A stretch of 64,000 bases of DNA from Podarcis cretensis. Its lineage: Eukaryota. This document shows, one piece after another, positions 1 through 64,000 of this stretch. Under the pieces are notes generated by a model that worked only from the letters and a program-made list of their open reading frames with translations, made no database searches and was not told where the DNA came from. The position numbers and the translations under genes were made by a program. The DNA is taken from contig OX638156.1 in NCBI GenBank assembly GCA_951804945.1, forward strand, positions 46,934,001 through 46,998,000. Reading direction: 5' to 3'. Every line of letters begins with the position of its first letter. Within the stretch, counting starts at the first letter, position 1.

Positions 1-366
1 CCAGAATACATGCACAAACACAAACACAGAATTTCAGAAATACAGTAAACTTTTCATATGTGAAAAACTAAAACTGAATGTGCTTAATAGGGTAAAATAT
101 ATGAAATGCACATCCTTAAATCCATAGCCAACCCTTGTGCAAACAAGCTTACGAGAAATAAACCTAATTACTATGTAATTAACTCTAAGTGGCATAAACA
201 GCAGATGCATGATTAGGTAATTATTATCTTTTTTGGTAAATCTCATTGCCAGCAATAGAAGGGTTCAGAATAAAAAGGAAGTCAAAATTAGGAGTTGGTG
301 TTACTTTGGGGTAATATGTGCAGGCATTTAATTGATGTTTAAAAATGGTCTAACTGCTAATTATTA

Positions 367-625
367 CCGTATTTTTTGCTCTATAAGAATCACTTTTTCC
401 CTCCTAAAAAGTAAGGAGAAATGTGTGTGCGTCTTATGGAGCGAATGCAGGCTGCACAGCTATCCCAGAAGCCAGAACAGCAAGAGGGATTGCTGCTTTC
501 GCTGCGCAGCGACCCCTCTTGCTCTTCTGGCTTCTGGGATTCAGAATATTTTTTTTCTTGTTTTCCTCCTCCAAAAACTAGGTGTGTCTTATGGTCTGGT
601 GCGTCTTATAGAGCGGAAAATACCG
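367..625. mobile_element. Non-autonomous Tc1/mariner-superfamily DNA transposon (MITE, Tc2-like CCGTATTTT termini)
   Basis: TA|CCGTATTTTTTGCTCTATAAGA ... TCTTATAGAGCGGAAAATACCG|TA imperfect TIRs with TA on both sides; a longer homologous copy lies in the opposite orientation at 60440-60877. Confidence 0.8.
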
Positions 626-649
626 TATATGATTATTATACAATTATAT

Positions 650-866
650 AGTGCATTGTAGTAATCCAGTCTTGAAGTAACCAGTGCGTGAACTACTGTG
701 GCCAGGCTCTCCTGATCCAAGAATGGCCATAGCTGTTGAATCAGTTGCAGTTGGTAATAGGCACTTCTAGCCACTGAGGCAACCTGAGCTTCCAGTGATG
801 GAGCTGGATCCCGAAGCTCCCCCATAATTCTGGTGAATTTTTTCATGAGGAATTCCTTTTAAATAT
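650..866 (-). mobile_element. L2-clade LINE ORF2 fragment (region C-terminal to RT)
   Basis: Translation LEAQVASVARSAYYQLQLIQQLWPFLDQESLATVVHALVTSRLDYYNALY matches the L2/CR1-group motif VHALVTSRLDYCN. Confidence 0.8.
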
Positions 867-1345
867 TGTTGCATGCCACCCAATCTCTGAGTGGTACAAG
901 ATTCCATGGGTTCCAGGTGCTTTGGTTTCCTTGGCATGAGGGACAGCCCAGATTGTGGTGTCTTTATGATATATGGTTTATTTACATATATATACATATA
1001 CAACCTGAGCCTACAATAATGGGGGTCACAGCATTATCACCCCAAGAGGGTCTTGCTTCTTCTATAGCCACAACCTTGGATTCCCGCAGAAATCAGGTAT
1101 GGCTCTGTCTCTTAGCTGCCCAGCCTGTTTCTAGTTTTTAGTTCTCACACACCTCAACTTCGACTTTTGTTTTTCTAGCTAACAGCTAGTTGAGGGAGAG
1201 GGACCCACTCATTATTTCTTCTGGCTCAGAGACACTTACTTTGTTACATTAATGACCCATACTTAGGCCATTATGGCCCTTACCTGGCTAATTCAACAAC
1301 TGAATCCTTGATGGATGCAGGAATTAGAAGCGTCTTGGCCACACA
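867..1345 (-). mobile_element. Possible solo-LTR-like insertion within an L2 relic
   Basis: About 480 bp starting TGTTG and ending CACA separates two collinear L2 RT pieces; AATAAA on the minus strand near 977-982; no clean TSD seen. Confidence 0.35.
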
Positions 1346-1750
1346 GCCTAATCCCCTTCCCCAGACTCACACAACAATATCATACCCTGTAGCACACCAT
1401 AGCACAAAGACTGTGAAGTTAAAACAGTGTCACCCAATATTACACTCAGGACATGACTTGGTAGGTAAGAGCAGGGCCAGTGTAAAAGTTTCCCCAATAT
1501 CCTTCCCATGGGGCTGGTCCAAGACGATATCATGGTCAATGCTACCAAAAACTGCTGAAAGATCAATAAACAGAAGCAGAGATACACTTCCCTTGTCCAG
1601 CTCTTCCTATCCAGCTCATTCATCAGGACAACCAAAGCCAATTCAGTTCTCAAACTGCTCCTGAACCCCGATTAAAAATGGATCCAGACACTCTGCATCC
1701 CCCAGGAACTCCTGCAACTGTTCAGCCACCACTCTCTACCACCTTATTCA
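1346..1750 (-). mobile_element. L2-clade LINE reverse transcriptase fragment (degenerate)
   Basis: Frameshifted minus-strand translation gives KVVERVVAEQLQEFL ... TELALVVLMNEL ... LLLLIDLSAVF ... SVILGD ... LCYGVLQGMIL, matching RT motifs ETAL / LLDLSAAFD / YGVPQGS. Confidence 0.8.
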
Positions 1751-1887
1751 CAGGTAATTGTTATAAGTCATAGAGGCTAAGGTGGTCTTCTTCAGTATGT
1801 TAAAATTAATCCCCATGTGTGTTGACATTACACAATACATGCTAACTGTGAGTATTGTAGTCAGTATGTACTATTCATACGGATGAA

Positions 1888-1926
1888 AAACAAACAAACA
1901 AACAAACAAACAAACAAACAAACAAA
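1888..1926 (+). repeat. (AAAC)n microsatellite
   Basis: Direct tandem AAAC units. Confidence 0.95.
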
Positions 1927-4404
1927 AACAACCTTGTTACAGGCCCAAATTCAGAAAGGATTTTCATATGGTCTTCATCCATACAAAGGGACACTGCTAA
2001 TAAAATAGTACGAATACTAAGAAAATGGGCCAGATCTCATGCTTGCCAGGTAACCATCTCCTTAGTGAATTATTCAGCACTTGGAGCTTGGTCCTTGACT
2101 CTCTCTTTTTTCCAGCTGCAGTGGTGAGTTTGAGATTATTCCCACAGAAGCTGACAAATGGATCCTGATCCAAGTAACAGATGTTTCTGTGCCAAGCTGG
2201 CAGAGAGAAACAGCTACTATGCCAGCTGATGCTGGCATGAAGTATACATGCTCTCTTCAAGGAATCCCCAGTGATGCAGATGCTCCCATAATATACCTTG
2301 CCTCAGAGTTTGTATTACCCAACTAGTTAAAGAAAGAAACTCTCTTTGAAGATCTTTGTGCTTATGTATTTGTAGAAATCACTGCATCCAGGCACATTAT
2401 GGAAGTATAGTGATGGTCTAAAAGGTTTAACGTGCTGAAACAGAAAACAGTACAGTGACATACACTGTAGTACCAAATTCTGAAGTTACCTGGTCAGACT
2501 TGTGCCACAGATGGTTTATGGAGCGGATGCCATCTCTCCCAGAATTCTTCCAACTGTGCCTTCCATTTGTTAATCCAGCCTTGTGAACAGAGGCAGGTCA
2601 GGTGCCCAAACTTGAGACATAGGGGCAGCCCCTGGTTTTGTCACAAGTTGTGGTGATGTTATGAGGGAGGGGCCTGGTGGTTTTTCCTCTGTGCTCCCTC
2701 CCTGCTGCTCTCTCCTTCTAGTAACTTACCTCCAGCTGAAACCAATTCAAAACATATTACACTACTGGCTTGGGTGAATAAAAATGTTCTAAAATCAATT
2801 CTGAGAAGGCCCCATGTTGTGCTGTTCCAGACACTGTGACAAATGCTGACGGCCATGCTCATCTACAATGATACAGTAAATAAGTCCAACTCTCCAGACT
2901 CCATTTCCAATCATCCTGGCCAATGACCAAGAATAGGAATTGTTATCTAACAACATCTGGTAGGCCACATTTCCACATCTCTGAAGTTTAGGATTAAAGG
3001 GCAGTATCTAGTGAAATAATTACCACAATGCAAGGATTTCTGTTTCTGCAATAGAAATTCCTCTCCCCATATGTTCCCTGTACCCACCTCAAATCTTCTC
3101 CAGAGGGGTGAACTAAAACCCAGAAGAGAGGAGAGAAAAGAAGAGAAGAGAAGAGAAAAGAGGGAGGAGACATTCTATTGCATAGCCAGAAGTCCTTGCA
3201 CTAATGGACCTACTTCATTGGGCACTGCCATTAATGACTTGTCTACTGAGATTTATCATAGCCATGATCCTACATAGGTTTTTCAAACTTCAAATATGTA
3301 AATATTGCAAATATGGATGTTTTTGACTCTGGGGCTTTCAACATTCCTTGTTGACTAGTATCTCCTACATGGTACATTTTATCATGAAAAAAAAAAAAAG
3401 AAAAGAAGGAAAAGAGGCAAATTAAAGTTATTCATTAAGGTATAAATTAAACACCAAATAGGGAAAGCCTTTTGTGCTCTATAAACTTTCATGAAATTTA
3501 ATCAATACACTCAGTAAATGTAATGGTGAATATCTTTTGCCGTATCTCACTGTCTGAAGTCATATAATTTCTTGTTTTAAATGAAAAATATATGCTTCTG
3601 AACATGAGTTAGAATGGCTTTTTAAATGAGTAATAACTTTCTGGAAGAAAAACAGCAAAAAGTCTGTTTTTAACTAAGATTCTAGAACATTTGGAACATA
3701 GTCACAGCATGACAAATATTGATTAGAAGTAATGCTTTCTCAAAATGTTGATAACTACCTATTTTAGGAGGATGACCTTTAGCAGCCTGATTATCTTAGA
3801 ATCTATGTCGACTCTCTGTACGTGAGCAGATATCAAAATGTCATGTATTGCCAATTCTAGATGTATAAGGGAAATAAGCTTTAAATGGAGAATAAACACT
3901 TATAACCCCAGTAAGCTACTCAGCATGAGACTCCAAGAAAAGAGAACTGAGTTATATTTCAGATAAATTCACTGGTCTGTATATCCATATATTATGGGAC
4001 ATGTAGAATCAAACTATTTGTTGCTTCATGTTTCTAGGAAGTGTAAGTGTTAGAAGAGTTAAAAATACAGCTGCAGGCAGAGAAGATACATTACCATATT
4101 CTATACTACACTAGACTGTAACTAGGGAAAAGTATCTTGATTGTCAGTATGGTTGACAGGCAAAAAGCAAAACAAAATCCCACTTAGCCCTACTGACAGC
4201 TCCTAAAGCAGGAGTCAGTGGACCAGTGCACACATTTGGGGTTTTGAGAAAGTGTCATGGGTTCCAAAAGCAAAATGGCTTCTGTGAGGGGCATGGCATA
4301 ACTAAAAATGGCTGCTGTTGGGATGAGGGGACATGCTCAACAGAAGGAGAGGCCGAGCCAATGCAAACAGGAACTAAAAAGGAAGAATGAACAGTCTCCT
4401 GTGC

Positions 4405-4525
4405 ATTGATGTATTTAATGTATTTCTAATGTATTTTTAATCTCTTGTTGGAAGCCGCCTAGAGTGGCTGGGGAAACCCAGCCAGATGGGCGGGGTATAA
4501 GTAATAAATAAATTAATAATATTAA
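4405..4525 (+). mobile_element. 3' tail of an L2-type LINE/SINE
   Basis: GGAAGCCGCCTAGAGTGGCTGGGGAAACCCAGCCAGATGGGCGGGGTATAAGTAATAAATAAA; stem-loop GGCTGGG/CCCAGCC followed by an AT-rich tail typical of squamate L2 3' ends. Confidence 0.6.
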
Positions 4526-4774
4526 TTGAGGAAATGCATTCTGAAACCTGTTGTGGCTGCCATAGTACATAGGTTTTCAAATAGTGGGTCAGCACCCACG
4601 AGTAGGTCATGAGTGGCTCACTGCAAAGGTGTTGGATTCCAGCTTAGGTTGACCAGACCAAAGAAGTATTTGCATATTTGCACCAAAGACGTTCTTGAGA
4701 TGAGATGCTCATTTTATTAAATTCTGTTAAATTCTATGACTGCAGCAATGTGGCAGGAGAAGGAATGGGCAATA

Positions 4775-4834
<60 letters not shown>
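4775..4834 (+). repeat. (AAT)n microsatellite
   Basis: About 20 perfect AAT units. Confidence 0.97.
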
Positions 4835-4836
<2 letters not shown>

Positions 4837-7010
4837 ATATTCTGGGCCAGCCGCATGCTCAAACCTTTGTCCTGCCACGTAGTGGGACTAGTTTTCACTT
4901 AACAGTAATGCTGAGGCAACACTATGGTTATTGCTCTATGAATTGCCATTACAGGACTAATAAGATGCATTCTTAGCCTTACTGAGTGTAATTTTTAAAA
5001 AAGTTCTAGTGGGAGCTTTGGATGATATGGCCCTTCTTTGGTTCGGCCCCTGTAGCAACTGGACCCTGAACACATCTCCATGCAACTCCAGCATACATTC
5101 TGTTCCCATCCAGAGCTAGATGGAACTCTTTCCTCTTCAAACCTGAGTTGGGCAGATAGAGCAGAACTGGTTACGACTAGGCAAAAAACAGTAACCCTTG
5201 AATTCCCAACAAATGTAGGTGGAAATACTATCATTCTGGGAGTGACTTTGAAGTGTCAACCAGACAGCAGACAGGTGTGTCTACCTTGTATTTATGACTT
5301 TCAGAGGTGTTACTTACAGGAAATACAAATTGAAGGTGACAGCACAGGCAGAGACTGAGACACCTTAGGAAAAGAAATGACAGCGCTGCCTGCTGAGTTC
5401 TTTAATGCCTCTAGTTTAAGAATGTCCCTCTGAACCACTTTCATTTACAATCATCTTCCCTTTTATTCCATGCATTTTGAAATGATCAACAGCTTTCAGA
5501 GATTCTCATCCCCTTGATCATGCAGTGGCTCCTCAAATGCAGGGCAGCATCACCTGTGAGTCTCAGATATGAAACTTGCTAGCAGCTATATGTAAAGATT
5601 AAACAGGTACGTGACTTAATACATTCAGCTCAAACCTTCCAAGGAACAGCACCACTTGCTTAAGCCGTGGTCAAGATGGAATCAGCTCTACAAATTGAAT
5701 AAATATGCAAGACTTAATAGTCTCAGTCTTACAACGCAAATTATATACAAAAGAATATTGGACACCGACACTATCTAGAGATGATTCCAAATCCCCGGGA
5801 AAGAACTTTTTACTCTCAATGTGTGACAGACTATTCAAACTGCAAGCTGTCAAAACCATCTTTTCCATTATTTATCCATGGGAGTGATGCCATAAGGTCA
5901 ACTGCTATTTTCTGATGTCTTTAGTCCTGGAGGCAAAACTTCAAGAAAAGATTTCCCCCCACACTCCTTTTGAGCAGTAGGAGAGATGATGAAAAGGAGG
6001 CTGGTGAGGAGAATGCAAGAAGCATGCTAAAAGGCAGAGAAATGGTTCTACTAGATGCCTGTTTTATTTTGAGGAATAAAATGCAATGAAGTGGGATAGG
6101 CCCAGACAATTAGGATCAGTTCACAACAGTGATATCATCAAAGGCTAGTGAAAAATCATCAAATGATGATGCTACTGGTATGGTATGATTGAAGTCCATA
6201 TACAAATAAGGGATATATGCAGCAACGTTCATCAAAGCTTTTCTTCAGATAATGGAAAAGAGACTAGGTACAAATTTTATAATAATGCAGTATATAAAAA
6301 GTGCTGCTCCTGCCTTCAGAGGGGGCAGGCTTGCCTCACCCTCTCCCCACTGGGAGGAAAGGAGACACAAGGTTGTCTCCTCCTCTGGGGATGGCTCTGA
6401 GGCCACGTGGCTCCTAGAGCAAAATGGAAGGGGTAAATCTGCCTCCTATTTAAGGCTGTTCCATCCTCTCTTTCCCCTTCATTTTTATTTGCAGCACCCT
6501 TCCTACTTTCCTCTATAGTATGGGTTTTGGTTAGTTGCCTTTTTCAGGGCTGAGTAGGAATGGCGGGGGGGGGGGGAGGGCTCCTGACTGGTTATTGAGA
6601 CTCCCTACTTCACACTGTCAAACATCTTCTGATTTGACATTATTTGACCATTTTACATTCAGTGTGGGCAGGTAATGAAATGTAAGACCTTAATTAGAAA
6701 TCAATGCTACTTTAGGCATTATGGGGGGGGGGGTGAGTATCACCTAGCACTGGGGTTCCCTGGAGGCTTGGCCTGTACATCATGGTCAATGTTGGACAGT
6801 GGCTCCAGAAAGTATAGGTTAGATTTCACATACTCAAGGCTCACTTAGCAAGGAGGGAAACTTTTCCCCCCATCCTTGGCCAGGGAGTATACAACCTGCT
6901 AGTTCACATGCCCTGGGGTGAGAGATGCTTCATATGTAAGCATTGATCTTTCTGCCCACACATAGTTCTTCAGCTAAGCTCCTCAATTTTGTTATATTTT
7001 AATAAATATA

Positions 7011-7263
7011 CAGTGGTGCCCCGCAAGACGAATGCCTCGCAAGATGAAAAACTCGCTAGATGAAAGGGTTTTCTGTTTTTCGAGGTGCTTCGCAAGACGA
7101 ATTTCCCTATGGGCTTGCTTCGCAAGACGAAAACGTCTTGTGGGTTTGCTTCCTTTTTCCTAAAACCGTTAATACCCGGGGAATCCGTGCTCCACAAGAC
7201 AAAAAAATCGCAAGACGAAGCAACTCGCGGAACGAATTAATTTCGTCTTGCGAGGCACCACTG
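7011..7263. mobile_element. Tc1/mariner (pogo/Tigger-like) MITE, 253 bp
   Basis: TA|CAGTGGTGCCCCGCAAGACGAA ... TTCGTCTTGCGAGGCACCACTG|TA; TA TSD; internal repeats of CGCAAGACGAA. Confidence 0.9.
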
Positions 7264-8999
7264 TAATATATTTACCACTTAATGAGGTTTCCTGGGTCTT
7301 CTTTCTGGGTGTAAGGGCAATCTCCAAACTGCCTGAGCATCTGACAATCATACTTACCTACATTTAATGAATAGTAAATATCTTAAACACATTTTGTTAG
7401 TGATTTCATGATGTAACTGTTTTTCTTTTATTTTTTTTTATTTTGCCTGTGTCCTCTATGTTGGAAATAAAATATCCTTTATTATTCGATTAGCCTTGAA
7501 CTCATCCAGATGACCTATTTCTTGAGCTTTCAACCAACATTCAGCAAGGCTTACATGGAGGTTAGAGTATATCTGGTCTTTATTCAGCATTCATTGCTCC
7601 CCACACTCAATGAAGAATCAATAAACATGATGGGTTGATGGTTATAGTTATAAAAATATAATAAACTGAAGGATCTGCATTGCAATCAGTCAAATTGATC
7701 CAAATAAAGAAATTCTGATAGAATTGTCAGGCGAGTACCAGCTCTGATAGGAAAATCCTTTCTGCACACCAAAGTACTAACAGTCTGGAGGTGTCTTTTG
7801 AAGCAACATCAGTGAGCAAGTGTCCCTCATATCTTCTTTTGAATGTCTGCATTATGTGTGACTGTTTGCACTATGTGTGGATACAGATTATTTTTTATAT
7901 TTGAGGCATCCAAACATAACACTCTTGAAAGGAAAAGAAAGAAAAAAGAAAGATAGAAGTCATGAGTCTTCCATAGCCGAGCTTCCCTATATTTTCAGGC
8001 TGTCTGCATATGAAGAGAGATAACTCCCCAAACTCTGTGCATTTTTTATTTACTTGTGTGACATTTCCCAAAATTGAACATGATAGGGCATTAGGGTATG
8101 TCAGTTTTATGTGGAATCGTGGTTCATTTCCATTCAGTGTGCTGATTAAGATCTATCAGAGAGAGACACAAACAAGTGCATTTATTTTTAGACAATAATT
8201 TGCTTCTTAGAATCAGCATACATGAAAATATAATGTACGCTAGGACATAAGAAGCAAAACAAAAGACGATTTCCCCCCTCCCTTCTCCCAGTGTGCTGAG
8301 AAAGACCAAGATGAGTGCTTTTATGAATAATTCTAAAATAAACTTAATTTTGTTTCAAGGCCACAAAGTACAATGCTGTTCTGTTCTCTGTCAATATATG
8401 GCAGCGGTGAGGAATGGGTGGCCCTTGAGTTGTTGATGGACTACAATGCCCATGTTCCTGTATGATTGGCCATTCTCACTGGTGCTGATGTGAGTAGGAG
8501 TCCAACAACTAATGGACCACAGATTTCCCACACTGTTGTAAGGCATACCGTGTATCCCAACATTTCACAGGGATGCTATATTAGCTTTGTGCAGTGGATC
8601 TAGATGCACCCTGGATCAAAGTTGGCTGCTTTTGGAAAGATTCCAGGCTTGCCTGAGGTGAAGGAGGATCTCTCCAAGGCACTTCAAACTGAAATGGGAC
8701 CCTTGTAGTGTTTTGTGACAATTCGGTGATTTGGACATTAAAAAACAACAACACTGTAGATAAATGCTTGCTAAAAATGACATTTTCTTCTTGAAACTTA
8801 CCACAGAACAAAATCCCATGGTGGCGAGCTCATGTGTGTCTGCCAGGTCTAGCTTTAAACAGAGGGAATTATTTTAGCAAGCACCTCCTCCCCCAGTGCT
8901 TTGTGGAAGGGATGTTGAACTAAACATATAGCCTTTCTCCCCACTGGCCATGTTGTTTGCTAGTTGTGTCAGGAGCTCTGTTGGTAAGGAGTCCAACAG

Positions 9000-9190
9000 G
9001 GCACAGGGCAAGGTTAAAGGCTGACCAGACCTCCAGGATATGGGTGATCACCAAAAGTGCCTTATCAGAAAATTTCAGTGATGGAGGTAGAACATAAGGA
9101 ATCTGGTGGTCCTTAGGATATATTGAGCCCAAGTTGCTTAGGGCTTTGTGAGAACAAAATCTTGAATGTGGCCCAGAAGCAAATTGGTAA
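9000..9190 (-). mobile_element. L2 LINE ORF2 3' fragment (degenerate)
   Basis: Minus strand reads LPICFWATFKIL...KALSNLGS, homologous to CWLLVCFWAQFKVLAMTYKAL at 55099-55160. Confidence 0.55.
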
Positions 9191-9370
9191 CAAATTATTT
9201 ATCATTGATTGTATCTATTATGAACATGGCAAAGTAAGAGGTAAAGAGGGCAAGATCAACACACGTGACAACGTGACATGGCACCATACCTTTAGCACTG
9301 AGGAAATATGAGTAACTAGGTAAATAATCTTAATCTCATACCATATGCTTGCATTTTCCACATTAAGATA

Positions 9371-9622
9371 CTTGTACCTTGGTTTTTGAACAGCTTAGAC
9401 CTTGAACGTTTTGGCTCCCAAATGCCGCAAACCCAGAAGTGACTGTTCTGGTTTGTGAACTATTTTTGGAAGCTGAACATCCAAAGGGGCTTCCACAGCT
9501 TCCGATTGGCTGCCTACAGGAGCTTCCTGCAGCCAATCAGGAGCTGTGCTTTGGTTTCTGAATGTTTTGGAAGTTGAACGGACTTCTGGAACGGATTCTG
9601 TTAGACTTCCAAGGTACCACTG
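9371..9622. mobile_element. Tc1/mariner (pogo/Tigger-like) MITE with damaged left TIR
   Basis: Right end CCAAGGTACCACTG|TA; left end GTACCTTGG; central inverted pair GATTGGCTGC/GCAGCCAATC. Confidence 0.75.
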
Positions 9623-9667
9623 TATTGAACTGTGGCAGGTGGAGGAAACTATAACCACTACTAACTT

Positions 9668-9669
<2 letters not shown>

Positions 9670-9721
<52 letters not shown>
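9670..9721 (+). repeat. (TA)n microsatellite
   Basis: About 26 TA units. Confidence 0.97.
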
Positions 9722-9723
<2 letters not shown>

Positions 9724-9831
9724 CTTTCCTGAAACAGAACTGGAACAAATTAGAGCTGGAAGGGCTGTCTCCACAAAATAGACAGAGTTAAAGCTTATGT
9801 TGTCTGTTTCATGCACATATTAAAACACAGA

Positions 9832-9963
9832 GCAGGGATGACAAAACCTATGGCTCTGCAGATGTTGCCAGACTCCAAATCCCATCAGCCCCATCCGGCA
9901 TGGCTAATGTTCAGAGATGAGTACTCCCTGAACATCTGGAAGGCCACAGGTTTCTCATCCCTG
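9832..9963. mobile_element. Degenerate hAT-type palindromic MITE (family of 29363-29491; further relics near 8400-8535, 14985-15113, 56608-56750)
   Basis: CAGGGATG ... CATCCCTG termini; internal GACTCCAAATCCCATCAGCC core shared with 29363-29491. Confidence 0.6.
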
Positions 9964-10994
9964 ATGTATATATTGTTGTATGCACTGGCAGGTTAAAGTC
10001 AAATGTCATATTTTTCTAGCACTTGAGATTTCCCCTTCCTAGCTATCAGCCACTGAAAGAATTTTGTGCTTTTAAAAGTAAGAATAACAAAAACAGTATT
10101 CAATATCAAACTGTGTCCTGCAAGATAAAGTGTTCAGTAATAGGAATGAAGATTAAAGAAACATGTCTGATTGCTTTCTTGGCAATTGCATTGTTTCCTT
10201 TTACAGTTTAGAAATTGTCTGGAGATTAGATTTTTCCCTCCTCCTCCTTATTCAGTCAGTAGCCTATCGCATATAGCAGGATTCTAATCTCAGGTACATC
10301 TTTTCTCTGCTCAGAATTCTCATTATATACCATAACAAAGCTTTTCACCTGTGCAGTATAAGAATATATTCAGTCCTTTGAGCTTAAACAAACAGATCAT
10401 TTAGTGGCATCTGACATGCCATTCATAATCATGATGATAACATTACATTTCAGACTAACAAAATAAAGGATAAATGATAAAATAATTATATAAAACATAA
10501 AAAATAAAATAATTAATGACAATTGTCTGATGATCAGGCTCTGTGCTGATCTGCTTTTTGAAATGTATATTAAACATTACAAAGGGGGGATCTTGACATT
10601 GTGTGTTCAATTTTCCAGTTTGCCGGGGGGGGGGGAGTGAACAACATCTATGGGTCAGTGCTGAGCCCTCTAATTTGTAATCTCATTTCTCAGTCTATTT
10701 TATTATTTTTTCTGAAGGGGTGCATTTTATCAGTTTATAGGGAAGCAGAAATTCTCTAAGAGTATCAGGGGGGCTCACCATTAGTAGTGGTTGTGTCATT
10801 CTCTCATTCTTTCTTCCTTTTGAAACCCCATCACCACCTTTTACTGCACGCAGAAGCAGCAACAGCAGATCCCCTAGCATAAAAGATTAGAACAATCCTT
10901 CTATGTGTACAAGTTAGGTGGGTAGCAATTAGGGAAGAGGCTGTTTGGTGACCCACCTGTGAAATGCCCTAGGGATGCTCATTTTGGTAGTACA

Positions 10995-10995
10995 G

Positions 10996-11039
<44 letters not shown>
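10995..11039 (+). repeat. (GTT)n microsatellite
   Basis: 15 GTT units. Confidence 0.97.
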
Positions 11040-11194
11040 ACTTACATGTGAAAATGGGCTTCTAAATGACCTACAAAGTATACAAACCACTTACACAAAC
11101 ATATCCCATATTTGAATATTGGAAAAGGAATATATATTGGAGGCATGATATTTGGTAGGGATATTTGACTGGGGACTCTACCTAGGCTCTGGAG

Positions 11195-11430
11195 CATGGG
11201 TAGGCAAACTAAGGCCCAGGGGCTGGATCCTGCCCAATTGCCTTGGAAATCTGGCCCACAAACAGTCCGGGGATCAGCACATTTTTACATGAGTAGAATG
11301 TGTCCTTTTATTTAAAATGCATCTGGATTATTTGTGGGGCATAGGAATTTTCCCCAAAATATAGTCCGGCCCCCACAAGGTCTGAGGGACAGTGGACCAG
11401 CCCCCAGCTGAAAAAGTTTGCTGACCCCTG
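11195..11430. mobile_element. hAT (Charlie/Buster-like) MITE, 236 bp
   Basis: Perfect 8-bp TSD CTCTGGAG (11187-11194 and 11431-11438); TIRs CATGGGTAGGCAAACT / AGTTTGCTGACCCCTG. Confidence 0.9.
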
Positions 11431-11479
11431 CTCTGGAGTATACCCAGGAGCCAAGAAGGCTCCATGAAGCAGGAGAGGG

Positions 11480-11869
11480 CCTTCAGTGGTAATCATGTCA
11501 ATTGCTTGAGTCATCTGGATGGTCCACCAGTCCAGCCAGGGCTTCAGCAGGAGGATCATTCATATCAGCCAGGTCATCCCCAAGGTCCATCTGGAAACCA
11601 ATTGGATTTACTAACTTCTGAGGGCATACCATCTCCATAGGCTGCCCAACTCTGCAGAGGAGGAAAGGTGCCTGGAGAAAGAGATGAAATCTTTATAGAC
11701 TACAGCAGCTCCCCCTCCCTGACCCTCAAGTCTCACCTGATTCTGTACTGAGTACCGAGTTGGGCATAGCTGGGTGAGACCAACTCCATCCTGCTCACCC
11801 ACCCAGGTTTCAGTGATACAGACCACATCAACCTCCTCATCCACAATCCAGAACCAAATCATGTTTAAG
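11480..11869 (-). mobile_element. L2 LINE apurinic-type endonuclease fragment (continues at 12421-12500)
   Basis: IVDEEVDVVCITETWV...RLEGQGGGAAVVYK carries the APE motifs ETW and GGG(V)A; the upstream part LLLLQNSRLALFKTSII lies beyond the 11870-12420 insert. Confidence 0.8.
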
Positions 11870-12420
11870 TGTAATGGACTGGCTGGATACAAAGGAGCGG
11901 GGGAGGGGAGAAGGCTCAGAGCCATGATATTGGTTGTGGGACAACAATCAGTTGTCAAAGAGAGAAGAGGGAGTAGACTGGGAGGAGGTGTTGGACACAG
12001 AAGTGGTAACAGGGTTTAGTGAGCAGGAAGAGTCTGTGGCAGAGAGCAGTCCAAATCAGAGGCAGAAGTGGAAGCTAGAGATGGGGGGGGGGGGATGTCA
12101 AGAGGCTGAGATGAGTCAGGCTCATGAGGAAGGCAGGGAGTCTCCCCTCTCCTCTGGTCTCCAAGAACCTGAAGAGGGTGGAACAAAGACAGACAAGACA
12201 AAGGAGCCTTAGATTTCTTGGGATGGAACTGGGGGGGGGGGTGACTTGGAGAGCTGTGGGAAGGTGAGGACCTTCAGTCCTCACAACTGTCTTATTGGGG
12301 GCAAGAGCAACTGGGATAGTTGCTGTGCTCAATAGGCCTGGCCCTCTGAACTATGAATAGTTAACTTCACTCACACCATGTGAGTTATTAGTGACCTGCT
12401 CCTGGATCCCACCCCTGACA
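11870..12420 (+). mobile_element. Possible solo LTR inserted in the L2 endonuclease
   Basis: TGTAA...TGACA termini, about 550 bp, purine-rich, splits collinear L2 EN sequence; TSD not resolved. Confidence 0.45.
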
Positions 12421-13333
12421 ATGATGGAGGTCTTAAACAAAGCCAACCTGGAATTCTGCAGCAGCAGCAGCAGCCACAAACTCATTAGCTGGCTGATAGG
12501 ACAACCACAACTTCCCAGGTTGGAGGAAGGGCTAGCAGACAGAACAGTCACTAACTGCTGTGTGCCCCTTACCAGGACTGTTAATCATGTTGGGTTCTGT
12601 TTCATTTTTCCACAAGAAAAAAGTAGAAGATATGCTCACAGATTAATCTTTCCTTTCCCTTATGTTGTTCACCTAAATTAATATGAGGTCACAATAATAA
12701 TCTTGTTATTTTAAGAACACATTTGCATCAGTAATAAGAAGTCACTTGGAGGACACATAAGCCATAGAAGCAAATGTCTGATTAATTATTTTGGCATGGT
12801 TAATTAAAAAAAACACACACACACGACACACACACAGCATAGTGCTACTTCTAAAATGCCAATGCCACAAAGTTTACACAAACTGCAGCCCCAATTCTGT
12901 AACTGAAACCATTCTTTTTGCATGTGCAGCAGCAAAATCAGGTGAAAATGAGGTGGGAGAATCCTGAGGTGATAGAGTGGATTTTGCAACATCAGACTGT
13001 AGGTGGGGAGGATATCATTAATGTTCTTCATGCAGCCTTCACTCAGCAATGGATGAATCTATAGATTTCAGTTTCTTCTTCGATACTGAGTTTCACATAG
13101 GACTATCCAAAGTTTTTCAGCAACTTGCATTTGGGCTTGAAACATCCAGAGCCTGGAACAAAGCATCTTATAATCATTCTACACTTTATGCACAATGAGG
13201 TGGTAGACTGATCTAGTAACATTCTGCTAGTACCACTTCCATCAAGAAAATATATATGCTATCTTGTTTTCAACATGAGGGAATATTCAAAAATCTATCC
13301 CCACCATGCTGGCTAATGTGATACAGCTCAGAA

Positions 13334-13337
<4 letters not shown>

Positions 13338-13371
<34 letters not shown>
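13338..13371 (+). repeat. (CA)n microsatellite
   Basis: About 17 AC units. Confidence 0.97.
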
Positions 13372-13373
<2 letters not shown>

Positions 13374-16300
13374 TCAATCTGACACCTCATTCAGTGTACT
13401 AAATGTGTAGAAAGACTCTTGGGTACTTTCAAAGAGATATCTGGAATGGATGCAGAGCAGCTTAGTTCCTTATTTTCTGAACAGGCTTGTTGAAACCATG
13501 CCAATCCCAGTAGTATGCAGTTTTGATGCTCTGCCCCAGAGGCACCTGTTCTCATTACTCTGTCATGAAGTGCTGTAGGGTGAGGTTGCTGTAGGTCACT
13601 GTGCAAGTTTTCATCATCCACTTCAACCACCCAGTGCCCTTTAAGTGGAGAGATGCAGTCCACAAAACTTACTAAGCATGCCCCAAGAGGCACATTGCTC
13701 CAGTGCCCCAGCGGTTGAGCTGTCACTGTCGATTATTTTCTCTCTGTGCTGTGAGGAATAATTTAAAGTCCTATGTCATCACTTCTGATCCCTGTCTTGA
13801 TGACTGGAACTTTCTCAGAAGTAAATAATAGATAATGAATTGCCAGAGCTGGCTGAGTGCCATGTCTGTCCCAGGCCTGCAGAAAATGTAACCCACTAAG
13901 ACAATTGCAGCCCACTAACGATATATGGTGCTCCACAAGAGGCAAATAAGCCTCTTATTTCTGGTGCTTGCCTGGGACTGCAAGACAGGTGGAGGTGGCA
14001 CAACCTTAGCAAGACACAATATATGGCTGCATTCAATGCAACAGGTTTTTCTAGTCATACCATACATCTGGGATGGGGAGCCTCTGCCTGAAAACCAATT
14101 TATATTTAGCCTGCAGGCTACACACACTATCCAGCAAAACACCTTCTTCCCAACTCACACCACTCACTGGCTCTGCTTTCCTCCTTCCATGGTGTGTTTA
14201 CCTGGTGATGAATATGTCTTTGACCCTTGATGAAGCCTCTAACTGGTGTAGACATAGAGGTGTGTGAAGATTTGTATAAATTAACCAACTATACAAAAGT
14301 AAAATGTGCAAGTGTTGCTCCACCTGTTTTTCCTCTGTCCCACTCACCACTGGCATGTGGCCATCAGAAGGTTGTCTTTGTTATGGAAAATGTTTAATGG
14401 GTTAATTCCACCTGAGTTGGTAAAGCTGACTCATCCCCCACAGTACAGTTGTCTGTTTTATATTGTCTGTTGCAGGGCAGATTTTGTATGTAGCCCCTGC
14501 ATAGATAAGGCGCAAGAGTTAAAGTGTTCAGTGCTGGCTGGGAAAGTCTGGGAAGTCTAAGTAACTGATTGTAATCATGAAAGAAGCTGGAACACTTTGC
14601 AAAGAGCTGCAATGACTTTGGAAGCAGCTAAACTTAGGACTTGCTGTGGACTTTAGAACAGCAATAACTTTGAAGGAAAAAACCCTCTCTAGGATCAGAG
14701 AGTGGTGCTTGTATATAGTAGTGTATATTTGTGTGTGAGAAGTAAAAGTAAACTCTGCTGAAGAACTGTTTCATTGTGGTGAGCTTAACCACTTGATCAA
14801 AGCATCCATGGCACACACACACACAGAATATACCCAACAGCCTTTTAGGGCATCAGCCCTTGGACTGAAAAGAGTTCCTTATACCTGTCATGAGTTATAG
14901 ACTTCACATTCATTCATCTGTAGAAACATTATCATCATCGTGGTACAGTGTCCATGACTCAGTAATAGAGATATACCTTATATCTGGGATGACTAATCTG
15001 TGGCCCTCCAAATGTTCTAGGACTACAGTTTCAATCAGCCACAACCAGCATGGTTAAGGGTGATGGGAGTTGCAGTCCAATGACATCCTGAAGGCCAAAG
15101 GTTCTCCACCCTGTTTTCCATTCAGAAAGTTCCAATTTCAATTTCAGATTATTATTATTTAAGTCTTCTCACGTGTCTAGACTTTCATTTCCTTCAGCTG
15201 ATTTTTGAGAGGTAGACACAGTGCTTGTTGACGGCGGCTTATTAAGTTTACACCATCAGCATTGATTACATCCACACAATTCTCTGGAACTAAAACGTTG
15301 TCACTTATGAATTGAAAACATGCTGGATACAACAGCATTATGTACATCCCGTCACATCTTGGTAGCCCTGGGGGAAAAAATAAACTGTCAAAGCTAAGGT
15401 AAAAGGATCAATACATGAGCTTAAAACAGGTTAAAAAATAATTGGTGAAGCTCAAAGACTGACAAAGAAGTGCCAAATCCATAGTAGACTGAAAAGTTAA
15501 TGCTGTCTGATAGTTGGTTAGTCACCTGTGAAATGAATTTTGAGGTATCTCTGCCTGGTGTTTTTTTTCCTCCATTGGACAACTGGCCACATCAGAAAAT
15601 TCATCAACAGGGACCTAAATTTGTCTCCAAAGTCACAATAGTAAAAGGAACTTATGACTTTGCCTGACCTCTATCAAAGTCTGCCTGGCCCTGATACTTC
15701 TTACTTGCTCGGCTATTCTTCCATGGCTACTGCTAAACTCTGATTAAGGTACACTAGGGTCATGCTGAACCATAGCCTGGGGCTTCATGTCTCTGACCCC
15801 ATAAAGTCACGCCATATTATATGCCACTATTTATAAATGTTGGTTTAAAAGTGCAACATACCTAAATAATTCCTTTCCTTGTTTTTTTATTCCCTCTTGC
15901 CCTGCTTTTCAACAGTTCAGTCTTAGTGCAGTTTACTCAGAAGTTCTATTGATTTCAATAAATGATCCCTTTGGCTCAGCTCAAGTAAGCATTTCACCTG
16001 GATATAGCAGAGGAAGAAATGATAGCATCGTCCATTTCACCATCTCAGTTGGGACAGCAGCTATATGGCTCCCCCCAGAACTGCCATGGTTAGACTCTCC
16101 TTGTCCAGATAGGGGCATAGCTGAGTCACCAGCGGGAGCACACACAGTGGTGACCAAAACAACAAACTGCTCACCCAACAAAAGGCTGCTCGACTGGGTG
16201 GCTTGGTCATGTAGTTCATAGAAATCAGTAAGAACTTCACCTTAAGAAGAAGAACTTCATTTACAATAAGAAATTTATATTTTTAATCTCTCAGAGCAGC

Positions 16301-17793
16301 TTACGTTAGACAGGTTTGATAGTGCTCCTCATCTCATCAATCCATAGTGAGACCAGGGAGGAGCTCAAGAGAATGACTATCTCTGTCTCCCCCAGAGCAT
16401 CCAACCAGGCTTCATTTATGCCCTAGACCAAACCAACAGTATCTGTGCCCCATTCCTGCCAAAAGTCCCAATGTCAAATGTCAGTATTATTATTTATTAT
16501 TACTTATGAATTTTGTTATTCACTTTATCTTCCCTAAGGCAACCCAAAGCAACTTTCAACCAACCAATATTTAGCATGGTGACTGATAATTATGGACAAC
16601 TATGGACAGCATTTTACTCCTCGTGATCAGATAACAAATAGTGCATAATGATAATCTTTCACTGTGGACATGATTACAGCCTTTTATTCTTCAGAACATA
16701 GAACAACCGTGATCTTGTGAATTTCAAAAGATAGGCACTATCTTCACTTTGGGAAAATGCGAGTAACTCCCCTACATGAAGCCTCAATTTTTCATGGGCG
16801 CTTATAGTAGCTTATTTAGAATAAAGGTTAATTGCATTCCTTATTGGTTCAGTGATTTTCCCATCAAAGAGAAAAGTCTCCAAGACGATGGAAAGCCTGA
16901 CCAACTTCTGTTCTACTGCTCAGATTTCACTAAATATTGCCCACATGTTTTCCTGCTGATCTGAGTAGCCAGGAGAACTAGTAACTTGCTTTAAAAAATA
17001 ATGAAAGAAAAGCTGACATTTTCAGGACACTGAATTATTCCTCGGATACTAGCTTTTATGTATTTCACACATAAATTATAATATTACTTATATTTCATGG
17101 CTGACTTTGTGATGTTATTTTTATTCTTGTTTGAACATCAAAAATCATGCAGCTTTAAAATTGTCTTAAAAATAAAAGGAAAGGCCAAGAATATGCAACC
17201 TGTTTTGAACAAGAAGGCAGAACTACAACGAGATGGATAGGCTGTGTGCCAAGTTTCAACACAATGTGATTTAAAAGAGCTGAGCAATGAATCCTTAAAC
17301 AAAGGCAGTAGAATAAAAAAAATGACTCCAAGCTAAAGTTAATGTCATGCAATAAATCAATGAGTGAACAAACCCTACCATGTCACACATGGAGATATAC
17401 CATGACCCTGCTCCTCTTAATGGACATGGCATGCCAGCTGTTCTCACACATGTCACAAGTAGCCTGTGTTTCAAGACTCTAGAGAGAAGGAGGGTCCTTG
17501 AACAGCTCCCTGTGAAGTGTAGATGAGCTCAAGGGAATGTTTCTACTGTGGAAATAGTCTGTTAAGGGTTGCAAAGGGAAAGAAGGTGACACCACCTGTT
17601 TGAGAATCACAGACCCCATCTGCACTATACATTTAAAGCAATAACATATTACTTTAAATAGTCATGGTTTCCTATAGAGAATCCTGGGTTTGCAGTTTGG
17701 CAAGGGTGCTAAGGGTTGTTAGGAGACCCCTGTTCCCCTCCTAGAACTACAATTCTCAGAGTGCTTTAGCAGGGCCAGGGAACTATGAAGGGA

Positions 17794-18032
17794 GTTGTTG
17801 TTGTTGTTTAGTCGTTTAGTCGTGTCCGACTCTTCGTGACCCCATGGACCAGAGAACGCCAGGCACTCCTGTCCTCCACTGCCCCCCGCAGCTTGGTCAG
17901 ACTCATGCTGGTAACCTCGAAAACACTATCCAACCATCTCGTCCTCTGTCGCCCCCTTCTCCTTGTGCCCTCCATCTTTCCCAACATCAGGGTCTTCTCC
18001 AGGGAGTCTTCTCTTCTCATGAGGTGGCCAAA
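17794..18032 (-). mobile_element. Bov-B (RTE) LINE 3' end, 5'-truncated
   Basis: FGHLMRREDSLEKTLMLGKMEGTRRRGRQRTRWLDSV...AWRSLVHGVTKSRTRLND is the Bov-B ORF C-terminus; (CAA)n tail. Confidence 0.95.
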
Positions 18033-20554
18033 ACCTCTAGCATGATGCACTCAGCTTTGCCACTAGCCCTGCCCACCATAGACATGTTCCTCTCCTGCCC
18101 CAATCCTTGGAAGGTTGCCCATGAAGGAATGCAGCCTTTGGGATGACAAAGCTTTCCATCCCTTGTATAAGGGTATAGATATTGAGAGAAAGAATTCAAT
18201 CAGGTAATTCAGATTACTGACAGATACAAAACTGAAACTTTTAAAGTCATTGCATGTTGTGGAGAACTTCAGGCAGGAAGATTACACCTATGCTGTCTGG
18301 TTCCAGATATTTGATAATATTTCAACTGGGCTTGGATAACAGAAAATTATAAGACTTAACAGAACCTGCATCTCAAAATATACAGTTTCAAAACAAAACT
18401 TATTTAGCTTTTTAAAAGCAAGGTGCTTAGTATATGGAGAAAGGAAAGCATGTCAGTTGCTGATTTGCTGAATTTTTGCACTCTGAAGCAGGTCCACCGG
18501 CTTGGACCCAGGATGGTGGGTGCCTGGGTCCACACAGGCCACAGGCACAAGTGCATCTGATGTCAGCACGCCCGCAGCGTGCACATCTGACATCAGCATG
18601 TCTGCCAACACTGATTGGTTAGGTAATAAGGCTTAGGCAATTGGTTCAGATTTCCAATGAGCCTCACTCCTCTAACAGAGTGGAGGGGGGGAAGCATAGC
18701 CACACAGAGAGAGACACATAGTCAGAATTCAAGCACTGTTCCTAATGGATCAGTTCTACTTTAGAAAGATGTTATAATTCAGAACTCAGAAATGCAGAAT
18801 GAGGAGTATTTTGGAAACTGAAATAAAGAGATGATGTAGTGAAATCCTTCTTCAAGGTCAAAGTGTCTCTCTCTTCCATTTATTGTAAATATTCTACCAT
18901 ATAATCTATTTCCACTACCTCCCCGCAAAATATAGTATTAGGGTTGGTTATGGATCAGGGAGAAAAAGGATAGGCTAGGATTCTCAGCATTTGCATTTGA
19001 AAAATATATCAGCACACACAAACACATCCCAGACTGGATGCAATTGAAAGAGGTTTCTATATATATATAAAAAGCTGTTGTATGTGCTTCCTGATCTTTA
19101 GTGCTGTTACTGCCTCCAGGGAATCTCTTTTTGTCACTCTGATAGTTTTTCCATTTACTTAGGAAAATGTGCATTAAAGAAAATGGCTGTCAGGGGCCTT
19201 CAGTGGCTCAGTGGAGTTAATGGGTTTTCCTCCTTTAGGTCTGCGAGTCTCGAATGGCAGGTCAGAACCCCACAGGGAGTCACAAAAGCCAAGTGGGCGG
19301 GTCAGCAAATTCTTGACAGTTTGTGACAACATAGAGCAAAGGACAAAGCATGGGGGAAACTTCCCAGTCTGAGAGGGTAGATTAACTATTTGAGGATTTG
19401 GATAATGACAGATTCCATAAGTTTTCTGCATAACATGTTTAGTAGGCGATTTTCTACTACTGGTATGTGTCTAGTTCCATGCAGTATTGTCCACTGCAGT
19501 CCATAATAATCCAGATAATTGACTGCTTACACCACTCAGAAGGCCGGACTTTAATCATGACAGTCCAGGCTCAGACAGTTGCTCCAGGCCAGTGTTGAGG
19601 CAACTTGTTCCTTCTATAGGATTGCTACCTGTGGTCCTTTATTCTAGCAGCTGATCCAGTACCTAAGGTTCTGTCCAGGGTCCTGAATTTGCCTCAGCAA
19701 GTTGATTCTGGAACCCCAGCTCTGCAATCCATCCCACCTAGGCTGCTGCCTCTTCATAGTAGGGGAGATTGTGATTGCTCAAGACAACAGCAAAGGCTGA
19801 TATCAGGTACAAAAACTTCATTATTAGTTTTGTTTTTTCTTCTGAATTGTGAAGGAAAAGTAGCTATCAGTTTAACAAACTATAACTTTAGCCATAAGAC
19901 ATGTACAATAAAGAAAGAGGTCACTGGAGTGGTTCAAATTTAACATAATCCTGACTAATTAATTTAATCTGTAGCTATTAAAAAAACCCTGATGCTTAAA
20001 AAAGTAATCACCCAAGTTCATTTCAAGAGAAAGAACTTTGGCTTTACTTAAAGAGAAAACAAATGGGAGAGAAAGTTTGGTAACGGGCTTCAGCAAATAT
20101 AATAAGTTCTTGCTGAAGCGAATCAGATGAATTACTGCTGATGGCAATCGAAAATAGGTTTAGAGATTCATAAATTATCTAATGAGGCATATCCAAATGC
20201 AGTTATTATGAGTAGCTGTACAACCCTGGGTGCCTTCTTTCACCTTAATGTGAGAATATATTTTCTTAAGGAAGAAAATAAACAACATTTTGAAGATCCA
20301 ATAGGCAATATCCCAGAGGACACTTAGGACAGGCTGCATCAGACATTGGTAGAGTTGTATTCCCAGGACATAATGTGGAGACCTGTTCACCAGCTCTGGA
20401 AGAGATTCTAGGTCCATACCCTTTCTTAAAAAACTGAAACAAAAAAACCAAAACTGTATATCTCCCCCCCTTTTTTTTTTTTACTTGGAGAAGTAAGGGA
20501 AACAGTAGAGACAGACAAGAAAAGGCACTTTGTCACAATTATGGAGTTAAACAA

Positions 20555-20760
20555 TGGAGTTAGGTCTCACAAGATATAATGGTGGCCATCAACCTGGATG
20601 GTTATAAGAAGGGTTTGACAAATGTGTGAAGGATAAGGATAACAATGGCTACTAGCCATGAGGCTTGTGTACTGCTTAAAATTTCGATGCTAGTTACTGG
20701 GAACCATAATCTTGTGTTCAGGTCCTGCTTTCAGACTTCCGATAGCCACAACTCAGCTCA
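20555..20760 (+). mobile_element. CR1 LINE 3' region relic
   Basis: GTGGCCATCAACCTGGATGGTTATAAGAAGGGTTTGACAAAT...AATGGCTACTAGCCATGA resembles squamate CR1 ORF2 end/3' UTR; similar relics at about 35420-35585 (+) and 33689-33747 (-). Confidence 0.5.
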
Positions 20761-21053
20761 AGTGCTGTGTTGGGTGCTATGTAGTGATTGCCTCCCAAGC
20801 ACTGCAGCCCACTCTGGTTTGTTTTGTTTATAGATGGGCATGAGGATTTTAGTGTCATGAACACCAGTGGGCTGAGGGAGCTTTGGGCAGCTTGCCTGCT
20901 TTGGCTAGAGTGCTGGGGTTGTGTTGCCTGAGGCCTTTTCAAAGTCTTGCCTCAGTCATTATGGATCTGGGCCACCAGAGTCACAGTCTGGGGCCACACA
21001 ATGGATTGGAGAGCCTGTTCACAGCCCTAGAATCTGCTTGGCTAGTAAACTAT

Positions 21054-21344
21054 AGAAGAAGAAGAAGAAGAAGAAGAAGAAGAAGAAGAAGAAGAAGAAG
21101 AAGGGAAGAAGAGTTTGGATTTGATATCCCGCTTTATCACTACCTAAAGGAGTCTCAAAGCAGCTAACATTCTCCTTTCCCTTCCTCCCCCACAACAAAC
21201 ACTCTGTGAGGTGAGTGGGGCTGAGAGACGTCAAAGAAGTGTGACTAGCCCAAGGTCACCCAGCAGCTGCATGAGGAGGAGCAGAGACTCTAACCCGGTT
21301 CACCAGATTACGAGTCTACCGCTCTTAACCACTGCACCACACTG
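21054..21344 (-). mobile_element. MIR-like tRNA-derived SINE with (TTC)n tail
   Basis: Minus strand begins CAGTGTGGTGCAGTGGTTAAGAGCGGTAGACTC (A box), then core GGGTGACCTTGGGCTAGTCAC...CTCAGCCCCACTCACCTCACAG, an L2-like 3' end and about 19 TTC units. Confidence 0.85.
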
Positions 21345-22057
21345 TAGGCAATACTGGGCTAGATGAACTGATGGTTTAAGCTTCCTATGATGAGTCCAAA
21401 GAATTTTCTCTGTTGTCCCATCCACTGTTTGGATTTATCTCCCCGAGGAGCTCCTTTGCTCCCCTGCTCCTGTCAACCTTCTGATGGCCTGTGAATACAT
21501 TTCTCTTGAAGTTGATTTTATTGTGTAATGATTCTCTGTTCCTGTTGTTGTTTAAAAACCTCTAGCTTCTGCTTTAATATGATTATTCTTTGTAATTCTT
21601 TATTGATGGATGGCATGTGTTTGTTGTGCGATCATATTGACTGTGTCAGCTGCTTGGGTGGTGGCACAGAAATACTGCAAATGATAAATAAATAAATGGC
21701 CACTGAGTTTGCCTGCTCTGAAAAACAACGCAAATTTGAAGCAAACTTTGAGATTCTTTTTTGAATGAAACATCTGAAGAATTGTGAAGGGAAGAAGAAA
21801 TATTTCTCAAGGGAAGGGTGTTGTGCCTTCAGATGCCTATTGGTACAACTGCAAGAATAAACATTAGCGTAGGACCAAGGGAGATACATTAGTATATAGA
21901 GACAGATGCAGCCTTTTCTGTATGAATCTCAGAAGAAGTTTTCCAGCTGATATCACAGGAATGGCTGCACTTGTGTAATCCTTCTGGGTTTACAAACATA
22001 ATTCTCCATGCTGTCATGTTGCCATTTATGTGTGAACAGGAACAAAGTAGCCATTGT

Positions 22058-22337
22058 TAGGGTTGCTATACATATGGGAAAATGCCAGGCATGTCCTCTT
22101 TGGGGGGGGCCTACATGCCCATGCGTGGGGATTTCTACAATTCTAAGCAAGTTTTTGGGTTGGGTTGGGGGGTTTAAATTTTGTATATGTGCGGGCAGCT
22201 AGGGTTCAGGCACAGGCTTTGGTGTGGGTGACTCAGACTTGGTGGCGGCTGGGTGGCGAGTTCAACAACTTTTTGGGCAGAAAAGCTCAAAAACTTTTTT
22301 CCTCCGGATTTTTTTCTCTGGAAATATGGCAACCCTA
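22058..22337. mobile_element. hAT (Tip100-like) MITE
   Basis: TIRs TAGGGTTGCTATA / TATGGCAACCCTA; imperfect flanking duplication CCATTGT / CAATTGT. Confidence 0.7.
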
Positions 22338-23490
22338 CAATTGTGCACTCTAATAATTGCTTAAATCTAGACGATAGGGGCTGGGAACTTCTTTTTAAGA
22401 CTAAGAGGTACATTCCCTTAAGGGTGACCTTCCGAAGAGCAAATGCAGTGATGGGCAGGACAAGAAGCAGAAATGGGTGGACCTATGGAAGTAAACATTA
22501 GGTTTGTACTGTAGACCAGTTTCTTCACATTATCTCATACACCTCTCTATCCTCCATCCAGGCAAACAAGAGGCATTGTCAGAGTTCAAGGACATATTCC
22601 AGCCAGCCACACAAACCCCCCAACAAAAAACCTCAATGTGCAAGTCAGGGCCAATGAGTGGTGCATCCTTGGGAGTGTTCCAAGGGACAGACATAGAGGT
22701 CTGGAGGGTAGCATTTATACCCTGGGCCTGGGTTTCCCAATATGGACTTTTATTAAAGCACATAAATATGGGTAGTGGTGAGATATGAAATCTTTCCCCA
22801 CCTTCATTAAGATGCTAACAGACAGGTAATTTTGTTGCTAGCAGACCGAAAATTATTTAGTAAGAGAGATTTCTGTTTGTAAACCCAGATGTGAACAAGG
22901 GTTTCCAAGTATCCTGTAGTTTGCTTCTATGTAGAGCGGCAAGGCCGGGGTGGGGGTGGGGTGCATAATTGCAAAGAAGAAAAATGATTTTGAAATCATA
23001 TTCATTCAGCCACTCAATTTTAAATGCAAAGGGCAATGATTTAAATGTGGCAATAAAAATCTCATTAGGTAAGTATATTATAGGCAACTCCTTCATATGC
23101 AAGCTACAGTGAATTAAAATAAACATTAGAACATAAAATATATACAAACACACGTTGTGTTTGTTTATGTGTGTGCGCATGTATGAGACAAGATGTTGCT
23201 GTCATATATGTTTGACTTTTCACTGCAGTTATTGGCACAACTGCTGTGATGTCATGGAGTGGTAATGTGACCAGAACTGGGAAAGAAAAGTCTAGGATGG
23301 AACTGGGAGAAGCGCTTTCTTTTGGAAAGTGTGCATTTGACAGGTAAACTAAATAGCATTTCTCCCCATTCCCTAAATGTAGGTAATTGAAGTTCTTGGA
23401 TTTATGAAAACTTCTAGCTTTAGTGTTTTGTTCTCATTATTACAATGAATACTACTACTACTACTAATCTCTATGCCTAGCATGCTCTTT

Positions 23491-23853
23491 AAAGGTAAAG
23501 GTACCCCTGCCCATACGGGCCAGTCGTGTCCGACTCTAGGGTTGTGCACCCATCTCACTTAAGAGGCCGGGAGCCAGCGCTGTCCGAAGACACATCTGGG
23601 TCACGTGGCCAGCGTGACGAAGCTGCTCTGGTGAGCCGGCACCAGCGCAGCACACGGAAACGCCGTTTACCTTCCCGCTAGAAAGCAGTACCTATTTATC
23701 TACTTGCACTTAAGAGTGCTTTCGAACTGCTAGGTAGGCAGGAGCTGGGACCGAAAGACGGGAGCTCACCCCGCCGCGGGGATTCGAACCGCCGACCATG
23801 CAATCGGCAAGCCCTAGGCGCTGAGGTTTTACCCACAGTGCCACCCGCGTCCC
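23491..23853 (-). mobile_element. Sauria SINE, full length
   Basis: tRNA-like head GGGACGCGGGTGGCACTGTGG (A box 23833-23843) and GGTTCGAATCC (B box 23780-23790); central GCAAGTAGATAAATAGGTAC; (ACCTTT)n tail; TSD AGCATGCTCTTTA / AGCATCATCTTTA. Confidence 0.95.
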
Positions 23854-25667
23854 AGCATCATCTTTAGGAGGCATAAAATATCACAACAAACTGGGCAACT
23901 AATATGGCCATCCAAGTTGCAAGAGTGTGAGTTGCAACTCATTCAGTGCCATGACTAACTTTACATACCTGCAATCTATTGTATCTTGCTTGAAATATGG
24001 CTAAATAACCTAAGTGATTGCTTTCACTTTTGATCCCACACATTTAAGGTGTTTTTTTTTAAAAAAAGAAAAGTTGTGTAAAACATAACTTTGTTTCTCA
24101 TTAGTTGGAAAGTGAGACAAAATCACTGATTGATGATCAAACTTATACTTGCACCTGTGCTAGCTTGAAAAATTATATGCAAACTCTTGATAGTGTGAGT
24201 AGACAATTAGACCAGCATCTCTGGCTAAAGAAGCTGGCTCTTCTAATCAGCTCCTAATTTCAATGTTCTACTTTTCTCTAGTGCTCCTGCCGTTAACATA
24301 TCATCTGCACCCAATTAGAGTTCATCAAAAGATCAAATGCAGATAATTAATGGATCCCATGTCAATGGGTTTGCGCTACAAAGTGAATATTTTAGTGTCT
24401 ATTCATGACATACTTCGTCATTGCACTGTAGCTTTCTTAAAGAAGAACTTTGTTTTGGAGCCCACTAAAAAAAATTAAAAATGGTTTCATTCTTGTCTTT
24501 CAATAAGGCTTATTGTACACTGGCTAGTGACAAACCAATTTATTTAAATTGGTTGGGGTTTACTTGAGAACAATTGGATTCCAGAACATATTTGGAATAT
24601 TTGTGTAAAACAGCATAATTTCTTAGCTGAAAACTGAACACAACAGAACAATAAAAATCATTCATCTTAAGACCAGTGATCCACTATACTCATCAGCCTG
24701 TCCCTGGAAGTAACTCCTATCAAACATGGTGCACAATTTCATGGATCGGGGTGGTGGGTCGGCTTCTTATGTCCTCCACTCCACACATGGCCCATGTTTG
24801 ACAGGTGGGTGGGACTACTACCTATTCATCTGCTGAGGTAACTATGACCCATTTTTGCCCACAACATTTGAAATCAATCTGTGTAGCCAAAGGCACAGCA
24901 TTTTGCAAGCTCTGATGATTTACACATTGTGGGCACTTACAAAGCACTGCACATGGGACTATGCAGATGCCACTGACAAGTAGTACCAGCAAACACCCTT
25001 CCCACCAAGCTATATCTTTACTTCTCCTACCACCGTTGTCATATATAGTGTCAAGTATACATGGTTTTGCCAAAATGGGCTTCTGGGCCAAAGTGGAGAC
25101 CTGATGGACCTAAGTAGGCCCAGGGTGTGGAGGTTCCATACTGCTGATATAGATAAACATATTTTGGATTCAGTGAGCATAATAAGGGGCTCTTCATACA
25201 TACCAATGTACGTTTGTAAAGCTCCCTCACCCAGCAGGTGTTGAGTTGTGATTGGGCAAGGATTTGCTTCAAATGTGAACAAACTCTGTGTGCATATATT
25301 GGTACTTTCATAGGGTCTCAGGAAGAGGGAGCCATGAACAGACCAGAGATTGAGTCTGGCTTACAACAGCTGGCTTCCACAGGCTGTTGAGGGCAAGAAA
25401 GTGACTAGGAAGTGTGTAGCCAGCCACTGCTACTTCTTCCTTGCAGACTGCCCAGCTGTGAAGGTAGGCAGGCCAGAAAGAGATTGTTGTGGCAGCAATG
25501 TGTCTAGGAGGATGACTGGTGACAAGGATAAAGCCTGGCAGGCAAGTGTGGCTTGGAGCATTGTATGTGACTGGTAATTGGACAGAGCTAAAGACAGGGA
25601 GGGAGAGATAGAGATGAAAAGTGAGAAACAGAGCAAAATAGATAATGGAAGAAAGTAGGAGCTCATG

Positions 25668-26090
25668 GACTTCCGGGTTGGCGCCCCCGGCAATTGCAGA
25701 GCTCCTCCGATAGGGAGGAACTTGCTCCGTGGAAAGTTGGGTCTGAACCGCCACGGCGAAGGCGGAGACCCATTGAAATCACAGGCGGAAGAAGCTTGTG
25801 AACCTGGGATTCGGCTGGCACCTTTTGTGCCTCCCCTACTCATGGGGAAACCCTGTTTTGGGGATCTGGAGTGACGTGGGGTGAGTGGCGTGGTGCTTTG
25901 AATCGACCGCTTCTTTCACGGAGTGAAGCCGCATTGCTGTTGCCGGAGAGCGCTGACTTTTTCTTGTGGACAACTGGATTTTAAATAACAACCCGTGAGT
26001 AAAAAGGAAATTTGGATCTTTAAAAATCTTAATTTGGCATCGAACAGGGAAGGTTCAAAACAGGAAGTCCGTCTTCCCCTTTTGTAAATA
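25668..26090 (+). promoter_or_regulatory. CpG-rich 5' UTR / putative internal promoter of the L1-derived element
   Basis: Abrupt rise in CpG density starting at the element boundary; ETS-like ACTTCCGG at the start and CAGGAAGT at 26061-26068; L1 elements are known to use internal Pol II promoters. Confidence 0.55.
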
Positions 26091-26576
26091 GACTGAAGCA
26101 AAGAGCTTACAAGTTAAGGTCTTGGAAAGCCTTATGTAAAGTATTAAACTTCCATCGATTGAAATTATTAGACCCCCCCTTGGAAGCAGGAGAAGAGGGG
26201 GGAAATTTTGGACTGTGTATCCTGCAGGAGAGAGTGATTAAAATTAAATTACCACTGCTCTGAACCTGGCAACGGGCTCCCAGTGATTGACGTTTCGGGA
26301 GAGTTCATTGACAGCGAAGAGAACGGATGTTGACAGTCAGTTAAATAAGAGAAATATATTGTTTCCATTGTCCGCTTCTGCGTTTAAAAGGGAGGAAAAG
26401 TATCTGAAAATTGAAACTATCTTTACTTTTTGATCTGTGTTGGAAAAGATTGATACAAGTGGAGACTGTTCCCCTCTAGAGGGAGCTTTTGAAACTGTTA
26501 CAAGAGTGGAGCTGGGAAATCCCCTGCTGCTTGATAAGAACTGTGAGAACTAGAGATTGACCTTGGATATTCAAGA

Positions 26577-27221
26577 ATGTCGACAGGAGAAGCCTTATGG
26601 ACTGCATTTTCTAAGATAAGCCACCTGTTGGAACAGCTTCATAAAAAGATGGATGCTATGACTACTAAAATTGACATTTTGGAACCAAAAGTGAGCACCA
26701 ATACAGAAATTATTCAGGATTTGGCACAGGAATCTATTTCAACAGGACAAATTGTTGAAAAGGAGAAGGAGAAAGTTGCTGTTGTCGAACCTAAAGTAAC
26801 ACAAGGGGGGGGCTTAGCCTTACAGAGGCAAATTGAGGACTACAAGTTGAGGCCCTTTATGACTGAGACTAGAAAAAGTCAGATTTTGAAGATCGGAGCC
26901 TGGCCTGGACTAGAAAAGGAAAGTTGGAAAGATCCCTCTATGCAGGGATTAACTGACTTTTGGAATATGGACTTGGGTCAGGAGGAGATTGGAGTTCTGG
27001 GGGCCTTTGGATTTGGAGGAATTTTGAAACATGCCCTGAAATACTTTATGGATCCTAGTTTTAATTATGGAAATCTGGCTGACCTGTCGAGAAGGAATAA
27101 AAGTATCGTTGGATTGGAGTTTCCCCGAGATCTGCTCTTTAGCATCAAAGAATATGAAGAAGACTGGCAGAAGGGACGTGGAAAAGAGTTAAGAGCCTCG
27201 GACATAAGATCTCCAGGTTGA
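26577..27221 (+). CDS. L1 ORF1p-like protein (coiled coil plus degenerate RRM start), 214 aa, element-encoded
   Basis: ATG-initiated intact ORF; heptad-like ISHLLEQLHKKMDAMTTKIDILEPKVSTNTEIIQDL; TETRKSQILKIGAWPGLEKE resembles the ORF1p junction motif E.R.R..NLRI.GIPE. Confidence 0.6.
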   Translation: MSTGEALWTAFSKISHLLEQLHKKMDAMTTKIDILEPKVSTNTEIIQDLAQESISTGQIVEKEKEKVAVVEPKVTQGGGLALQRQIEDYKLRPFMTETRKSQILKIGAWPGLEKESWKDPSMQGLTDFWNMDLGQEEIGVLGAFGFGGILKHALKYFMDPSFNYGNLADLSRRNKSIVGLEFPRDLLFSIKEYEEDWQKGRGKELRASDIRSPG

Positions 27222-29362
27222 TGGACTGTATGGAGTTGACGGAAATGGCTGGCAGGGTCCGAGACTGGGGAGAGGAGATGGTGGAAGAAGATTGGAAATT
27301 TAAAGTCTATATATAGAAATATTGTAAAATTAATGAGTGATAGAAAAACGTTGGAAGGAAATTTTATGGCTTTAGCTGAAATGCTATAAGGAGTTAAGCT
27401 TAAATAAGTATACTAATTTTAATGGAAATAAGATTAAAAATATGTTAAGACATTTATATGATAGAAAATAGAGAAAGATGGAAAGGAATTGCTGAAACAA
27501 TTAATGGAAGTGGAATACAAAGAGAGAGGTGAGAGGAGGTCAATGATACAAGGGAATGAAAGAGACTATGGAAAAGGTATGATGTATGTTTTTAAATTGT
27601 TTTTGTTTGGTTTGGTTTAGTTTATTGTGTTAGTTTAATGTTTTAAGGTTGTGTTTTGCATTGTTTATGTATTGTATTGTTTTTCTCTTTTTGTTCTTTT
27701 TTTTCTTTTGTCTTCTTTCTCCCTTTTCTTTTTTGTAAGCTTTAAAAGTAATAAATATTATTTTTTTAAAAAGAAAGAAAGTGGGAGCTCATGAGAGAGG
27801 GGCAGATGGAATAACGGAACTTCAAGCAATGTGTACTGGGGAGGGTCAATAAGACTGTGCCCAGATGAATTGAGTTTGCTGTTTAAGACTCTGAAACAGG
27901 AAGACTGTGTTAATTTGTTGGGCACTGATGAGCAAATTTATTGAGAGCTGTCAGCTCAGTGGTGAACTGCTAATTTGTTTGACTTTATGGATTTATGCAA
28001 TGTAGTGCTAAGCTAAAGTCATTTAGTGGAATGCTTGTTTTGCTGGCAAAATGTTTTGCACAAGTGGAACATGGTTGTGCAAGCACAGGTTGCTGTTAAC
28101 TTTGTTGCACAACTGATTGCACAGTCTGTGGTTCAAGTAGTTTCAACTAGCATAATCATTGTACTGGATTCCACAGTTATGAGACGTTAAATCTCACCTT
28201 TCCACTAGAGCACGAGCTCTTGCACTACTGGACAGAGAACGTTGAATACAGCCCCAAGTAACTTTCTGAAGCTGAACCAAGGAATTGCATGATGGCACAG
28301 ATCTCTACATCCTTTAGTTCATTACACACACATACAAACATACACTCCAGGTGAACCCTGAGATAAGGAAACACTCTGGGATCTGATAAACTCTTTTTAA
28401 AACCTTGTAGGAGGCTACTTTGCATGCTCATCAAACACATGGTCAGCAGATGGCATGGCTACAATAGAAGCACAGTTAACTTATGTGTCTCTGCAGTCCT
28501 CCCATTCATGCTTTGTGTGTGAAGGAATTTGTCTGAACATTGCCTGTGAAGTGATTGTTATGTGTGTACATTTAATCAGGACAGAACACATTTGATGGAA
28601 ACATATTTGAAAAAAAGCAACAAAAGAAATTTTTGATATTATATTACTTAGAAAATTGGAATTCAGAAGAAGAATACCCTTTTAAGTGCACTTCAGTAGA
28701 TAAATCAGAAATGTCTACCAAAACAATTCCAAACCCCAGGAAGCAAACTTAACAGGAAATGCAAATTAGTATACAGGAATAATGTACCACAATGAATTGG
28801 ACTAATATCTGTTCTCCAACCATCATTTCCAAATGTGTCCCCCCCCCTTGAATCTTTTACTACATCTTCTACACCAGAGCATGTGATTGGCATTCTGTAG
28901 CTGCATTAAAGGGTTCATTTACTAATTACAGAGCTAAATTGCATATGAGATGTGCAATTTTCACAACATATTTTGACAGGATTTGCTGATTTAAAAGTGA
29001 TTTGGAGGTTCCCCGCTCACCAATGACATGAGAGAGTTTTGAAAAGCAAACAGGTTACTCTTCAGTCCGTTCTCCTGACAGATGTCAACATCCATTACAT
29101 ACAATCTCATCTCTTGCTTGAGTGGAACACCTTTAACAAGAAGTGTAGTAGTGTGAAATTTGCTGATGTTGGGGAAATTAGTCCAGTTCAATCTTTGATT
29201 AATTAATACTCTGTAAATTCAGGTGGTACATGTAGCCATGGCCAAAGGTACTGGAATGAATATAAATTTGGAGGCAAATGTAATATTTTCAGACTGACTA
29301 GGAATAGTATGAATGCAGTGTTGCATAATTGCATACTCCACCCCCACCCCGTTACTCTATAG

Positions 29363-29491
29363 CAGGCATCCCCAAACTTGGCCCTCCAGCTGTTTTGGGA
29401 CTACAATTCCCACCATCCCTAATCCTGTTAGCTAGGGATGATGGGAGTTGTAGTCCCAAAACAGCTCGAGGGTTGAGTTTGGGGGTGCCTG
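29363..29491. mobile_element. hAT (Charlie-like) palindromic MITE, 129 bp
   Basis: Perfect 8-bp TSD CTCTATAG (29355-29362, 29492-29499); near-perfect fold-back, e.g. AGCTGTTTTGGGACTACAA / TTGTAGTCCCAAAACAGCT. Confidence 0.92.
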
Positions 29492-30274
29492 CTCTATAGA
29501 TTCCACAATCAGTCCATTTCAATCAGTCCATTTCCATTTTTCTCAGTTTCTCCTCTCCCCAGTAAATCCCACATACATTTGCATTTAAGATAAACAAAAC
29601 TCCAATGATCATAAAGGTAGATAAATACATTTTGATGTTTATTTCTTTTAATCTAAACATTTTTGTATGCACTTTTGCCCACTATATGCATTTTATACAC
29701 AATTTATTTTATTTGTGATAAGGCAAGCCTCACAAAACTATGTACAGAACAATGCTCCTCCATTAAAAGTATATACTTTACTCTTCTCACAAAAGTATAT
29801 GCTTTTAGAGCCAAATTATTTTGGTTACTGTTAAGTTTTTTTAAAAAAATATCTTTAATATTGTGGAAGCCCTGGGACTTTAGGGTGAAAGGTGTGAAAT
29901 AAAAAACAACAGCAGCAACAACAAACAGAATAGCAAAGGCAAATAAGAAAAAAAAGACAACTTTTCGAAAGCTAGATCTCAGCTTCCCCTCAGAACAGAA
30001 TGCTTCTTTTGGTGGGGTAAGGAGAGGCCATTTCTTCTGGAACTATGGAAGCTAGAAAATGGGCACCCCCTAGTCCCTAATGTCCCACACTCTCTTCTGA
30101 GCAAGAGGAACCTTACATAACTCTATGGCAGCAACTGAGGGAGAGAAAAGCCATTTCAGCTAGGAAGTAGGGGCTAGATAGTAGGCAGCCCTCCAGAGTG
30201 TTCAATTTCTTTCACCTTGTGGCAAGCACATTCTTGAGAAGACTACTGTCAGTTACAGCCTTTAATGGCCAAAC

Positions 30275-30860
30275 ACCATTGGCAACCTTAAGGCTGGTTT
30301 ACTGCAATGTGCTCTATATCAGACTACCTTTGAAGGTGGTCCAGAAGCCGCAGGTGTAGGGACTAGATGTAGGGGCAAACTATTGCCAGAATGTAGCATC
30401 TTGCTTGCAGGGTTTGCACTGGGTGCTACTGAACCAAATTCAAAATTTTGGAACCCCTGCAATTCAGGACCAGGTTACTTGAGTGACTTCCTTAACCCTT
30501 ATACACCCAGTAGAATTTTCCTTTCAACCCCCCCCCAAAAAAAAAATAATTAAAAAAAAATCAGAAGTGTACTCCACCGTAACTATGAGCAGGGCTTTCA
30601 GTATGGCTGTGCCCTGTTCTATGGAACAGCATCCCTACTGGCATATGACAGGTACCTACTAGCTGTAATTTCTGGTACCAGCTGAAGCCATTTTTGTTTT
30701 GACAAGCTTTTCAAGCTGGATGAAATGTATCTGCTTTAGTTGTTCATTTTGTCTTATTTTTAAACTTTCCTTCAATTTGTTCTGTTTTACATGTTTTCAT
30801 TGTATGTTTGCAAATTGCCTTGCCACATATGCAGAAGGCAATTCATAAATTGATAAATGA
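30275..30860 (+). mobile_element. Old L2 LINE 3' fragment
   Basis: TACTGCAATGTGCTCTAT (YCNVLY)...CCTTTGAAG...GCAGGGCTTTCAGTATGGCTGTGCCC...CTATGGAACAGCATCCC, then a T-rich UTR and tail. Confidence 0.6.
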
Positions 30861-32207
30861 GCCATAAACAAAGACTACACTTACCCTTTTTTTTGTAGGA
30901 TGCTCAACTTCTTCTTCCCATGAACTTCTGGCGCCTGCTGCTCCAGCCATGGTTCCTAAGTCATTTCATGTCTACGTCTGGACCTTGTCAAAAACATAAT
31001 TTTTAAGTACAGCCACATCTTCCTGCACTGGAGATTACAAATTATTTCCTTCAACACTCTTTAAAAAATATTCCACAAAAATCAAAGAAGTGGGGGAGAA
31101 ACAAATCTCACCATTACAATTTTTGTGATATCTTCACAGTTCTATTTGCCCAGTGATAAAGTTGCAATCACATTAAAATTCTCTCATTACCTATACCATG
31201 GAAAATTTGGAAATGAAGAGAAGAGAAAACCGCAATTATGTTTTCTCACTTATTTAATAAGTGTTAGAGAAGAAATGGGGGAGAGTGTGACGCAGCCAAT
31301 AATTCAATCCAGCCTGTGATATATGTACAAAAACAAAACATATGTATAAAGCAAATATTTTGTGCGGGATTTCTGGATGTTCAGAAAGTTTCTACTATGA
31401 CCAGGATGGAAGAAGTCAGGTTACTTGTGTTTTGATCTAACTATGGAATCACATTTCAGCAGTACTGTGTGGATCTGTGGAACTACCCTTCCCTCTTGAG
31501 ATATTTCCCATTCGTTGCATTTGCGATCCTTCGGCTGTTGCCCCTAAATGTCACTTAAAGCAAAAAGCTAGGGATGTCAGAACATTCCATTGAAAAGAGA
31601 AATGGGAGTAGAATTTTGCACTTATATGAAAGGGGTGCAATAATAATTAATTATGTAAATGGTGCAGGTTACACTGTTCATCACAGTGAACAGCAAGATG
31701 AATAATACAGTTTTTGCAGCTGAACAGAAACAGTGCTGCATGCGATGAATACAAGGTGAAACAGAAAACTATGCATAGGGACATTCTTAGGGACAGCTCT
31801 TCACCCAATTTGTTGTCATACAGTGTATGAAAGATCTTTTCACCAGCCCTGGACTGACAATAGGACATTTGCGGCGTTGAAAGGCAGGTGATGTCTTCAG
31901 AGCAGCTGACTGTCAGCCTGAATTAATGTCGCACAAGACTGTGTGACGTAATACAGCCAACCATTAAAAAAATTGCTAGCCTTTTTTGTTGCCTCTTTCA
32001 AAATGACTCATGTTTTACTCATGCTCCATTTGATATGTAGATTCATCAGTGTCTGTTATAAGTGCTGGTCATTGGATACTGCAGGTGTTGATCAAGGTTC
32101 TATCACAGACTATGTTGGTGGAAAGAGGCACTGTTGCCGTGTTCTTGCCACTTATTTGAGCATTTATTTATTATAAAACAAAATAAAGTTGGCATGAAGC
32201 TTAGCTG

Positions 32208-32607
32208 GTGAGAGCTGGACCATAAAGAAGGCTGATCTCCAAAGAATTGATGCTGTTGAACTATGGTGCTGGAGGAGGCTATTGAGAGTCCCATGGACTG
32301 CAAGAAGATCAAACCTATCCAAAGCCCTGAGTGCTCACTGGAAGGACAGATCGTGAAGCTGAGGCTCCAATACTTTGGCCACCTCATGAGAAGAGAAGAC
32401 TCCCTGGAAAAGACCCTGATGTTGGGAAAGATGGAGGGCACAAGGAGAAGGGAACGACAGAGGACGAGATGGTTGGATAGTGTTCTCGAAGCTACCAGCA
32501 TGGGTTTGACCAAACTGTGGGAGGCAGTGGAAGACAGGAGTGCCTGGCGCGCTCTGGTCCATGGGGTCACGAAGAGTCAAACACAATTAACGACTAAACG
32601 ACAACAA
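32208..32607 (+). mobile_element. Bov-B (RTE) LINE 3' end, 5'-truncated
   Basis: SPECSLEGQIVKLRLQYFGHLMRREDSLEKTLMLGKMEG...AWRALVHGVTKSQ; CAA tail; A-rich TSD-like ATAAAACAAAATAAA / ATAAAACCAAAATAAA. Confidence 0.95.
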
Positions 32608-33595
32608 TAAAACCAAAATAAAATTCAAATAGAACCACATCACCCCTTCCGATGTGACTGTTGCCCTTCTGAACAGGGAGAGGCAAATGATCATATTTGA
32701 AGCTGATCAGACTTTGGTAACCTTTTTTTGTGCTCCAAATAAAGGCCTTGCCCAACTTTGGAATATGAAGTTTTTCTTATGGAGCAACCTGTTCTTTTCT
32801 TATTCTAAGAGTGATTTGAGGAACCTCAGACTTGCAGTAGCACTTGTAAACGTTCTCCTGCCTTTGTTCAAACAAATTGGTGTGATTTTGCACAGTTCCT
32901 TTCCGGCCTGGTTTCTGCACTGCTTTACATGCATACCAAATTCCCCACATAATAAAACTACATAGGAAACTTTCTGTCAAAGGATTTTAAGTAACTCTGG
33001 ATTTCCTTTGAGGTCTGCTATAGGTGCCAATAACATTCCAAGCACAATCTGTTTTGTACTATTGATTTTCCCTATGATAAGACTCCTCTGTGTTGCAAAT
33101 CTGCCAATATTTGGGCACAGTAGAATAACTCCTTTCCTTTCCTGATAACGGTAGGGATGCATGCCTCTCTTCATGCCTGCAGTCTTTATTTAATGTATTT
33201 AATACATTTTTACCTTGCCTTTTGATTAGAATAAAATTGACATCTTTTTTTTAAAAAAAAAAACAATAATCATCATAGCAGTATAAAAACCAGGTAAGAG
33301 CATGTAATTAAAAATAAAATAAAATTAATGAACATGAGTAATTTAGTTTCATTAATTTCAGTGGGTCTCTCCTTCATTGGATGATAACAAAGACACACAA
33401 AAGGATAGGGTGATTCTGGAATGGTAATACCCAATTACATATAATTGCATATAAAAGTGGTACTGCTTCACTTTAGGTGGAGTTAAAGTACTTCTTGCAA
33501 AGGACATTTGAAATCTCAGTGATTTCCACAGTCAGTAAGTTACACATCATGTTGCTTTGATTTGAGGTCCCATAATAGTGTATAAGGACCTTTTA

Positions 33596-33663
33596 TATAT
33601 GTGCTATGTGCTTTTTGATCCAACAATTTATATATGTATATGTGTTTTTTGATCCAACAATTT
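33596..33663 (+). repeat. Two-copy tandem duplication, about 34-bp unit
   Basis: TATATGTGCTATGTGCTTTTTGATCCAACAATTT followed by TATATGTATATGTGTTTTTTGATCCAACAATTT. Confidence 0.85.
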
Positions 33664-36600
33664 TAAGAGTGAATTTACAATTGATTGTCATAGAATTATA
33701 GATTTGGAAGAACCCTGAGGGTCATCTAGTCCAACCCCCCTGCAATACACTTTGTCTTCACCTTTGGCCACATGTGGAGAGTGAGTACAGTTTTCCACAC
33801 TAATGGTGTATTGTACCCAAATTTTAAAAAGTTCTGTGAATGTTATACCATTGTATGTATCACTCTAGAGGGCAGATGTGTGACCAGCCCTCTCAATATT
33901 CCTTAGCAGGAGGCTCAGCCCCACATGATGCTACTGCTGAGATGGCAAATTTATTGACTATAATATAATTATGGAATACTACGTATTAATTAAACAAAAA
34001 TCAAAGAAATGATTTCTGTAACTACTGACATCAATTTACCTTTAGAACTTGCCACCTGAAATCTTCATGAAGCCCCACAACCACTATGGCTCTTCAAGGA
34101 ATTCCCTTCACTTTCTGCCATATCTCCCCTTTGAGCTGAACAGCTTGCAAACTGACAACTCACACCAGACAGAGGGAAGTGATGTGAAACAGACATTTCC
34201 AAAACCACACCCATCAATCCCCACCTCCTCCACACAGAAAGCAGCATGATACTTGCACATATGCCACACAAATGAAAATACTGATGAGCCCTTCACAAAT
34301 GTCAGATCTGTTTGCGGCAGAAAAAGTGGATTTTTTATTTTTAAAAAGTATATTATTCTGGAACAGTAGCTGAATAAAGATGATGTTGTGTGACAGAATG
34401 AATGCAAAAATAAAATAAAATAAAATAAACCCAGAGGTGAAAGTATAACAACTATGCCACTATAAATGGTGAGTGCAGAAAGGCCCTAAGGTGGATATAT
34501 TACTTTCTGATAGTCACACAATTAAAACAGATTTATGGAGAATAATAATTGAAGTGTTGGAAGGAACAGTCAATATAAACCAAGCTCAACCAACCCTCAC
34601 TTGCCTACCTCCTGACTGCTCCAGAGGGTAGCACTTCCAATCAACTTCTTCCTTCTTAGTGTCAATGTTGCCCTAGCAGAACTGATCAGGGACAAGGAAG
34701 GGGACAAACTAGACAAAGTTGGCTCCTCCTATAATTGGCTCTGGTTCCACCTACTGTTGGCCTCTCTGCCTTCCACCCTACCAGTCCCAAGGAAATCAGC
34801 CGGCACTGAGATGGATTAATGATTTTATTTCATGCAAGGTAGTTTCTAATTCAGCTTCACCATAACAGAGCCCTGATTATATTTCACATATACCACAGGT
34901 CTGCACAAGCATAAAACCCTAACCCTCCGGGCCAAATACAGGCCATGTATTGTGGCCAGCCACTCCCCCTGTACATGGTAATCCTATATGGTAGAAGTGT
35001 GGAATTGGATCTGACTGGTTGATCAGATCCTTACATTTCCTATCCCTCAGGTTTGAAAGGCAAAAGGAATTCTCCTCCTCTCAATCACCCAATATCACTG
35101 TGATGTCATGTGGCTTGGTTTTGCACTGTTTGATTTCAAACAGTGAATGTGCTTTTCCTCACATAATGTTCCAGAAAGTGCAAATTAGGTAGGTTCATCT
35201 TTCAATGTGAAGTGCATTTAATTTCTCTTGTATCCCTACCGGGGCCCCAACAGCGCAGGATTGGAAATGGTGCTGGTGCCATAAGAAGTATGTGGTGCTA
35301 CTCCAGGGCATTGCAAGAATGCCAAAATAGGGGCTTCCTAACCATTTGCTGCTACCACTAACTAAATTTGAATCCAAGAGTGGGGAGATCATATGCCAAT
35401 GGACTTTATCCCCTTTCAGAGGCAGTATACTTTCGAATGACAGCTGTTGGGAATCAGAATTGGAGAGAGTGCTGTTGTGCTCAGGTCCTGCTTGTAGGGA
35501 CCCCAGAAGAGGCATCTGGTTGACCACTGTGAGAACAGGATGCTGGACTAGATGGGCCATGGGCAGAGCTCTTCTCATGTTCTCTAGCAGGTTTCTAGCC
35601 ATGCTGGCGGCTGCTTCTGGCCCTAACAATCAGGTTCTTTCATTGGATGGGCAGGATATGAATAGGATAATGTAAAAATAAGAAGTTAATTTTAGATGAC
35701 TCTGGTTTTTGTGGTATATTGTTTGTTGATATAATCCTAGTGAGAATTTTCAACTACTCCGGGCCAAAAATCCTTGCCCCACAGTAATGAGATCCTTGGA
35801 TGGAGGCATGATGCCTGAGTAAAGCTCAACTAATTATTATTTACTGTTTGTAGCATAAGGAAAGTCCAGATGGAGCTGGCTGTTTTTCCCAAGCTTTCTT
35901 TTTGGCAAGGTCAGTAAAACTGGTTGGCTGAGCAACACAATTTCAAAACCCCAAGAATCACATTCAAAAGTGGCAATGAAATGAAAGGATGTGGAAAGCC
36001 TTCCACCATCCTTATTTACAAAGCACAACATGTCAGCTTGGGCCTGTCTCAATGTTTCTTCTTTATTCCAAGCGTCCGGGTACCAGCTGTGCTCTGCGGT
36101 AGTCATGAGCTGTGTAAGATCAGGTATTAATATATAGAAGGTTACACTAATGAAACAAATCTCATTGTTCTTCAGGAGTGGAAGTTACAAGGAATCCAGT
36201 ATGGCTTACTGACAGGTCAAAACCCACAACATCCTCATGACCTTGCCTGTAGAGTTGGACCAGTACACTTATTTTTGTTATGCTGTGTGACTGTTTGTTT
36301 ATATGCCACCTTTCAGCCAAGGAGGTTGCCAAGGCAACTCACGAAGAATAACACACAAATTCAAATACAATTCAAAGTGTTGACAAATTCAAAGTGGTGG
36401 TATCTTACCATTTTATTATATAGGAAGATATCTGCTACTGAGTTACTGCACCACCAGAATGTCTCAAGAAATAGCCTTCTTCTCTTAAAACAGAGCTGCA
36501 GAACCTTTTGCCCAGGAGCAAAATGTAGCCCTCCAGACCTGTCTACCAAGATAATGGTAGTCTGCTTTACACAATTAAGTGTCACGTACATCCTTACACC

Positions 36601-39054
36601 TACTTTTTGCCTCTTGTCGTGCCCACTTTTCCTGACTCCACCCATCACTGACATAAGGTCACTGAGGTTTAAAAAAAGGTTCCCTTTACCTGAAAGCAAG
36701 TGTGGGGGAGAGGATAGCAGAACACATTCCTACCCTGCCATACCTCACTCCACTCCACTTTTCTATTCATTTTTCTCCCAGCAAACCTCACTTTTTGGCA
36801 TTGGATCATGGCACCATAGTAAGATGGGAGTGGACAGAGCGGAGGTGGTACAAGTGGGATGCGGTGAGGCTGGGGTTTGATCCTGTTTCTTCCTCCATGT
36901 GCTCACTCTGTGGATACAGGAGTTCATATAAGTCTCAAAAACAGTGAATGCCTATGAGACTCAGTAAGCCTTGAATATCTCATATCTAATAGATGTGGTA
37001 TTCAAGATAGAAGACAAAAAAACATAAGGAGAAACAAGGACAATTGTCAGCTATGCCTTCACACACCAGCTCATAAATTGTATTATGATTGATTAGTGTT
37101 TCTGTACAATCATGACAGGAGTTTACTGTCAATCAAATATGTGATGGTCACATGGACCAATTGCACTTGAAAGCTACTTGATTAATTCAATAGCTATTTA
37201 GTGTAATTAAACTGAGCAGTATTTGAAAACAGACATATTTAAGAGTCCAGTATACAGCTCCTAAAATCAAATAATTCCACTAGCTTTTAAGGATAAATGC
37301 CTGCTTGCACCAGCTGGGATTATGATCTTAGATTATTATTATTTTTTAACATAAGACTGCTCCATGAAATTAATATTCAAAGACTCCACATCAGTTGATT
37401 GATTATTTCTGGAAATACTCAGTAATGCACTTTCTCAATTTACTGGAAATTTTAATTCTGTTACATATGACACTATGAAGAAAATTGGACTCCTTCCATA
37501 TTTATTCAGCCATGATTAATCTTGTGTTGAGTAATTTTTTTATATAATTTCCATTCCGTGAATATATTTATTAATTTACCTCCTGCCAATATGCTGCCTG
37601 AGGATGCCACTGTTTGGATTTTCTGTGCTTCCTAAGTAGAATTTGCATAATGGAATTAAGAGGTCTGTCCATGAGCATTTCGTTGTGGTATTTTGGACAG
37701 AGTATGTAGGTTGTAATTAGTGGCATCTGGCCTTCAGGCTCATTAACATGCAAATAGAATGACTACAGATTAGAAATGTTTTGCAGTTGCAACAATGTCT
37801 CATCAGTGTCCACATCAGATCTTTCTGTTGTGTTGCTGGGTTGTACTGGAGCTGTTTATATAAGGCTTGATGCTGGAGAAGTGAGTCAGAAGTAAAAGGC
37901 AATCATTGTGGATAAAAACATATTATTCTGGGAACTCTGAGAGCACTCCATTCAGTGTCCAGTTGAATCCATTGAAGTGTTGTCCCTTATGGTATCCTGA
38001 TTGGGTAGACATCTGAAACGAGTTCAACATGTTGATGCACCCAAAAGCACTGATACAAATTATTCCCCCCTCCCCGGCATGCAAAAATCTTATCTGTGGG
38101 CCAACAAGCTGAAGGGTTTCAATCATTGTTTACATCACTGCCTCTCGAGGCCATTCAACACAGTGAACAAGTCCTTTGGCTTTCCATGAGCATGTGTACC
38201 TCCTATTCTAGTTAGTTATTTCTTAGTTGTGTGGTAGCTGTGGAGCCCATACTCTGTTCCATTGCCAAACACAGCACTTAGTCAACCCATGGAGGTGGGA
38301 TTCAAATTATGATTCAAAATTCACCTTACATAATCCAGCATGCCAAAACCCGACACATATCCTTAGAACATGAAAGGGATCTACTGCCCCCACAATTTCA
38401 TATCCACTATATGCTGGAACCAAGATGATTTGGATCTCCCTAGCAGCTTGTGCAAAGGACACCCTACTCTTCAACCCAGGGGCTTGGAAAGAGCATCATA
38501 CCTAGGCTCTTCCTGTGGCACAAGTCTTCACCAATCTTCCCTGGCACCAAGAATAAGGAAATCAAGTACACCAAGCCAGGAGCTACTGTGAGAAAATGGA
38601 GCACTTTGCTAGCAGCATATGGCCTTCGCTTCACCAAACTCTGCTCCTATAGACAAGATTCTAACTGTATTTGGCTGTTTTGTTCATATTTAAGCTGTAC
38701 AACCAAGCAGGAAGTAGAATTCTAGCATCTGTGCATAGAGTGCTAGCCTATGCATGTGCTGGCTTCCATGCAATCTGGAATCCTGAATGACTGGGCTTCT
38801 GGATGCCACCGAAGGCTGTATATGACCAGCAGGAAATCTCTGGTCCATTGGCCTAATTAACCTTGCAAGGCCTCCCTTTTTGGCCTTTGTGGCCACTTGG
38901 CAAAGCCACATCCACCTCCCCTACACCTGATGCTGTGTCAGATGTCAAGTATAGCGCAGGAAAAGATGTGGCAGGACTGAAGGTGGGTTTGCAGACATAA
39001 CACCCTGTTCAAAGCACAATGTACACAGCTTAGAAAGCAGTATAGATCAGTGTA

Positions 39055-39296
39055 CAGTGGTACCTCAGGTTAAGAACTTAATTCGTTCTGGAGGTTCATT
39101 CTTAACCTGAAAATGTTCTTAACCTGAGGTACCACTTTAGGTAATGGTGCCTCCCGCTGCCACTGCACCGCTGCCACACAATTTCTGTTCTCATCCTGAA
39201 GCAAAGTTCTTAACCCGAGGTACTATTTATGGGTTAGTGGAGTCTGTAACCTGAAGCATCTGTAACCTGAAGCGTCTGTAACCTGAGCTACCACTG
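39055..39296. mobile_element. Tc1/mariner (pogo/Tigger-like) MITE, 242 bp
   Basis: TA|CAGTGGTACCTCAGGTTA ... TAACCTGAGCTACCACTG|TA; reverse-orientation sister of 57275-57516. Confidence 0.92.
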
Positions 39297-42200
39297 TACA
39301 TGCAAAAGCTCTCTCCCACTTGAATGTATGCACACATACCAATAGGATCAGCTATCCAGTGTGGCTCCTCCTCCCCTTCATGTTTACAGCTTAGCCCTGA
39401 GTATAATGGTGTATATGAGAGTTTCTGATACTTCTCCCAGGAACAGAGCCTCCACTAATATCTCAGGAAGGGGGATGTTTACAAGGCCTATTAAGAAACA
39501 TCTTAGTTGCTACTTGGCTGGTGCTAATTCAAATATGCAATTATTGACATGTGGCTATAGCACTTCAGTTTTCCCATGGCTACTCCTGAAAACTATTTTC
39601 CATCCCCTTGAAATTTTTCAGATGTTGCTGCCAGAGCAAGAACCTTTAACATTGTGCTTCACTTTTCACATTAGTTGACATTTCATTGACAACATTAAGC
39701 CCTGCTCAGTTGACCAAAACTGGGGTAGTGAAGGTAAGGATAGAGGGTCAGGATTGTTAGCCACAAGGCCTGGCCTCTGTACTATATGTGTCGAACACAG
39801 CATAAAGTGTAGATGGAAAGAAGACAAGCCAGAAAAATCATGCCAGACTAAGCATAATTCAGTTTCCCTTTCAGGAGATGAGTTGCAATGACTAGGTAGG
39901 ACAAAGCTGTTCGTATCAAGGACTTTGCATTCTGTATAAGGGTCACTGTAAATCTGCATTTGAAGCATTATGCAAAATTGGCAAGGTTTGGATTCACTCC
40001 ACAAAAGTGGCAAAATACACTGAGTTTTCCTACTCATTTTTGGAAAACAGATGAAAAATACACATACATAGATCTGATAGTCTATTGCCATTAACACAGT
40101 TGAACGGCCCTAATTTCTCAATAGGATGATTCAATATTCATTTTTTAATTTCTGCATTTACACATAATATCTCTCAAGAGACACTTAACAGATTCTGCTG
40201 TTGCAGTTTTAATGAGAACTATCAAAGGTTACTATGAGATGATGATCTATACTTAATTCATAGACATCCCCAGACATTTTTGTAATTCAGAGGCTGTTTG
40301 GATTCTTTGAGATAAGTTTTTAAAAATTGTTTTCAAACATTTGTCCTCATTTGAACTGTATAAATATCTGTACTAATCCTCTTTCTTCTTATTGTTTAGA
40401 TATTTGAGGCAAAATTACCATCAAAATAAGCACAAGTCTGAAATAGAAAAATCAATTTAAAAAATGCCAATTATTAGGAAATAAATGGAGACAAAAAAAA
40501 CTGAATAAGGATAACTCTTTGATATGTGTATAGGCGAGAGAGAGAAAAAAATAAACAGGTACATTATACTTTGAACTTGCAGAAGACAAGTACAGTTAGC
40601 ATGTGTCTTATATGGGGGTTTGGTTTCAGGGGTATCATGTACATGCAAAAATCACATATAGTCAAAATTATCATACCCTTGGAGCCACCCCATGGCTAGT
40701 CTGCCTGCCTTCTATAAGGCAGCCAGTGAGGCAGAGAGAGATAGAGATAACATCCTTTCCAGTCATAGAAACAGTGTGGCAGTGGGCAGACCTTGCCCAA
40801 GAAGCAAGTCTGAGAGCTTCAAAGCTCTTTTTATATCTGGTAACCCAACAAAGACTCAGCACAAAAGAGCTTTTAAGTTCTCAGGCTTGCTTCCTAGGCA
40901 AGGTCTGCTTGGCATGCCAGCTCTGGGACTGATAGGGAAAATCTTACTCCCATGAGATCTTGCAGGAGCATCCCCCCATTGGCTCTGTATAGTTGAAACT
41001 GCACAGGTTAAATGCACGTAGGATGGGGGCATACTGTATTCATTATACTGAATACCTAACAAATTGATCCAATCACAACAACAACAATTGGCAGAATGGA
41101 AGACATCCTGCCTGCTAGTCTGATTCTGAGCACACTTCAAAATTCTTTTAAGATGCTCACTTTTAAAACTTCTGTGCCACTTGAAATCTAAATTATTGCA
41201 AGATGTTGCACACCTCTACTTCTGAACATGGTTCCCTTCCTGCAGAGGGTAGAGCTGGGCAATGCTGACTGTGAAGAATGTATAAAGACATGAATCACAT
41301 TGGTTGCTCTTACCCTTTTTGCTCCTGGTGCTGCCTATCATGGGTATTCCCCTGAGAAGTTGTCTATAGGAGAAATGTGGCTCTTGGACTGCAAAAAAGG
41401 TTCCTCACCCCTGATCTATATCTTCTTTTTGTAAACCACCCAGGGAATGCACTTGGAAAGTGATAGAAAAAGAATGTAATAACAGTGAAATGAATTAAGC
41501 ACTTGTTTACAAAGGCAAGACAGAAAGAAGAGGGAATACACTGAAGACCTTCAGATACCTTATGGCCCACCTCTGTCACTGACAACCTCTGAGGGGACTC
41601 ATCTCCAAATGGTGCAATTAAAATGGATCGAGGTGCTAGCCCACCAAATCCAGTTTTAAGAAGAAACAGACTGTTTGCATTAGGCAAGTGGCAGAGGTAT
41701 GCCTTGAAAAGTGTGCAATGAGTAAATGAGAAGACATATAAACATATCACAATCAAATCATGATGAATGCTCATTGTCATCTAACCACACTATAAGCAAA
41801 TGTTCAATAAAGGTCAGCTATAATCTCACTTCTGTGTAAGCTTTGTGCAAGCAAGACTGGATTAGTGCTCAATACATAGATTTCTAGAGGAGCTGCCTGA
41901 CTACTGGCTCCCTAGGATGCCTGTTTAGAGAATACTGCAACACGATGATCTCCAGGGGGCTTTCCAGGACGTGTGACTGACCACAGAATGGCCTGCAGAG
42001 CAGTGAAAAGCTTCAGAGGGATGATGATTACAGGAGAGCAGTGAAGGATTTTAAAGAAAGTTTAAAAACTGCAGTAAAGTTTTCAAAATCCTCCTTTACA
42101 TGTGCTCCGCCCCCCCCCCCCCCATGTCCTTTGATGTGCTCCAGTCCAATTCCTGGTCAGCTCCATTTTTTGAAATCCCCTGGAGATTTTCTTGCTATTG

Positions 42201-44173
42201 TTTTCTCCAAGAAGCCTTATAATCATCTTAAAGTAGCAGCAACAAGCAAATCCATGCCCCCCTGCACCCCCTCCAATTATCCTAAGCCCTTCCCACATGA
42301 AATGTGGCAGAAAAGAACCTCACTTTCACGGGAGGAGGGGGTGGTTTGGCAAAATGGGGTATGTGAGGATTCGGCACTAAGCACTATACAGCTAATTGCA
42401 GTTTTTATGATAATATAGCAATAGAGTTTGAGAAGTCAAATGATAAGAGTTTTTTTGGATCTAACTAACAACAAAAATCCGTGTCTGGGCTTGAATGAAC
42501 AATAGCAAACAAGTAGCTGAGGCAGAAGATGGAGCAGAACAAATTTCACAGGTTTGGAAGGTCTTTTTAAGCAAATGGTGTTGAAGCCTTTAGCATACTG
42601 ATTATACAGCTGCATCCAAGCTTTATCGCAGCCAGCAGTTTGCTCATAGCCAAAACAAAACAAAAACAAGATTTACCCTTCACATGAATTCTGCATGTGA
42701 AGTTCAGTGACCAATTCCTGATGTGAGATGAAATTACGCTCTTTTTCTGCCAGTGGGTTCTTTTGAGATACATAGCCTCTATCTGGCCACAGCAAAGGTA
42801 TCTGGGATTTCTTCCTCTAGCAATGGGGTATCTCAGGCCATAGGTGGGTGAAAAAAGGTGGCCCTCCAGGAATTTCTCTAGCCCTTGAGATTCTCCCCAG
42901 GCCACACTGACTCACTTCACACCCTCTTGGAGTGTTTATGCCTGGCTGAAATGTGTCCTTGAGCTTCTTGTTTGTCTGGATAGAGGACAGAAAGGGGTGT
43001 GTGAGTGTGCATAACTACTAGCCTAGTGTACAAAAAATTACATTTCTTGCTTTGTTCACTTTGGCCCCTCCCACTGCTCACCCAGAAGGGAATGTGGACT
43101 TTGAGCTGAAAAAAAGGTTTTTAAACTTTGTCCTTTCTCGTTTCAACATTCCATACAATATTGTCATACAAATTATCTCATTGAGCTTTAAAAGGAACCT
43201 TTTTTCTTTCTACTTTAGGTGAGCGAAACCTAAATACTCAACCTACACAAAAGATATTGCTGACATAATATAATTCTGAGCAATGATAACTAAGGAAGAA
43301 AAAGTGCATTTGCAGGTATGTTTACATATGATAATTATCTCTGTTCAATGTGGGTAATTTAGAGAGGTAGTTTGCATTCAGTTTCTAATTTAGAGAGTTA
43401 GAGAGTGGAAAATGTTGGCTTCAGTATAATTAAAAGCCAAGTGACACTTTAGTACACAAATTAATGCCCTAGTTATTCTCCAGTCTTGCCTGCCATGTTC
43501 TGAAAAACTTTTAAAACAAACCTGGAGCCAGGTTTAAATGAGATCTTAGTGGCCATGAAGTGCAATTGAAATTTATCCAATTAAGGCCGTGATTGCTTTG
43601 CATCAGTCTAATTGACTTTTCTAACTGGATGGGAGAAATTGTAGTCAGGGAAGAGTAAAACGAACACAGAACAACACAACTTAACTTAGGCATCTCATAA
43701 TGCCTTTGATCTGTTGCAGATAAGTCAATGCATGCAGATTGAGGGCAATTAACTGGCCATGAATCCTTTTAAACTCACATTGAACACTGGGACCAAGCAA
43801 GTATGGTAAAACACAAAACAAGTGTTAAGGAAATAAATGGAACCTTGGGGTTACGACAAGATTTTCATTCTCATGTTGAACAGAACACTAAGTCTTCAAG
43901 TGGTTAACAACATTTAATTTCCAAGTCCTAGATATTCATTTTATTTGTAGGAGGCCTGTCCACCAACCACAAGTTTTTGTTTGGACCCCAAATCAGCCCT
44001 TAGTAAAACAGCAAGCTTAGCTTGGGCCAATTCAAAGCTGCCTGATTTGGCTCAAAGGTCCACATTTGCTTCAGAAAAGTACACCTGCAGAGGCACTGAA
44101 AGAAACACAACAACCTTCCTGAACAGATATATGATTATATCAACATTTCATCTCCATACATTGTTACATCACT

Positions 44174-44450
44174 TTCCCAGCTTCTGCCAACCTAGCAGTT
44201 CAAAAGCACACCAGTGCAAGTAGATAAATAGGTATCGCTGCAGCGGGAAGGTAAACAGCATTTCCGTGCACTCTGGCACGCGTCATGGTGTCCCATTGCT
44301 CCAGAAGCGGTTTAGTCATGCTGGCCACATGACCTGGAAAGCTGTCTGGACAAATGCCGGCTCCATCGGCCTAAAGTGAGATGAGCATCCCACACCATAG
44401 TCAAGTCTAACTGGACTTCACTGTCCAGGGTCCTTTACCTTTACCTTACC
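44174..44450 (+). mobile_element. Sauria SINE, 5'-truncated (different subfamily from 23491-23853)
   Basis: GCCAACCTAGCAGTTCAAAAGCAC...GCAAGTAGATAAATAGGTA...GGGAAGGTAAAC...GCTGGCCACATGACC; tail CCTTTACCTTTACCTTACC. Confidence 0.9.
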
Positions 44451-44703
44451 TATATCACTGTTACATTGTTTCAAAGATTATTTTTATAATTCTGCATATT
44501 AATCTTGTTTTTAAGACAGATGATACAGTAATTTCTCCAAAACACACTGGACTTTTAAGTTTTGTGGCACTCCTGAAAACACTTTGGTCTTGAATTTGCT
44601 GCTTGGTACAAGAGCATAACAAAAGACAGAGAGGATTCTAAAACCCTCCAATGACATTGTTGGTAGCTGGCAGGTAGCCAATCCCTGCTAAGATAGGACC
44701 AGT

Positions 44704-44892
44704 CAGGGGCATAGGAAGAGGCGCGGGGAGTGATGTCCACCCCGGGTGTAATCTCTGAGGGTGTGACAAAATGGTACACCACGGGGGGTGACACCGCGGG
44801 GCCTGACCTGCAGCACACCCGAGCCACATGTCTCTCCTGGGAGTGATGCAGTGGTTTGGGCCCCACGCTGCCTGAAACTAGCTATACCCCTG
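44704..44892. mobile_element. hAT (Ac-like) MITE, 189 bp
   Basis: Perfect 8-bp TSD GGACCAGT (44696-44703, 44893-44900); TIRs CAGGGGCATAG / CTATACCCCTG. Confidence 0.9.
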
Positions 44893-45381
44893 GGACCAGT
44901 GTTGTGATGTGCTAATTGCAGCATTAATGTGACCTATTACAGGAGGTGTGTGTGTGTTTTGCCTGGACCAGCTTAAGGTATATATACTGGGCCAAGGCAT
45001 TCTTTGCCATTCTTGTTGTTCTTGTTCCTGATGTTCCAATAACACCTTTTTGAGCTGAATCGCGGTCTTGGGTCATGCCTGAACCCTCCTACACTTCATG
45101 TCTTTTATGATATTCCTTTGTGTTTTGTGAGCAGTAGGTCTGAACATTTCAGAAATGAGAGGGGTGTTCCTAGAACCAAAGTGAATCTGGCTAGCCCCCT
45201 TGTTACCTTTGCTATTGGATGTTGTTAATATAATCTCACTACCTTTATAGTACTAAAATGTTGGATTTTTGTACATTGCGTTATTTGCTATTGCTTTGCT
45301 ATGTTATTACAAAATTGTTTTTGCACTGTATCATTTTGAAAGGCATTCTGTTTTCTTTGCCATAAGCTGCTTGCACATGAT

Positions 45382-45420
45382 TTGGTGGTGGTGGTGGTGG
45401 TGGTGTGTGTGTGTGTGTGT
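45382..45420 (+). repeat. Compound (TGG)n(TG)n microsatellite
   Basis: Direct reading. Confidence 0.93.
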
Positions 45421-45964
45421 AAAGGTGGCATACAGATATAATTCATAAGTCATTCATTGTTGGACAACAGCATATTATAGGTTGTCCTTTTATTATTGCC
45501 TTTAGAATTATATCTTGTCCCTCCATGGCATGATAGAATGACTAGGTGCTTAATTTAGCATCTCCTTTTAGGCAATCTTGCAAAAGCTTTCATGGCATTA
45601 TCGGTAAATGTTTATGGAAATATACATTGCAAGCATCCTTCCTATATGCCAGTTATTTATAGATTCAATGCAGTGTCATACAGGTTATATTGTGCAGCAC
45701 TTAAAATAATTAAGTACATTGCTGGAAGATGCAGTGAGCAAAATTAAGACCGGAGGACCAAAAGGATTACATAATAAGAGGCTAAAAGAAGTGTTTGTTA
45801 TATCCGTTAATGCACCACACTTTGCGTGGTTAAATATTATAAGTTGATTAGTTGGAAGTGTAAATGGCTATGGAAGGATATTTCATAACCCTGCCCTGGC
45901 CCCAAGCTTATATAATATGAAATATAGTACATCCAATCTCTGTTCCTCAAAACAGTGCTCTTCA

Positions 45965-45965
<1 letters not shown>

Positions 45966-46009
<44 letters not shown>
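45966..46009 (+). repeat. (AAT)n microsatellite
   Basis: About 14 AAT units. Confidence 0.96.
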
Positions 46010-46174
46010 TGCAGTAAAATGTAAGAAAGCTGCACTGGTAAGTCCAAGAGCACAAAAGGTTACAGAGATGATATATAGCCAAGTTATAAACCTCTTATAT
46101 AACACTCATAAGAGTCAAGGAAGAAAGAGAAACAGAAATGGTTGTTTTGAAATGAATGGGCTAACATTGGATAC

Positions 46175-46355
46175 ATGGGAAACTGACTCATACTATGTGA
46201 ATCAATTGGTCCATCTAGCTTAGTGCTGTCTGCCCACTGATTGGCAGAGGATTCCCATGACTTCAGGTAGGAGTCTTGCTCAGTTGAACCTGGAGATACC
46301 AGGGTCTCACCCTTGGAACTTCTGCACATAAAGCTAATGCACAGCCACTGAATGG
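46175..46355 (-). mobile_element. Degenerate tRNA-derived SINE with CR1-like 3' end
   Basis: Minus strand: CAGTGGCTGTGCATTAGCTTTATGTGCAGAAGTTCC...CCTGGTATCTCCAGGT...GACAGCACTAAGCTAGATGGACCAAT...CAGTTTCC. Confidence 0.5.
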
Positions 46356-48504
46356 TGGTTCCTCCCCTGTGATGATCTCTGTAGGAGTACTTCTTGATTC
46401 TACACAGTCAGAGAACAGAGATACCATTCCAGGAGAGAGATAACTTGGCCACAGTAATCCATGCTCCATTAACCTCCCAATTTTATTACTGCAGGCTCAG
46501 GTTTTTGGTGGAACTGTGAGCTGGATTCATATTACACCAGTCCTTAAAGATGTGCATTGGCTGACGATATATTTTTGGTCTGAATTCAATGTTTTACGGA
46601 TGACTGATCCATAAAGTCCTGCATGGTTAAAGCCTAAATTATTGAAGGTGCATTTCCTTGTATAGTCTTTCCCAGAAGTTAAGATATGCCCTGGAAGCCC
46701 TTCTTGACATTCTGCCATTAGTCTCTATACTTCACTCTCCCCACCTCTCTTCTCCCTCAACCTTATACTGTATACAACATTAATGTCTCACATCAAATGT
46801 AACTCATCTGTAGAAAAGACACTGTGACCTGAAAAAAAGAGAGAATTCATGTACCTTTGTAACCCAAGAAAATCTTTAATAAAAAAATATTTAAATGCAA
46901 ATGTGAAATATGAAGTGACATGTGGTTGGGCCTTTTCCATGGTGGCACCCTGACTTGCCCACTGAAATTCAGCTGTCATCTATTATGTTGTCACTTAAAT
47001 GCTAGCTTAAAACCTGGCATTTTATTCTGGTCTTTGGGAATCACTGGTGAAGTTCAGCTGAAATCTGTACATTAGAATAGAGCTTTTATATAATTTTCTT
47101 ATTTTTGACAGTGTAATGACCATAGTTATTTTATTGTTGTTGCTGCCTTGAAATCTTCAGACCAAGAGTAAAATATAAATATTCTTTAAAGAAATGCATT
47201 TAAAGAAAGCAGTATTCATCATCATTTTCTCTTTCTTTTTATTGCTTCCTCATTTATTGATTTTAAGAAACAGCATTGCTCCTTATTAATCCAATATGCA
47301 TAATTGCACAAAAGCTTATTTCACACTGCACAGTTCTTTGACACTGTACAAAATGTGTCTAGCTGCACAGCAGAATAAATCATGCCATATCTGTATGAAC
47401 AAATCTGACCATATCTGTATGAAAATAATATGCGTTAACATCGGAAAAAATTGACACTGACCCAAATGAAAGTATAAATGATATAATTTAAATTTCTAAT
47501 TTCATAATTTTAAATTCTAAACTTCCTTGAGAAATCACAACCCACAACCCGCATACTTCAGAAATACAAGTGAGAAAATAAGGGAGGAAAAGAACCTCAG
47601 TTTTATTCCAGAACCATAAGAAAGGAGATTGGACCTTCCAAATCTGTGTGTATGTGGCCAGGGGTGGGGGAATTTAGTGTGAACAACTGTCAGAAGCATC
47701 CCTAATCAAAAGTGAATAATATTAATCATCCAAACTACAATTTTCATCAGCCCTGTCAGTGAAATGTAATAGCTTTTGTGGCATTCTTTTCTCTCCCCCC
47801 CCCCCCGCCACCTCTTACTACCAAAATTGCTAAAATATATTGCCTATGGGAACAATTACTAAGTGACACTATTATTGACATGCAGTGTTTCACCTTGACT
47901 GGATGAAAGAGAATTTCTTATGTCAAAAAGGTTTTTCAGATGTGCTTTACAGCTTTATCTATCCACCTCACATAAATTTTATAGATAAGCAACTGCCAGA
48001 AATTTGCCACTTGGGACAGACCTGTGAAGGATGATGTTCGACTGAACACTAAATTCTTAATAATTGAATATTTGGGAAAGTATATCTATTTGGCTTTGTT
48101 GATTGCTGAGGTCAAAACCATTTAACTTAGGTCATGTCCTTTCTTTCGGATTTCCTCATACTTCATTTCCCTTGGTGTCTGAATATAAGTAATATTACTT
48201 TTGAAAAGCAAAGCATGAGGCAGTTCCATCAAATAAGTGAAGCATTCACTTCCTGAATTTCATTTTTTTTAAAATAAAATAAAAATAAATCCAGAAATAA
48301 TTCATATGTTTCATCAGCTGGATATCCTTTTCATATTGTTCTAATAATGGATATTTAAAAGAACAGTGTTTTGGGATTTCAGGATTGTTGTAGGAGGAAA
48401 CAGTGTCATGGGTCCCACACAAAAGGGTTCCTTCATTATCCATGTGTTAGCAGAGGTGCGAAAGAAGAAACTATTGAAAAGTTATTCCAACACTACTGAG
48501 ATTA

Positions 48505-48730
48505 AAAATAAACTGCACTTTAGCATTCAAACGTTTCTGATGAAAGTGAGTTACACGGGATGGGGAGAAATTCAATTCAGTTTGCATTTAAAGGCAAACT
48601 TATCTAATTTGCACTTTCTGAAACAATATGGACACTGAAATGCAGTCATCTTTTATGAGTTACACCTTTCTGAATTTTGCAATACAGTTCTCTAGTCAAG
48701 TAATGTGTACTAAAGTTCACCAAGTGAAAA
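48505..48730 (+). repeat. Old interspersed repeat with several copies in the window (reverse-orientation copies at about 51545-51983 and 61950-62345)
   Basis: GAAATTCAATTCAGTTTGCATTTAAAGGCAAACTTATCTAATTTGCA here is the approximate reverse complement of TGCAGATTAGGTAAATTTGTCTTTAAATGTGAACTGAATCACATTTC at 51930-51976. Confidence 0.65.
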
Positions 48731-48771
48731 CGTTCCTCTATAACCAACCCTTTGGCTGATTCAACAATCTA

Positions 48772-49776
48772 CCGCAGAACCTCTATTTACGTCCCACTCT
48801 ACTTAGGCCGAAAGTGAGAAGTGGCAGAAAGTGAGGAGGAATTAAAGAACCTTTTAATAAGGGTGAAAGAGGAGAGTGCAAAATATGGTCTGAAGCTCAA
48901 CATCAAAAAAACGAAGATCATGGCCACTGGTCCCATCACCTCCTGGCAGATAGAAGCGGAAGAAATGGAGGTAGTGAGATATTTTACTTTCTTGGGCTCC
49001 ATGATCACTGCAGATGGTGATAGCAGTCACGAAATTAAAAGACACCTGCTCCTTGGGAGAAAGGCGATGGCAAACCTAGACAGCATCTTAAAAATCAGAG
49101 ACATCACCTTACCAACAAAGGTCCGCATAGTTAAAGCCATGGTTTTCCCAGTAGTGATGTATGGAAGTAAGAGCTGGACCATAAAGAAGGCTGATCGCCA
49201 AAGAATTGATGCTTTTGAATTATGGTGCTGGAGGAGACTCTTGAGAGTCCCATGGACTGCAAGAAGATCAAACCTCTCCATTCTTAAGGAAATCAGCCCT
49301 GAGTGCTCACTGGAAGGACAGATTGTGTAGCTGAGGCTCCAATACTTTGGCCACCTCATGAGAAGAGAAGACTCCCTGGAAAAGACCCTGATGCTGGGAA
49401 AGATGGAGAGCACAAGGAGAAGGGGACGACAGAGGACGAGTGTTCTCGAAGCTACAAACCAAACTGCAGGAGGCAGTGGAAGACAGGAGTGCCTGGCGTG
49501 CTCTGGTCCATGGGGTCACGAAGAGTCGGACACAACTAAACAACTAAACAACAACTGCTTAGGCCCTTTCCAAGTTGTGACCGTGGCAAACCCAGAAGTA
49601 AACACCAGGTTTGCCACGATTCATGCACGTGCAGAAGCAGCTGCCCCTGTCTGCACATGCACAGAAGCGAGCTGCCGCCAAATGTGTCTGTGCACAACAG
49701 CGCTTCTACCAGCAACCCGTTTCACCATAAGAACGGGCCTCCGGAAAGATTGTGGTCGTCAGTAGAGGTTCCACTG
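48772..49776. mobile_element. pogo/Tigger-like MITE split by a Bov-B insertion
   Basis: Left TA|CCGCAGAACCTCTATT and right AGTAGAGGTTCCACTG|TA are imperfect TIRs; about 250 bp remain after removing the Bov-B and one TSD. Confidence 0.7.
48810..49554 (+). mobile_element. Bov-B (RTE) LINE, 5'-truncated within the RT domain
   Basis: MAESEEELKNLLIRVKEESAKYGLKLNIKKTKIMA...FTFLGSMITADGDSSHEIKR...KAMVFPVVMYG...DAFELWCWRRLLRVPWTARRSN; stop at 49328-49330; 11-bp TSD CT(A/G)CTTAGGCC; CAA tail. Confidence 0.97.
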
Positions 49777-52700
49777 TATGGCCTTCTAAACATGTTTGTG
49801 AGATGGGGGTTATTGAGGGGAGATTTGGTTAATATGTTCTATATTTTTTATTTTCATTTTTTATTTTTATGTTGTAAACTGCCTTGTGATCTTTGGATTA
49901 AGCGTGGTGTATGAATTTAATTCAGAATTCTTTCTATACTAGGGTAGAGTGGGTGAAATGCAAACCAGTGTGAGGAACTGAAGTTAAGACTGGGAATTCA
50001 GAATATGAGAGAAAATGAAACTCACCTATTTTCCCATCCTCATTTATATTCTGTAAATCAAAAAATTGATAAGAATGCCTAATATTGTTCTACAGCACTT
50101 TACAACTTGGATCTTGCTATCATAATCCTGTGAGGTAGATTAATATTAGCCCCATTTTACAGATGGGAGAACTGAAGCTGAAATACAAATGGAGTCCATG
50201 GAATTGTGCTAGAATTTCTATCAAGGCTCCCCCAGGCCGATCCGCAGTACAGCCTTGTAAGCATCACACCAAAGAACTGAAAGGCATAATAAGGGTAGCA
50301 TATGCTGTTTTTTAAACTTCACACTTCCCATCTCAAGATACGCCATTAATATTTCCATATATCATATGGTGAAAAGAGATTGCAAGAGAACAAGCAATCC
50401 AGGAATACCTTGGCTGACCACATGCTGTTCCCTAAATCAAACTAGCTCTCTCACTAGCTGAAAATATAGCAAGTGCAAAGCATTTATAAACGAAGGTCAG
50501 GCCAACTGTAGCTTTTACTAATCAATTATGTTCCTAATGGCAACACTGTCATGTAAAATGATGTCACATTTGGCATAGCAAGGTCTAGTGTTGGCATCAT
50601 ACAAAATAAGCTTCAGCTTCCACATACCCTTCAGTTACCATTTTAATCTGTAAATTTCTTGCCTCCAGCCCCTTGACATAGTCAGCTATTTGGCTAGTGT
50701 GTAAAGGTCCAGCACATTCCCCACCTTGGAAATTATTTATTAGCTTGGTACTGTATACCATCTATTATGTCCAAATGAAGGAGAGAGAGCTGGCCACCAT
50801 GTCTCCTCTATTCTTTAATCTCTCTGTATAAAATTCCTATGTCTTCCTTCAAATACTTTAACAAGAGTGATTGAAATGTTTCTTTCCAACTGATGAAATG
50901 TTCTCTCGAACATTGATTGCCCAGGAACGTATCACTCACATGTCGCGGCTGTACATCATGCTGAACATTAATCACACAATATTTTCCCTGATAGTACGAT
51001 GACAGTCAAGCTATCAAAGCACACAGCCAGCCAACAGCTGCAAATGGAATCAGCTGTACTTTGCCCAATGATGACAGGGAACAAACTGGAACAGGAGACA
51101 CAAGCCGTCTACTTCCATTAATAGGCCTCCATTTAGCAGCAAAATGCTTTTCTAATGGATCTTGAGCCAAGGAGTGCTTGACAATTGCTAGGAAGGTTCT
51201 GTGTAATGCTGATACTTGGGCAACTGGCTTTTGAAACCTACCAACTTGTCTCTTCTCTAATTTGTTTGGCTGGACATCAAAATGAGCCCTGGTGTCCCCA
51301 GGGGCAGCACCTTTCAGGAAGATGCCAAAGGGTGACACCTTAGGGAACCAGGAATTCAAAGGCACAGAACTATGTTTAGGAATAGCACTTTGGGACTCAA
51401 TTGATAATGGTGTGTGTTCTTTGTTAAATGGTTTCAAAATTTTGGAGATAGACTTTGAGAAGTTGGGGAAGTTGCAACAGTTGGGGGAAATCATGTTCCA
51501 CAGCGAGGTTGAGGTATTGGAAATAGGAAGGGGTGAGGGAAGTTAAAAATGCATTATTCAATTTCAGTTTCTCTCAGTTATTGTTTCTAATCCTAAATTC
51601 AGTTTCCATATTTCCACATTGTGCTGGATTTCTTTCTTTCTTTTTAAAAAAGGTTCTCATGAAAATTCATCACCCTTTGTGAGCAAATTTCTTCTAAGAT
51701 GCATGTTTATGTTTACGATTTTGCCCAAAATGCACATTTTTGCAAAGCAATTTCCCTAAATCATGCATTATTGTCTGTTGATTTCACAAATATATGCATT
51801 TTTATGCACACTTTACATGAGTATATGCATTTTGTGCACGCTATTGTACATATTGCTGCATTGCAAAATCTGTAGGAGTGCAATTTTTGAAGGATGGTTG
51901 TGTTTCAGCTTGCTTATTGCTTCAGAGGTTGCAGATTAGGTAAATTTGTCTTTAAATGTGAACTGAATCACATTTCTATCCCTGATAGAGTTAGATATAT
52001 GCTCATGTTTGCGTGCTGTGACAGTCTCTTCCTTCCTGTAGGCATCTGGTAGCACGATCCGGCCCTGGCAGATAAGATACCAAACCCACAGAAGCAACCC
52101 TTTCATTGATCTGCAGAATCTTCCATCTGCTTGAAGCCTAAGATCCAGAACCTTATCCCTGGGAGTAAGAGGAAGAAGTAGCTCTGGATGAATATATGGA
52201 CGGTGTTTACCATAAAGTCATAATCTGTGTTGCACCATCATGTTAAAATATTATACTTTTGAAAAGTCATGAACAAAGCGATATTTTAAAAATAGGCATT
52301 CCAGTTCGTGCATATTTGCATGGCCATAAGATGAATTCAGATAAGACTTTATACCATTTACCTGATGCTTCTTTACCTGATAATTCCATGTTTTATGTGA
52401 TCTTTAACATGATTACAAAAACCACTCCTGGAAATCTGGTGGAATATAGTGGAAGTTCAGCACTAATTTCTATGTTAATTGCTTCTAGGGAAACACCCAT
52501 TTTCAATCCTGTTAACCCAGGAAATTGCATGCGTTTTGTATTGTAATTTCGCTATGGTTTTCATGGATCACACCACCATGGCTTACATGATGAAATTTGG
52601 GACAGCATTCCATCATACATCTCTCCCCCCCCCCCGCTATTTTAATGGGTGAACCATGGTGGAACAAAAGTGTGTATATACATAAAGGGTGATGCTATGC

Positions 52701-54082
52701 CCTAAGGCATCCGCTCTCATACCATGCCCACTGGTGTGAATGAAATGTAGTACAAGTTCCATACCTCAACAGGTGAATAAAAGGAATGTTAGGGATTGGA
52801 ACAGAAGAGCTTACATTCTAACCTGAGAAACACAGTAATCAATGTATTAATATGGTCATAGAATCTCTGCTGCAGACACAGAGTTTTCTATAGGCACACC
52901 AATGACTCTGTGTCAGTACTCCAGACATGCAAAGATTTTTTTTTTAATTGTGTGCATTGAGTAAGTCCCCCAACACATTAATAGAGAGCAGGCAAAGCCC
53001 TGCATTTGCAGATATCAGTATACTTTTAAGAAACCCAGAGAGCATTGAATTGTGCTTGCTATACAGGGAAATGTTTAAAAAATGATTTGCTAGGTTTTGT
53101 TACCCCTCTCTCCGTCTCAGCTCTTTTCAAAATTTCAACATGTCTGGTGGCAATAATAAATCTGAAAACCTCCTTGCAGCTTTGTTACAGGATCTTTCTT
53201 TGAAGTTATGGCCACATACATCATACTTTGTGACCTAGACAGCTTTTACTATATTTTTTCCCATTCCCTTCTCTCTTCTTTCTAGATGCCATCTAAACAA
53301 TTCAGCCTGAAGCATACCTAGATTGTGTTTTTAAAATGATCTCCGGGTGGAAATGGGCAACTGCAGTATTCATGACAAAAAATAAAATAAAATAAAATAA
53401 AAATCCTTTATTATTCAAGCACATCCCCTCCCTTCCAATGATTTCCCCAGCCGCTAAGAATGCTTCTCTAATTAGGTCCCACAAGCTCAAGGTAACCAAT
53501 TTACATGTTCCATGGAATACTTCGTTTTCCACACTACTCCAGTAATAACAAATCATTATCTACCTGGCTAAAGCAATTTAGACCTTATGATCTACATTAT
53601 ATAGAGAACTGGAACATATGCCATATCCATTCAGATATTTACAGATCAGATAAATCTGAAAAATAGTAATAGTTCTGCTCTTGGACATGTATTGCAGTGC
53701 ATCCTTATAAGAGTTTATTTTGGACAGAGACGTTCCACCAGAGGTATTGAAATATTCATGGGTACTCACATTCTACAAATACACATATTGATGACCATTA
53801 TAATAGACATTTAGCCATTGTATCCAATAAAGAGTTATTTGCCAAACATAATTAAATTTGGTAAAAATAAAAACCTATAGTTTTGTTCAGATCTTACAAC
53901 ACATCAAATGTAGGGAAAGGTAAAACCTATGAAAATTATGCAGTTTATAAATCTGTTACCTTGACTCTGTAATGGCTGAATTTCCACACACAGAGAAAGT
54001 CTTAGAAATTCTCAGAGAAAACCCTAAAAGTATGTTAGCAGAAATTTTGTTGACGTGGTAAACAAATGCTTTATATAGCCTT

Positions 54083-54275
54083 CATAGGAGCTAACTCCTA
54101 GGGGATGAGGTCCCTTCGCTCCCCCAATAAAATATTTGAGGGGCCACCCCCAAAAAACAGTTGATGGCCATCACCATTGAAATGGTGTGTGTGTGTGCAC
54201 CACATCTTCCGATCAATTATATGGGATGGGACTTACCTGCCCTCCCCAAATATTTTATTCAAGTTGGCACCCCTG
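54083..54275 (+). mobile_element. hAT-type MITE, 193 bp
   Basis: TSD ATAGCCTT / ATAGCCAT; ends CATAGGAGCTAACT / AGTTGGCACCCCTG. Confidence 0.8.
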
Positions 54276-54973
54276 ATAGCCATAGTGTTTTTCAGTTAAC
54301 TCTGCAAAGAAAATGATAGCTGTTTTCTTAAATGATTTTCAGGTTGCCTTGAACATTTTCAATATTTTTAAAAAGATGGTACCTTAAAGAGATCTGCGCT
54401 TTTAATGTCAAATGTGATTATTTATTTCTTGTACTTTTCCTCTCATTTATTTAGTATATTTGTATTTCTTGCAATTCTTCCATCACAAAACTCAAGGCAG
54501 CATAAGTCAGGTTCTCAAGTTGCCTCATGGCCAGAGCAAGACCTTCAGCAAGATGACTATGTCATGAACTATTCTCATGTTACATTCAGCAGGTATTCAG
54601 TCTGCATACAGAATAGCCAAGCTTTACATATTGACAAGTGTATGCTTTTCACAGCTTGCATTTGTGCTCAGTATAATGCGTGGATAAGCCTTCTGTTCCA
54701 GACATTAAGAGTAAAAGCCTCTTTGCAGAAATTAAAATTGATAAAAGACACTTGGACCATCACATATTAGAGGAAGCTAAACAGTACCTTGTTACATGAA
54801 GTGCTTTCTTTTCTATCTGAACATTTCTCTCACATATTTATTCCTCACAAACATTCCATTATAGGGACCACCCCAGCTGTTTCTGATTCTGATTTATGCT
54901 TTAACTTTCACCCTAATAGGCCTCAAGGTGGCTTACAGATTAAAAAAAATAATTAAAAACAAATCTTATAGGG

Positions 54974-55090
54974 TAAGGGTGCCAACTTGAATAAAATATT
55001 TGGGGCCCCCCAGGTAAGCCCCGCCCCAAATAATTGATCGCATGACATGATGCACAAAGACCCCTTGGCCCCTAGGAGTTGGCTCCAATG
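54974..55090 (-). mobile_element. hAT-type MITE, 117 bp, same family as 54083-54275, inverted
   Basis: Perfect TSD TTATAGGG (54966-54973, 55091-55098); GGGTGCCAACTTGAATAAAATATTTGGGG is the exact reverse complement of 54245-54273. Confidence 0.85.
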
Positions 55091-55098
55091 TTATAGGG

Positions 55099-55600
55099 CT
55101 TTATAGGTCATAGCCAGCACTTTGAATTGTGCCCAGAAACACACCAGTAGCCAGCAGAGGTGTTCTAGGAAGGGAGTCAGACGCTCCCTATAACCTGCCC
55201 CAGTCAGCAATCTGGCTGCAGCTCTTGGAGCCAGTTGAAGTTTCTGAGCACTTTTCAAAGACCGGCCCACACAGAGTGTGTTACAGTAATCCAAATGGGA
55301 TGTAACTAAGACGTGTGTCACTATGGCCAAATCAGACATATCTAGAAATGGGCGCACACCAGCTTTAACTGTACAAATGTGCTCTTGGTTACTGTCAAGA
55401 CCTGGGCATACAGTCTCAAGGCTGAGTCCAGGAACATGCCCAAACTGTGAATCTATTTCTTCAGGATGAGTGTTGCCCCATCCATCAAAGGCTGAATCCC
55501 TATTCCCTGTTCTGCTTTCTAGCTGACCAAGAGCACCTCGGTCTTGTCTGCATTTTATTTCAGTTTGTTTACCCTCATCCAGTCCATTACTAATCAGTTT
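55099..55600 (-). mobile_element. L2 LINE ORF2 3' fragment
   Basis: RPFLDMSDLAIVTHVLVTSHLDYCNTLCVG...KLQLAPRAAARLLTG...LCWLLVCFWAQFKVLAMTYKAL; upstream QTKMQTRPRCSW region corresponds to the KLNPDKTE motif. Confidence 0.85.
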
Positions 55601-57274
55601 AGAACAGATACAGCTTTAGTTTATTCACTGTCTACCCCAACACTCAAACGCCTGCTGCAGAGTAAATTTCAAGTCAATCTGTTTTCACAAACCCTTTTTG
55701 CACCTGGGTTTTTAGTTTGCTGCTAAATGTATTAAATAAAGTAGTCAGCTCAATTAAATATATCTAGCCTCAATCATTATTAACCAGGGCTAAAATATTG
55801 TACACACTTACCTAAAAATATGTTCCAGTGGGACTTGCTTCCACACACAGAATAGTACTGCTAAACACTGAGAAACAACAAAAAAGGGGGGGCTATGGTT
55901 TAATTTTTTATTTTGACTACTGCCTCTTTAGTCGCACAACATTCCATTAAGAAACACTTATTTTTTTTAATTAACTGTAAAATAAAATGCAGTAAACAAG
56001 CCCAATATTTTTCAGCATGAGATTTGCAGTGTTAGATTTATCTTTTATGTGCCGTAGGGAAAATATGTTAACTTGCTTTTCTGGAGAAAGCTTGCTAAAT
56101 GTTTGATAATGAAATTAATATTTTGTTTTCCTTTTCTCCTTAATCTTGAAGTATGAGTAAACCTCTGGTCAAGGGAACAAATGAGGTTGCTTCATTCAAT
56201 TTATTACTGTAAATATTTTATGTTAAAAGTGCAATTTGTGTTTATATATGACTATCCACTTAAGGAACACATATTGCTGATGAAAACAATAATCTACCAC
56301 CAAAAAAAAAAAAAAATTACAGAGAACATTATCGTAATGAAAAGCTAAAAACAAGCCCAATCAATAGATCAGCAACAGTTAAGTACTATGGTGCCACATG
56401 GCTGTTTCTTGAGTACTATGCCATATAATAACTCAAAGAACTAAAACACACCAAATATATGGTATTCTAAGCCATTGTCCATATTGGCTGTGTGAGAGAG
56501 ATTGAATATTTATGTTTCTGCCTTATATTTATCTCATTTATTGACTACACTTCCATTCTGCCTGTTTGTCAAAGCACTTAAGGAGCCTAATATTTTATAT
56601 TAATGGTTCAGGAGACTCTTCATCAACCTGGTGCCCTCTAGATGCTTTGGACTATAGCCCTCAATAGCCCTAGTCAGCACAGTTCTGCAAGGTGGGGCAG
56701 ATGGGAACTGTAATCCAAAAATCTGGTGGGGACCAGGTTGTTGAAGTCTGGAAAAAACATGATGAAAACAGGAATGAAAGGGAAGGGAAGGGAACTATAC
56801 ACATTCACACACACCTTATGATCACACACCTGGAATGAATACGCATTGCATGATTATAGACGAGCACTCACAAATTCATTAATTGAACACAGCACACATG
56901 GTGCATGAGACTAGGGCACAGTCTGCCCCATACAATTAAAAGTGTATAGTAACATTTTAAACAGTCATGGCTCCCCTGAAAGAATCCTAGTTGGTTAAGA
57001 AAGCTGAGAGTTGATGGGAGACCCTATTCTCCTCACAGAGCTACAATTCCAAGAGTGGTTTAATCCTGAATCTCTATTCCCATGGAATTCTAATGATTGC
57101 AGCTCTGTGGAGTCCACAAATGGGAAACTACTACTGAGAATGCCCTGTCACAAACCAGTGCCATCTGGTGCTGTTCTTGGAGTCCTAGGTGAACATTTAA
57201 AAACAGTATCTGAACAGCAGCCTGAACACATACCCAGATCACGCAGTCACATTTTTCTCCACTATAGTGAAGTA

Positions 57275-57516
57275 CAGTGGTACCTCGGGTTACATACGCT
57301 TCAGGTTACATACGCTTCAGGTTACAGACTCTGCTAACCCAGAAATAGTGCTTCAGGTTAAGAACTTTGCTTCAGGATGAGAACAGAAATCGTGTGGCAG
57401 CGGCGCAGCGGCAGCAGGAGGCCCCATTAGCTAAAGTGGTGCTTCAGGTTAAGAACAGTTTCAGGTTAAGTACGGACCTCTGGAACGAATTAAGTACTTA
57501 ACCCGAGGTACCACTG
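57275..57516. mobile_element. Tc1/mariner (pogo/Tigger-like) MITE, 242 bp
   Basis: TA|CAGTGGTACCTCGGGTTA ... TAACCCGAGGTACCACTG|TA with perfect 18-bp TIRs. Confidence 0.93.
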
Positions 57517-58483
57517 TACTATTTAAATTATAGTAATTATGCCTACATTTATATCATTACATTTCAATTAATATATGCACATTTTAATGTAAATCTGCAT
57601 CCTCTTTTGTCCTTCTTTGCTTTGAGAAGAGGTGATGTGTAAGTGATCATCCAACAAGCTGTTGAATTTTATCCTCTTTATAACATGGCTGTATTCACTA
57701 GTGGTTAAAATAAAGAAGAAGAAAAACAAGGGTAAGTAAGGCCCCCTCTGTAATTCCATACATATCTTCAGCTGGAGAAAACAAAGAGCTGTGTTTGACC
57801 TTTCATCTAACTTCTCTGTTTCCAGCAAGTTGTCCTGACAGTTTCTATCATTTTCACATGAAAACCCCAAATCCACAATTCACTACAAGCATATTAGAGC
57901 AATCTAAGACATTTTGAATTTTACTGAAGCCATTACAGGCAAGTTATTTTTCAGAGTGTGGCACATATTGTAAAGTAACACTTCCTCTTTGATTGCAAAG
58001 GACTGTAAACAAAGCCACAAGGTTCTCAGCTCACTGCCAAAAACATTCTTATGCGAAATATCATTCCCCAATTTTGCAATAAAGATTACATTGAGTAAAG
58101 AAAATATGCCTACAAATTGGTTTAGTGTAATATATACTTTTAATATCCGGAAGAAAATACAAAGAGCAGAATGGATTTTCAAAACAATGCAGTAATTCTT
58201 CAGTGTATGAATGTCAAACTACTTAATCCTACCGGATTTTATAAACAAAACAAAAAAGCATGTAACAAATTATTGTATTCAGTTATGTTAATGAAAAAAA
58301 GTTTCAAGGGAGATTCCACCCCCTTCAAATCAAACCTCCCATAATTCTGTTCAGCAGCTTGCTAATGAATATGAATCACTGAGGGCAATGGAGCCAGATG
58401 TAGTATCGGGAGAAAAAAAACATTTCTGTATTAAAGTTTCATAAAATATTATGGTGAAAATGCCCAAATTGTAGGTCAGAGTC

Positions 58484-58680
58484 TAGTGTGGTGCAGTGGA
58501 CAGAGTGTTGGACTAGGAGAGCAAGGTTCAAATCTCCACTCAGATAGGATGCTCACTATGTGAGCTTGGGCCAATCACTATCGCTCAGCCTAACCTGCCT
58601 CTCAGGGTTGTTGCAAGGATAAAATACAAAGGGGGCAGCAGACATAACCTGTTAGAGAAAAAGGTGGGATATAAATGTGG
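58484..58680 (+). mobile_element. MIR-like tRNA-derived SINE (older copy)
   Basis: AGTGTGGTGCAGTGGACAGAGTGTTGGACTAGG (A box)...GGTTCAAATCT (B box)...CTCAGCCTAACCTGCCTCTCAGGGTTGTTG core. Confidence 0.75.
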
Positions 58681-59180
58681 TGAAAAAGATGATGATGTTG
58701 ACAATTGGGTTGTGTCATTGCAGTAAGGCAAGATGCACCATTGAAATACTTTAACCACTGACTTTTTTCTCATCTGACAGAAATTTGATCCTCTCCTCCC
58801 AGCCCAATGCTGTGATGGGGAGGAAAATTCTCTCTGTGTACCTTTCAAATACACCTTTGTCCTGGTTCAACACCATTGCTAGGCAGTATAAGCACCCAGG
58901 AAAAAGGAAAGGATGGTCTGGAGCTGTCAAGAGGGAGTGTGGTGGTTTGGCAGAGAGAAGGGAAGAAGGAGAAGCAGGCAGACAGCCTGTGTCTTTTCCT
59001 CACAGCCACTTGTTTAATTGGGATTTAATGAAACAATGTGCAAGGCCTCCAATTCAGTTTGGGGCCTGGATCCTGAATAAACACTCCCAAACCTCTACCA
59101 ATTCATTACATGCATAGGCAATTCATGTTGCAAGATCAGGTTCCCAAAGAGTACCCTTAATCCAATATTTTGTTGCTTAC

Positions 59181-59645
59181 ATCTGTCTGTCTCAAAAGAC
59201 AGTGGAGAGCACCTCCGGGGGCAAAGTCAAACCACTGCATTAGCAGGACTGAAGTGACCTCCCTGAAGCACAAATCTGGGCAGTGTATATGAAGTCCCTG
59301 GGCTGACAAGGCCTCCCTCTCAGCCTCACTGATGTGGTTCAAAGGAAATCAGAGCACTAGCATGCCTGCAGGAGTTGCCGGAATGAGGCGTATAAGGCAC
59401 CATCCAACTGCCTTAGGGACTCCACTCTGAATTTGTATATAAGTTACTCCTTAGCCTCTTAGCTTCCTGGAGATGTCCCACAAGGCAATGGGTATTGATT
59501 TTTCCTTGGGGTTACTCCTGAACGCTTTTTTATGAATGAGTATAGCCACAAGACAGCAGAGGTTTAGGACCAAATTTTCCTTCTCTTGGATGGGCTATCT
59601 TTGCAGGTTGATGATCCCTCACTTCCCTCTACAGCACATGCAGTC
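59181..59645 (-). mobile_element. Interspersed repeat resembling an RTE-LINE 5' region or RTE-related non-autonomous element
   Basis: TTTCCTTCTCTTGGATGGGCTATCTTTGCAGGTTGATGATCCC resembles the recalled RTE 5'-UTR motif (reverse strand); internal imperfect duplication TTACTCCT...CACAAG. Confidence 0.45.
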
Positions 59646-59775
59646 CAAGAGCTTTGGATATTTCCCCTCTGAATCTTAAATTATCTTTCTTGCCCTGAAT
59701 GAAGCCAATTGTGAACCAATCAGGAAAGTGCAACTCCCAAGATTATGAAGTGGGCAGGAAAGGAGAGTCCCAAGG

Positions 59776-59902
59776 CAGGGCTTTTTTTCCAACTGGAACT
59801 CAGTTCCAGCACCTCTCAGGTGGGCGCCATTGCCATTATAAGGGAACAAGGGGGGCATTCATGGTGAGTTCCAGCACCTCTTTTCCTAGAAAAATAGCAC
59901 TG
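59776..59902. mobile_element. hAT-type MITE, 127 bp
   Basis: TIRs CAGGGCTTTTTTTC / GAAAAATAGCACTG; flanking duplication CCCAAGG(C); internal direct repeat AGTTCCAGCACCTCT. Confidence 0.75.
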
Positions 59903-60439
59903 CCCAAGGCTAATCAGAGGCTCCCCCCATAATTCCTACTCAGCCCCCTAAGAGGTGACTAACCAATGCTCATACTACAGGCAGGGAGATCACTGTAAGA
60001 AGATCAGGGAGTTAGAGGAGGAGCCAGCTTAAATAGCCTGATTTTCCTTTCAATCACTATGGCAAATGAAACACGTGTGCCTCTCCTACTCCTCCATTGG
60101 GCAAAACCACCCTGAATCTTCTTACTGGGGAACTTTCATGTGGTGAATTTGCCCCCATGCAATGGTGGGAGCAGCAAAGTAGAAAAATGCCTTGGGATCA
60201 GACACGCACACAGTGCTTGGTGGGGTTGAAAGTGGGTTGCTTGTTGGGGGGGGGGGAGGCAGGGAGGGATTCTTATTTTTCTGTTTTGACTCTTGAATCT
60301 ATTGTCAGAAAAAAAGCTATACAAATATTTCTGGCAGGGACTGATACTGACTCTAAATCCATCTGCACATGCCTTTATTGTACATGGATTCCAACTGTAT
60401 GAAAAAATCTTTGATGCAAGAGTCATCAAATTATATGTA

Positions 60440-60877
60440 CTGTATTTTGACGCACCAGACCATAAGACGCACCTAGTTTTTGGAGGAGGAAAACAAGAAA
60501 AAAAAATATTCTGAATCCCAGAAGCCAGAACTATAAGAAGGATCTGCCTTCTGGGATAGCCTCTTGCTATTCTGGCTTCTGGAATAGTCGCGCGAAGCCT
60601 CTTCAGGGCAGCGGGATGAAGGCTCCCCCTGCCCTCAAGAGGCTTCGCACGACTAAGCCAGAAGCCAGGGCAGCAAGATGGATCGCTGCGCAGTGAAGGC
60701 TCCTCCAAGAGCCGTGCTCCCTTTAAAGAGGGGGGGAAAGCCCCACATGCTCCACACGGCTCTTTAAAGGGAGCACTGAGCAGAGCCTCCCACCTGCATT
60801 CGCTCCATAAGATGCACACACATTTCCCCTTACTTTTTAGGAGGGGAAAAGTGTGTCTTATAGAGCAAAAAATACGG
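60440..60877. mobile_element. Tc2-like MITE, 438 bp, longer sister of 367-625
   Basis: TA|CTGTATTTT ... TCTTATAGAGCAAAAAATACGG|TA; shares CTGAATCCCAGAAGCCAGAA and GCATTCGCTCCATAAGA blocks (reverse complement) with 367-625. Confidence 0.85.
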
Positions 60878-63627
60878 TATACACATTTTGTGTTTTTGTG
60901 TTTTTTTAAATTTGTGCTTGCCAAAAATTGGCAGAAAAGAATTGTTTGACACATGTGAACCCCAATGAGTGAATGACTACACTTTATCCCTCTGGGAGAG
61001 ACTATCTAATGTTGCCCCAGAAATGTCTTATTTCTATACATCTTTAGTTGCATTTAGCTAACCCTGTTGGAAAAGGTGTGGAGAAATTTCTGGGCAAATG
61101 TAGCACTGAAAGAGTAAAATCCACTTCTGAAAAGAAAACAGAATAAGCTTATAAACTGCAAATGAATGACTTGCCTTCAAAGGTGAGTTGAGAGTGTAAT
61201 TTCTAATTAACTTTATACTGTATTTCTGAAAGGTAAACTTATTGCACTATTGTGCAGATGTGGGATGGAGTGATTCGAGAGACAACCTCATGGACACAAA
61301 AACTCTAAATATTATTATTTTATTGTGAAGTGCTTATTACATTTATCCCCTTATGCAGTTCCTAATCAAATTTACTATATGCTCTTCTATTAAAAAATAT
61401 TAAATATGTCCTGTTTTGCCCCACCTCCATAACAGTGTTCCCAATCAAATAATTGGGTTGTAAGAGATTTTTTTTTAAGCATAAAAATCCCCCAAGGAAG
61501 CCATAAAACATTCCATTTGATTATCTTTACAAATCTTATTTGATTGCTTTAATAATGGAGTCCCATGATGCCATTGTTTCAGAACTTTCCTGCCAGGTAC
61601 AAAGCAATTACTATGTATGTAACAACCCAACGTGTGTGTTTTTCAACTTACAATGAGAAATATATCTTTCAATTCATGATTGTGTTGTAGATGGAGCTAT
61701 TATGTATGGCTGCAATTATAACACCCATGCTGGGAGTATTATATTATAAAACAGTTCCGATAGTCAAGAGGTGCCTGCTTATATTCCAAAGGCAGTGCTG
61801 AAGAAATAAAAGCAATTTTGGGCAGCCTGATTCTATGAGTTGATTTCATCTTCTGGAAAGAAAACAAAGTAATTTTCACTAGTGATCTCTCTGAAATTCT
61901 CATCAAAATGTATCCCCAGATTTGGGAGTTCTGAATTACTTGGTCTTATTTCTGAAATGAAACTGTTGCACTAAGGATGACAAAACTGCCAATTTCAGTT
62001 TCTCTAACTTCCACACACATCCTGTCTTACATTAATTTGTCCCATTTGCACAACAATGTTTGTTATTTAAAAAAATGTATGGAATTCTGCACACACTTTT
62101 TGCATGCATTTTTAACATTCACACTATTAAGCAATTTTAACTAATGTACACTTCTGATTTTTTTAACATTTCTGTCTAATAGAATGCAATATTAATGTTA
62201 TTTTCACTATTATATGCATTTATAGCACATTTTTGCTTGAAGTCTGTAGTAAAATTCAGGGAAGTGCAAATTTCAGTAGATATCACTGTTTCAGTTTGCA
62301 GATTGGCTTGGTAAGTGTGAATTGAACTGTGTATATTTCTCCCACTCCTCCTAAATATGAATCTACATTTATATTGTGTTATACTTTCAGATTCTAGACA
62401 AAGTATGCACAGTTTGCCCAAGCTTTCAGTTAAGGCTGGTTCAAATTTCCAAAAATGGGAACTGATGTCCTTCTCCTTCTTTTTGCTTTCGGAAATTTCT
62501 ATCACTTGTCTTGCTGAGTATTACCAGGAAGGGTAGCTATGGAAAGAGTCTTTTGCCATATCCCACTAGTCAAATATCCCAGGATGCATTGGGAGAGTTG
62601 TGCTGCATGCTAGTGCTTCTACTGGGTGATGAAAATAAAGACTCGGTTTCTTGTTACTCCCTTATGAGCCTCACCAACTCAGGGGACAACCAATGATACT
62701 TCTGCAAAGGATCTCAGGGTTTTGGGGGTCCCTAAGCTACCCTGAACCTAAGTTGCTCAGGGCTTTGTTCAAAGACCTTGAACCTGGCTCAGAAGTAGCT
62801 GCTGGCCAGTGCATATATTTTAACAATGATGTCATGTGGTGTTAAACATGCCCCCATCAGCAATCTAGCCATCACATTTTGCACCAGCTGGAGCTTTCAA
62901 ACCAGGCTGGAGGGTAGTCCCACATGCCACACATGGACTACAATGGCCCCATATGAACTGAGTGAACACTTCTCAGAACACTCCTCAGTGCAAGAACTGC
63001 ATGACAAATATGTAAGACTTCCACAGGTGATGTGTTCATGTGGAAAGGATTCCCTGATATATAGAAGCTTGGAAACATCTGTGTTAGTGCAAAGCTTTGC
63101 CATCTCAAAGATTTGGGGCTTAGAACATAATATATAGGGAATTCTGAAGAGGCTGTTTGGAAGATGATACATTTCACGTATTCAGACTAATCCAAATACA
63201 TGAGCCCAAAGGTCTCTGACTAAGCTGTATTGAGTAATCTATGCCTGCCAGGACTGACCCAGGCTATTAGAAAAAAAGTGTTTCAGAACAACAAAGCAAG
63301 AAAGAGAAACTAAATTATAAGCCCTCCTCTTGATCTTTGGTGACAGATCATTCATTATATAGCCTGTGGGGCGGAGATGAATCATTTTATGATAATCACT
63401 TTATGCAACAATTTAAAAATGGTTATATATCAAACACAGGCAGCTTCCCTAATTCCATTTGCAGGGGATGAATTCTAGGAGAACATTTCCCAGGTGTGTG
63501 CACGAGTGAGTGAGAGATTGATTGATTGAGAGAGAGATGGGGGGGGGGTTGAAAATATGGATAGTGGCTTGGGCAGAGGGAGAAGCCGCACATTTACCTT
63601 TGTGTAAGGAATTATTGTAATTGTTCG

Positions 63628-63842
63628 TTTATTTGTTGCACTTGCACCCCACCTTTTATTTTCTCCAGGGAGCTCAAGGTGGTGTGCATGGTTCTCCCTC
63701 TCCTCAACAACAACCCTGTGAAGTCAGTTAGGCTGAGAGTAGTGACTGGCCGAAGGCCACCCCAAGTTACAGCTGAGTTGTGCCTGGAATCCTCACCTCC
63801 CAGGTCCTAGTCAGACCCTCTACCCACCACACCACACCGGCT
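63628..63842 (-). mobile_element. MIR-like tRNA-derived SINE
   Basis: CAACAACCCTGTGAAGTCAGTTAGGCTGAGAG...GACTGGCCGAAGGCCACCC...CCACCACACCACACCGG; reverse orientation of the 58484 family. Confidence 0.75.
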
Positions 63843-64000
63843 TTCATTTTGCAAGACTGAAAATTCCACGGGCTTATTGTTTCACTGGAACAAAATCTCA
63901 CCATCCAGGAAATGGTCCAGTCAGGGACCAGCAGTGCACTCTAGTCAGAGTGGATGCTGAGTCAAGTGATGACAGGAGAAGTGAAGGGTAAAGTGAAAAG

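Follow-up and report, generated by a model that had tools for sequence, protein, structure and literature searches.

The forward strand of the 64-kb window, the whole stretch of DNA that was analysed, carries a short element with L1-type ends, a long leader and a single intact gene, here called mini-ORF1. The following features were assigned:

25649..25667, + strand: 5' target-site duplication (TSD), 19 bp, by sequence match
25668..25676, + strand: L1 5'-terminal motif GACTTCCGG, identical over all 9 bases to the start of the lizard clade-1 L1 consensus (PMC5381506)
25668..26576, + strand: leader, 909 nt, with two CpG patches and three tiny upstream ORFs
26577..27221, + strand: mini-ORF1, 214 aa, intact, an internally deleted L1 ORF1p
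27215..27340, + strand: candidate remnant of the ORF2 end (last ~40 codons, presumed identity), in a frame other than that of mini-ORF1
27341..27767, + strand: 3' UTR with a T-rich tract and AATAAA at 27750-27755
27768..27774, + strand: A-rich end
27775..27793, + strand: 3' TSD, 19 bp, one mismatch to the 5' copy

Ends and overall structure

The unit between the TSDs comprises 2,107 nt (25668-27774). Most of the structure described in the original prediction was recovered. The claimed 19-bp TSD with one mismatch corresponds to 18/19 identical bases; when all 19-mers in the window were compared, two pairs with at most one mismatch and a spacing of 300-8,000 nt were found, and the second is an A-rich microsatellite, not a TSD of the element. 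The CpG-rich 5' end and leader of about 900 bp were likewise confirmed, with 20 CpGs in 25674-25994 and 7 in 26273-26381, as were the single intact 214-aa ORF and the T-rich 3' UTR with its AATAAA (55-65% T across 27568-27767). An A-rich end had also been described and is present, but measures merely 7 nt. Finally, coding sequence for endonuclease (EN) and RT is absent as claimed: the element holds only one sense-strand open frame of at least 130 codons, no frame in it encodes EN or RT, and tblastn with the ORF2-like part of P0008 returned nothing significant. Having no intact ORF2 with EN and RT, the element is not an autonomous L1, and, without a copying enzyme of its own, it likely borrows that of full LINE-1s.

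The motif GACTTCCGG opens the element and is unique in the window when both strands are scanned. The three upstream ORFs of the leader have 10, 1 and 5 codons, and by analogy with L1 biology the leader is likely an internal Pol II promoter. Segment 27215..27340 likely resembles the last ~40 codons of L1 ORF2, its presumed origin, and its first bases provide the stop codon of mini-ORF1. Frame 27158-27313 had no match among longer proteins (37 candidates) or in Pfam, reached a best score of 0.75 in the Atlas and did not match the supplement sequences of PMC5381506 (~400 letters each). The 3' UTR is akin in length and T-richness to the lizard L1 3' UTRs described in passages of that paper. The nick site is purine-rich and not TT/AAAA. 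No second copy was found within the 64-kb window and no empty site among the 15 contig joints listed of 54, while an Rfam search gave one match only, at chance level (E 0.22). A search listed no RNA data set containing the element, a result that does not bear on its expression.

Origin and deletions of mini-ORF1

An exhaustive phmmer search with mini-ORF1 yielded 14 matches, 5 of the full ORF1p type (three of them named Podarcis proteins and a fourth in a cluster with a P. muralis entry), and 9 of the mini type (5 whole, 4 broken or partial). A word-index protein search gave 1 match among 505 candidates and a profile search of proteins 3 matches, none new, among 8,000 scored; every score in an Atlas search with P0002 was under 0.9, and metagenome scans gave no matches. 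Comparison of the mini and full ORF1p profiles resulted in a probability of 99 (E 4.9e-18, 197 columns), with parts of all three ORF1p domains present in order in mini-ORF1. The full protein in turn resembles human ORF1p: the model of P0014 matched it with a Foldseek E of 4.1e-8, and the two RRMs superimposed with a Z of 12.6 and an rmsd of 2.2 Å over 92 residues. Pfam returned no Transposase_22 match, even for the full 362-aa relative, and by missing even full lacertid ORF1p it leaves an annotation gap. In trees (P0009 excluded; P0007, P0008 and P0011 trimmed to their ORF1 parts), all the mini proteins are set apart by a 100/100 branch. The end branch of the window protein is very short (0.04-0.08), which may reflect its use as query for all rows. 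Type II ORF1p homology (coiled coil, RRM, CTD), the 5' terminus and leader, and the TSD, poly(A) signal and A-rich tail mark the element as an L1 derivative. Judged from the alignments and predicted models, mini-ORF1 derives from lacertid L1 ORF1p.

Alignment to the full proteins resolved mini-ORF1 into these parts:

26595..26873, + strand: coiled-coil remnant, 93/114 residues aligned to P0014 52-165
26874..27020, + strand: first half of the RRM (strand 1, helix 1, strand 2), 52/93 residues retained
27020..27021, + strand: RRM deletion junction, in-frame, 40 codons, common to all mini proteins covering the site
27021..27176, + strand: CTD remnant, 48/65 residues retained
27150..27151, + strand: CTD deletion junction, in-frame, 17 codons
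27150..27218, + strand: C-terminal 23-aa motif, common to mini proteins

Neither the RRM nor the CTD is intact, and mini-ORF1 is not a complete ORF1p. Compared with full ORF1p, it is without the N-terminal region, 41/93 RRM residues, 17/65 CTD residues and the tail; the 40 aa deleted from the RRM comprise strands 3 and 4 and helix 2. The CTD segment deleted here is still present in some other copies, including P0010, and loose contig ends, translated by hand, lie at 27150/27151 in all four genomic runs. The deleted RRM segment matched 26087-26170 weakly (E 0.13-1.5), which was taken as chance. Residues 7-39 form regular hydrophobic heptads. Based on a 9-sequence alignment, the predicted model is poor (mean pLDDT 41.7), moderate only at the N-terminal helix, with no strands and no confident fold past residue 47. 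With RRM strands 3 and 4, helix 2, the N-terminal region and some of the CTD gone, the product is predicted not to fold an RRM or to package RNA alone as ORF1p does.

The original prediction was supported in linking the ORF to L1 ORF1p, whereas its description of an ORF1-like gene that is kept has to be replaced by that of an internally deleted ORF, and its suggestion that the element may supply its own divergent ORF1p is not what the remaining protein leads us to expect. The same deletions bear on a classical HAL1 (half-L1), in which the 214-aa protein would be a divergent working ORF1p packaging its own RNA in cis. Such an element would have the same architecture, as outlined in parts of PMC5753468 and PMC3627910, and would account for the ordered remnants of three domains and the maintained frame. 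However, RNA binding by human ORF1p requires both RRM and CTD, according to passages of PMC5940361, while here RRM strands 3 and 4 and helix 2 are deleted and the model is without strands, which makes this reading improbable.

Copies of the element and the open frame

Copies beyond the window were sought in contigs (short unitigs) of four genomic runs, X1, X4, X8 and X11. Relative to the flank, summed contig depth, which does not equal copy number, was raised in 18/18 element bins, to at least 1,213x in X1, 1,313x in X4, 577x in X8 and 146x in X11 (where the 5' flank is without contig), and depth rises stepwise at the element ends. The RRM junction is spanned by diverged X1 records 6 and 7 (11/125 and 17/136 letters differ; depth 187 and 850 versus 44-60 in the flank), the CTD junction by diverged X4 records 21 and 22, and the stop/tail junction by diverged X4 record 23. 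Depth, junction-spanning contigs and the common protein gap identify a multi-copy family with a common deleted structure and, together with the ORF1p profile match, bear out the predicted multi-copy, L1-derived, non-autonomous family. The window copy itself is common to three organisms and still open, at a flank divergence of about 2% or less. Other copies are represented by contigs or proteins, none of which showed a whole unit with its own TSD. Single-copy internal deletions also occur within the family (joints 25964-27298 and 26119-27725).

Loss of the central part of one full-length L1 after its insertion would agree with the absence of a second copy from the window and with the single-copy deletions known in the family. 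Diverged contigs nevertheless span the junctions, and the RRM gap and C-terminal end are common to proteins only 26-46% identical, so that we regard such an event as extremely improbable. It is very likely that the element belongs to a high-copy, L1-derived, HAL1-like non-autonomous lizard family without EN/RT and with a deleted ORF1. We infer that the mini relatives would themselves be 2-kb non-autonomous elements. On this account the family formed when almost the whole of ORF2 was deleted, and it shrank stepwise: the RRM gap is common to the mini proteins that cover the site, and the CTD gap is confined to some subfamilies.

Five whole mini relatives (199-215 aa, 26-46% identity), all with the RRM gap, are still open, although the protein library contains open frames only, which is an ascertainment bias. 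In a neutral simulation, the frame stayed open at 26-46% identity in 0-3 of 3,000 runs per setting. Relatives and simulation support a putative coding frame kept open by selection. At the protein level, a kept and fast-evolving ORF1 frame agrees with HAL1. LIVMF residues occupy 8-9/10 heptad a/d positions in P0002, P0004, P0005, P0006 and P0012, where 4.6-5.6/10 are expected (P 0.01-0.08 for each); this signal is missing in P0003 and P0010 (P 0.4-0.75) and confined to one clade, the five minis not being independent. Pairwise identity among mini proteins is 19-46% (mean 32%), compared with a mean of 57% among full ORF1p, and such low values also fit weak protein constraint. Minis differ by 18 distinct in-frame indels, some possibly alignment noise. 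The C-terminal 23 aa are more conserved than the remainder in 3/6 minis (Fisher P 0.002, 0.03 and 0.048), the excess not being significant in the other three; this motif adjoins the junction and may instead act as a signal at the RNA level. Going from full to mini sequences, A>G changes outnumber the reverse in 15/15 pairs, some by only 1-3. A-to-G editing drift was considered and dropped, window-to-mini counts being nearly balanced.

For the same non-autonomous family, selection might act on translation, with a nearly inert peptide: an open frame would stabilise the RNA by avoiding an early stop and leaving the 3' UTR short, and would keep it on ribosomes for capturing new ORF2p. Extreme amino-acid divergence and 18 in-frame indels in a frame that is yet open would suit this, as would the absence of a confident fold past residue 47 and the loss of half the RRM, part of the CTD and the basic N-terminal region, which human ORF1p needs (passages of PMC5940361). 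On the other hand, the heptad core exceeds the stop-free neutral expectation in the five related minis, and the C-terminal 23 aa are better conserved in 3/6, though possibly as an RNA-level signal; we consider selection on translation a minority possibility. Host selection, with the mini-ORF as a dominant-negative L1 suppressor or partly domesticated gene (cf. L1TD1), is very unlikely. Truncated coiled-coil ORF1p does repress L1 in trans in human cells, as parts of PMC5605252 report, and the open window copy is common to three organisms. A 642-nt unselected frame, however, can easily survive at this flank divergence, and repetition of hundreds-fold or more, together with several diverged subfamilies, suggests that selection acts on the element itself.

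Possible mobilisation and comparison with known systems

On balance, we lean slightly towards an account in which ORF2p of full L1s, working in trans, replicates this complete copy and mini-ORF1p acts via its coiled coil. Transcription from the L1-type leader would yield a polyadenylated 2.1-kb RNA whose single ORF would be held open by selection. Mini-ORF1p might then co-trimerise with helper full ORF1p near its own mRNA, drawing the helper RNP and ORF2p onto the element RNA, as proposals for HAL1 and HeT-A and human ORF1p heterotrimers would suggest. Target-primed reverse transcription, presumably by helper ORF2p, would leave the 19-bp TSD. For the coiled-coil co-assembly step, which is drawn from analogy, the case is evenly balanced. 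Passages of PMC5605252 and PMC10588031 describe truncated or divergent ORF1p acting in trans via the coiled coil, and the proteins of HAL1, HeT-A and Ag-Sponge have been suggested to multimerise (PMC5786205, in part); against this, in human cells truncated ORF1p inhibits L1 instead of assisting it (PMC5605252, in part). More tentatively, the lizard elements may be a lacertid 'defective-interfering' L1 clan, in which a coiled-coil decoy without RNA binding enters helper ORF1p trimers, redirects RNP and ORF2p, and also dampens autonomous L1. If so, an arms race of one parasite living on another would be recorded in the subfamilies, which are 26-46% identical and of which a single genome apparently contains at least two, and these natural mutants would reveal which part of ORF1p is required in cis.

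Why ORF1-only elements retain their gene, and what ORF1p does in cis, are open questions; the ORF1p of HAL1 has been assumed necessary as an RNA chaperone. A successful family with an open frame from which almost half the RRM is gone allows three candidate roles to be told apart: packaging of RNA, co-assembly through the coiled coil, and the act of translation. Searches of the published papers found no description of a lizard HAL1 or lizard ORF1-only L1, and protein-coding non-autonomous L1s would extend to squamates.

Mammalian HAL1 (Smit 1999; Bao and Jurka 2010; via parts of PMC5753468, PMC3627910 and PMC5786205) is, like this element, L1-derived and non-autonomous, with only an ORF1-derived protein, a long-kept frame, L1 ends and a TSD. 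Unlike HAL1, the present element resides in a lacertid lizard and stems from a lizard clade-1-type L1, its ORF1 has lost the N-terminal region, 41/93 RRM residues and some of the CTD, and it keeps a likely ORF2-tail remnant and has relatives that are only 19-46% identical. Lizard clade 1 L1 (Anolis; PMC5381506, in part) shares the 5' motif, the long leader with two CpG patches and a T-rich 3' UTR of similar length, whereas the element is 2.1 kb instead of 6.2-6.7 kb, has no EN or RT, and encodes an ORF1 of 214 instead of ~350 aa. Podarcis L1 ORF1p (P0007, P0008, P0011, P0014/P0018) is homologous to mini-ORF1 at 30-42% identity. HeT-A of Drosophila and Ag-Sponge of Anopheles, classed as 'ORF1-present bipartite non-autonomous LINEs' in the available text of PMC5786205, similarly combine one ORF1-type gene with a borrowed reverse transcriptase, and their proteins are proposed to multimerise with those of the helper; they belong, however, to the Jockey and CR1 clades rather than L1, and target specificity is not evident here. 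Human SpIREs and truncated-ORF1 L1 loci, as covered by parts of PMC5860796 and PMC5605252, are also internally shortened, with defective ORF1p, and trans-dependent or trans-acting. These are called evolutionary dead ends, whereas the lizard family has amplified and diversified into subfamilies.

Anatomy of the element

The insert (25668-27774) is bracketed by 19-bp repeats at 25649-25667 and 27775-27793 which differ at one base, as the original prediction described for its target-site duplication. Pairs of this similarity spaced 300-8,000 nt apart occur only twice in the whole window, the second being a microsatellite. All other predicted parts were likewise present: a CpG-rich 5' end, a leader of about 900 bp, a 214-aa ORF, a T-rich 3' UTR, AATAAA and an A-rich end.

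Features of the element (window positions)
5' end of insert: GACTTCCGG, unique in the window; insert length 2,107 nt
CpG patches: 20 CpGs in the first 330 nt of the insert; 7 CpGs at 26273-26381
Leader: 909 nt, upstream of the ORF
26577-27221: window ORF, 214 aa
3' region: T-rich; AATAAA at 27750; A-rich end of 7 nt

An open-frame scan and tblastn with the ORF2-like part of P0008, a protein of the full lacertid ORF1p type, revealed no endonuclease or reverse-transcriptase frame in the element, as had been claimed. According to PMC5381506, lizard clade-1 L1s share the element's first nine bases, carry a pair of CpG islands and end in 3' UTRs rich in T; its supplement table lists lengths of 6.2-6.7 kb and 3' UTRs of 194-570 nt.

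A second frame from ~27215, comprising some 40 codons with one stop, sits 427 nt ahead of the tail and gives the mini-ORF its stop codon. We take this frame to resemble the end of a squamate L1 ORF2p. The likely ORF1-to-tail junction at 27213-27218 seems to us to read like exon-side splice consensus, which is what a spliced L1 would leave. Searches of longer proteins, Pfam, the Atlas and the supplement sequences of PMC5381506 yielded no match confirming L1 ORF2p identity.

Elsewhere in the window, a decayed LINE piece at 11614-12015 (minus strand) weakly matches an endonuclease (E 0.02). Another at 55094-55615 (minus strand) resembles an L2/CR1-type ORF2 end. Three mutually related LINE fragments (48818-49555, 32208-32610 and 17795-18032; 84-91% alike), one frame of which weakly matches RVT_1 (E 6e-4), look like Bov-B/RTE 3' ends. 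Short palindromic or paired repeats (60449-60879 and 365-605; 29355-29499; 40786-40908; 39052-39299 and 57272-57519) look like non-autonomous DNA transposons.

A reduced ORF1p and its relatives

An exhaustive protein search with the window ORF returned 14 matches, five of ORF1p type (274-422 aa) and nine mini; the named relatives come from Podarcis, which makes a lacertid host likely. Profile comparison aligned the ORF with the full ORF1p group across 197 columns (E 4.9e-18), and the structure model of P0014, a full relative of 362 aa, comprises coiled coil, RRM and CTD with human L1 ORF1p as top matches (Foldseek E 4.1e-8; RRM Z 12.6), in line with the expected similarity to L1 ORF1p. Measured against full ORF1p, the window ORF has lost an N-terminal region of ~50 residues, 14-21 residues of the coiled coil, 41 of the 93 that make up the RRM (strands 3 and 4 together with helix 2), 17 of the 65 in the CTD, and the tail, every loss being in frame. 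The claim that an ORF1-like gene is kept stands for descent but is not supported for those missing parts. The ORF's own structure model is poor past residue 47 (pLDDT 41.7; shallow alignment). The full lacertid ORF1p P0013 and P0014 gave no Pfam match to Transposase_22 at E 0.1 though the P0014 fold matches human ORF1p, which points to an annotation blind spot.

Whole mini proteins number five (P0002, P0004, P0005, P0010 and P0012; 199-215 aa), P0004 having three near-identical cluster mates, while four of the nine mini matches are broken or partial. The comparison of the mini relatives is at the protein level. The RRM gap is common to the minis and a C-terminal motif to the whole ones. In an unrooted tree, eight minis including the window ORF are split from five full ORF1p by a 100/100 branch, with a mean identity of 32% among minis versus 57% among full ORF1p.

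A separate observation concerns the 'TRIM39-like' model P0011 (XP_028576234.1, Podarcis muralis), in which RING and B-box domains are linked to the end of the coiled coil, the RRM, the CTD and the tail of an L1 ORF1p whose frame is open. This may be an annotation artefact from an intronic L1 or a genuine TRIM-ORF1 fusion, which could then serve as an L1 trap.

Family status in public sequencing runs

From the 24 public runs listed, four were taken, each from a different organism and study, and all their contigs were compared with 24900-28500 at 85% likeness; 11,787, 12,068, 3,593 and 1,665 contigs aligned. Across all 18 element bins, summed contig depth was at least 1,213, 1,313, 577 and 146 times that of the flank, values that give no copy number because overlapping contigs are added together. 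The 5' flank was at single-copy level, the depth step coincided with the element ends, and depth peaked in the leader and at the 3' end. Contigs 7-13% different from the window copy (X1-6, X1-7 and X4-21 to X4-23, among the longest records listed) span the RRM, CTD and stop-to-tail junctions, so the deleted structure is common to other copies. The element belongs to a repeated family; depth and diverged junction-spanning contigs bear out the prediction of a multi-copy family instead of a lone deleted L1. The window insertion itself was found in three of the four runs, where contigs run from either flank into the element; the most distant of these shows 14 differences in 797 letters and 13 in 640. 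Neither an empty site nor a second whole copy was seen among the longest contig records listed for the four runs.

The CTD segment absent from the window ORF is retained in P0010. In each of the four runs, loose ends at 27150/27151 translate in frame (by hand) as this segment; shrinkage therefore proceeded in steps. In run X1, a loose end situated before 26979 translates to ten residues, eight matching P0002 and three the window ORF, and a P0002-like subfamily thus seems to coexist with the window subfamily in one genome.

Depth in the leader (25747-26230) exceeded that of the ORF bin with the lowest coverage (26594-26714) several-fold, at 16,794x versus 1,213x in X1, the opposite of the usual 5' truncation pattern. 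The pattern suggests that in many elements the leader is conserved and the middle has diverged or been lost by deletion; fragmented contigs may exaggerate the excess. At 26105, loose ends in three runs indicate that leaders of other copies go on differently past that point.

Selection, mechanism and relation to HAL1

When point changes alone were simulated down to 26-46% identity, only 0-3 of 3,000 runs per setting left the frame of the window ORF free of stops; ~7-9 stops were expected. The relatives used here come from a protein library that contains open frames only, an ascertainment bias that alone would require thousands of dead lineages per survivor. Together, the rare simulated survival and the implausibility of this bias argue that, judged from sequence, the open frame is under selection. 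Heptad core positions carry LIVMF in 8-9 of 10 cases in five related minis (~5 expected; P 0.01-0.08 each, not independent), an excess not seen in P0003 or P0010, and the last 23 residues are more conserved than the remainder in three of six minis. Moderate support thus exists for selection on the protein itself; the main alternative, that selection acts on translation alone and not on the protein, is the less likely reading.

The leader would drive transcription of element RNA, mini-ORF1 would be translated, and ORF2p of an autonomous L1 would copy the element in trans, a scheme we regard as highly probable. Mini-ORF1p is predicted to be unable to package RNA because human ORF1p binds RNA via RRM plus CTD, and the proposed supply of an own divergent ORF1p is hard to sustain with 41 of 93 RRM residues deleted. 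As a best guess with roughly even chances, it could enter the ORF1p trimers of the helper by way of its coiled coil. RNA binding by human ORF1p is described in PMC5940361, truncated or divergent human ORF1p are reported to join ORF1p trimers by coiled coil (PMC5605252, PMC10588031), and joining of helper proteins is proposed for HAL1-type proteins (PMC5786205).

The literature searched contained no description of a lizard HAL1 or ORF1-only L1, and earlier cataloguing in Repbase or Dfam is possible. The element would work like HAL1, the non-autonomous half-L1 of mammals. However, a whole ORF1p is a HAL1 feature which the element lacks, and we therefore set it beside HAL1 as a variant and not as a member.
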